From Diplonema japonicum (Eukaryota; Protista; Euglenozoa: Diplonemea): DNA of 64,000 bases. Positions within the stretch are counted from its first letter, which is position 1. Every line of letters begins with the position of its first letter. The position numbers were made by a program, and so were the translations under genes. Positions 1 through 64,000 of the stretch are shown here, piece by piece. The stretch is from positions 124,001 through 188,000 of the forward strand of contig OZ025664.1 of assembly GCA_964019335.1 (NCBI GenBank), read 5' to 3'. The notes under the pieces are model-generated. The model saw nothing but the letters and a program-made list of their open reading frames with translations, ran no database searches and was not told the origin of the DNA.

Positions 1-1183
1 TATTCCGTGTGAATTGTGTCCAGGTTGCTTGCTTGCTTGCTGCATGCAGACGTGTGTCTATTGAAGGAGGAGTTGTTTCCCCCGCCTCTCACCTATCATA
101 GTCCCCGTGTGTGCGGAGTCTGAGTCTGAGAGGTGTTGTAAGTAATCTGGGAAATGAAAAGTGAAAAGCAAAAGAGAAGAAAAAAAAGGGGGTGAATGCC
201 CTGACGTCCGATAGCTTGTATTTTTTTTTTTTTTTTTTTTTTTTTAACCAAAAAAAAAAACCTCTGGAAAAAAGACCTGGTGTCGCAAAAAAAAAAAAGA
301 AGGGAAAAAAAATCTAAACTGAATGGACTGTAGCAGTCTCAGCTTCACGTGGCTTTTTCACGTACGTCCCTTGCACGGTGCATGGTGTCAAATTGCTTAT
401 TATCTTGGTTAGTCCTCTTATTTTTGTTTTTGTTTGTGTTATTAATCTGCGTTGATGCAATTTCTATTCATTTTTCCACTTTCTGCTCCTTACTCCCTGT
501 GCACTAGTTAGAAAAAAAAAATAAACAAGAAAAATAATGGACCAAGTCAAGAAGGAGAGGAAGGGGGAAGGCACGTCTACTTTTTTTTTTAATTATTATT
601 TACTCCTACCTTTAACCTTTGACGTTATGTATTTTGTATTTTGTCAGCGTGCAGTTCCCATTTATAGTTCAGGGTTCTTTTTTTTCTTGTTTTTTTTAAA
701 ATTTATTTTTGAATCGGTACTCTTGTCACCTTACCACCTTTCTCTTTCCACCCTTCGGCACTTTTCTTAAAGCTATCCCCACCCCCCTATTCTCGGTTTC
801 TCGAAATTTAAGCACTAAGAGAAGGAAAATGAGATAGTTAGAAAGAGAAAAAGAAACGCCATCCTGTGTGTCGCGGGACTTCCCCTTCAACGTTTTCGGG
901 GGGGTTTTTTTTTCTCTTTTCTTCTTTTGAGATTCGTCCGGGTGTTGGAGTGTTACCTTGAGTTGTCAGTTCTAACTATGGATTGATGAACTCTGGATTG
1001 AATAGAAAGGGGGGGGGAAAAAAAACCCCCTTAGTAGCTACTAAACGTAAGAAATGTGAGATGCCCCCTCCCCTCCTCTTATTGTTCGAACCTCTCTACG
1101 TGTTTTGTTGTAGCAGTCCATCTGATCTCCCACTGGATTGTGGAAGAAACTTTTGTGGTGACTTCTTGTTTTTTTGCAAGTAT

Positions 1184-1215
<32 letters not shown>

Positions 1216-1269
1216 CCTTCCTTCTCAATGTCATTGAAACCCTGAGTTTCCTACCAAACCACAGGCAAC

Positions 1270-2988
1270 ATGTCCGAATCAACAGGAATGGGAAACCTGG
1301 GCCCCGGGTACGGAGCAGTGGACACACCCAACAACAACAGGGACAGCGTGTCGAACTTGTCAGCTCGCTCGGGGGAGGAGGACGTAAGGAGCACAAGGAA
1401 CCCTCTCAGGAACAGTGTTCGGAACAGCATGAATCCAAGAGGGAGCAGAATGGTGGACCCCCTCCGAGCGAGCAGGAAGAGTTGGGCACCTGGGAACATA
1501 GCTTCGCGCATGTCAGTCACGATGCCCAACGCCATCCCTGTGCATGCTGACGAGCCCGACACCCCCTTTCAGCTCATAAAACGGGAGTGTCACCTGATCA
1601 TCGGTGCAGGTACATCGATCTTCTTCCTCATTTGGGGCGACCACCACACGCTGGAGACTCTTGACGCTGGGCTCTTCGCTGTTATGTTCACATGGATCTT
1701 CTGTGTGATCTTGTGGCATGCTTTTGCTGTTGTTCGTCACGCGGACTGTCTTGCTGTGAGGCTCGGTGAACCGTATGGCACACTCATCCTGACTATCTCT
1801 GTGATCAGCATTGAAGTCATCATGATGGTGGCCCTCATGTTCAGTGCAGATAAGCCGACCAATGCGCGTGACACGATGTTCAGTGTCATCATGATCGTGA
1901 TAAACGGCATGCTCGGTGTGACCCTCATCCTCGGTGGGGTGCGGCACTCTGAGCAGGAGTACAACTTCCAAAGCTCCCAGTCTTTCCTCAACGTTATTAC
2001 ACCTCTGGGCGTTCTTAGCCTCATAATACCATCTTACACAAAGCACACTGGTGGATACGGCGGGCAGGTCAGCAACTTCCATGCTGTCTTCCTGATCTTT
2101 ACTTCGATTGCGTTGTATGGAACCTTTTTGTTGGTGCAGACCATCAAGCACCCTGAGTTCTTCATGTACTCCAACAAGTTTGGAGTGCCGAACTATTTCT
2201 CTGAAGATGAGCAAGAGGACAGAGATCTTGGAGAGGGTGAGACGGATATCATGCGTGAGGTGCAGAAGTTGAAGAGCGACCAGGGCAAGCTTGCGCAGTC
2301 TGTATCGAACCTCACCAGGCAGCTGGCAGAGAGCCCACGTGCGTCATGCGAGGCAGTCAACCCCTTCGAGGAGAGCGAGGATGAGCACGCAGGGCTTGTC
2401 ATCCGCTCCACGAGGTACCACGCAGCGCTCCTGCTGCTGAGCATGGTGCCTGTTTCACTGCTTGCCGAAAAGCTTGCTGTGCTTGTTGAGAAGCTGATCA
2501 AGGATCTGAACGCGCCTGATGCCATGGCAGGCTTCCTGATCGCGATCCTTGTTCTGTCACCAGAAGCCATGGGGGCAGCAAAGGCAGCCCTTGCCAACAA
2601 GATCCAACGAACGGTGAACATTGCCCTTGGTATGCACAGAGAAGAAGAAGAACAACAATAACAACAACACAGGATCTGCATTGTCGACCATCGGGCTGAC
2701 TGTGCCTGCTGTGCTGACGGTGAGCCTTGTTGCAGACAAAGAGGTGGAACTGGGTTTGAGCAAGATAAGCGTTGTGGTGTTCGTGTTGACCTTGTTGGTG
2801 TGCCAGACCACCTTTGGTGGTGGGAAGACGGGTATACTGCAGGTATGTGTGCACGCAAGGCATCACCACCACCACCACAGGGCGCTGTGCACCTTGTCAT
2901 CTTTGTCTCTTACGTAGCGCTGCTGTTTGAGATGCCCGATGAGGTGTCAGACACCCCCACTGCCCCTAACGTTACAGCCTTCCTTTAA
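1270..2988 (+). CDS. Ca2+/H+ antiporter (CaCA/ChaA-like), 3 exons
   Basis: Motifs GEPYGTLILTISVISIEV and ILVLSPEA. Removing GT-AG introns 2630..2672 and 2843..2880 restores NIALGSALSTIGLTVPAV and GILQGAVHLVIF; stop TAA 2986-2988. Confidence 0.92.
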
Positions 2989-4959
2989 ACTGACACTGTG
3001 CGGTCTGAAGGGTTTTCTGTGGCGTGAGCGGCACCCCTTACCTTGTCCCCTTCTCGTTTTTCTTCGTGTGGTCTCAACGTTTTCCTAGCGGGGGGGAAGA
3101 CTTTACTTTATTTTCTTTTTCCTTTTTTCTTTTTTTCTTATGCTTCTTCTCTTGTCCTGCCTCTCTACATCTTGAGGTGTGCTGAACTCCCCCCTTTTTT
3201 TTCCTGGCCTGCTGATATTCGTTTCAATCATCCTTTCGATGACGAATATGGCCCCGCTTTTTTTTTTTTTTTTTTCCCTTTTTTTTTCTATGTTTTTTTT
3301 TCTTTTTTTTTCTCTTCTTTTTTCCGACAAAAAAAATGAGGATTACAAACAAAAAAAAAAAACATAAAAAATAAATAAAAAACTATAAGAAGTTGGGGGT
3401 TTTCCCCCCCCTCCACCCTGTTCTTTCCAACAAGAGATAATCTCTGACGCACTCAAAAAAGATGCTGTGTTTATTTAAAAAGAAATCCCCCCCCCCCCCC
3501 TTCTCGTCCTGAGGCAGAAATGAAGAGCGCGAAAATGTTGTTGTTTTCGGTAACAATTGTTTTCCCCACCATTCGCTCAAAAAAAGCAAGGGGGAAAGCT
3601 GCAAGCCAGAACGCACAGCGGGACAAACAACGCAGGTGCCCCTTGTTCAAAAAAAAAAAAAAAAAAAAAAAATACGCGTTGTTTCTCTTCAACAACATTT
3701 TTCCGATTTTTAGGGAAAAAAAAATGTGTTTTCTTCCTAAATGTGAGCAATAAACTCTCCCTCCGCGTCCTGTCCTGATCCCCGTTTTGTGGTCTTGTGA
3801 AATCGATGCTTGTGGCATGAATCTTCCCTTTCCCCCTTCCCCTTTTACCCTTACTGTCTCTTGTCTTTGTTAGTCACTGTCACCCGCTTTGGCCTTTCCC
3901 TTGTCCAAGTGCTGTGGTGTGTCTCAGTGGTGACAACAAAACAATCCCCCCCCCCCCCCCCCCCTCCGGTTGCTTAATCTTTTTGGAAGTGGCCACTTGA
4001 CCCCTTCCCATCAACATCTAGCATCTAGCTAGAATCGTTAGACAGGGCAGGAATGAAATATTTTCCGTCTAAAAAAAAAGGGGAAAGGGGGGAGAAATGA
4101 GCCTTACAAAAAAAAAAAAAAAAAAGAAAAAAAAGGAAAACAAATGATTTTTTTTTTTAAAGATGATTTAGGTTGCAACTCTCCCATTTTTTTTTGTTAT
4201 TTTTGTTCTATTTGTCCCTTGCCTGTTGTGTGACGTTGAAATGGTGTTTTCTCTCTGTGAGTTCGTTAGTCGAGTAACATCGGCAAAAACAGGCATGACG
4301 AGAGAGAATATAGAAAAAGGAGGAAGAGAGGAAAGCAAAAAAAAAAAAAAAAAAAAAAGCCTCTAGTCGGAATTCTCCTGAATAGTTTGCCTTGGTGTGT
4401 TTTTGCGTGACACTGTTTTTTTTTTTTTCTTTTTTTTTTCTCTCCTTTTTTTTGGTTTTGTTTTGTTTTGTTTTGTTTTATTTCTCTTTCTTTGGACTCT
4501 CATTCCCAATGTTTCTCGCTTGTGAAAAAAAGAAATCTCACCATTTTGAAACAAGGAAAAAAGAAAAGACAATTCCGATCCTTTTAAGAAATAAATACAT
4601 AAACAAATACATAAAAGACCCCCCCCCCCCCCTCGGCCCTTGCGCCCTTGCAGCAATACAGTGAAAAATACGCACTGCAAAGGAAGAAGCATACCGTAGA
4701 TCATTGAGGGTTAGAAAAAAATAAAGGAAGAAAAAATAAAGGAATACGGACATTGTTCAAAATAGCAGAAATTATCCTTTTTTTTTTAAATTTTTTTTTT
4801 TTTCAAAGCTTCCCCTTTAAAAAAAAAAAGCTGATTACATCGCGACGTCTATGACAAATTGTTAAAAAAAAAAGGGGGAAGTACTGTAAAGCGAAAAATT
4901 CCGGAAGACCTGCTTACAGAACTTAATCGTCCACTTTACATCAAGACACGATAGATCAT

Positions 4960-5380
4960 CGACAAGAAGATTAGGCCCAGCTCCATGGAACATGGGCGGA
5001 CAGCCATCCAATGATGCCATTAGGCACCAAGACCAAACAGAGGGCCAAGGTTGTGAAATTATGTGGCCTTACAACACGACAAAAAAAAAGCCATAACCGG
5101 CCGGTTTGCTGTGTCCCTTTCTTGGGACAAAGCTTGCCTCAGCAGCTGATATACAAAGGTAGGACTGAGCCCCCCATCTGGACAACAGTGCCCACGTGCT
5201 GTCCCGAGGGTGGCACGCCCCCTCCAAACATTGGGCAAACATGGAAACCCTCAAGATCTAGGTGGGTACAGGAAGTATTCCTCCCTTTCAGTAAAGACAT
5301 GATTGATGCTCGGGGTCTTGAGCCTGATGACTTTAACGGCCCCTTCTTGAAGATAGTGTTCTCTCAGCTAAAAAAGATTC
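4960..5380 (+). mobile_element. Degenerate pogo/Tigger-like (DDE_1) transposase fragment
   Basis: LPQQLIYKGRTE in one frame, GWHAPSKHWANMETLKI* in another, then VQEVFLPF. This is the motif order of pogo-type DDE_1 domains (PQLIY.GKT...GW...HW.N.ET...Y...I.P), broken by frameshifts and a stop. Confidence 0.65.
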
Positions 5381-5699
5381 CAGGGGAGAAAAATGTCGGA
5401 AGAGAAAAATGCCGGAGTGACAAACTCCTGGAGAAACCCACTTCTATTTCAGATCTTTTTGTTTTACAGTAATTAAAAAAGGAAAAAGTAGCCAATCTCC
5501 CCCCCCTCCCCTCCTGCCTCCTTTGAAGTCCCCTTTGGTGAGGAAAACAAAAAAACAAGAAGAAAAGAATAGCAGAAGTTAAACAGGGGGAAAGTCATAA
5601 CCTGCTTCTGCGTTCTGACGGAACGGACATATCTCGTTTTTTTTTTTTCTCCTTCTCGTTTTGACTCCTTTGTCTCATTCACATCCCCCATGACAGGCT

Positions 5700-7492
5700 A
5701 TGTACCGTGCTCTGTGCGTCAGCAGGCAGGTAAGGTGTGTTGGGTGGGCAAGCGGTGCAACACCAGCAAAGAAAACAGCTAGGGCCCCCGTGGACGAGAG
5801 GGGCCAGACAAGGAATCGAAAACAAAAGCCCCCTACCCCACGATCGTTGTCAGACGTTGTGAATTTGCGCGAAGACCACCGTGAGGACGCACTCAAGCCG
5901 CCTCTTCGTCTCACGAGGAGGTTTTCCCGACACGAGAGGCAACACCGTGAAGTGCCCAGAAACAGCCAGCAGGCGGCATGCAGCTCACCTCCGCAGAGCT
6001 CCATGCCCTGACGGCACAGCTAAGCAGGACCACTGTCAGCAGGTTGGTCAAGGACGCCTTCTACGCGGCGGTCCGCCTGCGGGACATCCCTAGCCACCGC
6101 AAAGCGGAGCAGCAGCTCTGCGGCGTGTACGACTGGCACCCAGACGAAGCTTCCGTCGCCGTCTGGGCAACAGGCAAGCTGCAGATCATCAATTCTAAAC
6201 TATGGACCGACGTGAGGAACAGCATAGAGCGAAAAGGTGCGCAAAGCTTTACTGAAAAACACATTACGGTGGTAGCCTCTGCGTACCTCTCCAAGAAGGG
6301 CGGCACAGAGGACTGCACGGCAGTGATGGCGGTCCTGTGGGATGAGCTGCACCGCAGGTCTGCATGGAGGCACCCTGACGTGAGAGTGCTCGGACCGCTG
6401 ATGAAGCACACGCCGCACTCGCGGCAGGTGATGTCCTTCATGAAGTACAGCTGGCGATACCACCCCGACACCCTGCTGCAGGTGTTGGAGGAGGCTTACG
6501 ACAAACGCCACCCTTCCTACGAGCAACTGCAGTACGCCGTGCAAGATGGCTTGCGGACAACGGGGCTGCGGGCTCTGAGGGTCTACGACACCTTCATCAA
6601 CGTGGTGAAGGGCAATAGGAAATTCGTCGACATGCTGGCAGAGGAGTACTGTGCACGCTACAGGACAGCACAGAAGAAGGGCGCAGAAGCACGTGAGGAT
6701 CTGCACCACCTGTACTTGGCACTGTTGATGGTGGTGAACAATGCAGCGAACGACGTGAGCACAGCACTACTAGTGGACAACATGCCTGAGGGGCTCTCTC
6801 CGTGGGCCAGGTCTATGACCATCCGGCAACTGGGACGCCTGGGCAGCATCAACCAGTCGTTTTTCGAGTACCACGTGATGCCCTTCACACGCATGAAGGG
6901 CACAAGCCTGACAGACCTGGTGACGGCAGCATGCGGTGTCCCCAACATGCTGTCCTACATCAGCTTCTGGGACCACGTAGGTGCGGCATGCATGAGGGAA
7001 GGACTTAAAAACGACAGAACGGGGAGAACAATTGAAAGCCTTGTAAAGTTCATAAAACAGCTGCCTGGCACGTGCATGTACCTGCTTGAGGAGGAAGTGG
7101 CGGCACGTGGTCTCAGCTGCTTCACAGCAAAGCAGCTGGTGAGTTTAAAAGAGGGTCTGGACACAGACATATTCCCCCATATTCATGGGATGGTTAAAAC
7201 CAAAGAGGCAAGGCTGAGCGAGTGCGTGGCACTGCTCAACCTGCCTGACATCGAAGATGAAGTTGCGCTCCTGCACGACTTGAGGGAAGCCATCGAAGCA
7301 CGCCCGGTGAAGGTGCTGGCACAGCTCCCCGTGACCAAGATCACATTGTTGATCACGAGAATGGCGGACCTGCGGTGGGCAGAGGGGCAGCTGGTGGACA
7401 ATGTGAAAATCATCACACAGCGTGCAAGGATCCCCGACGAGGAGTGGGCTCAGATCCATGCTGACTTTGCAAGAATGAATGTGAGCATTTAG
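5700..7492 (+). CDS. Probable mitochondrial alpha-helical (FAST/RAP-associated-like) protein with an apparent 1-nt frameshift near 5960
   Basis: The ORF at 5700 starts with the presequence-like MYRALCVSRQVRCVG after a GACAG acceptor. The 504-aa ORF in another frame opens at 5951. One extra A in AGAAAC (5958-5963) joins them. Product class is a weak inference from the helical-repeat appearance. Confidence 0.55.
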
Positions 7493-7599
7493 TATAATAT
7501 TATTATTATTTTTTCTTTTCTTTTTGCGCCCTTCTCTCCCCTTTTTACATTCAAATAACAGGTCTCTTTGGAACACAGAAAGAAGAAAAAAAATACAAA

Positions 7600-7866
7600 A
7601 TGCACACCCCTGACTCAACATCTGTGGAGACTATGTCCATGCTGCTGAAACAGTTTAAGAAAATGTCGAAGAAAGAGAGTGTTGAAAAAGCCAACAAGAA
7701 GTGGTTTGGATCTGAAGCGCACGGCAGTGACAAGAGTGAGGCGGCCTTCAAGAAAGAAAAGAGGCAGCAAGACGATCTACTGCTGAACATGATAGCAGAC
7801 AGCTTCCGCCAAATGGGCGAGACTCCCCGCCGCAAGCATAGGGTGCCCAAGGAAGAGCAACAGTAA
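7600..7866 (+). CDS. Small hypothetical protein (88 aa)
   Basis: ATG-TAA ORF with coding-like composition between AT/homopolymer spacers, co-oriented with neighbours. Confidence 0.5.
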   Translation: MHTPDSTSVETMSMLLKQFKKMSKKESVEKANKKWFGSEAHGSDKSEAAFKKEKRQQDDLLLNMIADSFRQMGETPRRKHRVPKEEQQ

Positions 7867-8599
7867 GATGCTATAGACTTGTACCATACCTTTTTTATTT
7901 TTTATATTTTTTATTTGTAGATAGTAATGCATATCACTCTCAAGCACTTCTTGGTCCTGTAGCCCCATTTTTTTTTTTTTAAAGAATTTTTTTTTCCCTC
8001 TAAACCAGGCCGTGTTTATTGCTTTCCGTTTTCCCTTTTTCTTCTTCTTGCCTTTTTCATATTGACACCCTGTCAGATGCTCGGTAATGAAGAGGGAGAG
8101 ATAATAAGGGGGTTTTCTTTTTTTTTTTTTTTTAGTATAAAAAAAAAGAAATTATAATAACTATTTCAAAAGGTGAAGCCGCCGGATGGATTTTTTAAAG
8201 TCCCCCGGTTGCCAACACTTTAGGAATAGATGCAATGCAGCGAATTTTTTTTTGAAAACAGGCTGGTATAAGAGGAAGGTGGTTACAGAGGTGAGCCGGA
8301 GAGCGCTACTCTTTTTTTCGCTTAATTTTTTTTTTCCCTCTTCTTTTTCTCAAAATAGTACTGTAAAATCGATAAATTTTGTTCGATAAGCCTTGCCTCT
8401 CTGGTTTAACAATGTCATGAATATGGGGAAATATGTCCATATTCTGACCCTGCTTTGGGACTCTCCCGAACGCGGTAAAGGCGAAAAATACCCAGCGGTT
8501 ATAAACACCTGAAACTTTTTTTTTTTTTAATCGAACTTTTATGGGTTTTTACAGTACCTCTCTTTAGGTTCGTAGGATAATAGCGCATATTCACGTCCT

Positions 8600-8638
<39 letters not shown>

Positions 8639-10636
8639 TCCTCCCTATAAATTGCTGTCCCTGCGTAACTAATACTTACACCGGATGTATTCGCTTTTTT
8701 TTTTTTTTTTATTCGAGGAGAATAATAGAATAAGGGAGGGGCGAAAATAATGAAAAAAAAAGATTTTTTTATAAAGAAGAAAAAGGGGAATACGAAGACG
8801 AGAAAAAGAATAAGAATTTATATTTTTTATTTAAAAAAAAAATAGATAAGGGAGCCAGGGAGAAAAAACGGACTGTACTTACAGTGGCTTTTCTTTTTGT
8901 TTATCTTTTTTCTCTCTCTCTTTTTTTTTTTTTTTTTTTTTTGCATTGACCAATTATTTCTCATTTGTTTGTGCCGCCCTCTTTTCCTCTTTTTCCTGAA
9001 ACAGCGAGCACCTGCTAGCTTTTGAGGTTTAGGAACGGTTGGTTACAAAAGACGTTCCTTTTGAGAAAAGGAAACACCCTTTTCTTCTTTACACACTTCT
9101 GCCTTTTTTTTTTTTTTTTTTTTTTATTATAATTTTGGCCCCTTTTTTTTATTTAGGTATGGTACAGTTGTAAAGCTTTTCCATTCTCGGGGCTCTTTTT
9201 TTTTTATTCCTCTTAACCAATTTTTTTCTTTCTTTCCATTTTTCCTTCGGGAATTAAAAAAAAAACCCCTCCCCCCTCCCCCCCTCCCAAGTCTCACAAA
9301 CCACTGAACCCGTGGTTTCTGGGGGGTATGTATCCTCCTCCTCCTGTATGGTATACAGAACTCTCCTTTACTCTTTCCCCCTTCCCCTCCCCCCCTTTTT
9401 ATTTTGTTCGAACTAAAAATTACTATTTGCTGGGCGGTGTGTGTGTTAGATTTTAGCACAGATTTCTGGGAAAAATTAACACTTTCCGTACATAAAATCG
9501 ACGTGCGCAGGAAAAAAAAAAAAAAAAAAAATCAAACAAAGCGCCAGAAATAGTTTTTTTTTATTCATCTCTTTTTTTTTTTTTTTTTTTTTTTGACTGT
9601 GCCAAGAGATTGGAAGCGAGGGGGGGGGAGGGAATCCCCTCTTTTTATCCCCCCTCTCTTTTCTGAAGCATTGCACGTGTTTTCTTTTTCTAAAAAAAAA
9701 AAGATCAGATTTTCCCCCCCAAAAAAACTGGGAGAGGGGGTCATTGACTATCCCCTTTATTTTTAATCATTCCCTTTATTTTAAAGAATCTTTACACCTC
9801 ACATCTCAAGTGTTTGTGGGTACGGGGGGGTGGGGGGAAGGTAACCTCAATTTTTTTGTTCAGCAAAAAAAAAAACCCCTTTTTTAGCACCACCGCAGTT
9901 GACACTGTTGTACCCCGATCCGAGCACATCAGAGATTAGAAGTTGTTGACCCTTCCACTTTTTTTTTTCTCCCGAGGGGGGCAAGAGGTATTTTCATTCA
10001 TACTCTCTGCCCGGCAGCAGGAAACGCTCACTTTGGCACCTTCATGGCAAAAAAAAAAAAAAAAAAAAAAGAAAGAAAGAATAAAGAAAGAAAAAAAAAA
10101 CTCTTCTGTTCCCCCGTTTAGTGCTAAGCATCGTTTTTTTTTTCTTTTTTTTTTCCCTTTCATGAGAGGTGGGAAGAAAAAAAAGGGGGGGGGGGAAAGG
10201 TAACGATGGCAAAAAACCCTTTAGAAACTAGCTTCGTAGGCTAGAATCTTTTTTTTTCTCTTTTATAATTATGCTTTAGTGGGATTTGGAGAATGGAAAA
10301 AAAAAAGAAAAAAAAAAAAAAAAAAAAGCCAGCTGCCTTAGTCTGCTACAACGTGCGATTCCTGCTGACTGTGTCACCTCCTCCCCTTTATCCGACCCTC
10401 TAAGAAATACTAAATACTCCCCGCAAAACTATTGCGGCGGGAAACAACTATTTTTTGAAAGTTAACTCTCAAGTAGCTGGCCAGCCTTTGTGCCCAAGGC
10501 GTGGGCAGGCGGCAGTCTTATGGGGTGTTTTTACTGTTAATGTAACGATTTTTTTTATCCCCTCCCCCCATCAACACAAACCCACCTTTTCGTTAAAGTA
10601 AAGATTCTCTTCCCCCACCTCATATCTCTAACCTGC

Positions 10637-10671
<35 letters not shown>

Positions 10672-10709
10672 CGCAGCGAATAAACCACTATTGCCAAATC
10701 AGGCTAGGT

Positions 10710-10743
<34 letters not shown>

Positions 10744-11212
10744 TCCATTTGGACACTTGAACTTTTTGAGATATGAACCCCCCCCTCCCCCCCCCCCCAT
10801 TTTCCCCCTTTTCCATCTTTCCCTTTTGTTAACATTTAAAAAAAAAAGGAAAAAAAAACAAAAAAAAAACTTTCAAGAGTGAATTCCTGAAAGAAAAAAA
10901 CTAAAAAAAACAAAACAAAACAAAAAAAAAAAACAAAACTAAATATTTAATGAAAAAAATTCAGAATCCGGTGATCTCACGGAGCTTGGCAGGGGCCACT
11001 GGAGAATGAGGTAATTACTGCTCGCTGCGTAGAGTAAGTTGTTGCAGCTTTCAAAGGAGTCAAAGCATGCCACCAACAAAGTGAAATACAAAAGATCTTA
11101 TTTTTCATACAAAAAAAAAAAAAAAAAAAAAATACGTTGGTAATATTTTAACTAAAAGGCCAAATATGAGTGTGTGTGGAACCAATGAGCAGGAGCGTGA
11201 AAATAAAGTTCA

Positions 11213-11228
<16 letters not shown>

Positions 11229-11243
<15 letters not shown>

Positions 11244-11255
11244 ACAAACACACAA
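11229..11255. repeat. (CA)n microsatellite following a poly-C run
   Basis: Seen directly in the sequence. Confidence 0.8.
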
Positions 11256-12826
11256 AAATTTGGCCCGGATATTTAAAGACGTTTTAAAAAAAAATAAAAA
11301 ACAAAAGCTACAAATATCGTAGATGGCATCCCTTAACCCCCCCCCCGTTTTCTTTCAGACTTTTAAAAAAAGAGAGAAAAGGGAGTAACCCCCCCCCTTT
11401 TTTTGCATCAGATTTTTTTTCTACCTCTTTTGTTTTATGAGTTTTACCCTCCCCCAAGCCTCCATCTCGACTCTCGACTCCCTTTCCTTTCCTTCCTCCC
11501 CCACTATTTAGCTATGCCCTTTCTTTTTCTTTTTTTTTCACCTTTCCTTTCACAAGCTGGGCTTTTATTGGGAAGAAGAGGAAAAAAAAACAAAAAAAAC
11601 GAAAAAAGGCATTCTAAAGCATAGTGTTATGTTACCCTCTTTACCCCCCCCCCCTTCCCTATTTTTTTAAAACATTGCAAAACACCCCCTCCCAATTTTT
11701 TTCTTTCCCTTTATCTTGTTTTCTAGAAATGAATGAAATGAGAAACGAAACGAATAAAAAAAGGGGGGAAGAAGGGGAATGGGGGGAGAAGAAAAAAAAA
11801 ATACCTGAAGAAGAAACAGTTTCTCCCTCCGCAAAGAGCATGTAATTCTGGAGAGAGTTCTCTTTTTTTCTCTTTTCTTTTTTTTTCTCTCTCCTTCCCC
11901 TCGGTCTTTTCTTTGTTTGTTTTCCTTTTTTCTTCATCAGCGTTTCCTTCTTTCTTCTCCTCCCCCCCCTTTATTTTAAACAAAAGGACGAAATTTATTT
12001 AGATTTTTTTTCTCTTTTCTTTTCAACCGCAAAAGAACTTGACCCTTTTTACTCTCCCCCCACCCATTTTTTTTTTTTAAATTCCCTGTACTTATTTATT
12101 CTTTTTTTTTTGTTGAAAACATTATTTTTTTTTCTCCCGTTTCCTTTTCTGTTTATGGGTCACCGCTCCTTCACGGAGATGTGGGTGCAAAAAAAAAAAA
12201 AAAAATCTACAACAAATACAATGGGTAAGATATTTCTCATGCGTATATCGGTTTCGGAAAAAAAAAAAATTGGGGTGTGAGAAGGGAAATGAAAAAAAAA
12301 AGTGAACACCTCCTCTCCCTGCCCTCCTCAAAAGCGATTAGGAATTTGTGTTTATGGGATGCAGCTGAAGGTGATGTAAAATTTAACACACGAGATAACA
12401 CGGCCTTCTAGCAGCCAAGCGCTCATTTGGAAATGGGGCTTGTTGATCTCCTTGGATGCTCGGCTGGAAAAAAAAAAAAGAACCTCAGCAACATACAGGA
12501 TAGCTTGAGGGGGGAGGAGAAGAGAGGAAAAAAAGGAGGGGGGGATCCAGTCTGTTCTTTGTGTGAACAAAGAAAGGAAAAAGAAATGAAAAAAAAAAAA
12601 AAAAATGCCAAAAGAAAGAATTAGGGGGTGAGGGAAGCAAAACCCCCGCCTCCTTTTTCTCAATACCTACCTATTAACTAACAACTTCAAAAAAAACCCC
12701 CCCCCCCCCACGTGATCATCAGTACACTCTAATTTCCTTTTTTTTTTTTAAATACAGCCGCAACAATACAAAAAAGGGAACGGGTTTCTAGGATTTCTCA
12801 ACGAGAAATCCCATAGATTCCCTCTC

Positions 12827-12864
<38 letters not shown>

Positions 12865-14119
12865 TGTTGCACCAAAGCTATTCTTAAAAAAAAAGGGGGG
12901 AACAAATTTTTTTTTTAAAATTTTTCTTCCCTTTTTTTTTTTCTTTTTGCTCATTTATCCATTTTTCTTTTTTTTCTGATTTCTCATTTTTTTTTCCCGA
13001 AGTTTAAAAAAAAAAAAGTCTTTTTAAATGTCTGCAAAAGCTGTCTAGCGCGTGATATGGCAAAAAAAGAAAATGAGAAAAAAGAAAAAAAAAAGAAGAG
13101 ACAAAGAAGAGAAGAAAGAAAGAAAAAAAAAAAAAAAAAAAAAAAAAACTACCACATATGCGTACACACGGAACGAGGGGGGAAGAAGGGATGGATTCTG
13201 CCTTTATACTTGTGTAGAAAACGATGAGAGAAATACAATTATGCCCCCCTCCCCCCTCTGCAAAGTATTTCACATTTTGGTGTTGCTCTTTAAGAGATAT
13301 GACAGGTAAAAAAAAAAGGAAATTTTCCCTCTCTTTCCCCCGAACGCTATTTTGCACAGGAAAGAAAACAAAAAAAAAAAAAAAAAAAAAAAAAAAAGCA
13401 AAGAAAGAAAACTCACCTCGTTTTGCTTGCTTCGTCATTCCTCCCCCCTCTTTTTTTTAAAAAAGTACAAAATCAACAGCTTGTGCAACCCTTTAAAGAA
13501 GGTGAAAAAAAAAAAGGAGGAGGAAAATCAACACCGACAATGGGGGGAAAGAAAAAAAAAAAGAAACATACAAAATTCGGCAACAAAGGGTTATTTACCC
13601 CCCCCCCCCCCTCTCCATAACTTTTTTTTCTTTTTTTTTCGTATGTATTTTCTCTTTCTGCCTTAACCATGGTTTTGTGCAGAAAAAATAACTATGGAAT
13701 ATGCTTGGAACTACTCATGTAGGATAACATTGCCCCAAAATTATTTTTAAATACTCTTAACCGCCCCCCCCCCCCCCTCATTTTAAAAAAAGAAGAAGCA
13801 GCAATGTTGAGATGAATTTTTTTTAGTCTCCCCGTTCCCTAACCCTCCTTTTTGGGTGCCCCACTCCCCACTGCCGCGAACAGCATGCCTTAACTGCTGT
13901 TTTTTTTTGGGGGGTATCGTGACGCGGGCAATAAAAAAAAAAAAGAACGAGTTACAAAAAAAAAAAAAGAAAATCATGTCTTCCCTTCGAGGGAATATTT
14001 GGGATGCTCCCCCCTGTTTTTTCTCCCCCATTCTTTTCTCTTTTTGACTTCCCACCCTCTCCATATCCCTTTTTATATTTACATCCTTCTCACGGTGTGT
14101 TTGGCCGTTGTTTTATGTC

Positions 14120-14400
14120 CTGTGTGATTTCTGGAAACTGTCTTTTGACATGCCACGTTCTTACCTACAAGGGGTCTCTTTCTGTGCTGCAGCCTTGCCC
14201 CTCTTCAGCCTGCGCAGCACCGAGTCTAGCTCGTCCGTTCCGGGTTTCGCGCTCTTCTTTGCAGTCGTTTTTGGGACAGGCTTTTGCGTAGTGCTCAACG
14301 AGCACGCTGGCCTTCTCTTTGTCGGTGGTGGCGATGCCATTTCCTCGTCGGAGTGGGGCTACTGGATATTTCTCGCTGCGGATGACCGAGAAGACTTGCG
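14120..14400 (-). mobile_element. Decayed non-LTR (LINE) retrotransposon fragment, pre-RT region
   Basis: The minus strand reads GIATTDKEKASVLVEHYAKAC and, after a frameshift, TDELDSVLRRLKRGKAA. These match the 'TD.EKA..L..HF' linker and 'EL...L..LK.GKA(PGPD)' motif that precede LINE RT domains. Confidence 0.65.
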
Positions 14401-14495
14401 AGAGATTCCCGTGTCAGGTCGGGGTACCAATGAAGCTTCAGCAATTGTCCCTTTACGGAATTCGTTTCACAGTATACAAAACACAAGCACATAAG

Positions 14496-16160
14496 ATGGT
14501 CTTCACCGGTCTTGTAAGTGGTGTGGGCACAGGGTGTTTCGAACCCACTGAAGAGGGAGAGTGCAAAATGCTAAAAGTAGCCTGCGAAGGGTGGTTCAAA
14601 GGCGTGGAGTTGGGGGACAGCATCGCCGTGAACGGCTGCTGTCTGACTGTGGTTAAGATGACCGACGACAATGCATGGTTTCAGGTTATGAAGGAAACCT
14701 TGCGGCTGACTGCTTTGGAAGACAAAACTACCTTCAACATTGAGAAGGCTGTGATCCACGATGCCACGCGCATGGGAGGACACGTGGTCCAGGGACACGT
14801 CCATGGCGTGGGCTCACTGACATCGGTAACCCCTGTGACTGGTGACGACTCTGTGCTGTACTGGTTCGCAGTCCCCCCTGTGCCTGCCGACCTTGCCCTG
14901 AAGCACAAGGGCTCCATTGCCATCAATGGCGTCTCCCTCACAGTTGCCGAGGTCGATGGTGCCAATGTCAAAGTCTCCATCATCCCGCACACCCGCAAGG
15001 TGACCACCTTTGGAGCCCTGCAGCCTGGTGACCGTGTCAACATCGAGTTCGACTGCAACTCAACATCCGCCGCCCCTCTCCCCACACCCAGCACCGACAC
15101 CGACTTTATGCTTGAGGCCGTCAAAGAAGGCAACCTGGGCCGCCTAACGGCCCCTCCCAACCCATGGGTCGGCTGCGTCGTCGTTCGTGACGGCTGCATC
15201 ATCGGCAGAGGGCACCACATCAAGGCAGGCACACCCCATGCAGAGATCCAAGCTTTCAACTCCGTCTCCGATAAGACCCTCCTCAAAGGCAGCACCGTCT
15301 ACACCACACTCGAACCCTGCTCGCACCATGGCAGGACAGGGCCTTGCTGCGAGGCGCTGGCTGCTGCGGGTGTGGGGAAGTGCGTGATCGGTGTGCTCGA
15401 CCCTGACGACAAGGTCTCCGGAAGGGGTGTGGAGTTCATGCGGTCCAAGGGCATTGAGGTGGTGTGCAACGTGGCGAGCGAGGCATGTGAGGAGTCCCTG
15501 AAGTCGTACCTGCACCAGAGGCGCAGCGGCATGCCGTACGTAGTCATCAAGACTGCCACCACACTCGACGGGTGCGTGGCGTGCGGCGACGGCACTTCCA
15601 AGTGGATCACAGGTCCTGATGCCCGCTCCAGAGGCCATCTCATTAGGGCTCAGTCTCAGGCTATTGTAGTGGGCAGTTCCACCGTGCTAGCTGACAACCC
15701 ACAGCTCACAGTGCGTCGCCCTGACGTCCCTTCAGACCACCAGCCCTTGCGCGTGGTCCTCGACAGGCGTGGCCGTGTGTGTGACGAGAAGCTCACCCTT
15801 CTTGCGGATGAACACAAGACGCTGATCTTCACTGAGCAGGCGCTGGCATCCTCGGAGACTGTGGAGGTCGTCGAAGGCCCCTTCACTCTCAGTAGCGTGC
15901 TCAAGGAACTTGCCTCCCGCGGAGTCCTCCAGGTGATGATCGAGGGTGGGGGCGCGCTGCACACTTCGTTCATGAAGGAGTCACTCTTCAACGAGCTCTA
16001 CTTGTTCCAAGGAGCCACTTTCTTCGGTGAGGGTGGCAGGAAATGGCTGCAGCAGCCCCTGTGCTCTACGATAGCGGAGGCGACATTCCTTAAACTGGAG
16101 TCCGTGGAACAGTTGGGCAACGATACCATGTCCGTGTTCACCTTGCAGAAGAAAGACTAA
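14496..16160 (+). CDS. Fusion: riboflavin synthase + RibD (pyrimidine deaminase and reductase)
   Basis: Synthase motifs MVFTG, GDSIAVNGCCLTV, GGHVVQGHV, KGSIAINGVSLTV. Deaminase motifs PNPWVGCV, HAE, TLEPCSH..PCC. Reductase motifs SKWITG, VGSSTVLADNP, IEGGG. ATG 14496 follows a TTCACAG acceptor. Confidence 0.93.
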   Translation: MVFTGLVSGVGTGCFEPTEEGECKMLKVACEGWFKGVELGDSIAVNGCCLTVVKMTDDNAWFQVMKETLRLTALEDKTTFNIEKAVIHDATRMGGHVVQGHVHGVGSLTSVTPVTGDDSVLYWFAVPPVPADLALKHKGSIAINGVSLTVAEVDGANVKVSIIPHTRKVTTFGALQPGDRVNIEFDCNSTSAAPLPTPSTDTDFMLEAVKEGNLGRLTAPPNPWVGCVVVRDGCIIGRGHHIKAGTPHAEIQAFNSVSDKTLLKGSTVYTTLEPCSHHGRTGPCCEALAAAGVGKCVIGVLDPDDKVSGRGVEFMRSKGIEVVCNVASEACEESLKSYLHQRRSGMPYVVIKTATTLDGCVACGDGTSKWITGPDARSRGHLIRAQSQAIVVGSSTVLADNPQLTVRRPDVPSDHQPLRVVLDRRGRVCDEKLTLLADEHKTLIFTEQALASSETVEVVEGPFTLSSVLKELASRGVLQVMIEGGGALHTSFMKESLFNELYLFQGATFFGEGGRKWLQQPLCSTIAEATFLKLESVEQLGNDTMSVFTLQKKD

Positions 16161-16285
16161 AGAGGATTGACACAGGTTTTTGCCCCCCCTCCCTCCCCGA
16201 CATCGTGTCTGTCCTCAGGTTGCTGCCGAGTTGAGTCTCAGTGTTGAGTAACCAGCTCTTTCCTCCTTCACCGCACTACAGGAAG

Positions 16286-17715
16286 ATGTACGGTAAAGTT
16301 GTACTCGCGTCTGTGCTCGTTGCGTCGTGCAGCGGGCTGGCGGTGCTGCCGGAAAGGTCTCGAGGCGGGAAGCTTGCGGACCTTGTGCCCGAATGGAAGA
16401 CGCAGTACGGGGAAGGGGTTGCGCTGGTGTACGAGGCTCCGCTGGATCACTTCAACGCCAGCATCACAGAGAACATGACTGTGAGGTACTGGGTGGACGC
16501 ATCGTGCTACCAGACGGGGGGGGCTGTCTTTGTCAACATGGGCGGCGAGGGAACTGCAGGTCCCGGTTTCTGCAACGCCAGGGCCAAGCAACACCATGCT
16601 GTGGTGGTAAACGTGGAGCACAGGTTTTATGGTAACTCACAGCCAAAGTCAGCCACGCCGCTCTCCCTCCACTACCTGCGCTTCCTTCAGGTTGAGCAGA
16701 ACCTTGCGGACACTAACGCCATCGCCCTCATGGTGAAGAAGGAGAAAGGGGCAGGCTCTATCTTCGCTTTCGGAGGGTCGTACTCGGGTGCTACTTGCGC
16801 GTGGTTTAGACAAAAGTACCCCTCCACCGTGGCCGGGTGCCTCAGCAGCAGTGGTGTTGTCAATGGTATCTACGAGATGACTGCCTTCGACACCCGTGTG
16901 TTCAAGGCAATCTCCCACCCTGACACGTCATGCCCCAACAACATGATCCAGGCCACCAAGGCGCTTGAGAAGCAGTTCCAGGCAGGCAATGCTGACAAGG
17001 TGAAGAAGCAGTTCAACGCCGAGAACCTTGTCGGCACGAAGCTCGGTGATTCTGATTTCTTCTACGCTGTGGCCGACGCCCTTGCACAGCTGGACCAGTA
17101 CGGGCAGAAGCACCAGCTGTGCAGCGGCTTCCACTCGCTTCCCGCAAACCCGACCGACGCGGAGCGCATTGCCAACGTGAACGAGATCATCACCACGAAC
17201 TACGGGAACAACTTCGTGAACCAGTGCTTCTATGACTCTGAATGTCTGAAAACGACCCTGACCGCCGGCAGCATGGCGAGGCAGTGGAGGTGGCAGAAGT
17301 GCACTGAGGTTGCCTACCTGCAAGACGCCCCTAAGCAGAACAGCCTGCGTTCGACTATCTACCTGACGATGCCTGATCTCATCACGCAGTGCGAGCACGT
17401 CTTCAACCTCAAGGCCGCCGACATGCAGAAAATCAACGCTGACTTCAACAAAAAGTTCTGGCAGCAGCTGCCGACAGAGGCCACCAACGTTTTCTTCTTG
17501 GACTTTTCGGACGACCCATGGCAGGTATGGAAAGCAAAAATGAAAGTAAGTGAATCACACCGAAACAGGAAGCCTCTGTGAACAGGACTCTGTCGCCCTC
17601 CCTCCCGTACTGCATGACCACCTGTGATGGGTGTGGGCACTGTGGTGCTGGCGCCGGTGCCCATGCGAAACAGTGCGACGAAGAAGCAGACACGTACATC
17701 GCCAAGTGGCTGTAG
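16286..17715 (+). CDS. Secreted serine peptidase, family S28, 2 exons
   Basis: Signal peptide, PLDHF, VEHRFYG, GGSYSG nucleophile and DPW. Intron 17525..17568 restores DPWQEASV...CGHC...KWL*. Confidence 0.9.
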
Positions 17716-18109
17716 TGAGCCCTTCTTGTTGACTGTGCAAACGAACGTGTTGACCACCCGCATCCTCGCGTGTGGCTAGTGTGCTCTTGTGTTCTTTTTT
17801 CCATTTCGTTTGTTTGTTTTTTCTTTATTTGCAGCCCAGGTATCACGACCTTTCCTAGGTCCAGGTGTCTGGGTCTCGGTGCGGGGTTGCCTGGTTTCCT
17901 TCTGCTTGCCAGATCACCTTGGTCGTTTGTAAAAAAAAGAGAAGTTTTTTTTTTATTGCTTTTTTTTTTTTTTTTGTTCCACCCTCAAAAAAAGCTTCCA
18001 ACCCTTGGGTACCAGGGTGTAAACGTTGTCCGGTTCCACGGGTTCAGAAAGTCGTCATTCAGTAATAAACACCTCTTTCACAGCATTTAAAAAAACCCCT
18101 TGAAACAAA

Positions 18110-18655
18110 ATGCCTGCCGAGAAGCGTGCCGCGTCGCCGCAGAAGGGTTCGCCCAAGAAGAGCAAGAAGGCGTCCCCTGAGAAGAAGAAGAGGGAGTACC
18201 ACATGAACGTGAACCATTGCCTGGACAAGAAGGTGGAGGTTGCCTCGCTGACAGAGATGATGAAGCTTCCCGTGGGTATGCTGGAGGGTGTGGGGAAGAA
18301 GACCGAGGAGCACCTCAACGACCTTGGCATTAAGACCATCAAGGACATGGGGACTTGGAAGTACTACAAGATATCGAAGGCCATCGCAGTTCTTGCATTG
18401 ACTGAGGAGTCGGGGTTCAGGCATGACAAGGCCCGTATGAACATCGATGGGGCCCTTGACAAGAAGTTCGAGACCAAGACTCTCTTCGAGATCTCGAAGT
18501 GTTCTCCTGTCGTGCTGCAGGGCCTCGGCCCCAAGGCAGAGGGCGCACTCGATGCACTCCACCTGACGACTGTAGACAAGCTCAGCTCCTACAAGTTTTT
18601 CGAAAGGGCCGAAGCTCTTGTTGACCTTGCGGCTCACGAACGCAAGCAGAAGTAA
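18110..18655 (+). CDS. Hypothetical protein with two tandem helix-hairpin-helix-like units
   Basis: Internal duplication MNVNHCLDKK...LEGVGKK / MNIDGALDKK...LQGLGPK; Lys/SP-rich N-terminus. Confidence 0.75.
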   Translation: MPAEKRAASPQKGSPKKSKKASPEKKKREYHMNVNHCLDKKVEVASLTEMMKLPVGMLEGVGKKTEEHLNDLGIKTIKDMGTWKYYKISKAIAVLALTEESGFRHDKARMNIDGALDKKFETKTLFEISKCSPVVLQGLGPKAEGALDALHLTTVDKLSSYKFFERAEALVDLAAHERKQK

Positions 18656-19158
18656 AATAAAAAGAAGAATTCATGAAAGATCCAGCAATTTTTTTTTTTT
18701 AATTTTTTTTTTTTTATACTCCGCAACTATTATCCCATTCTTGACTAACATTTTAGTTTTAGCCCAAGAAGGAAAAAAAAAAAAGAAAAAAAAAAGAAAG
18801 CTGGATGAATAGTGGTAAGGAGGAGGAGGGACGAGCAGTTTTTGCTGAAAGTCATGGAGATTTTGCTTTATTCAAAATTCGCAAGGTTACATTTGGCGAA
18901 ATCTTTTTTTTTCAGAAGAAAAAAAAAGCTTTCCTCCCCCCTCAAGCCTTTTACCTCTTTTTTTCTGAACCCTTTCTCTACGTACTTAGATGTTTTTTTT
19001 TTTTTTTTTTTTTTTTTTATTTCTCGGTTTTCTTTCTTTTTTTTTTCCCCCCCTTAGTTTTGCCACGCAGTGACATCTTTTTGTTTTTTACTCCTTCTAC
19101 TTTTTTCTTTTAAAAATTGAAAGCTCTGTTCTAAACAGGAATACACAAAAAAAAAGAA

Positions 19159-20592
19159 ATGCAAGTAACAGCTGTACCTGTACGGCCAATATCAGCAACG
19201 AAGGGCCCACGTGGGGCGTCTTCCCCAAGGAAGCAGGAAAGACAAGAAACCCCATCTAACAGCAGAAGGGCAAGGCGGCCATCATCGGCAATAGTATGCA
19301 AGCGCAGCAGGAGTCTCCCCGACGAAAGAGATATCGAGATCAGAACAGACGGTACGGAGCCTTGGCTGGGAACAAAAATCCGATTTTGGCAAGCAGTGCT
19401 TCTGTACAGCGGGGAGAAGAGGGAGATAGCGGGGTGCTGTGCTGTGCTGGGCATAAAACCATCGCTTGCTGAAAAGGTACTGAAATGGGAAACACGAGCA
19501 CGCGCTGCTCAGAAAGGCCTCCACGTACGTGACACAGAGGAAGTCTCTGAGGTTCTAGAGATCATGAAACGCGAAGGCATTAAGACAACCATCAGCGCTG
19601 ACGAAACCCTTTCGTACCGCAAGCAAGCCGACCCCAACATGTCGGATCCAGAAGCCCTCGCCCAACGAGAGGCACTTAAGTCCCACCCTGAAGTTATAGA
19701 CACCGTGAAGGAGCTGTGGGGTGTGCTCCAGAAATGCCCATCTCCCCACGATAAGGTCATCGACAGGCAGATCTATCAATGGATGTCCCTCCGCTTCCTC
19801 GAACGCCTCGTCCCCGAGAAGGAGCGGCAAGAGGTCCTCCCCCTCCTCGACGAGGACTGGTGGACAGAATCCAAATGCTCTTACTTCATGGATTTCAACT
19901 ACTTCTTCGAAGGCATATTCGCCTACACCGACGTGTGGTGCTCCAAAGTGTCTTGTGTACAGTATAGTAAGAGAATAAAAGAGCTCACAAAGATAGTGAA
20001 CCAAGGGCGATATGAGTTTACGTATTCCATCAGGCTTGCGGAACGGCATTGGACAGAATGGCTGGTAAAGATAGGTGCAGTGGAAGAGTCAAATGCATTT
20101 ACCTCAGATGATGCCTTCACACGCACCAAGTACAAGAAGAGACAGGGGACGGACTTGGCACCTGCAGAGTTTCCGTTTAAAGGACATCGCCACTACAGAA
20201 GGGGGAGGAGAACGTCTAGCAGCGTACCGCAGTCTCCCTCTAGTAAGTCGCCCGGAAGGTCCCCTGCGAGGTCCAGGGGAGGGAGTGTCGCGTCTATAGG
20301 ATCGAGAAGCTCACGAGGGAGCCGGGCATCTATAGTTGCTTATGGGCAGTACTCGGGAACTTCTGTCCTGCGTGATGAAGGCATTGTTAGCAAGAGGGAC
20401 CTTATTAAACTCAAAGCTAGCTCCCCCACACCCCCACGCACTCCCACAGGTGTAAATAGAGACGAGCTCCGAAGTGAGCTCGATCAACTGCAGCAAGAAC
20501 TGATCGACGACGAAATGCAGGACGCCAACGAGGACGACCCCCTCGTCAACGTGGTCCTGCCCGCAAAACTAAGAAAAAGCTCTGCCGCGTGA
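19159..20592 (+). CDS. Hypothetical protein with a central helical (EF-hand-like) domain and Ser/Arg-rich tail
   Basis: 477-aa ORF; core ...ELW...EDWW...MDFNYFFEGIF.YTDVW. The domain label is tentative. Confidence 0.7.
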   Translation: MQVTAVPVRPISATKGPRGASSPRKQERQETPSNSRRARRPSSAIVCKRSRSLPDERDIEIRTDGTEPWLGTKIRFWQAVLLYSGEKREIAGCCAVLGIKPSLAEKVLKWETRARAAQKGLHVRDTEEVSEVLEIMKREGIKTTISADETLSYRKQADPNMSDPEALAQREALKSHPEVIDTVKELWGVLQKCPSPHDKVIDRQIYQWMSLRFLERLVPEKERQEVLPLLDEDWWTESKCSYFMDFNYFFEGIFAYTDVWCSKVSCVQYSKRIKELTKIVNQGRYEFTYSIRLAERHWTEWLVKIGAVEESNAFTSDDAFTRTKYKKRQGTDLAPAEFPFKGHRHYRRGRRTSSSVPQSPSSKSPGRSPARSRGGSVASIGSRSSRGSRASIVAYGQYSGTSVLRDEGIVSKRDLIKLKASSPTPPRTPTGVNRDELRSELDQLQQELIDDEMQDANEDDPLVNVVLPAKLRKSSAA

Positions 20593-20760
20593 AGCATTGT
20601 CATTTATTTATTTGGATGAACCTTTTCCGAGGATCTTTTTTTCTTCTTCTTTTTTTTTTCGTTCTTACTCCACCATGGCGAGGTTACAACAACCGCTTTT
20701 GGTTATACTTTCCGATATCAGTTGTCTCTCTTCTTTCTTTCAGCCTCCGCACCACGCGTA

Positions 20761-22905
20761 ATGTCTTATCAGGAAAAGGGGCAGCAACAGGCAGCAATGA
20801 AGAAGAATGAAGCGGGAAGGGGAAAGAGTGGGGAGAGGGGCAGAGGTATGCCGGAGAAAACTGTTTTTCACCGCGAGGGTTACATGCATGACGAGCATGA
20901 CTATTCGAATGCTGCTGCACCCTACATGCAAGGGCGGGGTAGAGGGAGCGGACCTCCAAGAACAGAGAGGGTGGAGAGGAATTACAAAGGCAAGCAAAAC
21001 AAAGGGTTTCAGAAACATGTAGAGGTGACACACAAGTTCACACAACCAGGTCACAGAGAGAAATGGAAATTCGAGGTTCCAAGGGAATTTAAAGCTAGTG
21101 TGTTAGAACTACAGCGTTCTGTAGACATCGAAGGGACAGGCGTCTTTATAAGGGAGAACAATGGCACGTGGTACCTAATGGGGGGCGCAACAAGCCTAAG
21201 CGAGTTGTCGGAAAGTCTTCATGACAGAATCAACCTGACGATAGTACAGCGGGAACGCGCGGACATATCGGTGGTGCAAAAGGGAGGAAACAACACGGAA
21301 AACGTAACGGTGGCGATGATAGTTCCATTGTGGAGCGTGCATCGACTCGAAAGGGACTGGAGCGGGAAGATGGAGCGCAAGACAGGAGTAACAGTGATAG
21401 ATTTCATTCAGCGTGGGAAATCAAGCCACGCAAAACTGGTTTTAAGGGGACAGCGGTTGCAAGTGTACGAGGCAATCAGACAACTCGACTCAAGAGGCGT
21501 TGAATCCTTTGTCATCGACGCACGAACGCGCGCAAAAGTCTCTCATAACGCCTTCAAAAGAGATCCCGGCACAGGACAGCTGGAAAAATACTTGAAGTGC
21601 TTAAAAGAAAGCACCGCGAAAACAGGGTTCGCCGACTACGTCACCATGGGGAGCCTGATATGCGGCACGACAATCCCGAACCTTCTGACGACGGAAGACG
21701 TTCTCGCCAAGCGACAAGTTGTCGAGAGCATCCAGGACATCATTCGAGAGAGATACAAAATGGCCGTTATCTATATGTTCGGATCGTCAGTCACCGGTCT
21801 TGCTGAGTCATCGTCGGACTTAGACATCGCATGTGACATTTACAACAAGCATCAGTACGATGTAACACTACCCAATGAAGTCCCGATTGTGAGGGAACTG
21901 GGTGGGCTCTTCAAGCGAAGGGGAAGGTTCAGCAATTTGGAGTGCGTTCCCAAAGCACGCTGCCCCATCATCAAGAACGAGTCTGTCCGGAAGCTTCATC
22001 ATTTGAAGGTGCCGTTCAACTCGTCATTCGACCTTTCTTTTCGCCTCTTTGGAACTTGCAACTCGTACCTTCTAAGAAGCTACTTCAACAACCCTGCACA
22101 TCGGATCTGTGGGGTCGTCGTTAAGGCATGGTCGAAGGTTGTTGGCATCAACAATGCGCGGTACGGTTATCTGTCGTCGTACGCAATAACATTGATGTTT
22201 ATCTATTATCTCATACAGGAGGATTTGACGGAACACCGCGACCCTGACGAGTTCATGAATAATGAGCTGCTTCCAACCCCGCCCCCGTTCACCGAAATCC
22301 ACAACAACGAACAGCTTCACAACGAAGTAGGCCACGTTGCGTCAGGCTTCTTCCGATTCTACTCTGAAACCTTCGATTGGCAGAACGATGTTGTCTCAAT
22401 CCGATTTAAACAGCCGGTCAGCAAAGCCGACCTTATGTGGAAGGACGACGATAACGGGACATCTGCTCGTTACGCTATTCAAAACTACCACTTGGCAATC
22501 GAAGACCCTTTCGAACTCAGGAGTGAAGGCGGCTTGAATTGTTGTAGGGGTTTGAGGTACAAGCAGATGCTTTACGTCCGTATCGCGATACAAATGGTGT
22601 GGAAATCGCTTACCGAGACGAAGGATTTCTACACATTGAGGAATTTCCCCACTGTAGCAGGATATCCTTTCAACGAGCAAGAGAGTGATACGGAAGCGGC
22701 AGGCAGCGACACTGAAGAAACAAGCGTTATTCCTGCCAGCCCGATGGTTCCTCCGACAGCCGTTCAAGTTATTCGCAGCACGCCTCCAACTGCGATCCAC
22801 CCCCCCAGCCAACAACCCACAGCTCCGCAGCAGGGCTATAGTGACGATTCTGAAGAATCTGAAGAGGAAATTCACCCTGATGCACACCGGCTGACCACGG
22901 AGTGA
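20761..22905 (+). CDS. Terminal uridylyltransferase / non-canonical poly(A) polymerase (TUT4/RET2-like core)
   Basis: FGSSVTGLAESSSDLD nucleotidyltransferase motif, FDLS...NSYLLRSYF, GYLSSYAITLM and LAIEDPFE...LNCCR PAP-associated motif. Confidence 0.9.
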   Translation: MSYQEKGQQQAAMKKNEAGRGKSGERGRGMPEKTVFHREGYMHDEHDYSNAAAPYMQGRGRGSGPPRTERVERNYKGKQNKGFQKHVEVTHKFTQPGHREKWKFEVPREFKASVLELQRSVDIEGTGVFIRENNGTWYLMGGATSLSELSESLHDRINLTIVQRERADISVVQKGGNNTENVTVAMIVPLWSVHRLERDWSGKMERKTGVTVIDFIQRGKSSHAKLVLRGQRLQVYEAIRQLDSRGVESFVIDARTRAKVSHNAFKRDPGTGQLEKYLKCLKESTAKTGFADYVTMGSLICGTTIPNLLTTEDVLAKRQVVESIQDIIRERYKMAVIYMFGSSVTGLAESSSDLDIACDIYNKHQYDVTLPNEVPIVRELGGLFKRRGRFSNLECVPKARCPIIKNESVRKLHHLKVPFNSSFDLSFRLFGTCNSYLLRSYFNNPAHRICGVVVKAWSKVVGINNARYGYLSSYAITLMFIYYLIQEDLTEHRDPDEFMNNELLPTPPPFTEIHNNEQLHNEVGHVASGFFRFYSETFDWQNDVVSIRFKQPVSKADLMWKDDDNGTSARYAIQNYHLAIEDPFELRSEGGLNCCRGLRYKQMLYVRIAIQMVWKSLTETKDFYTLRNFPTVAGYPFNEQESDTEAAGSDTEETSVIPASPMVPPTAVQVIRSTPPTAIHPPSQQPTAPQQGYSDDSEESEEEIHPDAHRLTTE

Positions 22906-23229
22906 GACCGGGAAAAAGAAAAAAAAAAAAATGGGGGGAGGGAGAGGGGTGTGGGAAAGACCTAGTATCATTTTTTTTTGAGGGGTGGTAATTTCACTTA
23001 GTCACCCCACACAAAAAAAAAGTTTGGAATTTTACAAACTGCTTTTTTGTGGGGGGGTATTAAGTGAACTGCCCTCCTTCTTTTTTTTTTCTCTTTTTTT
23101 TGTCAGGTTTGAAAAAAAAAGAGGGGGGGTGTTTTTTTTTTCCCCACCATGGGTGTTCTTCTTCTTTTTAAGGTGGTGGGGATAACATGAAAATATAAGA
23201 AAAGCATCAGATGTGTTGTTCGCTGTTGA

Positions 23230-23420
23230 CCTCCTCGTCGGTCATCACCGGTAGCGCCCGAGTGGAAGAACATAATGCAGATGCTCAGGGTGACGAACAG
23301 GCAGCAAACTGCACGAGCGCAGAATCTTGGTTACCCGGGACGCACCGGCTGGGGTTGAGCTGTACACCGCACGCATTAAGGACACGACGCGGAACGCAGA
23401 AGAAGCTACAACTCGGCCGC
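23230..23420 (+). mobile_element. Possible LINE (I/ingi-like) RT-thumb remnant
   Basis: EWKNIMQML...NLGYPGRTGWG* then, frameshifted, LYTARIK. Resembles the 'L.G..WG....LY.A.I' thumb motif; short and degenerate. Confidence 0.35.
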
Positions 23421-25036
23421 GGCGCGCCCCCTGTAATCAAGTAGACAGTTCTTGTGCAGGGCGCCGCCAACACCGGCCTCCTTTAACTCATATTTTTTTT
23501 GTTTTTTGGGGAGAAGGATTTTTTAAAGAAAAAAAAAAAGAAGAAGCGGGGGGAGGGAGGGGGAAAGGGAGGGATGATTTTAGAGGACCAAGAAAAGAAA
23601 GTATTGCTCAGCTAGCTTTACCGTTATCTCGAGGTTCATATTTTACCATTGAAAAGGCCAGCGTGCACGCCTGTTTTTACGGAAGTAAATGTGGAGATGC
23701 GGAGCTGAGGCGAACAAAAAAGAGCCTTTTCACGGGAAGCAGTCCCCCCACTAAAACTAGTTGATAACAGCGTAATGAGTATGAGCGCAAGCTAGTTTTT
23801 TTTTTTTTTTTTTTTTTTTTTTCACTAAGGAGTCTCATTATTGGCTTTCTCGTGTTGAGATCACCAAAGGGTATGAAAGAGAACCCATACAGCCAGATAC
23901 CAGCCCTTTTGTGTGAGACTTCTGTGGCACCTTAGTGCGGTGCGAGAAATCCCCCCCCCCCCCCCAACTCAAGTTGAATTGTGACTCATAATGTGTGGGT
24001 GAACGAATAACTATTTTTTTTTATATTTCATGGGGGTGGTCCTCAAGTGGGATTTGCCTTAAACATCGCTTTTTTTTTTCTTTCTTTACTCGTTCTAAGA
24101 ACCGGCGATCGTAGTGCCTTGTGACTTTCCGATAGACTTTTTTTTTTGAATATTCGGAAAGTGTTGGCTTTCTTTTGCCCCCCCCCCCCCCCCCCCCCCA
24201 TTTTGCCAGAAACCTGGCGCTAAAGGGAGTGATACTAAAAAAGAGAAAGATAGTGAAGGAGGCTACCTTGGGGGAAAAAACGAGAGGAAGAATGGGGGCA
24301 ACCTTGGGGGAAAAAAAGAACGAAAAAAAAAAAAAAATGGGGGTAGAGGAAAAAGGGGAGGCGATGCTTTTTTTTTTTTTTTTTTTTTTATATTCCCCCG
24401 TTTCTTTGACCATAGTAAAGAGGAAGGAGGGGAAAATGGGATCCGTGCCTGAAAATTAACTATCCCTTACAGCCCCATTGAAAAACTCCTGCTTGTTCAC
24501 TCACCCCCTCCTTTTTTTTTCCTGGTCAGAAACCCCCTTGCCCGAGAACAACCTGTATGATTTGTGTAACATGCCTGAAATTGAGAATGGCACCGTTGGC
24601 CTGCCAATTCTACATAGATGCAGATGTCAAGGGGGAGGGGGTGGGGATTTCCTTCTTCTTCTCATGCTTTTGACTAATGCACGGTTTGCAAGAAAAAAAA
24701 GAGGGGAAGGTGACGCATATACTTTAGGAATGCACGTCTAGTGAAAAGAGGGTATGAGGTATTGGCGATTTTTTTTTTTCTTAGGACGGAGGTCTCGAAA
24801 TTATGCTCGCAAGTGCCTATATGCATGATTTATGGCATAAAACGAGGGAAGAAAGGTATAGGTTTTCTCTCTTACATGCCTCTGAACCCCTCTTTTATTT
24901 ACTTCCTTTCTCTTTTTTTCTTTTCTTTTTTTTTTCCCTTCCCTCCCCTATCCCCCCCCCCAAAAAAGGAAAAAAAAGCCCTTTTCCCCTTCATGTGTCA
25001 TCTTCTTTTACAATTCAAAACATACCTCAGGGAGGG

Positions 25037-26581
25037 ATGGAAGTGGGGATCTTAAGAGACTTGGGCAGGCCCCCGTGGGATAAGCCTAGACAAGCATGTC
25101 TCAAGGACGATACCATCTCTGAAACCTTCGCAAAAGGGGATGTGTTTAGCTTCTCGAGGCGTAGCAGTATGCGAGAACTGTCGGGGAATGAGCTGGCGAG
25201 GGTCTTTTCGTACTGTGACCATGCCGTGTTGATGCGGTGCACTGAGGTGTGTATGAAGTGGTTCACGGTAGGGATGCCTTGCATGTGCTATACTACTCAG
25301 AACACACAGATATGCAGCACAGCGCGAATAGGTTTCCTCCTCAAACCAAAGACAAAGAGGAAGGTCCGAGGGCTGGACTGCTTGGACCCCAACGCCCTCT
25401 GCGACGTCACCTACACGCCCTTCACCTTCCGGCTCTGTCCGACTTACGGCATGTTCGCCAACAGACGGCTTGTCTTTGCCTTCCTTTACGACGTGCTTGT
25501 CCTGCAGACGGTCGTCCTGCACCCTTACGGCAAGATTATCGCCGGTAAGACCTACTTCTACCTGACGTCTGTCACACAGCACAAAGACATTCTTTCTCAC
25601 CTCGCTGCGCTCATGCACCTGACCCCCGGTGCCTGCTCGACCGACACTTCTCTCTACAACCCGTCCTTCAAGGTTGCCAACCAAGGCCCTACCCGCCGCC
25701 GCGAAATGTTCGAGTCTCAACGTGGGATCACCCCTTCGTCCTTGCAGGCGACCCCCCAGCACTGGGGCGACTACATCACCTGCCATGAGGTCTTCACCAT
25801 GGAGACCATTGAGGTCCGCGCCCCTGCCAAGACTTCCGTCGGGGAGGTGCGCTCTGTGCTCCATGAAAGGCTTCGGCTGGACGTGACGAGGTCGGTGGTG
25901 GTCTTGAGCAAGGACTACCATATCTCGAACGACTGGGACCCGCTCCCTGCGACACTGGTCTACGTCGTGATCGGGACGGGCATCAACGAGACGTGCCAGA
26001 TAAAGCTGGGGATATCACTGACGGTGGTATCGCCGGATGTTGGGGTGGGGACGCTGCGGGTGCTGCCGTGCACGTCGGTGGGGCGCATGAAGAAGGCGGT
26101 GCTAGACGTGCTGGGGTATGGGAATGGGACTGTGATGATACAGTCGAAGCCGGGGGTGATCGTGGACGATGGGGACCAACACCTTGTAGTGGGGTACTCC
26201 CCGCAGCTCCTGTACGAGGACGCCGGCCTCGTCGTGTATGTGGCGACCTCTTTCATGACAGTGAAGGCAGTGTCAGGGTGCTGCTGTGCAACAGTGGTGG
26301 TCGCAGTGAATCCTGAGTGGACCGTCCACACCTTTTTGTTCGTCTTGCATGCCGCACTGCGGAGACTCAGCCACTACCCTCCCAACGACACCATTTGGTG
26401 CTCTGTCGAGCACAGGGACAGGGAAGAGCTGCCCTTCCCCTCAAGGGTCTCTATATTCACGTCGAAAGTAACACTACCCACTGGGCGTTACCTTGCTCAC
26501 ACTGAAAAACTTCATGCCTACTGGCACCTCCCAGAGCACAATCGATACATGACAGTGGAGTGCAACACAGATTCCCAGTAG
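25037..26581 (+). CDS. F-box-like protein, possibly with ubiquitin-like segments
   Basis: MRELSGNELARVFSYCDHAVLMRCTEVCMKWF is F-box-like; repeated 'SVG.(V/M)...L' segments lie downstream. The upstream part of the listed ORF is homopolymer spacer. Confidence 0.65.
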   Translation: MEVGILRDLGRPPWDKPRQACLKDDTISETFAKGDVFSFSRRSSMRELSGNELARVFSYCDHAVLMRCTEVCMKWFTVGMPCMCYTTQNTQICSTARIGFLLKPKTKRKVRGLDCLDPNALCDVTYTPFTFRLCPTYGMFANRRLVFAFLYDVLVLQTVVLHPYGKIIAGKTYFYLTSVTQHKDILSHLAALMHLTPGACSTDTSLYNPSFKVANQGPTRRREMFESQRGITPSSLQATPQHWGDYITCHEVFTMETIEVRAPAKTSVGEVRSVLHERLRLDVTRSVVVLSKDYHISNDWDPLPATLVYVVIGTGINETCQIKLGISLTVVSPDVGVGTLRVLPCTSVGRMKKAVLDVLGYGNGTVMIQSKPGVIVDDGDQHLVVGYSPQLLYEDAGLVVYVATSFMTVKAVSGCCCATVVVAVNPEWTVHTFLFVLHAALRRLSHYPPNDTIWCSVEHRDREELPFPSRVSIFTSKVTLPTGRYLAHTEKLHAYWHLPEHNRYMTVECNTDSQ

Positions 26582-27511
26582 CACATAGGACAAGTGGATG
26601 GTGTTTACTCTATTTCCAGGCGTCACATGCTACCGCGTGAGAAGAAGAAGTAAACGAGCCAGAAAAAGAAGGAGAAGAAGAAGAAAAAAGGGAGGGGGGA
26701 ACGATGTTTGAGCGAGAATGAGAAGACAAGAAGGGGGAACCCATCTGTTCCCCCTCTTTACTTGCAAACTTCTTCTTTTTTTTTCCTCTATTTCTGTGCT
26801 ACTTCCGTAGCTGCCTCCGTTTATATCGCATTTTACTTTTTCTTTCCCCCTTTCTTTTTTTTTTTCTCTCTCTTTTTTTTCTTCATCCTTCTTTTTTTTT
26901 TTTTTATGAAAGGGACAGCAAGACCTTTAGCAGGGTCTAGGTGTGTAACGACACCTCCCTTTAAGCGAGTCATTACAGGGAGTCTGTCCCAGGGTGACAA
27001 GTGCTCGGCGAGAGAACAGGATTAAGGCAAACATTGGCCGGCTGTCATCAGCTATTTGCACTACCAATCGGCAGAGCAACTGTCACCTAGGCACAAATAG
27101 ACATCTCAAACAGAGGGTAACATGGATCGCATTTGGCTTCGGCAAAGAAAAAGATGCCCCCCGCCATGTCTGAGAGGTGGCGCCGCACAGGTCAGAAGCT
27201 CACTCCAATGTGTAGTTAGTGCCAACACCCCACCCCATGTACTTTATACTTGGAGCCGACTGTGGTGGTCGTACGCCGTTTGATTTGTGTCACCTTGACG
27301 TTTAGAGATCGATTCTTTTTTTTTGTTCCTTTTTCTTTCCTTGCTGCTCTCTATATTATAAGGAGTTTGCTCCCTCATAACTACACAAAGACAGGTGGGG
27401 TGGGAGGGAAAAAAAAAAAGAAGGATGTACTGAGGGGAAAAAAAGAAAGAAGAAGAAATCTTCCCCCGCAACGGAAAAAAAACAAAAAAAAAATTGAAAA
27501 AGAAAAAAAAA

Positions 27512-30500
27512 ATGAAGAGTGCACTCATCGCTGCGATCCACCTTCTCTCGTGTGTGTGGTGTCTTGATGGGGGTGAGGTGCGGGAAAGGAAAGCACAATC
27601 ACTAAGACATGTGGGAATCCTGCCAGGGATACCTGGGAATCACAACCCATCGTTCACGAGAGGCCCCGACGTCACTGTGATAGAAGACACAGGCATCTAC
27701 CTCCACGGGACACCATGGGCTACAGACATCTGCGATGGGGAGGGCGCAAGCATTTTCGATCCGAACTTGGGGATGACAACACCGCATGCAAGTAGATGCC
27801 CTAACTCAGGGACTCAAACAGTGCGATTTACAATTGTGTGTGACAGACCGAGTCTGTTCAACACACAACCTGCACTGACGGAGTGTTCGTCCGCAACTTG
27901 CAACTGCCCGCCAACTGTTCCCACCAACAATGCCAACTGTGGTGGATTGCTCTCCTTCGTGACTGCTCCCAACCAATGTGGTACGACGCTCTGCTCCGTC
28001 AGGTTAGACGACGGGGGTGAAGACCAGTGTGTAGAAGACCCTGCCCACACGTCCTGTTCCTGTCCTGGGTGTTGTAACGGTCTTGATTGCCAGTTCAGCA
28101 ACGCGATGCTTGCAGCCTGTCCCACTGCCATGCCTAGCCCAACTCCTTTCCTCTGCCCGGCAGGCTGCCAACCTGCAGACTGCAGTGTGTCCATCACTCA
28201 CCAGTTCTCCATCACCGTCACCTGTGTCAATGACCAGCCTGCCTTCGACTGCTTGGGAAGCGGTGCCACCAGCGGTGCCAATGCTGCTTTTAAAGGTGAT
28301 ACGACTGTCGAGATCAACGACTTCATCTTCAACATCAGGACGTGTCTCGACTGCGCGCTGAACGGCCAGCAGAACAACGAGAACCTCCAGAAGCCCAGAT
28401 TCGTCATCAGCAACACCAACCCTTCGCTGTTTAATGTGCAGCCACAGATCGTGTGGGACCCTAACGACCCCGCCACAGCTGACCTGCGCTACGACCCCAA
28501 ATCCTGCGAGGTGGGGACGGCCACCGTCACTGTCCGCATGTTCGATGACGGTGGCGTCAACGACGGTGGTGTTGATGTGGCACCCGTGGACTGTGTGTTT
28601 CAAATAGAGATCAGAGATAAAAACACGGCACCATCTTTTGATTTTGGGACGTGCCCGCTAGTTATTGACGAAGACCACGGTCCTTACACTGCCAACGCGT
28701 GGGCAGGGCGAAGAAGCAAAGGGTGCACTTCAGGAAGTGGTGAAGAGAACCAACAAGACCTCACTTTCAACGTGCAGCTGGTGAACGCTGCCGATGCAGG
28801 GCTGTTCACAACGCAGCCTACCATCGACCCCATGACAGGAACACTCACCTTCACGCCCAGGACGGACATCAACACCTTCGGACGCAACGTCGACATGTAT
28901 GTCCAACTGTGCGACGATGGTGTCCTGAAGACAAACCCGCCACCTGCTTCGCCGTTGTGCACATGCGACCCGATCACAAACTGCCCCACATGCAAGATCG
29001 TGATACGCCCCGTCAACGACGCACCGTCCTTTACACCTGGCGAGGACGTGCTGGTGTGGGAGGATTTGTGCCAGCTGGCTGTGCCACCCGATCCACTCAC
29101 CTTCACTGTACCTGACTGGGCTAAAGATATAAACGTGGGAGCTGCTTCAGAAGGCCTCACGTCACCTAACCCCATGGTGTTCAACCCAGAAGGGCAGCGG
29201 TTGTATTTCGTGGTCACCACAGACAACGACGGCATCTTCGCAGCGGGCGGTGGCCCTGTCATTGACGAGACGGGGACTCTCTCTTTCACTCTGGCACGCG
29301 ACGCCAACGGCATCTCAAACGTACGTGCCACGCTTTACGACACAGGCGACATGCCCAATGAAGGGAACACTGCTGTGTTTAAGATCACGGCCCTCCCTGT
29401 GAATGACAAACCAACATTCGATCTTGATCCGAAGGGCGCACCGGGGCCGCTTGTTGTCTCGGAGGGAGCAAGCGCACTAGAATTCGACTCATGGTTGAGC
29501 AGGGTCAGCAAAGGGCCTGACGACGAAGCGGCACAGAAGCTGACGCTGCGCACCACAGTCTCGAACCCCGACTGCTTCTTGATACAGCCGAACCATGACT
29601 TCACGTCGACTACGTCTGTGCGGCTGAGCTTCCAACCAGCGACCAACGTGCCCAGTGGTGCCAATTGCGAGAGTGACGTCACTGTGTTTGTGAAGGACGA
29701 CGGACTGGACTTGAGGTGCAACATGTTCGTTGGAGGGTGCGATTGCGGAGACGAGCGAGAGGTCACGTACAAGATTCGCGTCACTGACACGAATGACCCG
29801 CCCTCCTTCACCATCGGCCCCGATGTCACAATACAGGAAGATGCCTTCCCTGGTGGGTACACCGCTATAGTGTGGGCGAAGGATGTGTCCGCAGGTCCCA
29901 ACGAAGGCCCGCCTCTTCCGCAGACTGTGCTGTTTCATGTAAGCACAAGTAACGACGCCCTATTCGCACAAGGGAAGGGACCCGCTGTGGGAACAGACGG
30001 CACTCTAACATTCACGGCTGCGCCAGACGCTTGTGGGACAGCTACTGTGAGTGTCTACTTAGAAGACAACGGGGTGCCTCCTTTGCAGTCCGCAGCACAA
30101 CAATCGGTGATCACCATCAGCTGCTGCAACGACCCTCCCGAATTTACGATATCCTCCGACATAGTAGGCACAGCACTTCCCGAATGTACTACTGCTTGTG
30201 CGCGTCAGTTCCCGAACTTTCTCACTTCGATCAGGCCTGGGCCCACTACGGCAACTGATGAGGCAACTCAAACAGTACGTTTCTATCTATCAGGATTTGA
30301 TGCCTCTCTGTTTGAGGGCACAGATGGGCAGCCGAAGATAGACCAGTTTGGCACACTGACAGTAACACCCAAAATGGGTGTGAACACCCCGAGCCCCTTC
30401 ACGGTGACAATCAGAGCCGAAGACGACAGCCCTATGCAGGCGGGGTGTTCTGGATCAGCCACAAAGACTTTTCAGATGCAGATCACACCCTGGAATAATG

Positions 30501-33500
30501 CACCTTCGTTCATACACAGCGGTAATGTAGAAGTCCTCGAAGACAGTGGCACTGCCAGCTTCCCGCAATGGGCCAGGAGTATCAGCGCAGGGCCAGGCGA
30601 CGAAAGCACCCAGACCCTCACTTTCACTGTGAGAGCTGCTGATCCATCTTTGTTTGATGTGCAACCGACTGTGAGCCCACAAACAGGCCTCCTGTCGTTC
30701 AGACCTGCCCCTGATGCCTTCGGCACTACAGAAGTGACCGTAACCCTTGATGACGGGCAAGCACTGAACAGCCAACAAGCGCAAACTATCATCATCAACA
30801 TCGTCCCCGTCAACGACAGGCCCTCCTTCACTGCACCTAGCGAGATCAACATCCTAGAGGACAGGCCCACATACACGGAGCAGTTTGCTGTCTCTGTAAG
30901 CAAGGGTGCACCAAATGAAGCAGCTCAGACTCTCAGCTACAAAGTAACAGGGCTGACGAATGCAGACCTGTTTCAATCACCTCCCGTTGTTTCCCCCGAC
31001 GGCATCCTCACCTTCACAACGGCGAAGGATAAATGGGGCGAGTCGAAGTTTACTGTCCACTCTGTCGACAATGGCGGCACCGCACACCTAGGTGAGGACA
31101 CGTCACTGCCCGTCACAGTGACTCTGAAGGTAGCTTCTGTGAACGATGCACCTACGTTCAAAATACGGAACGACATCACTGGTGTTCTTGAAGACAGCGG
31201 CATGCAGAGTTACACGAACTGGGTGTGGGACGTTACCCCAGGGGCACCCGACGAGCTGTCGCAAGTGGTGACCTTCACGCTGACGCCGGATAAGCCTGCA
31301 ATGTTCTCTCAGGGCCCAACCGTGGACCAGTACGGCACGCTTACTTTCACCCCTGCTCTAGACGCTTTCGGCACTACTACTGTGAGCATCCTGGCAAGCG
31401 ACAGTGGCCCAGGCACAGGCGACGGCAAAGGTGGCGGCCCACCCGATATGCGGAGCTCAGAATTCGTGTTTTTCACGATAACTATTGTAGGTGTCAACGA
31501 CGCACCTAAAGTGGTATTAGGCACACCGCCTGTAGTGTTAGAGGACTCTGTGCCGACAGCTCTTGTGGACTGGGCTCGACAGGTGTCCGCCGGAGCTGAC
31601 AACGAAGCTGAGCAGTCCCTGACGTGGAGAATCATACCTAGTGACCCTACCTTGTTTAAGGAGCAACCTGTGATGGTGCAGCAGCAGGTTACAATGTGCT
31701 CAGGTGGGTGCACCGCGGATTTGCAATTCACAGTAGCAGCTGACGCCAATGGTGTGACGCAGGCGACTGTGTGCCTGCAGGACAATGGCGGCACGCTGCA
31801 CAACGGTGTCGATGTCGCGTGCTCAGAAACCACGATCACAGTTACTGCTGTTGACGATCCACCTATTGTGACTGTGGACACGACTGTGGTGACGGTGCTC
31901 GAGGACAGTGGTACCACGGTGCTGGACAACTGGCTGCGCAATGTGGTACCAGGGCCCAGGGACGAGTGGAACCAGCAAATCACATCTGTTTCTGTTGAAG
32001 CTGCTCTGGGACAGCAGGACACACTTGCCACATTGCTGGAAAGTACTCCCAAACTGGAGAGATGGCCCTCAGGCCCCTTGTCCGTCACAACCCGCCCTGA
32101 CAGCTTTGGGGAGGTAGAGCTGGAAGTGGTGGCTGTTGACACGGGTATTGCTGGCAGGAACACAGGGAGGCTGCCTTTCACCATAAAGGTGTTAGCTGTC
32201 AACGACAAGCCTTCCTTCGTGAGCGGCGGTTCCGTGTCCCATTCAGAAGGCGGTACGCCATACAGCAACCCGTGGGCCTCCAATGTGCAGGCAGGGCCGC
32301 CCAATGAAGTCACTCAAAGCCTCACTTTCTCGATTACCGTGGGTGACCCATCACTCTTCACAGCACAGCCCTCAGTAGATCCTACGAGCGGGATACTGAC
32401 TTTCACGGCAGCTAGCGGTGTCTACGGGACCACCAGAGCAGTGGCTGTGTTGAGGGACAACGGCGGTGGCCAGGACACGTCTGATGAGGCTGTGTTCAAT
32501 ATTACCATCGTGGCGAAGAACGATAGGCCTGTGTGGTTTAAGGGAACTGACGTGATGGTGATGGAGGACAGCGGTCCGTACGCGGCAAGGTTTGCGACTA
32601 ATATCAGCGCTGGAGTGAACGAAGGGCACCAGGGGCTCACGTTCGAGGTGACCATGGATCCTGGTGACATCCTCACGAACGCGCCCGTGATAGATGTGCA
32701 GACAGGGTGGCTGTCCTTCACACCGAACCTCAACAGGCACGGCACTGTTGTGGTGAACGCTATTTTAATGGACAATGGTGGCACAACCAATGGGGGGATG
32801 TCCTCTTCCTTGCAACAGACTTTTACCATTACTGTTCGGCCTGTGAATGACAGGCCAAGCGTCGTGCCGGGTGCCGATGTGGTGGTCCTCGAGGACGCAC
32901 CTCCACAAGAAGTGGCCAACTGGGTGGTAGCAACCTCTCCAGGCCCTTTCGAGGACGGCCAAACAGTTTCGTTTTTCCTCACCGCGAACCGTGAAGCACT
33001 GTTCACACAGCAGCCAGCAGCATCTTCGGTATGTTTATTCGGTAAGTTTTTACACCGCACCACAGGTCACGAAAGCCCTTAGTTTCACACCGAAGGCTAA
33101 CTTAAATGGCGACTCCTCTGTGAGCCTTGTTGCGAGGGTATGATTTGCCAACATGCAACACAACAAACAGGACTCCGGTGGGACGGCTAACGGGGGACGA
33201 GACACGTCTGAGGCTGTGACATTCAAGATCAGCATCACACCTGTGAACGATGCGCCCGTATGGACCGTCGGGGTGAACGTGCAACTCAACGAGGACGACC
33301 CACCCGTAGTAATTCCCAAATGGACGGACGGGAAGCCCGGCCCTGCAGATGCTGTAGACGAAGAAGCACAGACTTTGATTTACTTGGCGAGCACCAACAA
33401 CCCCACCTTGTTCAGCACCCCCCCTGTAGTCTCTCCTGTGGGCGACCTGTCGTTCACAGCAGCCCCAAACGCGAACGGTGTTGCCACCATCGACGTCGTT

Positions 33501-34535
33501 CTGACGGACAACGGTGGGACCCTCAACGGGGGTGTGGACAGGGCACCGCTGCAGTCGTTCACGATAGAGGTGCGTGCGGTTGAGGACCCGCCTACCTTCA
33601 CAGCAGGGGCGAGGGTCATCAGAGTGGAACCAGGGCAGACACATAATAGTAGATGGGCAACCGCCATCACGGGGGGACCTTTGGACGAAAGCCAGGTGGT
33701 GAGGTTCACCGTTGTGAACAACAATGCAGGGCTGTTCAGCGTGGTACCGAGTGTGAGCAGTGTAGGGGACCTGACGTTCACCGCAGGGAGTGGGATAGGC
33801 AGCGCTGAGGTGAGTGTAGTGGCGTATGACCAGGGGAACTTGGCGTCGGTAGCGGAGGTGTTCCAGATCATCGTGGGGACGGATGCGACTGCAGTTCGGT
33901 CGGTGGTGAGGACAACCGACACAGTTCTGACATTTGACAGGATTGCGTATGGGAACGCAGTGTGCGCGTTGCTCTCGGTGCCGTCTGAGAGGTGTGTCGT
34001 GACAGATGTAACGACCGATCCATCTGGCGGGCTGCAGGTTCAGGTAGACTTCCAGCCAGGGGTGAACCCCACAGCACAGCAACTTGCACAACAGTTCTTA
34101 CAGCTAGACACCTCCTCACTATCCATCACACGGTCATGGCCTGTTCCATCCTTGTCTGTCCCAGGCCCCACCGGGCTAACCTGCTCTGCCGTGACCGTCA
34201 TAACGTTGTGTGTCGCACCATGCGTTTGGGACCCACAGCGAAATATCTGTACCTCTGTTATTCAGAACTCCAGTGACGACAGTTCTCTCTCCACACTTCA
34301 TATTTTATTGATTTTGCTGGCGTGTTTCGCAGTAGTGCTTATGCTGGCAGGTCTAGCCTACGCTCTGCTGACAAAGCGAAAAGAAAAACAGCGGCAACAA
34401 GAACAAGAAGCAGCCGAACTCCAAGAACGGAACAAAGAAGCATCTCCTGTTGTCGAACAGGTGCCTCATTCACAGGCTCCCTCAAACCCTCTCGACACCT
34501 TATACGCACCCGAGCCACGCCCATCAATGGGGTAG
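27512..34535 (+). CDS. Giant type-I membrane protein with ~17 cadherin-like/Big_9 repeats, 3 exons
   Basis: Signal peptide; about 17 (V/T/K)NDxP-F...ED...G.L.FT...D.GG repeats; C-terminal TM helix (ILLILLACFAVVLMLAGLAYALL) followed by KRK. Introns 33029..33065 and 33138..33170 restore a complete repeat. Confidence 0.88.
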
Positions 34536-35058
34536 GGCTGTTCGTTACTTTATTTTAGATGTATTTTTTTATTTTATTTTTATAATTAGAACCGAAAAAA
34601 AAGGGACAAAAGGGTTCAGTTAGAAGCTGGGTGCCAAGGTGGGGGGTAGTAATAATACTGCTGTGGGAATGGGGGGGTTTTTTTTTTTTCATTCTCGCTG
34701 CGTTTTATTAGTTTTAGTTTCTCTCTCCTTCCACATGAGTATGTATTCTCTTTTCCCTTTTTTGGGAACAGATACAAACAACGTCTCGAACTCACCCCCC
34801 TTTTTTTTTCTTTGTGTCAGGTAGCTTCTTTTTTTCTTCCTTCTCAGCTTACACTTCTATGTTGTTCCCTCTTTTTCTCTTTTAGACTATTTTTTGTTCT
34901 TCTTTGTTATCCCCCACCCCCACCCCCCTGAGTATTCTGTCTCCCCCCCCCCCCCCCCATTCTTCCATTAGGCTAGAGTTTTTTGTTTTTAAGTTTTCTG
35001 TTTATCAACGTTTCAAACGGGAGGGGAAAGGGAGGTGACAAAAATAAAAAAAAACAAT

Positions 35059-36000
35059 ATGGCGTTAGCTATCCTCATGGCGGCACTGGCTTTGAGTTCC
35101 ACGGATCGCCCAATTATTGCTATCTGGGCTCAACCTGCGAGTAGCACTGCAAAGGGCTGCGGTGGGGACTGTGAATACATCGCCGCATCTTACGTGAAAT
35201 GGGTGGAGATGGCCGGCGGCAGGGCTGTCGCAATGCCATACAACGCGTCCGAGGAAGTGACAACAGAGATCTTCAACGAAGTGAATGGGATCTTGTTCAC
35301 TGGCGGCGGCGCTGCGCTCCCGGTGTCTGCAAAGAAACTGTTTCAAAAGATATCGGCGGCGAACAACGCGGGGGACCACTTCCCTGTGTGGGGGACGTGC
35401 CTCGGTTTTCAATGGACCATGGAGCTTGTTGCGGAAAGCACTTCGGTTCTACACAGTGGGTTTGACTCTGAAAACATCTCACTTGCCCTTGACCTCACCG
35501 CACAAGCCACGACGGCAAGAATGCTGGGTGGCAGTGGTGCATACGGCAACACCATTCGAGGCATCCTCAGCAACACCAGCAACCCGCCTACTATGAACAA
35601 CCACCATCAGGGTGTCGAGCCCTCTACCTTCTCCAGCAACGAGAAGCTCACATCCTTCTTCGATGTTCTCGCAACAAACGTCGACCGCAAAGGGCGGGCC
35701 TTCATCTCACAAGCAGAGGGGAAAACACAACCTGTTTACGCCACTCAGTGGCACCCCGAGAAGAACAACTTTGAATGGGGCCTCAACACCGACGGCCTTC
35801 CCCTGGAAGCCATCAACCACTCTCCACCTGCCATCAAAGCCTCCCAAGCCATGGCCGACTTCTTTTTGGCTGAAGCTAGGAAGAATTCCCACAGCTTCAA
35901 CAACCCCACCAAAGAGTGGGACTCCCTTGTCTGGAACACAGGCACCCTTGACACCATCGAGAACAAAGGCTTCAGCCAAGTGTATTACTTCCACTTCTGA
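35059..36000 (+). CDS. GGH: Gamma-glutamyl hydrolase (peptidase C26)
   Basis: Signal peptide; RPIIAI, YIAASYVKWVE, NGILFTGG, FPVWGTCLGF (catalytic Cys), MNNH, QWHPEKNNFEW. Confidence 0.93.
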   Translation: MALAILMAALALSSTDRPIIAIWAQPASSTAKGCGGDCEYIAASYVKWVEMAGGRAVAMPYNASEEVTTEIFNEVNGILFTGGGAALPVSAKKLFQKISAANNAGDHFPVWGTCLGFQWTMELVAESTSVLHSGFDSENISLALDLTAQATTARMLGGSGAYGNTIRGILSNTSNPPTMNNHHQGVEPSTFSSNEKLTSFFDVLATNVDRKGRAFISQAEGKTQPVYATQWHPEKNNFEWGLNTDGLPLEAINHSPPAIKASQAMADFFLAEARKNSHSFNNPTKEWDSLVWNTGTLDTIENKGFSQVYYFHF

Positions 36001-36136
36001 AGAAAGTTCACGTACTCCCTCCATCGTAGTGCACGGTGAGTTCACAACCCCTTCCAACGTTGTGCTAAGTTAACGTGTGTAATGAAAAGACGATTTAATT
36101 TGCGGTATTTCAACTGTGATGCACCACAGGGACAAG

Positions 36137-38211
36137 ATGAGGCGTAGGGTGCTGCGCTGCCTGGCATCGCAATGTCGGTACAACCGAGACCCGAGGGGGC
36201 AGAAGTGGGATTTTGTGACGAAGCCGGACACCAAGAACAGGATCAAGATGGTACACGATGGGTGGGATGAGTATGACCAAAGCGGGAGGATGCTGAAGTC
36301 CGTGCGTAACGGGAAACTGGTCTACGGGAAGGACACACCGCAGCACGATTTCAAACAGCAGACACTGCGGCCTGCATCGGAGCCCGAACGGCAGCAGCCA
36401 CCCCGCCCTACTAGAAACACCACCGACCAGATGAAAGACCCGTGGAAGGCAGACAGCAACGGAATCTGGTACTCAGCTATCACACAGCAACCCATCAACA
36501 AAGAAAAGTACTTCGTCTATCCAGGGAACGGGAAGACGGTGGAGCAAGTACTGCAGGAAATGGATGCCAACAACCTAATGAACTGGAAACCAAAGAGGAA
36601 CAGGCGCACCATCATCCTGATCGACTCCAAGTGGTCAGGGTGGCACGAGGTGCAGTGGGATGGAACCGTCATCAAAACCATTCGAGAGAAGAAAGCACCG
36701 CACCCAGAGCTCCCCAGCTCCATGACCGACACGCCGCTGGAAGCTGAGTACGAAGCGATCAAGAAGAAGATGCAGGAAGAGAACAGAGAGAAGCAGTTCA
36801 GCGAGATCGCAAGGGAAGAATCAGTGTCGAGACACCAGCCTCCGAAGGATGACATGGAGCTGGATGGAAAGAGTCTGATCAAACTGGTGAACAAGAGCGA
36901 CAACATGCTTGTCCGGGCGTACATGGTGTTCAAGTTCATGGAACGGAAGAACCTTGTGGCGACGGCGGTGACCTTTAACAGCTTGCTGACAGCGTGCCTG
37001 AACACATGCCAGTTTGAGATGGGAATCAACGTGTGGAGAATGATGCTCTCACGCGGTATCCTGCCCGACGTGCAAGCCTACAACACGCTCATGTCGTTGT
37101 CGGCAAAAAGCGGCAAACGGGAGTTCGTCTTCCGTGTGTTTGAAGAAATGGAATCGTTTGGGTTAAACGCCGACAGGTTCACATACCACGTGTTGCTTCA
37201 GGCAGACAGTGTCAGAGCGCATAAAATTGTGAAGAGACATCACAGCACAACACCAGGCACGGTACCCGATGGTATCTTGATGAGAATGTACTGCGACACG
37301 GAGGACGCAGTGAACGCGTTTGATTTGTGGGACATGTTGATGCGGTCTAGGAGGTCGCCGTCTGTGGAAGACTACAACTCGATGCTGTTGCTGTGCGAGA
37401 GGCGGAACGAGTACGACAAGGCGATGGAAATCTTCAACAACATGGAGGAACGATCGGTGTCGCCGAACTTCCTGACATACAACACGGTCATGAACATGAT
37501 GGCGATCAACGGCGACGTCGAGAAGCTGCACAAGGTGCAGACCATGATGCATGACAGAAAGGTCACAACGCTAGTTGTGCTGTCAACATTCAACTTTGCA
37601 GGTCGTGAGACTTCCATTGTCAACGGGGTCAACATGAACCTGTCGGTCTCGATAGATGTGCCAACGTTCGATGGTGAGCAAGACACTGCCATGTCGTTGA
37701 TAACCTTGCAGATGGTTCAGTACTTGGAACACAATTCAGATTACGTTGTGAATTTGAAGGTATTATTCAATTGAGAAAGAGAAAAAAAAAAAAAACAGGG
37801 TCTCCCCACGTATACCCTCATGCATCTTGGTAGGGAGTACATGCAAAGAGCATCTCTTCAGTTCCATTGTGAAAAGAAATCCCTCGCCTACCTGCTTTTG
37901 AAGAATGGTGCGACACCTTCTCATCTACCTCCCAAGCAGCTGCCGCGAATCAACGTGAACGCGAGGATGTGCATGGACTGTCATGATGTGTTTGCTGCTG
38001 CAAGCAAGTCGTTCAGAGTGAAGCTGGAGTGCAACGACAACAACATGTTGCATGTGTTCGAAGAGGGTGAAGATTTAAGGTACTGTCGATTGTTTACCTT
38101 TTAAATTCCATTTTTTTTTTCCCCCCTTCTTTCCACAGTTGTGAAGAAGGTTGGCGAACGCGTGACGCTATCAACGTCCCAGGAAGCGGTCAGTACGGAG
38201 GTGGGCTTTAG
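36137..38211 (+). CDS. PPR protein (P-type repeats) with C-terminal DYW-like deaminase domain, 3 exons
   Basis: Presequence-like MRRRVLRCLASQCRY; 35-aa PPRs (VTFNSLLTAC..., QAYNTLMS..., EDYNSMLL..., LTYNTVMN...). Introns 37760..37798 and 38080..38138 give ...SLQFHCEKKSLA...NARMCMDCH...LHVFEEGEDLSCEEGWR...; stop TAG 38209-38211. Confidence 0.85.
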
Positions 38212-38291
38212 AAAGCAGTGCCATTACATACCACATGGTTTTCCCCATTATTCCCCCCCCCCCCCCCTCCCATCTCTACAAGATTTTCAAG

Positions 38292-38390
38292 GTGTCCAGT
38301 GATGAGAAATTCCGTTTAATAGTCTTCTTTCCAATGAAAATCATTTCCTGATTCCAACAACAGATAGCTGACAGTTTCATTCTGAGAACA
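38292..38390 (+). ncRNA. Box C/D snoRNA family A, copy 1
   Basis: C box GTGATGA (38299), D box CTGA (38382). GTCTTCTTTCC before a putative D' is complementary to conserved LSU rRNA GGAAAGAAGAC. Confidence 0.8.
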
Positions 38391-38429
38391 TTGTCTTTGT
38401 TTCCATCCCTGGTATTTCCATCTTTTTGT

Positions 38430-38534
38430 CTCTCTGATTAAAACACTTTACTTGACATTACTACCTGTCTTAGGTGAGGGGAGGCGAAGCCCCCCTTCTC
38501 CCTGTGCCGATCACTTACCCGCGCTTATGAGAAG
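38430..38534 (+). ncRNA. Box C/D snoRNA family B, variant B1, copy 1
   Basis: Degenerate boxes CTGATTA/ATGA, internal hairpin; TTACCCGCGCTT is complementary to LSU rRNA AAGCGCGGGTAA. Confidence 0.75.
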
Positions 38535-38556
38535 CAGCCTTGCGGGCAGGAACCGC

Positions 38557-38666
38557 TCCGAAGTGATGACATTGAATACACCGCAACGGTCTGAGTCCTG
38601 TCACGAGGATTAGAAACGTATTGACGTCTGGGAGGCCTCTTTTGGTCTCTTGGGCAGCTGATCGGA
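38557..38666 (+). ncRNA. Box C/D snoRNA family C, copy 1
   Basis: TCCGA/TCGGA terminal stem, C box GTGATGA, D' CTGA, D CTGA, internal hairpin. Confidence 0.8.
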
Positions 38667-38693
38667 ATAATTTTCTTTTTGCTTTTTTTTTCT

Positions 38694-38801
38694 TGCCACT
38701 GATTAAAACACTTTACTTGACATTACTACCTGTCTTAGGTGAAGGGGGTCAACAAGGCCTCCTTCTCCCAATGCCGATCACTTACCCGCGCTTATGAGGC
38801 A
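38694..38801 (+). ncRNA. Box C/D snoRNA family B, variant B2, copy 1
   Basis: Same guides as B1; TGCC/GGCA terminal stem; alternative hairpin sequence. Confidence 0.75.
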
Positions 38802-38826
38802 CTCTCTATGTCGGGGGGGGTGCCAC

Positions 38827-38924
38827 GTGTCCAGTGATGAGAAATTCCGTTTAATAGTCTTCTTTCCAATGAAAATCATTTCCTGATTCCAACAACAGAT
38901 AGCTGACAGTTTCATTCTGAGAAC
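38827..38924 (+). ncRNA. Box C/D snoRNA family A, copy 2
   Basis: Core identical to copy 1. Confidence 0.78.
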
Positions 38925-39775
38925 CGACTTTATGGGAAAAGGGGAAAAAAAGATTGTAGAACAGTACACCAAATACCCGCTTGGTTCTTTGTTAAAAAAA
39001 AGGGGGGGGGGACCAAAATATAAACAAAACACGGGAAACATGTTCCAGCTTGCTGCTGTCGTCTGAGGCGGGGAGTGGTGGGTCGTGCTCTGGACTTTCG
39101 ACTTTGCAAGGAAGAGGTGCGCGAGAGTGACCCACGCTGACGGGACGAGCTGCAACGACGGGGACGGGCGCCTTGCAAGGGTGAGATTGGAAGGAAAAAA
39201 CGTGCTTTCACCGTGGGGAAGGTTGGCCGGCGCAGCAGTCTAGGACGAGGGAGGTCGCGACGCCCTGTGCATAGGGCGGATTCTGCGGACACTCTGCACC
39301 CACTCCCACCCCCAGTCCCTGTCCCTGTTCTGTCCCCCCGCTGCTCAGGTCACAAGGAGAGTCACGAAAAGTTCGTGTCGAATGGTTTTGCAGGTTTGTG
39401 GTGACGGCGGATAAGGCTGCCGGTGGCATGAACAGGTGGAAGGTCAAGTCTGTGGCCGTGCTGGTGGCGAAGACCCCTGTGAGGTACTGGACCCCCGCTT
39501 TGCACCAGAGTCGTCCTCACCAGTGAAACAAGGCCCCCTTCCTTCCTCTTTTTCCTTGTTGGCACAAAATTAAATTACAGACATCGGAAGCTTTTTTCCA
39601 AACGCCCATGTTGTACTCAGTTGCTTCAGACGCGAGGCAATCTTATCTTATCTAGAGTAGTTTTTTTTTTCTCCCCTTGTAAATCGAAAACTTGGGAGTC
39701 TCACCATCTCGTTTACTCTTCTTTTTCTTATTGATATTTATTCTTTTTGCTGCGGTTCTGTCGAGAATGCTTGCT

Positions 39776-39874
39776 GTGTCCAGTGATGAGAAATTCCGTT
39801 TAATAGTCTTCTTTCCAATGAAAATCATTTCCTGATTCCAACAACAGATAGCTGACAGTTTCATTCTGAGAACA
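39776..39874 (+). ncRNA. Box C/D snoRNA family A, copy 3
   Basis: Core identical to copy 1. Confidence 0.78.
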
Positions 39875-39913
39875 TTGTCTTTGTTTCCATCCCTGGTATT
39901 TCCATCTTTTTGT

Positions 39914-40018
39914 CTCTCTGATTAAAACACTTTACTTGACATTACTACCTGTCTTAGGTGAGGGGAGGCGAAGCCCCCCTTCTCCCTGTGCCGATCACTT
40001 ACCCGCGCTTATGAGAAG
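39914..40018 (+). ncRNA. Box C/D snoRNA B1, copy 2
   Basis: Matches 38430..38534. Confidence 0.73.
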
Positions 40019-40040
40019 CAGCCTTGCGGGCAGGAACCGC

Positions 40041-40150
40041 TCCGAAGTGATGACATTGAATACACCGCAACGGTCTGAGTCCTGTCACGAGGATTAGAAA
40101 CGTATTGACGTCTGGGAGGCCTCTTTTGGTCTCTTGGACAGCTGATTGGA
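40041..40150 (+). ncRNA. Box C/D snoRNA family C, copy 2
   Basis: Terminal stem TCCGA/TTGGA (G-U variant); boxes intact. Confidence 0.78.
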
Positions 40151-40213
40151 ATCATTTTTTCAAGGGCGAACATCGCCTTTTCCCGCTCATGCATGCACAA
40201 TGTGGATGATGTC

Positions 40214-40312
40214 GTGTCCAGTGATGAAAAATTCCGTTTAATAGTCTTCTTTCCAATGAAAATCATTTCGTGATTCCAACAACAGATAGCTGACAGTTTC
40301 ATTCTGAAGACA
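40214..40312 (+). ncRNA. Box C/D snoRNA family A, copy 4 (variant)
   Basis: A few substitutions outside the matched guides; TGTC/GACA terminal stem. Confidence 0.78.
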
Positions 40313-40393
40313 GACAAAGTCGCACCTTCCATCCCCCGTGCCGTCTTTCCAAAAACCCAAGTTCCACGTTGTGCTTTCCCGCCCTTTCACGTG

Positions 40394-40498
40394 TTCTCTG
40401 ATTAAAACACTTTACTTGACATTACTACCTGTCTTAGGTGAGGGGAGGCGAAGCCCCCCTTCTCCCTGTGCTGATCTCTTACCCGCGCTTATGAGAAG
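40394..40498 (+). ncRNA. Box C/D snoRNA B1, copy 3
   Basis: Putative C' box GTGCTGA here versus GTGCCGA in the other B1 copies. Confidence 0.73.
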
Positions 40499-40520
40499 CA
40501 GCCTTGCGAGCAGGAACCGC

Positions 40521-40630
40521 TCCGAAGTGATGACATTGAATACACCGCAACGGTCTGAGTCCTGTCACGAGGATTAGAAACGTATTGACGTCTGGGAGGC
40601 CTCTTTTGGTCTCTTGGGCAGCTGATCGGA
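40521..40630 (+). ncRNA. Box C/D snoRNA family C, copy 3
   Basis: Matches copy 1. Confidence 0.78.
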
Positions 40631-40680
40631 GTCATATTTTTGTTTTTGTTTTTTGCTTTCTTTGCTTTTTTTTTTGTTTT

Positions 40681-40788
40681 TGCCACTGATTAAAACACTT
40701 TACTTGACATTACTACCTGTCTTAGGTGAAGGGGGTCAACAAGGCCTCCTTCTCCCAATGCCGATCACTTACCCGCGCTTATGAGGCA
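40681..40788 (+). ncRNA. Box C/D snoRNA B2, copy 2
   Basis: Matches 38694..38801. Confidence 0.73.
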
Positions 40789-40813
40789 CTCTCTATGTCG
40801 GGGGGGGTGCCAC

Positions 40814-40911
40814 GTGTCCAGTGATGAGAAATTCCGTTTAATAGTCTTCTTTCCAATGAAAATCATTTCCTGATTCCAACAACAGATAGCTGACAGTTTC
40901 ATTCTGAGAAC
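40814..40911 (+). ncRNA. Box C/D snoRNA family A, copy 5
   Basis: Matches copy 2, including the downstream CCGACTTTATGGGAAAAGGGG. Confidence 0.78.
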
Positions 40912-40987
40912 CGACTTTATGGGAAAAGGGGGAACACATTATTTTCAAAAAGAAAAAAGGGGGTATTTTTCAAACGACAAAAAAAAA

Positions 40988-41998
40988 ATGAGAAGAACAC
41001 TTGCGACACTGCAGTTGGGTAAGATGAAGGGGTTGGTGTGCCCACCGTTTACCCCATACACACCAGAAGGGGCCGTGAATTTTGAGGTGATTCCGGAACA
41101 GATTAAGATTATTGGGGAGACAGGGGCATCGGCAGTGTTCTTGGGTGGGACGGCAAGCGAAGGAGCGAGCCAGACGATTGAAGAGAGGGTGAAGGTGGCG
41201 GAGACGTACAAAGCGGAGTTCGCAAGACAGAACCTTGACATCAAGCTGATCCAACACGTGGGCGCAACGTCGTTGGTGGAGTCGCAGATCCTGGCGAAGG
41301 AGGCGGAGAAGATCGGGGTTGACGCCATCGCCAGCGTTACACCGACATTCTTCAAGCCAGCAAACATCCAACAAATGATCAAATGGCTTGGGGGGCTCGC
41401 TGCCTCTGCTCCTTCGACACCTTTCTACTACTATCACATCCCCGTGATGACAAACCTCCCTGCCACCATTGGTATGCGTAAGTTCCTCACTGAGGCGGAC
41501 GGGAAGATCCCCACCCTCCACGGTGTGAAGTACACTGCTATGAACCTATGTGAGTACTCGGACTTGTGCGACGTGGCCGATGGGAAGTACGACATCATGG
41601 CAGGCCTCAGCGAGCAGATGCTCGCCGCCCTTGCTATGGGTGCAAAGTCGTCTGTCTCCGTTCCCTTCAACCTACCTTTCGCAATGAAGTATTATAGAGA
41701 AGTTCTCGGGCTCTTCAAAGAGGGCAATATGGCTGAAGCCCTTAAGCTTCAGAAGGAGATCAATGAACTGACCTTCCTCCTCCAGGTACGTTGTATACTT
41801 TTTTTGAAAAATTCTAAAACACTGTCACAGCATGGTGGTCACGGCCACGCCATCCCCGTCATGAGGGCAATGTACGAGATGGAAACTGGTATTAACCTTG
41901 GTCCTTGCCGCCTCCCGCTCGAGCCCGTTTCTCTGGAGACTGTTAAAGTTCTCGAAAGCAAGCTGAACCTTCTTGGCTTCCTCAGACGGGATATCTAA
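40988..41998 (+). CDS. DHDPS/N-acetylneuraminate lyase family protein, probable in-frame intron 41786..41830
   Basis: PPFTP, GGTASEG, HVGA, FYYYHIP, GVKYT (Schiff-base Lys), GPCRLP. A 45-nt AT-rich GTACG...CACAG segment interrupts the coding composition. Confidence 0.87.
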   Translation: MRRTLATLQLGKMKGLVCPPFTPYTPEGAVNFEVIPEQIKIIGETGASAVFLGGTASEGASQTIEERVKVAETYKAEFARQNLDIKLIQHVGATSLVESQILAKEAEKIGVDAIASVTPTFFKPANIQQMIKWLGGLAASAPSTPFYYYHIPVMTNLPATIGMRKFLTEADGKIPTLHGVKYTAMNLCEYSDLCDVADGKYDIMAGLSEQMLAALAMGAKSSVSVPFNLPFAMKYYREVLGLFKEGNMAEALKLQKEINELTFLLQVRCILFLKNSKTLSQHGGHGHAIPVMRAMYEMETGINLGPCRLPLEPVSLETVKVLESKLNLLGFLRRDI

Positions 41999-42317
41999 AA
42001 GCACAGGGGTTTTTTTGTATTCTCTTTTTATTTTTATGTTTTGCTGCTTAGCGTGAACCATGAGTCTGCTCTGTAGTTTCTCCCCACACGCAAAAACCTC
42101 CGTTCGCACGCCTTTCGTCTTGTTACATTCTTCTTATTTTATTCCGCCCCTCGGCAGGAGGGGTGATTTATTCGCGGGGTTTGGCGTTCTCTTTTTTTTT
42201 TTTTTTTTTTTTTTTCTTCTCTTCTTTTTATTCGTATTTTTGCCTTCGCAAAAAAAAAAAAAAAAAAAAAAAACATTACCACAGAATTCCGGTTAGTTTA
42301 AAAAAACCCTTAACAAA

Positions 42318-42693
42318 ATGGTCCAGCGTCTTCACCTCAGGAACCACAGCAAGTTCCCCACCAAGAGCAACAAGTTCGTGATCAAGCACATCCCGGGTGG
42401 TAAGCTTCACATGCAGTCGATCAAGAAGAAGGTGTCCGGCCCCAGGACCCCCAGGTACTTGGGTCACCAGCGTCTTGCCGGTGTTAAGGTATGTTATGTG
42501 AGGATATAACGAAACACAACAACAGGCTCTCCGCCCCGTTGACGCCACCGCGGCCCCCAAGAGGAGGAAGACCGTGTCCCGTGCCTACGGTGGTGTCCTT
42601 ACCCACACCCAGGTCAGGGAGCGTGTGATTCGCGCCTTCCTCATCGAGGAGCAGAAGATCGTGAAGCGCGTGCTCAGGAAGAACAAGCACTAG
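42318..42693 (+). CDS. RPL34: 60S ribosomal protein L34 (eL34), 2 exons
   Basis: MVQRL...TKSNK...PGGKL; after intron 42489..42525, KTVSRAYGG...[18 protein letters not shown]. Confidence 0.96.
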
Positions 42694-42774
42694 ATGGATT
42701 AGTACATTAGGTTTTTTGAGTCATATATTAGTTAACACCTACCTCGTCGCGTATCACAAACACACAGGAGCAAC

Positions 42775-44016
42775 ATGTCTGACGAAGGTGAAACAAACCC
42801 GTGGAAGGCGCAGCTGAAGCGCGCCGGGTCCCCACCCGCCGTGTCGCCCACTCCCAAGTCGCCCACTACCACCATGCCCGCTACCCCCATGAGCCCAGCA
42901 CCTATTACCAAGAGAGCATCTACTAATCTGAGCGTCAAAAATGGGGAGCCTGGACCCGCCAACCCTGTGACACCCAGGTCAGTTATCAAGGATGGAGGGA
43001 GTTTCGCAGGGACCCTCCGGGAAAACAACCAGGGCGGTGCCTCTCCAGCTCAGTCGCCTCCTATCTCCAGGCATGCTTCCACAATCGGTGGGGTTGTCCC
43101 ACCACACTCGCCAGCCTTCAGCATCAAAAAAGATCCTGAGGTGCAGAGTAGCCGTGCCTCGAATGCCGGTGATGCTGCCTCCCAGACGGGGTCCACGGCA
43201 CCGGCAGATATTCAAATAGAGGGTGCCAGCAGTATGGATGGTGATGCTGCGGAGGCCCCACAGCCGCCTCCCCCGCTGAGCCTGCCCGAAAGGGTTGCCG
43301 AGCTCGAGGGGCTGCTGGCAGTGAGAGAGAGGGAGCTGCACGCGTCGAGGGAACAGGTGAACAGCTTGCAGAGGTTGCAGCAGAACTCAACCATGGATGC
43401 CAAGGTGAGAGTGTTGAACGAGGAGAGAGCAAAGCTGGCTATGAAGCTAAAGGAAATGGATACAAAGCTGCACAAGGAGATCGACAAGCTGAAGAAAGAT
43501 GTGAAGTCGAAGGACAGCACGATTCACGACCTGAAACAGAAGGCATCAAAGGAGCATGGGGCGAGGAAGTCCATCAACGAGGGAGAGATAAACAAACTTT
43601 CGGCAAACGCAGCAGCAATGGAAGGACAAGTGAGGGAGATGGGTCTCAAAATGCAGACATTGCAGAGGGCTATGGCTGAGAAGGAGGCGGAGAACTTGGC
43701 GCTTGCGAAGCAGTTACACAAGGCGCAAGATGCGATTGTAAACGGGGCTTCTGTGGGATACGAACAGGAGGTGAAGCTGCACCAGGCCCGCTCCGCACTG
43801 CACACCATCATGTCCGAGGTGTCGGTGGCAGCTTCACCCACCAGGGAGCGAAGCAGCATTACTCCAAGAGCCATCACCACACCCAGTTCACCCCCTGCCG
43901 CCCAGCCTTCACCCACCTACACCTCACCTCCACGCTACGCTTTTTCTTACTCGCCAAGGGCGTCTCAATCCCCTACAGCTCACCCGCACCAGCACCAGCA
44001 CCTGCACGGCCAGTAG
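42775..44016 (+). CDS. Hypothetical coiled-coil protein with SP/TP-rich termini
   Basis: 413-aa ORF after a CACACAG acceptor; heptad-rich centre. Confidence 0.75.
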   Translation: MSDEGETNPWKAQLKRAGSPPAVSPTPKSPTTTMPATPMSPAPITKRASTNLSVKNGEPGPANPVTPRSVIKDGGSFAGTLRENNQGGASPAQSPPISRHASTIGGVVPPHSPAFSIKKDPEVQSSRASNAGDAASQTGSTAPADIQIEGASSMDGDAAEAPQPPPPLSLPERVAELEGLLAVRERELHASREQVNSLQRLQQNSTMDAKVRVLNEERAKLAMKLKEMDTKLHKEIDKLKKDVKSKDSTIHDLKQKASKEHGARKSINEGEINKLSANAAAMEGQVREMGLKMQTLQRAMAEKEAENLALAKQLHKAQDAIVNGASVGYEQEVKLHQARSALHTIMSEVSVAASPTRERSSITPRAITTPSSPPAAQPSPTYTSPPRYAFSYSPRASQSPTAHPHQHQHLHGQ

Positions 44017-44393
44017 TATCCTTTTGGTGCCTGTGCCTTTTCTTTTTCAAAGAGCGCCTACAGGAAGTATTGGACGATTCAGTTAACAGAATAGTTTTTC
44101 TTTTTTTTACTTTTTGATCCTTTGTCTTGCCCAACTGCAAACCACCTTCAATTCCCCTGCTCTCTCACTCGAGAAAAAAAAAAAAAAACCTTTGTTTTGT
44201 ACTTTCCCCCAACTTTTTTCCTTCATTCTCATTTTTGTTTCTCCCCCCCCCCTTTTTTTTGTAGTCTTCCCTCCCTCAGCTGTCCTTTTACCCTTATAAG
44301 CCATCCTCCCAGCACGGAGTGTCTTTTCTTTCTCTTTTTCTCTCTCTTCCTTCTCCCCTTTGTCATTGCACCCGACAGCACAGCGGGCAGGGA

Positions 44394-45740
44394 ATGGAGT
44401 ACAACAACGGTGCCCCGGACATAGAATGGTCACCAGGCGAGCTGGTGGTCGGGACCCCAATGATCCAGGAGTATAAGAATAAAAGAGGAAGGCGGGGAAC
44501 GGATCTGGGTCTGCTATTGCAAAGGCCGGACGAGAGGGTACCGAGCAAGGAAGAGTTCGAGGGGATGATGGCGATGGGGAACCCGCCGTGCTGCTCCTTG
44601 ATCGTGAGAGGGATGTCGGGAACGGAAACCATCTTACTTGAAGGAGTAGAATGGGGTAAACTCGTGGTGGCAATGGAAAAAGCGACGGCCCGAACAGGAA
44701 AAGTGACCGGTGTGGCTGCAAACCAATCTCTGAAAAGAATCTACCTGATAGGACCCGGTCTGCCCGAAACCGGAATGCCGCTACGCCTACCGAAGCTAGG
44801 CTTCAGCGAACAACTCTACACCTTGGAAGACACTCTTAGAAAAACAGGCGTGCCTTTCAACTTCGGCCTCACCTGCCAACCAGACATCGACAATCTACAA
44901 GTCATGGAACTGATCAAAATGAGGGAGCCACTCGTGAACCTTCCAATGTGTCATCTTGACACAGAGACTATTGTTTCTTATGTACGGAAATATGCAGAGG
45001 CGAAGGCTGTGGTGACGTATCTCGCGTTGAAGAGTTATGTGGAGCAGTTGAAGGTTGATGGGATCGGGATTTCGGGGGATGGGAACTCTTGGTACACGCT
45101 GGACGGGAGGAAAGGGCTGATACCGTGGATTGCAAAGGAAAACGTCCGACCTTTCGAACCACCGCCGCCTCTTAAAGTAGGGGGTTCTACTCTGTCACCT
45201 CGTTCCGCTCCCAGATCCGCGACTACAACCTCTCATCTGGCCCCGTCGGTAAGGTCGCGGTCTCCTCGTTCCCCAGCTTCGTCGTTGTTGAAATCTCCTC
45301 GAACGACAGGTGGCGGGTTAACTCCTCGATCGAGGTCTCGATCTCATTCCAATTCTCGGGCAGGTAGATCTCAGCCATGGCGGCCGTCTGGTGGGCGTGT
45401 TCCTTCTGTGGCCCCGTCTGACACATATACCGCAAGTTCCTCCCACAGATCCAAAAGGGTCACCACCCAACACCACCATGTTGAGGATCTTATAAACAAA
45501 CAAACATATGTAGTCGGGCCCAGTATTCTTCACATTCCCGCGGGTATGGTTGTCTCCGTTGATCCTGAATATGGGCTGAAGGTATTTGAAAGAATTAAAA
45601 AAAAAAAAAAAAAAATTCTCTGTTCACAGCCCCTCAGAGTTGTTATGCACGAAGGCGGGAAGATCCTCTCCAGTGAATGTCCCATACCCTTGTCAGACCC
45701 TGATTTCCCTGTTGACAAACCCACGTATCTTGATTTGTAA
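44394..45740 (+). CDS. Hypothetical protein, probable in-frame intron 45582..45629
   Basis: Long ORF; the poly-A-containing 48-nt GTATT...CACAG segment explains the spurious poly-Lys. Confidence 0.7.
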   Translation: MEYNNGAPDIEWSPGELVVGTPMIQEYKNKRGRRGTDLGLLLQRPDERVPSKEEFEGMMAMGNPPCCSLIVRGMSGTETILLEGVEWGKLVVAMEKATARTGKVTGVAANQSLKRIYLIGPGLPETGMPLRLPKLGFSEQLYTLEDTLRKTGVPFNFGLTCQPDIDNLQVMELIKMREPLVNLPMCHLDTETIVSYVRKYAEAKAVVTYLALKSYVEQLKVDGIGISGDGNSWYTLDGRKGLIPWIAKENVRPFEPPPPLKVGGSTLSPRSAPRSATTTSHLAPSVRSRSPRSPASSLLKSPRTTGGGLTPRSRSRSHSNSRAGRSQPWRPSGGRVPSVAPSDTYTASSSHRSKRVTTQHHHVEDLINKQTYVVGPSILHIPAGMVVSVDPEYGLKVFERIKKKKKKILCSQPLRVVMHEGGKILSSECPIPLSDPDFPVDKPTYLDL

Positions 45741-46803
45741 TGGGGAGGATGGGGGGGGGGGGGGGGGGGGAAGATAGAATTACATGTCATACCATTTTTT
45801 TTTTTTGGTTCTTTGCGCTGGGTGCGTGGGCAGTGTCCCTCCCTTTAAAACTTTAATGATACCCCCCCTTTTTTTTAAAAGTACAGTGTATTCTCTTCTT
45901 TTGAAAGTGTTAAGAACCCATTCCTTTCTGCAAGAAAAAAAAATAGGAAGGAGTGGAGAGGGATTAGCATTTGATAATTTACATAATACAGTACCCCCCT
46001 CTTCCCTTTTTTGTACCTTTCCCTTTTTTTTTTTTACCAAGGCTTGAATGCCTCTCACCGGTACTTTATTGGGAACCGTGTCCCCCCCTGCAACCCTCTA
46101 AGTGGCGCTCATCACTGGTGACTTTCGGCTGTCCAATTGGATTACCCTTCAAAGCTAAAAAAGCCAGTCATAGAGAAAGTTTTGAGATTAAAAAAAAAAA
46201 AAAAAAAAAAAAAAAGGCTCCTTTAAGGAACGGTAAAGACTTTTTTGTTTTTTTTTTTTTTCTTCTTCTCTCGCTTCACTCATTTCTTCAACACCCACAG
46301 CGTGCCGCAGAATCGAGGGCGGGCGTATTTTCCTACCCCTGCCTATTTTGTTTTTAACCAATAAAGGACCGGGGGGAGTTTTTTTTTTTTTTTTCTTTTT
46401 TGGCCAAAGAAAAGTTCCAAGGATTCCGTCTATTTATGATCCTGGAAAAAAGAAAAAAAAAAATGTGGGAGTTTAACCAAAGGAAAGTACACTAAACTCT
46501 AGTGTAAGTTTATTTCTCATGCAGGGGGGCTTACTTAGGTTCATACGGGGTCGGGAGAGGAAATATACGACAAAGTACTGAGCATTGCGGACGATTTGCT
46601 CAACCCACTCAGGGGCGCTTGGGCGGAGGACAGCCTCCCTCACTTGCTTATTTCTTCACAGATGTCGATTTTCTTCCAACATGGGGCCCCGTCGGACACT
46701 GGAAATATAATTTTTCTTAAGGGCACATATGTCCTCGGTCCTGTAGTGGTTAAACAAAATATCTCCGGTACACCCCGTGGTGACTTTGCCTGAATAAGGC
46801 CTT

Positions 46804-46835
<32 letters not shown>

Positions 46836-46836
<1 letters not shown>

Positions 46837-47308
46837 GCTCCATATTCGCTAAGTGACCCGCCCTATGTCCCAAAGGGGTTATAGGGGGCTTTTGGGGAAA
46901 AAATGTCAAAAATGCCCAAAGGTTCATTGATTTTTTTTTTTTTTTTTAAAAATCCATATGTCGAACATGAAAGAACGGTGAGTTCCAAGGAAGTTCCAAA
47001 AAAGATTTTCCAAAAAAAAAATATTGGGGGCCAACCAAAATGACCTTGGAAGTCACCATTTTGAGTTTTGGCCATTTTTGCCAAACTTTTGCAACACCCC
47101 ACTTGTGCCGTGTTTTTTCCACTGGAGCTGCTTCATTTTGTATAGTACAAAGTAAGGCAAATCACCAAAAAAAAATTTATTACAAAAAAAAATTCCATAT
47201 GTCGAACATTGGGCCCCAATCCATTCCAGCCCTAGAAAAAGCAAATTAGAAATTTTTTTAGCTCTTCAAAATGCGGGTTCTGGTGGGTCACTTCGCGAAT
47301 ATGGAGCG
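46836..47308. mobile_element. MITE / non-autonomous DNA transposon, 473 bp
   Basis: 24-bp terminal inverted repeats with 1 mismatch (CGCTCCATATTCGCTAAGTGACCC at 46836-46859 and GGGTCACTTCGCGAATATGGAGCG at 47285-47308). Internal direct repeat TCCATATGTCGAACAT at ~46953 and ~47194; flanked by A-tracts. Confidence 0.8.
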
Positions 47309-47673
47309 GGAAAAAAAAAAAAAAACCTTGAACATGAAAAAGAACCTACATGTGGCTTTTGCATGACAAATATCGATCACGGGATTTTCTTTTTTTTCTT
47401 GGGGGGGGTACGAAGACATTGCCCATCTAGACACCCTTGTCACTCTAGAATGACTAAGAATCGTTTTTTAGAGCCTCTTTTTTAGGAAGAAAAGGAAATT
47501 GTATGTCTGTTTTTCGGGTCCAGATGGGTTAAGTAGTACTAGGGCTCACGAGCAAAGAAAAGATGAGAAAAAGAAAAAGAATCGTCTTTAGACCACCCTT
47601 AGGCATGCTGACGAATCTTTCAAGATTCGTAGTTGGCGGTTTTAAAGGGGGAAACAAAAAAAAAAAGAAGAAG

Positions 47674-47710
<37 letters not shown>

Positions 47711-48276
47711 GTGTGGTTGATATCCTTTTCTCTCTCTTTTTTTATTTTTTTATTTTTTTCATCCTGTAAACAATATCCGGTTCAGAATTTGCCCCCTTTT
47801 TTTTTATACTTACTTTATTCCCTGACTTTTCTTTCTTCCCTTCCCCCTTTTTTTAAAAAAAAAAAAGAAAGAAAGAAAAACTTCTCTACTAGTGCCTAAG
47901 ACTGATTAAAAAGCAGATGAGAATGAGAAAGAAAAAGAAGGTGAAAAGAAACAAGGGGGGGGGGGGGGGGGGATAGCTTCGTAAAGAAAAAAAAAGAAAT
48001 TATTTCCCCCCCTTCCCCCCCTTGTAAGAAAAAAGAAGGGAGGGAAACCCGCAAAGAGAGTGGGGTTTAAACTACGCTTTGACTGGATGGCTCTACTCCG
48101 GCAAAAAAAAAGTGAGAAAACACAAAAGAAAGAAATAAAAAAAAAAACAAAATGAAAAAAAAAAAGCCTGTTGCGAAGTATATTTCTTTTTGGTGGGGTA
48201 AGTTGCTAACTACCTCTTTCCTTCCATCATAGTGAATTTTTTTTTTTGATTCTTTCCTTTCCCCTCTTCTTTGTTT

Positions 48277-48307
<31 letters not shown>

Positions 48308-48739
48308 TGTACTTTATTGGTCGCTCCCCGCGGCTGCTAGACTCCTGGAGCAGACCTTCCGACTCGTGCTGCGTGTTGGACACAGCCGACTTCAGCGTGG
48401 TTTGAGGCAACAGTACCTCCTGCGGCAGGTCCCGCACGTCATCTGATGGTTCTCTGTCCTTCATAAACTTCATTGCCGCGGAAGGACACCAGTAAGCTAC
48501 ACGCGTCCGTAAGGGGCTACTCCTCTAGACCAGTATTCGCCTCCCCACATCATATAGACAGTTGTACAACCGTTGTGTAAGGAGGTCTAGCGAGGGGCCG
48601 AAGGCCACACCACAGCAGAAAGGTTCGATTAAGAGATATATTGATGATAGATTGAGATTCTTCAGGCGTCCTGCCACATACCGCAGGTATTCTTAAATGT
48701 TTCTTTTTTTTCTTTTTTTTCTTTTTTTTCTTTTTTTTC

Positions 48740-48774
<35 letters not shown>

Positions 48775-48915
48775 CCTTCCCATCCTTTCCACCCCCCTTC
48801 CCCACATCACCATGTTTCTTTTCCCTGAAATACTCATTCCGAGTTCGGAATTTTCAAAAAAAAAAATTAACGTTAACAAAAAAGAAGGGCGTGCGAAAAA
48901 AAAAAAGAAAAAAAA

Positions 48916-49686
48916 ATGACCGAGTTTCGCCCATGCATTGACCTTCACGATGGCAAAGTCAAGCAGATCGTAGGTAGCAGTTTGAAAGACACAACGACAG
49001 AGGTGAAGGAGAATTTCGTCAGCGAAAAATCCGCAGCACATTACGCTGAAATGTACAAGCGAGACGGCCTGAAGGGAGGCCACGTCATCATGCTAGGAAA
49101 GGGGAACGAAGACGCGGCCATGGAAGCCTTGAAGGTATACCCTGGAGGGCTGCAAGTGGGTGGCGGCATCAATGCCGACAACGCAAGGAAATGGCTCGAC
49201 GCCGGAGCTAGCCATGTCATAGTCACAAGTTACATGTTCGACGAAGCTAGGCTCAGCAAGGAGAAGGTGCAAAAACTGCGAGATATCTGCGGAAAGGACA
49301 AGCTGGTGTTGGATCTATCTTGCAAAAAGGTCGGAAGTGGATGGGTCGTTGCGAAGGACAGGTGGCAGACCCTGACTGATCTCCCTGTGACCCACGAGGT
49401 CCTGGACATGCTTTCAGAATACTGCGATGAATTCCTTGTTCACGCAGCCGACGTGGAAGGAAAGTGTCAGGGGATCGACACTGAACTCGTGGAGCACCTT
49501 GCTGCATGGGGGAAGATCCCCATTACCTATGCTGGGGGTGCGAAGTCGATTTCCGACTTGTCCTCCATCAACGAAGTCTCGAACAACCGGCCCATCCACC
49601 TCACCTACGGCTCCTCCCTCGACATCTTCGGTGGTTCCCTTGTGGCGTACTCTGACTGCGTGGCGTGGAACACATCTCACAAATGA
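48916..49686 (+). CDS. HIS6: ProFAR isomerase, eukaryotic His6 type
   Basis: FRPCIDLHDGKVKQIVG, GGHVIMLG, LQVGGGI, LVLDLSC, HAADVEG, GSSLDIFGG. Confidence 0.96.
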   Translation: MTEFRPCIDLHDGKVKQIVGSSLKDTTTEVKENFVSEKSAAHYAEMYKRDGLKGGHVIMLGKGNEDAAMEALKVYPGGLQVGGGINADNARKWLDAGASHVIVTSYMFDEARLSKEKVQKLRDICGKDKLVLDLSCKKVGSGWVVAKDRWQTLTDLPVTHEVLDMLSEYCDEFLVHAADVEGKCQGIDTELVEHLAAWGKIPITYAGGAKSISDLSSINEVSNNRPIHLTYGSSLDIFGGSLVAYSDCVAWNTSHK

Positions 49687-50106
49687 AAAAAAAAAAAAAA
49701 AAAAAGAGTGAAAAATTAAATTAAAATTCGAAGGAAACAATGAAGGGGGGGAAAGATGGCGCGAGAAAGAGAAGAAAAAAAGGGGGGGGGGATCGCCTGC
49801 CTTCACACACCCCTTCTTTCCAGCGTTCGATGTTTTTTTTTTTTTTTTTTTTTTTTTATTTATTTTATTAGTATTCCCCTCGTGACGTGGTGCATGGTGT
49901 GATGTTTCTTTCCCTACGCTGTTGATCTCTATTCGAAAAGTGCGGCTTGTTTGTTCTCTTTCCTAAGGGTGCGACCAGCCTCCTTGAATGAAAGGGGTGT
50001 AAGGCCTGTTCGAAACACGTGCCACAGTCATTATTTTGCTTCCTCCCAGAATCTTTTTTTTTTTTGATTGTTTTTACGAACAACTCCAAACAGGACGGCG
50101 GCCACC

Positions 50107-53100
50107 ATGCAGGACGAGTCCTCATCGTCCTCTTCCCTGTCTAGCGTTGAGACATCGGAGTCAGACAGCGACGACGGGAGGGCTAAAGATATTCTGGAAA
50201 AGATACGAAGAAGAAAGGAAGAGGAAGACAGTTCGCTGCAGCTGATAGAGGAGAGCCACCAGGAAGACACGGGGTCGTTGCATCTGAATGAGGTCATCGA
50301 AGATCACTATGAGAGCGAGGGAGAGCCAACCAGGGAGAATCCGATAGTAGATGAAGAAGAAGAGAAAGAGGAAGAAGAAGAAGAAGAAGAGGAAGAGAGG
50401 CCGATGGAGCTGCCTGCAGTGTCACCTGTGAAACATGTAGAGGAGAACGCAGAGCCTGTGCCAGAAGAAACCTTAGTTAGAGGTTTAAAGATGCCCCTGT
50501 CGCCACCCCCACCTCCGCCCCCGCAGCCTATTGTGGAGCATCACCACAGTGCGTTGGAGGCCGCGCCACCTGCGTCCATCTTCGGGGCCTTGTCAAGTGA
50601 GCACCCTCCAGGGGACCATGAGTCACCTGTTTTTGACACTTCGCCTTCCTCGTCCCTTCCCATCCCTGTCCTTGCTGCCGATCCCGCACCTGCTCCCTAC
50701 AGTAGTATACCGTACAGAGCTGTCGAGTTCAGGGAGCCGTCTGAACCGCTATCAGCACAACCAGACTCTTTCCCGCCCAGCCACGGATCCATCTCGCCCC
50801 CCTTACGCCTCGCCCAAGAAGACCACCCGCCCAAGCCCGATGAGCAGGACAAGCTCGACATCACTGCCGACCTCGACCTCTCGAACGTCCAGCACAGCAA
50901 CCTCTCCTTCCAGAAGCACGCGACACTCGACTACAAAAACCTTGACGGCGTCACCGTGCTGAACGTTTCTGGGAATGGGCTTGAAGCGCTCACGAACCTT
51001 CCAAAGACGCTAGTCCGCTTGGACGCCTCGCAGAACAGGATCGCTAGATTGCAGGGACTCGACGACTGTGAGTCATTGGAAATCCTGAACCTGAGGAGGA
51101 ACAGGCTCACCAAGATCGACGGTCTGCAGGGGTGCATGAGTCTGCGCCACCTGTTCATTGGGCATAACCATATCAAAAAGGTTCAGAACCTTGAACACTG
51201 CGTCAACCTTGAGACCCTGGACATCGGGTACAACCTCTTAACGCTGTCCTCAAGTCTCCGTCCCATCTCTTTGAACCCTGTGCTGCAGACGCTCATCGTT
51301 CACGGGAACCCTATTGCGGACAAGGCCGGTCGCAGACGGGTGCTGCTCTCAGGATTCCTTCCGAACACCGACCCCCTGGTGCCCATAGGCATCTGCAGGG
51401 GCTTTGGTGTGGTAGACAAGGTCGAGGTGGCGACAGAACGGTCTTTTTATGTCACCTACGCAACAGGCTCAGCGGTGGCTTCCACAGCGGCGATGGGTCT
51501 CTCGGAGCAGGTCTTGGAGTCTGCGTCCACAGGTGGCGAGACGTCTCTGGATGTGGAACTTAAAACAGACGCTGCCGGACGTAAGAGGCGCATCAACATC
51601 TCTAACTTGCCAAGGGGCGATCCTCTGATGCTCATACAAAAGCTGTTGCAACACTTGAAATGCTGGGGCGCTGTTGAGGAATTGGAACTGCTGCCACCGA
51701 GGGGTTGGTCGTGGAGAGAAAAGGGAGCGAAGTGGTACCCTTTTGATGGGAAAATGTCAGCTAAGCTCACAAAGTGCAGCTCGGGTGTAACAGAGCGCAT
51801 AATCTACGATGGGGTAACATATGACTTCAATTTCAAGACAATGACGCAGAAGCACGCCGCCTCTGGGAAGATAAGGGAGATACGACCTCCGCCTCAGGAT
51901 GCCGATGTCAGCGTGCTCTTCCGCCACGGCGTGATGTGTGCGGAGAATGTGAGAAAGGTTCTGAACGAGCAGGTGATGGGGGGCGTGTTGAGAGAGTCGC
52001 TTGATGGTCTTACTTCTGATGACCCAACGGCTGCAGCCATGCTCTCGTACAGAGATCGGGAAAGCTCGCTGATCGTCCGACAGATGATGGAGTGCCTACC
52101 GCTGGTGTCCAATCTGTGCCCACAGCTGAAGTGTCTGGACAACAAGTACATCACGGCAAGGGGGTCCAATGTAGCAGGAAACTACTCTTCAAGCAGCAAA
52201 CTCGGTGCTTCCATGACCAACAACAGTAACAATGCTACTACCGACGTCGTGGTCTCGCACACCACAGCCGACACCTCGCCACTAGAGGTGTCCACCCTTG
52301 CCGCGCAAATGGTACTTGAGACCGGCACCTCATCTCTCAGCTTGCAGCCTCCCAAAGCACACGGAGCCGCTAACATTGGCGGGCACAAAACACTTGGCTA
52401 CTCCATGCCCGGGAAGGCGTCGGTGGCAATGAAGAAAATGGAGAAACATCAAAAAATAGTTGAACAGGAAGCCAAAAAAAAGAGAAGCTTCGGCCTTCAG
52501 CCCACCCAACAAAGTCAGATCATGCAAAAAGCTAGGCAGCAGCAGAACGAAGAGAACATCAGCGCCAACACGAGTGGGACGAGCACGAAAACAAAGGTCC
52601 GGAACCGCGTTCTCCCAGAGTCTCTCTTGGAGACCCCGCCGCAAGTTCTGCCGGAGTCACCTCTCGCCAAGCCATCCCCTCTTACCAAGCCATCAACCCC
52701 TCTCGCTTCACGAGGGAAGTCTTCCTTTTCCAAGTCGCTTGGGAGTAAGGATTGGAAGGGCCTGCAACGGAAAGTTGAGTACAAAGAAGTTGCCCCTGAA
52801 AAGGAACCCGCCACTGTGCCTATGCCCCAAGCTGCCCTACCTGCGAACAGCAGCATCAACGCGAGCAGCGCGGGTTCGCACGACATCCAGCAGCACCTGG
52901 AAAGCGTTATGAACAGGGTGTGCAAGACAAAAGCAAGGGGAGGGCAGAAGGCCTTCGGAGGGTTCAAGGACACGGCGGCCTCTGGGTTATCTTACTCAAA
53001 TATGAGCTTTCTTTCGGAAGCAGAACCGGTGGCGGTGGTGGAGAAACCCGCAAAACTGCAGGGGAGGCAAGGGCCGCAACAAAGAACAAAGGATACAGAA

Positions 53101-53846
53101 GCAGTGACGTGGGAGAAGGAAAGGCGTATGACAGGGACATCTGCAGTGAGCTACGCGCACTCCAGGAGGAGTGTACGGTTTGCGCCTGGATCGTCGCCCC
53201 CTTCAAGAACATCCTCGCAAGGCGCGATGCGGAAGGTCACGCGGCATAAGTACGAAGCACCACCGGCTGCACCGTCACCAAAAGAAACCACTGTTTCTGA
53301 ACAGCCACAGGAAGAACCGGTGGTGCAACCACAGGATCCCATCGAACGGGGCGACGGCTTGCGGGAGTCCATCAAAGCCTGGCTGCAAGGTTTCGGGAAC
53401 GACTTTGTAACTCTACACCTTGCTCTAAAAACCCTCTTAGTACTTGTAGAAGAAGGGTCCTCAAAGGAGATGATCAGGTACAAGGAGATAGTGTCGTCCT
53501 GCGGCATGCTGCAGGAAACAGAGATCCCGACTGAGATCTCCTTGGGCTACGGCATCACTGCCGATACAAAGCCTGTGCAGAGCCCGAACACAGAAAGGGA
53601 TCAAGTGGTGGCCATGATGTCTCAGATGCAGCAGACTAAGGTATTAAAATGTGCCACAACAACAACAACCCCACTTCACAGACCTGCTTGCGTTTCATCT
53701 TCCATCTCATGGACGAGAACCGGTACAAGGAGCTTGCTGAGTACCTCAACAAAGTCAAGGTATGTTGAAAAGGGAAGAAAAAGAAGAAAAAAAAACAACC
53801 TCAGGAGTCTCTATTTCTCAACAATGAGAGCATGATGATGCCATGA
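50107..53846 (+). CDS. SDS22-like LRR protein with inserted RRM-like and WWE domains, 3 exons
   Basis: LxxLxLxxNxI repeats at ~50940-51310; WWE-like GWSWRE...WYPFD...YDFNFKTMTQ...REIR; introns 53641..53681 and 53760..53804; stop TGA 53844-53846. Confidence 0.8.
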
Positions 53847-54076
53847 GATTTGCTTTTTTTTTTCTTTTTTTTTTTTTTTTTTTTTTGTTTTTGCAACAAA
53901 TTAAAAAAAAAAAACTATTTTTCGCCGTTACTTATGTATAGAATTTTATTCCACACACATGCGTCCCCCCCCCCCCTCTCCCCTCCTTATTTTAGATTGA
54001 GCATGGTTTAGAGAATTCTATTTGAACAAAAGGCATTTACACTGTAAAACTTCTCTAGCTCATCAAGGTTTACACT

Positions 54077-54580
54077 ATGGCGAAGAAGGCGATCCCAGCA
54101 TCGGTGTTGAGGAGCGTGCAACGTGAAGACATAGAGAACGTGTGTAAGAGAAGAGCAGAGGGAATGTATGAGAAGAAAAAGGAAGAATGGGAACTACGAC
54201 GTCTAGAGGGGTTAGAAAAGGGGTTGATGGTTCGATTAGAGAACAAGGTACAAGAAGGCGGCAAGATGTGGGATGAAAGAGTGGCTAGAGAGGGGAAACC
54301 AAAGCTGCCCCAGACCGGCTCAAGCGCCGATGCCATCTATGGTAAAGCCATTCAAGAGATCAATGAAAAACAGCAGAAGTTCGAAACTGAAAGGCTGCAA
54401 TCAACCCTTGCCACCGAGCATGCCTTTCGTGCCACTAGGCAGCTTCTCACAGATTTAGACGCCGATGTTCGGGCAAGAGAGAGATCCCTGGAGGACAAGG
54501 CACGAGAAGATGCCAATATTGCCCTGCTGTTCAACTCCACAGAGGAGCGATTCCTTTTGTACAAGTCTCGGACTTTCTAA
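54077..54580 (+). CDS. Hypothetical coiled-coil protein (167 aa)
   Basis: Clean ORF with coding composition. Confidence 0.65.
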   Translation: MAKKAIPASVLRSVQREDIENVCKRRAEGMYEKKKEEWELRRLEGLEKGLMVRLENKVQEGGKMWDERVAREGKPKLPQTGSSADAIYGKAIQEINEKQQKFETERLQSTLATEHAFRATRQLLTDLDADVRARERSLEDKAREDANIALLFNSTEERFLLYKSRTF

Positions 54581-54758
54581 GAAAAAGAAAAAAAAAAGAA
54601 GAAGAAAAAAAAAATGTGCCCCTTTTTTTTCCAAAGGAGGAGAAAAGAAATGAAGAAGAAGAAAAAAAAAAGAGAAGTGTTTCTTTTTTATATCTTTTTT
54701 TATTTATGCAAGCGATTCATGAATTATAAAGGAGAAAAGGGAGAAGGGGGAGTGAACC

Positions 54759-54944
54759 ATGCCGGGATTAGAAGTAAAGCTTGCATCTATCGGGCTGGGG
54801 TTCCTTGCGGTTGCCGCGCTAATGAACGAAGACGAGAAAAAGGCAAGAGCGGACCGGAAAAAAAAGAGAAGAGCTGCGAGGGTCAAGAAAAACGGGATTA
54901 AGGACAAATGCGACGAGTGTGGGCAGGTTAAACCTGGACAATAG
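54759..54944 (+). CDS. Possible microprotein (hydrophobic N-terminus, basic segment, CxxC)
   Basis: 61-aa ORF forming a coding-like island inside homopolymer spacer. Confidence 0.4.
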   Translation: MPGLEVKLASIGLGFLAVAALMNEDEKKARADRKKKRRAARVKKNGIKDKCDECGQVKPGQ

Positions 54945-54966
54945 AATTTTCTTTTCAATGAACAGG

Positions 54967-54998
<32 letters not shown>

Positions 54999-55243
54999 GT
55001 AAAACGAAAATCACGGGAAGGGGAAAAAAAAATTACCGGAGGACCCTGAAAATCCGGATATTTTTTCCCTTCCGGTAATTTTTCGTTGTACATATAAAGA
55101 AAATGTGACTCGAGTATGACTTTTATGTCTTCAAGAACTGGTTCATACGTAATATCCTCACCAATCTACCCTTCTTCCTAGTTTGTACTCCATATATTTT
55201 TTTTTATATAAAAATTGCGCCCTCTTCCCATTCACTACAGGAG

Positions 55244-58200
55244 ATGGGTGACAAGGCATTAGACATCCACACATATGCAGCCTTGCAAGAAGTAGGCGAA
55301 CGGCTTAACTTCGATAAGAAGAAATTTGCGCTAGACGTGCTTGACAGGTGCATCGATCCAAACTCGAAGTATGCTGTGCAAAACGAGCAGAATGGGTGTA
55401 TGGAAGGGGGGGAGATGCGCACCTTCGACGCCGCTGTATCGTTGCTCCGAAATGAAAATCGAGAAGATGCTGCCGTAAGAATAGATCAGCTGCGAGTGAA
55501 GCTTTTGAAGTGCCAACTATGCGAGCCTCCCACCACCGCCCCTGGTACCGTGTGCCACAAAGGCCTCACTTATAACGTAAGCACGAAAGCCCTGCAGGGC
55601 ATGCTCTTCATCTTATCCACTTTACATAAAAAAGGTGGCCACACGAGCGATGCCCATGAGACAGTTATGAGCCGTCTTGGCGTTCCTGCTTCCTCGAAAC
55701 CCCCTCTCAAGCTCGAGTCTTGGCGTCCCTTCGGTGCTGTGCTGCGAGATATCCACGTGCACCCAACTGGATGTTTCCAACCCACAAACATCGCCCCTGG
55801 CATCCTCAATAAAATCGCCCCGACTCATCATGAAACCCCGCAAAAGCCTGTCCATCGTCTCCCTCAGGTCAAGGCCGCACAAGACGTTCCCAACTGGGCT
55901 TCATGGCTCGTCCCTGCCAGGAATACCCACACACCTTTTAATGGATACTCAGACACGGATAGGCAAACCGCCGCCCTCTTCCTCTCGCATGCCCCCTCTC
56001 AGAAGACTGAAGTGACGTCGGAGCACATTGTCATCTCCGCTGCGTTGGACTGCGTTGCAGGCAAGGAAACAGAACTGTTCATGAGAAAAGGGGGCGTTTG
56101 GCAGATGCAGATGCATGGAAACAAGAAGATCACGATTCCTGGGTGGACCCATGGGGCGTTTCAGAATGTGCTGCAACCCGTGTTCGAAGTTGCCGACCTT
56201 CAGAGTATCATCAGCAACGCCTGCACGGAAGGCATCAACCATCAGGAGAGCGGACCCACACTCCCACTATTCTGCACGAAGCTCAGCAGGCTGCTGCACA
56301 CGTGGCATGAAGAACTCCTATGGGCAAGACCCAAGCTGCTCCTTGGTTTGAAGCGGAAACTGCAACCAATGCTCTCTAAACTGCGCACAGTGGCTAAGCT
56401 GCTGCGCCCTACGGGAGAACAAACGTTCCCTTTAGGCTCAGTCCTATTGCAGGCGATATACCGCGAGCTCCAGCGCACCCTTGCCGTAGATGATGAGCAC
56501 GGCGCAAGGCTTTTCCTGCCCCTGCTGAACGAAACCATGCAGCCCCTTCTGCACGCAGTATCCAACTACATGCATGGCATGAACCCTGGAGTGTGGCTTG
56601 AAACCGAGGGAAGTCTTGTGTGGGAAAAACTTCCCATGCCTAAGTTTCTAAACACAATAGAAGGTCATGCCGCTAGTACAGGAGGCACCATCAAGGATAT
56701 CAGATACATCCACCCAGGCCACATTGTGTTGCAGCAGCTGGACAGGGCTGCCTTGCCTGCTGTTGACCCTCTTGGTTTCGAGAGGCGGCGTGGTGGCGTA
56801 AACGGTATCCTAGGTGCTGTGGCAAACAGTGCGCCACCGGTGCTTCCCATTGCTAAAGGCATACTACTATCGGTGTTTGGCGCTGTTGAGATTGCCGACG
56901 CGATTGCCAAGGTGCGCAGTGCACGGCAGGTGCGTGTGGAACAAGCCGCACAGCAGGTAGCAGATCGTCAGGAGAAACAGTTGTTACAATCGCTGCAATT
57001 CAGCAAGAGTTGCGAAATTCGGCACATCAGCATCCCATCTGACTGGCCGGGGACGCAGGCCTACAGAAAAGCTCAAGTAGCTGCGGTTGCTGAGAAAGTG
57101 AAAAAAGATGCTGAAAAGGCTGCATTGGAACTGCAGCAGCAAATAGCGTCTAAAGAAGAGCAGAAGGCGAAAGAGAAAGAGCAAAACCTAGAGGCCGAGC
57201 GCGCCACATTGCTCCCGAAGTTCACAGATGAAGAGATTCAAGCAGCGCGGAAGCAAGTGGAGGCCGAGTATGCAAAGAAAATGGAGGCGTTGGACGCAGG
57301 GAAAGCATCTGAGAAAAAAGGGAGGGCTGAAAGCCAGGCAAGTAGCGTCGCCATGGAGGACTTGGTGGACTCGTGCAGTGAGCTGGGTCCCCCACCAACA
57401 GAGAGCAGTGACGAGATGGGTCCCCCACCAACAGAGAGCAGTGACGAGATGGGCCCACCACCAACGGAGAGTAGTGTGGATATGGAGACTGCTGAGGACT
57501 CCGACAGCGGTGAGGACCAGCAGACTGTTGACCACAACAAAGTTACCTCCATTGCTCATCAGTTGCCGCTTACTGTCAGCGAACCAAAAGAACTAAACTC
57601 AGCCCTGCATGCAGTTGATAAGGAAGCCCTCAAGAAGGGTGACGAGAAAGCAAAGAGTGTGTCCTTGAAGCGTGTGCCTCAAGGACAGGTGCAAACGGTT
57701 AACATCTACAACTGGGAAGAAACTGCACCAGCAGCCCCTAAACGGTATCGTGCAAGGAAAGTGACCGCCGAAGACTTGAAGATGAAGCGTGTGCTGAAAG
57801 CCACTGGTGGCCCGAAAAGGAAGAGGAAAGTTGTGGACAAGTCGGGGAGAGGTACAAAGCAGCGTTGCGTATCGCAAGTAGTGACGTCTTTTGGTGTGGG
57901 ACACGACCGTATTGTGTCGGGAAAGAAGATCATCCTACCAATGACGAAGCCCAAGACACCGGTTGTAGAGCCTGATGTTGAGGAAGATGTTTATCAGAAA
58001 CCTGCGTTTGAGGAGCAAGACGTGTTCGCGAGGGCGAAGGCGCTGACCAAGCTGAAACAGTCCGTTCCCATGCCCACTATGGTGTCGGCACCTCCTAAGA
58101 GCATTGCTGAACAGCTCACAAAACCTGTGTCCGTACAGAGAAGTCGAGAAAAAGAGCACGAGGAGTCCTTCACGTCTGTGGAACGGCTGAAGGCACTTTA

Positions 58201-59544
58201 CAAGACTGTCAAAGAGAGGAGCGAAGGGAGGGCAGCAGTGGAGGATGCATCCCCTCTTACGAAAGTAACAGAGGCAGTAACTAGCAAAGACACCAAATGG
58301 GTTCTTGAAGTCCTCACAAGTAATTGGACAGGCAACGCACCCCGACAGCCTGAGGATCTGCCGGTTACAGTGAGGAGCTTTAGGTTACCGCTGTCCGTTG
58401 CCATCGACTGCACCCTGAAAAGGGCTGTTGAGGCCCAAAGGTGCGACGTTGATGAGGCGATCCAAGAAGCTATGTTGTCGAAGGCACGCCTTAGTGACAC
58501 ACTAGCCGTACTGCACACCGTGTACCTTGCGATGGACAGCTTCCTGTCTTCTGAAATAGCGTACCTTGTGGACGAGGCTGCTGCGCGAAGGGCAACACCC
58601 GTCAACACTAAAGGCAGGATCAGTTTGGCGCTGCACCAGATGCGGACAGAAGTGGCCAGCAACAACCGGCACTTCGATTCGTCGGAGTTCGTGAAACTCT
58701 TCACAGTTGATGTGCAAAGCGATATTGGAACTGCGTCCGGCGGGCTGGCAGCAAGAGCGGGAAGGAACGAGTACGCAGAGGTATGACGTCAAAACTGTCG
58801 ACACCACCACAACAGGATTACATTCAAATCACATACGCACCGCCAGAGAGCCTGCGCCACATAGTGACGGATAACCATCTTCAGTATGTTGCTATGCTCT
58901 GTTCAAAGACAACTCACAGGGTGTATCAAAAAGTGCACAGATTGATGCTGGCACTGCGGTCTGCAGTACGTGTGTCTACAGGAGTTCTGAGGAAGTGTGC
59001 GAGGGTACGCTGTTCGGCGTCGTCGGTTGTGGCGTTGTGTGTACTTCGGTACGAAGTGCAGCGGATGTTGCAGGGAGTGCTGACATACCTGTCGGACGGG
59101 ATGAGGGCTGCCACCAGCAGGCTGAGTGCCGTGTTGACAGATACTAAACACCCAATGCACCCTACGAGCGTGCCTGGGTACAGAAGCATGCATTCCGTGT
59201 TCGTAGAAGGCTTACAGAGATACACCATGTTAACATCATCCTTCAAACCACAGTACAAGAAGCTGCGCGACCTCATCCGCATTGCCCTCGAGCTCCCCTC
59301 CATCGCCCTCGTCTCGCCTCCGTCCATGTCTGCAGTGCAGTCTCTCCGTTCCCAGTTCACAGAGACCCGCCAGTACATCATCGACTCCCTTGTTTCTATG
59401 CTCTACAGCACCGACGAGGACACCGTCTCCCCTGTTGTCACACAGTACAACATTGCGAACTGGCCGAAGCGCAGCCAGTGGGCCAAGGAACTGCTTGCCA
59501 GGATCGACCCCGTGGGCGCCGCCCGGGCATCGAACCTTCCATAG
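55244..59544 (+). CDS. Gamma-tubulin complex component, GCP6-like, 2 exons
   Basis: GRIP1-like N-terminal half (GSVLLQAIY...), a long coiled-coil/low-complexity insertion, then GRIP2-like PLSVAIDCTL...LSDTLAVLHTVYL...YIQITY.PP..LRHIV; intron 58781..58815. Divergent, so the subfamily call is an inference. Confidence 0.65.
57386..57484 (+). repeat. 33-bp coding tandem repeat x3 (GPPPTESSDEM)
   Basis: Seen directly in DNA and translation. Confidence 0.9.
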
Positions 59545-59567
59545 AAAGTTATTGTCTAGAATATTAC

Positions 59568-59602
<35 letters not shown>

Positions 59603-59650
59603 CCACCTTAGTAGAAAACCCACTCCGCCCCCTCCCACCGCACAGCAGGC

Positions 59651-60388
59651 ATGATGTTGGACATTGATGATGACCAGGTTGTGATACTAGACAGCAGCAG
59701 CTCGAGCAGCAATATGGATAGTGACTGCGAATCGAGTAGTGATGACGATGATGATGCCGAAGGTGAGGGAGAGGGAGAGGGGGATGGTGGGGAAGAGGAA
59801 GGAGAAATGCCTCCGCCATTGGGGGTGGAAAAAGTGGTTGTGAAGAAAAAGAAGAAGAAACGGAAGAAGAAGAAGAAGAAGACGGACAAGGTGCCGCCGC
59901 CGAAACTTATTTCAGGGAACGCAGGCAACGTGGTGATACATGTAAAGACGAAGAAGGGAAAGCCGAAGAGACCAGCGGTGATGGCAACATTCAGAAGGAC
60001 GCCTGGCGGGCAAAGCAACGGAGGGTACAGCAAGAAGAAGGTCATCGTCGACACAGGCGCCTCACGGACAGCAATCACCTCAGAAATGGCAATGGACATA
60101 TTGAAGCTAAAGCCGCAGGGCACCACCAGTGTCACGACCGGTGATGGTGTGACCAGCAAACGTATGCTAGTTCGCACCTCCATTGAGGTGTCTGGTACTG
60201 TCTCCTACGTCTGGGCCACTGTCCGCCCCCCCTCAGCTCTGAAACACTGCATTCTGGGAATCGACTGGGTTGGCATCACACGTCCCGAGTGGATCTACTC
60301 CGAAGTGAAGCGCAAATCTGTCACCTCTTTCCGCCGCACGTCTAAAGCATCGAAAGCTACTTCAAAGAAGGTTTCGCTTAAAGGTTGA
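59651..60388 (+). CDS. Retropepsin-like aspartic protease (clan AA) with acidic and poly-Lys N-terminus
   Basis: VIVDTGASRT catalytic motif, flap-like VTTGDG, and CILGIDW. Confidence 0.8.
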   Translation: MMLDIDDDQVVILDSSSSSSNMDSDCESSSDDDDDAEGEGEGEGDGGEEEGEMPPPLGVEKVVVKKKKKKRKKKKKKTDKVPPPKLISGNAGNVVIHVKTKKGKPKRPAVMATFRRTPGGQSNGGYSKKKVIVDTGASRTAITSEMAMDILKLKPQGTTSVTTGDGVTSKRMLVRTSIEVSGTVSYVWATVRPPSALKHCILGIDWVGITRPEWIYSEVKRKSVTSFRRTSKASKATSKKVSLKG

Positions 60389-60568
60389 GAAGAAGGAAAG
60401 CGGTGGGTACCAAACCCATTCAGCAACACACGTAAGGAGAAGGTGTCTATTCTCCCTCTTTATCCCCCCCCCCCCCCTAACAGTTTTTTTTGACCTTTTC
60501 CCCCTACCCTCTTAAAAGCAAACCCACTTCCACACAAAAAAGCCAGTCTTGCTTTATTTTTTTACATT

Positions 60569-60601
<33 letters not shown>

Positions 60602-60716
60602 CTTTCCACCCCTTCCAAGTTTTATCCTTTTTTAATCAAGCAAAAAAAAAATAATAAAAATAAAAAATAAAAAAGAGGAGAGAGAGAAAAAAAAAAAAGT
60701 GTCGGGGGATGAAACG

Positions 60717-61613
60717 ATGGAAACTTTCAAGAAGCATGTAAATGCAGAGAAGGTACGCTGTGCTATGGTAGGGCTCATGTGGATCTTCATGATAGCCATA
60801 ATGGGGTCGCGGAAGTCATTGTGGGCCAGAGACGGAGGAGGGTGCGGAGTGCTTGGGTGTGAAGGGTGCTGTGGTGTTCCATATGAAGGAGGCTGTGGCT
60901 ACTACGTGGAAAAGACAGGAGCGGCAACAACATGGCGGGGCTGGACACAGCAAGCATGCAGCGAAGGACCAGCCAACCTCGGGGCCTGCAGCACGGACTG
61001 CACAGATAGTCCTTGCAAACCGTTCGGCGACACTATAACAGCTTTGAAAGTATTCAGCTGGATATACCTTGTTATGCTTTGTCTTGCGACCTGCTACTGC
61101 ACGTGTACTGCCTTCGACTCGACGATCCCCATCCTTGCCAGTTTTCACGATCTTGCTTTCCACGTGGCGCACATTCTTTTGTGTATACTGTTGCTTGTCC
61201 TGTTAGCTGTGTCATTCGCTTCCTCATGGGATTGTCGTGAGGAGTCGTCGGAATGTCCTTTTGCAGTCTTTGCACCCCAAACCCCGTCCAGGTTCGACGC
61301 TTGTTCGATCAGGGCTCACCACCACCTCTCCTTTGGTTTTTACTTCCTTCTCTTCAACTTACTTGTCGAGGCTGCCATCCTCGTGTACTTTTCCAAGCAC
61401 CCCGCCATGCGGGACCAGGCTTTTCAAAACCAGGAAATCCAGCAAATACCCGTTTCCGAGGAAACCAACGCAACCCCACTCATTAGAGGTTTGCCCTTAG
61501 AGACCCCCGTCTCCGCACCGCCACTGTACACCTCCTTGCCGCGTGAAACCGTTCAAGCAGCCAATATCTCGCCTATGAGGTCCCCGCTGTTGCAAACATA
61601 TGTAAGATATTAG
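60717..61613 (+). CDS. Four-TM membrane protein with Cys-rich extracellular loop (claudin-like topology)
   Basis: Four hydrophobic segments; Cys/Gly-rich first loop; LSFGFY before the last helix. Confidence 0.7.
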   Translation: METFKKHVNAEKVRCAMVGLMWIFMIAIMGSRKSLWARDGGGCGVLGCEGCCGVPYEGGCGYYVEKTGAATTWRGWTQQACSEGPANLGACSTDCTDSPCKPFGDTITALKVFSWIYLVMLCLATCYCTCTAFDSTIPILASFHDLAFHVAHILLCILLLVLLAVSFASSWDCREESSECPFAVFAPQTPSRFDACSIRAHHHLSFGFYFLLFNLLVEAAILVYFSKHPAMRDQAFQNQEIQQIPVSEETNATPLIRGLPLETPVSAPPLYTSLPRETVQAANISPMRSPLLQTYVRY

Positions 61614-61680
61614 AAGCCGATATAAAAAAAAAAAAAAAAAAAATACGAACATAATAGTATTCCTGTAGTCTTTTTTTTTT

Positions 61681-61715
<35 letters not shown>

Positions 61716-61782
61716 ATCCTCCTTTTCCTCGTCACAACTCATTTAGGTACCTCCTCATAGCGAGGAGGAGGGAAGACATCCG

Positions 61783-62580
61783 ATGCCAGTGTTTCTGGTA
61801 TTCGGTGCGGTGTTCCTAGGGGGCGGGGCTTTGGTTGCAGGCCGAAATCGGTCTACAAGGAAGCTGACTATAGAGGAAGCGGCGAGGGCACCGACACCTG
61901 CGGTGGTCCTGTCAGACGAAGAGGGCGAGGATACAGTTCAAAGTGCACCGGCGTGCTTTAAAGCCCCGGGGAAGAACAACATGGGGAACTACGCGTCAAA
62001 GGCTCATGTTCAGAGAGCGGTTCAGAGAAGTGAGTTGCTGTGCCAAGAAGACAGCGGTGATGAGTGTAGCGAAGAAGAGCTCATTGCAGGCGGGCGGCCC
62101 TGTAGAATGTTTAAAAGAGGACATAAAAGTCTTGTACAGGACACAGTCGAGGCAGCTTGGCTGTTTGAAGAACGACCCACGCCCCCACAAGGCAGCCAGG
62201 TGATGTCGATGTTGCCTGCATCTGCATCAACACATCTCTTCATTGTGACAGAGAGCAAGCTTGGGTGGTTATATGTGTTTGAGAAGTGGAAAGATGGTGT
62301 TTCTGTTGCGAGGTTCAAGAGCCCTGATCGTGCACGGAAATCGCGTGCTGGGTTCGCCTCTCACTACCGACGGAGAAAGCACATTAAACAACTCTCCTCC
62401 ATCTCGCCTCCCAAAAATTCCCCCCTTCGTGTTTCTGACCTCCTCCTCTGGTCTGCAGAACACTCTGAGTTCCGCCAGTACACTGACAACTGTCACACTT
62501 ATGCTGTCAACCTCTCCCTCCATCTTGGCATGGAACCCCCAAAAGCTGTTTGGGAACAACTCCTTTACGAAGCTTACTAA
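61783..62580 (+). CDS. Membrane-anchored permuted papain-like (PPPDE/LRAT-type) protein
   Basis: N-terminal hydrophobic anchor; His (THLFIV) precedes the NC motif (YTDNCHTYA), the permuted NlpC/P60 order. Confidence 0.6.
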   Translation: MPVFLVFGAVFLGGGALVAGRNRSTRKLTIEEAARAPTPAVVLSDEEGEDTVQSAPACFKAPGKNNMGNYASKAHVQRAVQRSELLCQEDSGDECSEEELIAGGRPCRMFKRGHKSLVQDTVEAAWLFEERPTPPQGSQVMSMLPASASTHLFIVTESKLGWLYVFEKWKDGVSVARFKSPDRARKSRAGFASHYRRRKHIKQLSSISPPKNSPLRVSDLLLWSAEHSEFRQYTDNCHTYAVNLSLHLGMEPPKAVWEQLLYEAY

Positions 62581-62734
62581 AAAAAAAAGGAACAAAGAAA
62601 AAGATGTGCCATATTAGAAAGCCTTTCCCCCCGGGCCTATCGGTCTGTTGCAAAAAAAAAAAAAAAAAAAAAAAGAAAAGAAAAGGAATTTCCTTGATTC
62701 TTTAGTACACTCTCCTCTTTTTTATTTTGTTTTA

Positions 62735-62767
<33 letters not shown>

Positions 62768-62899
62768 GTTTATTCAGTTCCCCTTCCTTACACTATTTTA
62801 CTTTTTCTTCTTTCTCCTCTCCTCCTTTTCCTCTCTGTACATGAATTCGTGGTCTAGAACCTTGAAACGATCCACAGGGATTTTTACAAAGCAAGAAAG

Positions 62900-64000
62900 A
62901 TGAGGACGACTAGCATGATGCTGGCAGTGCTGTGCGGCATGGTGGCCATGACAGCAGGTGTTGCCACCGTTTACACACCGAAGATTGACCCTAAGAAGAA
63001 GACTGCTGTCATCCTGGCGAACGGCAAGATGAAGGCGGAATACAAGCAGTACTTCAGCTTCCTTGAGAAGTCATTGGATGTTGAATACTTGAACGGTGAC
63101 AAGAAGCTTGTGCTGAAGGCCTATGAGGAGTACCACTACGAGAACGTGATTGTGTTCGGGAACCCTTCTGGGAAGCTGGGGGCTGACTTCATCGACTTCG
63201 TGGACAGTGGAAGGAACGTGATGATCGTCGCTACTGACGAGGGCAGCAAGGCGACTGACTTCCTTACCGACGAGCTTAGGGTTGCGGCTGTGGACTGCGG
63301 CGTGGAGTTCACCACCAACATTGTGAAGGACAACTTCGCCGACTCACCGACCGTCTTGAAGGCCGACAACTTCGTGAAGTCCGCCCCCATTGTCGGTTCC
63401 AAGCCCCTCAGCGCCGTCACCTTCAAGGGTGTTGGTCTTAAGGTGGAGATCGACAACCCCCTCGTGACCCCTATCCTGAGCGCAGGTAAAACTGCCTACG
63501 TTCTTGAGGAGGAGACCTTCGGCACGGTGTACGGTGGAAACGTTGCGCTCGTTGCAGGTCTGCAGTCGAGGATCGGGTCGCGTGCTGTGTTCTCTGGTTC
63601 ATTGTCGATGTTCTCCGACAAGCTGTTCGCACAGAACGGTGAGTTTGTGAAGCGCATCACCCTGTGGGCCACGCAGCAGCACGGCATCCTCAGGTACAGT
63701 GACATCGAGGCTGTGAAGCTTGAGGACGGGCAGGAGGTCAGGGACGGCGAGATGTTCAGGATCAAGGCCCACATCAGGTTCTCGCTGACTATTGAGGAGT
63801 TCGACGGTGAGAAGGGCGAGTGGGTGCCCTTCGTGACCCCCAAGGACGACCCTGTGCAGCTTGAGTACACCATGATTGACCCTTACGTCAGGGCCGACCT
63901 CACGCAGAAGGGCACGAAGCACACCACAGACCTCCAGGCACCTGATGTGTACGGTATTTTCAAGTTTGTGGTCGACTACCGCCGCACGGGGTACAACCCC
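62900..64000 (+). CDS. WBP1: Oligosaccharyltransferase 48-kDa subunit (WBP1/OST48), 3'-truncated by the window
   Basis: Not in the ORF track because it has no stop in the window. Manual translation from ATG 62900: signal peptide, LVAGLQSRIGSRAVFSGSLSMFSD, VQLEYTMIDPYVR, PDVYGIFKFVVDYRRTGY. Confidence 0.93.
   Translation, partial: MRTTSMMLAVLCGMVAMTAGVATVYTPKIDPKKKTAVILANGKMKAEYKQYFSFLEKSLDVEYLNGDKKLVLKAYEEYHYENVIVFGNPSGKLGADFIDFVDSGRNVMIVATDEGSKATDFLTDELRVAAVDCGVEFTTNIVKDNFADSPTVLKADNFVKSAPIVGSKPLSAVTFKGVGLKVEIDNPLVTPILSAGKTAYVLEEETFGTVYGGNVALVAGLQSRIGSRAVFSGSLSMFSDKLFAQNGEFVKRITLWATQQHGILRYSDIEAVKLEDGQEVRDGEMFRIKAHIRFSLTIEEFDGEKGEWVPFVTPKDDPVQLEYTMIDPYVRADLTQKGTKHTTDLQAPDVYGIFKFVVDYRRTGYNP

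Follow-up and report, generated by a model that had tools for sequence, protein, structure and literature searches.

PPRD1 of Diplonema japonicum: a single-copy, three-exon nuclear gene that very probably encodes the mitochondrial PPR-DYW editing deaminase

A locus of three exons and two introns on the plus strand of contig OZ025664.1 of Diplonema japonicum is, with high confidence, the single-copy nuclear gene for PPRD1, the mitochondrial PPR-DYW editing deaminase of this species. It is located in a window of 64,000 nucleotides (positions 124,001 to 188,000 of the contig, assembly GCA_964019335.1), to which all coordinates given here refer. The original prediction, made from the DNA letters, had read the locus as a divergent organellar editing deaminase of a euglenozoan. 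The host is indeed a euglenozoan, the diplonemid D. japonicum, and the enzymatic reading is supported by analogy with the orthologue of D. papillatum, which is mitochondrial and needed for both C-to-U and A-to-I editing. The PPRD1 finding as such is already known, since the family has been published, D. japonicum forms part of the comparative set and its DYW protein is present in EukProt. What is added is modest, namely the structure of the gene in the D. japonicum genome, the apparently conserved positions of its introns and an Asp at the point where the C-terminal CxC motif would have its first Cys. The gene structure, its splicing, the domain identity, the fold, the orthology and the copy number are all documented by the present analysis, and the function of PPRD1 in D. 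japonicum is presumed to be the same as that of its D. papillatum counterpart.

Prior to splicing, the locus appears as two separate plus-strand ORFs, the upstream one (36116-37774) coding for 552 aa and bearing the PPR motifs and the downstream one (37820-38104) coding for 94 aa. Exon 1 (36119..37759), which begins at ATG 36119 or ATG 36137 and corresponds to residues 1-547 of the EukProt ORF, codes for the Arg-rich N-terminus, for the beta-rich region and long helix that come next, for the PPR array and for residues 1-62 of the DYW domain; it comprises 541 whole codons counted from ATG 36137 and ends as AAG|GTATT at 37759/37760. Intron 1 (37760-37798) is a phase 0 GT..AG intron of 39 nt, starting with GTATT and ending with CAG, with an A-rich tract ahead of the CAG and an in-frame TGA at 37772-37774. 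Exon 2 (37799-38079), which is open in frame and ends as AG|GTACT, encodes the deaminase core (residues 548-640). It is followed by intron 2 (38080-38138; 59 nt, GT..AG, phase 2), which starts with GTACT, contains a T/C-rich tract, ends with CAG and divides the Ser641 codon as AG|T. Exon 3 (38139..38211) encodes residues 642-664, made up of C642, the GWR end and the C-terminal tail, and closes with the stop codon TAG at 38209-38211. Both introns are situated inside the DYW domain, as residues 486-547 of this domain are already encoded in exon 1. The introns of D. japonicum have a median length of 41 nt, and are characterised by 98% GT-AG borders, a G/GTATG-like 5' site, an unusually A-rich tract and a CAG end (PMC12621601); intron 1 is a model example of this type, both in length and in its A-rich tract.

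The product comprises 658-664 residues by choice of start, the true start codon being either 36119 or 36137. ATG 36119, where the Trinity ORF starts, is the first ATG past the upstream stops and lies six codons 5' of ATG 36137. The choice between them hinges on the spliced-leader addition site. An AG at 36129-36130 sits between both ATGs, and leader addition there would leave 36137 as the start. The gene model proposed earlier was exact in its splicing; its start at 36137 is less secure, the upstream in-frame ATG 36119 being the alternative.

That the two introns join the PPR and deaminase ORFs, as had been proposed together with a check of the junctions on transcript data, is borne out by two independent lines of evidence, and both introns are really spliced. 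The first consists of contigs from public sequencing runs that were aligned to positions 35900-38500. A contig of 1222 nt (run X1, record 4; 95-99% alike) aligns to 36910-37757, 37797-38077 and 38137-38229. Its two joints omit 39 and 59 nt with GT..AG borders, and a shift of two nucleotides to the right places these borders at 37760-37798 and 38080-38138. In a second run (X2, record 11) the first joint, that of intron 1, is likewise spliced. Both runs are presumed, as a guess only, to be RNA, and they derive from a close relative and not from the same strain, given that they are only 95-99% alike. The contigs of a third, very deep and DNA-like run that is 100% alike (X6) are continuous through both introns, with intron 2 also kept in its record 17. 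The second line is the EukProt protein EP01064_Diplonema_japonicum_P034535 (P0001), a complete Trinity transcript ORF of 664 aa, of which the translations of all three exons are exact substrings with zero mismatches, Ser641 falling at the split codon. All whole-protein analyses described below were run on this database protein, and the exons were searched singly. The deaminase had earlier been termed hidden, which holds for an ORF-based reading of the genome, but not for the databases, where the transcript-derived protein with its DYW match was already present in EukProt.

In another diplonemid ENA assembly, two predicted proteins come from a contig of the same length, 2,265,323 bp. The first, of 526 aa (P0007), matches PPRD1 as far as the last residue ahead of intron 1 and differs from there on. 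The second, of 215 aa (P0013), starts shortly upstream of exon 2 and ceases to match where intron 2 lies. Since the match is lost at these very points, both intron positions seem to be conserved, and the conserved introns seem to have caused the gene of that assembly to be predicted as two proteins.

The retention of intron 1 in many D. japonicum transcripts would yield a PPR-only protein ending at the TGA 37772-37774, with the DYW form as a minor product. The unspliced frame remains open for four more codons, giving a stable-looking ORF of 552 aa, and gene predictors gave just such a truncated protein (P0007) in the other assembly. The RNA-like contigs over the junction (X1 and X2) are, however, spliced, even if contigs cannot reveal rare variants, and the Trinity ORFs of eight species all code for the full PPR-DYW protein, making retention on such a scale very improbable.

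The DYW deaminase domain occupies residues 486-647 of the EukProt protein (genomic span 37574..38157, plus strand) and extends over all three exons. A comparison with the Pfam DYW_deaminase model, suggested earlier as a check, gave matches above the curated gathering score of 24 bits for exon 2 (PF14432; 36.6 bits, E 4e-9, model positions 18-86) as well as for the whole protein (36.4 bits, model positions 18-93), where the match reaches the last model position at W646. In a six-frame search of the genome the locus scored 35.2 bits. When compared to PDB sequences with phmmer, the protein matches the DYW domain of OTP86 (7o4e_A, E 1.3e-5), DYW1 (7w86) and a synthetic PPR-DYW protein (9kfx), and its HxE, CxDCH and HxF-G motifs line up with those of OTP86 in the phmmer alignment. 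The catalytic motifs H570-x-E572 and C605-x-x-C608-H609 are encoded at 37865-37873 and 37970-37984, respectively. H570, E572, C605, C608 and H609 are invariant in eight diplonemids and at least 90% conserved among 85 aligned sequences. The motifs first described, H570-C-E572, C605-x-x-C608-H609, LHVFEEG and SCEEGWR, are all present, and the assignment to the DYW deaminase family stands on the Pfam score, the OTP86 and DYW1 sequence matches and the match in fold.

The fold was predicted with AlphaFold. A first run with only the eight diplonemid sequences was discarded, as pLDDT values in the DYW domain did not reach 50. Exon 2 was then searched against 1.84 billion representatives, 85 sequences were aligned and the EukProt protein was refolded. 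The refolded AF2 model has a mean pLDDT of 77, with values mostly of 84-98 over residues 480-640 and of 68-77 in the loop at 501-520. Superposed with VIA-align, residues 486-647 of the model match residues 825-960 of OTP86 (7o4f_A; Z 14.5, rmsd 2.6 Å, 130/136 residues). The model further matches DYW1 (7w86; Z 13.6 over 117/117 residues) and, over its residues 231-647, the synthetic PPR-DYW protein (9kfx_A; Z 31.1, 368 residues). PPRD1 is thus predicted to have the complete DYW fold, with a cytidine-deaminase core, the PG-box strands and the inserted helical 'gating' part.

Full-length orthologues were found among the diplonemids only in a search for homologous proteins. That of D. ambulator shows 81% identity, that of D. 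papillatum 64-67% identity at 96% coverage, and those of Lacrimia, Flectonema, Rhynchopus, Artemidia and a further diplonemid ENA assembly 58-67% identity each. Invariant blocks occur all along the colinear alignment, from the N-terminal region as far as the final residue; H632 and the GWR sequence are invariant as well. Among the diplonemids, the DYW part is 75-93% identical as against 58-81% for the whole protein. Judged by its sequence similarity and domain order, the D. japonicum protein is an orthologue of PPRD1. The search of exon 2 against the representatives retrieved three diplonemid clusters at 143-165 bits, with all others at no more than 57.5 bits. In the 62.5-Mb genome (132 contigs), the gene is single-copy, being the sole locus to pass PF14432 and the sole match of exon 2 at E values up to 10. 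The gene differs from that of the ~98%-identical relative represented by X1 and X2 at 18 synonymous and eight non-synonymous positions, a pattern that would be expected of a gene under constraint. An Rfam search of the downstream repeat cluster gave no match.

The PPRD1 orthologue of D. papillatum (DIPPA_21441) is presumably the protein P0003 used in these comparisons, as P0003 is the PPR protein of D. papillatum that carries PF14432, of which the papers report only one. Its DYW region is 82% identical to that of D. japonicum, and both genes are single-copy. The two proteins agree in architecture: a beta-rich N-terminus is followed by a long helix, the seven PPR motifs are P-type with lengths of 35 and 31 residues, the DYW domain comes next, and after GWR there is a tail of 17 residues that hardly differs between them. 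In the N-terminal low-complexity part, D. japonicum PPRD1 is shorter by ~40 residues.

The DYW domain ends with G645-W646-R647 (38149-38157), after which there is a tail of 17 residues, as had been described; exon 3 and the EukProt protein agree on this. The plant-type terminal DYW tripeptide is therefore lacking, GWR plus 17 residues being found instead, with only the Trp in common. The WR ending is not peculiar to PPRD1 and is a common non-plant trait, as many non-plant DYW domains end with xWR. The tail is Gly-rich and nearly invariant among the eight diplonemid orthologues. At the putative second, structural Zn site, H609, H632 and C642 are present, but the first Cys of CxC is replaced by an invariant Asp (D639) with an inserted Leu. 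The Lacrimia orthologue also lacks the second Cys (C642) of CxC. In an alignment with non-plant DYW proteins, the D-L-S-C sequence in place of C-S-C, together with the tail, are diplonemid-specific traits. Two Zn sites have been predicted for the D. papillatum protein (bioRxiv 10.64898/2026.09.04.749523), and neither the Asp639 substitution nor the tail is discussed in the available part of the published PPRD1 text.

The non-canonical GWR ending with its tail, the Asp that stands where the second Zn site would have one of its Cys residues and the position of the PG-box region outside the Pfam match would be compatible with a catalytically dead DYW-like domain, PPRD1 then acting as an RNA-binding or scaffold PPR protein. 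This is extremely improbable in view of the HxE and CxxCH motifs that are invariant in eight diplonemids, the better conservation of the DYW part than of the whole protein, the superposition of the predicted fold on the active OTP86 and the phenotype of the D. papillatum knockdown.

Upstream of the DYW domain, the PPR array (36866..37558, plus strand; residues ~250-480) consists of seven helix-turn-helix hairpins, in the AF2 model formed by helices at 250-479 with pLDDT values of 87-97. Exon 1 matches the Pfam models PPR_2 (E 1e-28), PPR_3, PPR, PPR_long and PPR_1, and in structure comparisons the array resembles both designer and natural PPR structures. With their spacing of 31-35 residues the hairpins are P-type-like, consistent with the P-type array of the original prediction. 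The last PPR helix ends at residue 479, seven residues before the DYW start at 486, and the spacing in this model does not show the plant-type arrangement of a PLS array followed by E1/E2. The N-terminal half of the model further contains small beta units at 41-69 and 131-189 and a long helix at 208-237. At the N-terminus itself, a putative mitochondrial presequence (36137..36217, approximate, plus strand) is suggested by composition, with six Arg and no acidic residue among the first 16 residues counted from the Met at 36137, and by pLDDT values that stay under 50 over residues 1-33. By analogy with its D. papillatum counterpart, D. japonicum PPRD1 is probably targeted to the mitochondrion.

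With the plant PPR-DYW proteins (OTP86, DYW1 and 9kfx), PPRD1 has in common the deaminase fold, the HxE, CxDCH and HxF-G motifs and a PPR array directly upstream, but the DYW domains are only 18-27% identical. The array is P-type in PPRD1 and PLS in plants, and PPRD1 has no recognisable E1/E2 linker. The PG-box strands of PPRD1 are without 'PG', and the domain ends as D-L-S-C...GWR plus tail rather than the plant C-S-C-x-DYW. Plants employ one gene per site or few sites, whereas diplonemids have one gene for more than 100 sites, and the diplonemid PPRD1 family, unlike the plant PPR-DYW factors, is implicated in A-to-I besides C-to-U editing. 'Protist-type' DYW proteins are known in Naegleria, Acrasis and malawimonads. 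The best non-diplonemid matches are to the foraminifer Nonionella stella (P0014), a Tetraselmis striata cluster (P0025) and many metagenome proteins. Non-plant DYW proteins and PPRD1 have the H-x-E-K-K-A/S-L-A and V-N-x-R-M-C-x-D-C-H motifs and the xWR end in common, but the non-plant proteins keep C-S-C and mostly end with CSCGxRWR without the diplonemid tail. DYW families are described in the preprint as expanded in these lineages and single-copy in diplonemids (bioRxiv 10.64898/2026.09.04.749523).

The mitochondria of D. japonicum bear conserved substitution-editing clusters (PMC7049700). In December 2025, a study found D. papillatum to have a single PPR-DYW protein, DIPPA_21441, as apparently do the other diplonemids, the 12-species diplonemid set of that study including D. 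japonicum (PMC12699882). A preprint of September 2026 reports PPRD1 in 12/12 diplonemids at ~60% identity, includes a phylogeny and classes all seven motifs of the D. papillatum protein as P type (bioRxiv 10.64898/2026.09.04.749523). According to the same preprint, D. papillatum PPRD1 is mitochondrial, its near 1:1 partner is the degenerate PolX-like protein DAPX1 (DIPPA_70088) and there are ~20 associates; RNAi of either PPRD1 or DAPX1 lowered C-to-U as well as A-to-I editing across five clusters with 110 sites (bioRxiv 10.64898/2026.09.04.749523). DARD1 and DAHR1 are counted with DAPX1 among the core partners.

For an orthologue of DAPX1, the D. japonicum genome was searched with the Pfam thumb, palm and HHH_8 models and no degenerate PolX was found. 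Two candidates (L004 and L005) were set aside as canonical-looking PolX genes retaining the GDxD and RRID motifs, and the other matches to the PolX models are unrelated PAP/TUTase-like, MUS81-like and PADR1 proteins.

Once its two short introns have been removed, the D. japonicum transcript would be translated into a protein that begins with an Arg-rich presequence, continues through a beta-rich region and a long helix to the seven P-type PPR hairpins, and closes with the complete DYW domain, ending in GWR, and the 17-residue tail. On the basis of its orthology with D. papillatum PPRD1, the protein would be imported into the mitochondrion. In the zinc active site of the DYW domain, H570, C605 and C608 would bind the Zn and E572 would act as the proton shuttle. 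This site most likely catalyses the C-to-U edits that occur in clusters in mitochondrial transcripts, and the same site probably catalyses A-to-I editing too, presumably by the direct deamination of A. The choice of site would be made mainly by partner proteins and less by the short PPR array.

A more restricted role would make PPRD1 a C-to-U deaminase only, A-to-I editing being the work of a separate ADAT/ADAR-like enzyme and its drop after the D. papillatum knockdown being an indirect effect, exerted via a shared complex or the coupled processing of the clusters. Every characterised DYW domain deaminates cytidine, and the active-site motifs of PPRD1 are of the standard cytidine-deaminase type. 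The authors of the preprint themselves state that in vitro deaminase assays of PPRD1 are still needed (bioRxiv 10.64898/2026.09.04.749523). PPRD1 RNAi, however, cut both types of edits in one and the same set of clusters, no such drop in editing was seen in the growth-defect control (MRPS63), and no dedicated mitochondrial A-deaminase is reported among the 20 partners. The restriction to cytidine is accordingly regarded as unlikely, and a single site that edits both C and A remains the preferred reading.

It is conceivable, if distinctly unlikely, that a Zn site rebuilt around Asp639 with its inserted Leu and the 17-residue tail are what could let one DYW enzyme edit C as well as A residues at more than 100 sites. 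If so, a wider or gated active site might result from the Asp639 site or from the tail, or either of them might serve to bind partner proteins. The annotation of the genome of D. japonicum YPF1604 is, according to its genome note, still to come (PMC13598402), and the exact exon-intron structure of PPRD1 is here supplied for this chromosome-level assembly. Annotators should check the PPRD1 locus, because its two very short introns within the DYW domain hide or split the deaminase in ORF-based or naive prediction. For the diplonemids, the gene represents a system in which a single DYW deaminase apparently serves C-to-U as well as A-to-I editing at more than 100 sites in the mitochondrion and leaves specificity to its partners.

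The orthologue of PPRD1, the mitochondrial PPR-DYW deaminase gene, in another diplonemid is located on a 2,265,323-bp contig (ENA) and has been predicted as two proteins, a PPR-only protein (P0007) with a reading that runs on into intron 1, and a DYW fragment (P0013) with a reading that runs on into intron 2. This split is likely a mis-annotation brought about by the two short, apparently conserved introns. At the 5' end of the D. japonicum gene, in-frame ATG codons occur at window positions 36119 and 36137, six codons apart, with a CACAG motif between them. Should a spliced leader be added at the AG of this motif (36129-36130), the protein would start at 36137. The Trinity ORF of PPRD1 starts at 36119. 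Spliced contigs in two public runs presumed to be RNA (X1 and X2, assigned by code to organisms A and B) are 95-99% alike to window 35900-38500, and within PPRD1 they differ from the window by 18 synonymous and 8 non-synonymous changes. This degree of sequence likeness indicates that either a different D. japonicum strain or a very near relative is represented in data that carry other names.

Two PolX-family genes are encoded in the D. japonicum genome (G000), L004 (C72:240944-244147) and L005 (C48:130374-133595), one of which codes for a Pol-beta-like protein of 343 aa and the other for a protein of 563 aa with an N-terminal extension. Both retain the GDxD and RRID catalytic motifs and are unlike in appearance to DAPX1, the degenerate PolX-like partner of PPRD1 in D. 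papillatum.

PPRD1 is flanked upstream by a gene for a Peptidase_C26/GATase protein (window 35035-36000), which looks like a gamma-glutamyl hydrolase, and downstream by one for a DHDPS-family protein (window 40919-41998). Both share its strand (+), as is expected of neighbouring genes in a euglenozoan genome. Directly 3' of PPRD1 lies a repeat cluster (window 38292-40500), comprising two copies of a 300-nt unit with 100% identity and four copies of sub-units of 98-106 nt. A search of this cluster against Rfam gave no match, and in a DNA-like run (X6) contig depth is ~20-fold higher over it. Many more copies of these repeats occur on the same chromosome, on the + strand throughout (G000:C17:117404-119938, 241213-243652, 261687-262080 and 343581-344319), and the clusters downstream of PPRD1 and elsewhere on C17 may represent tandem small-RNA gene arrays.
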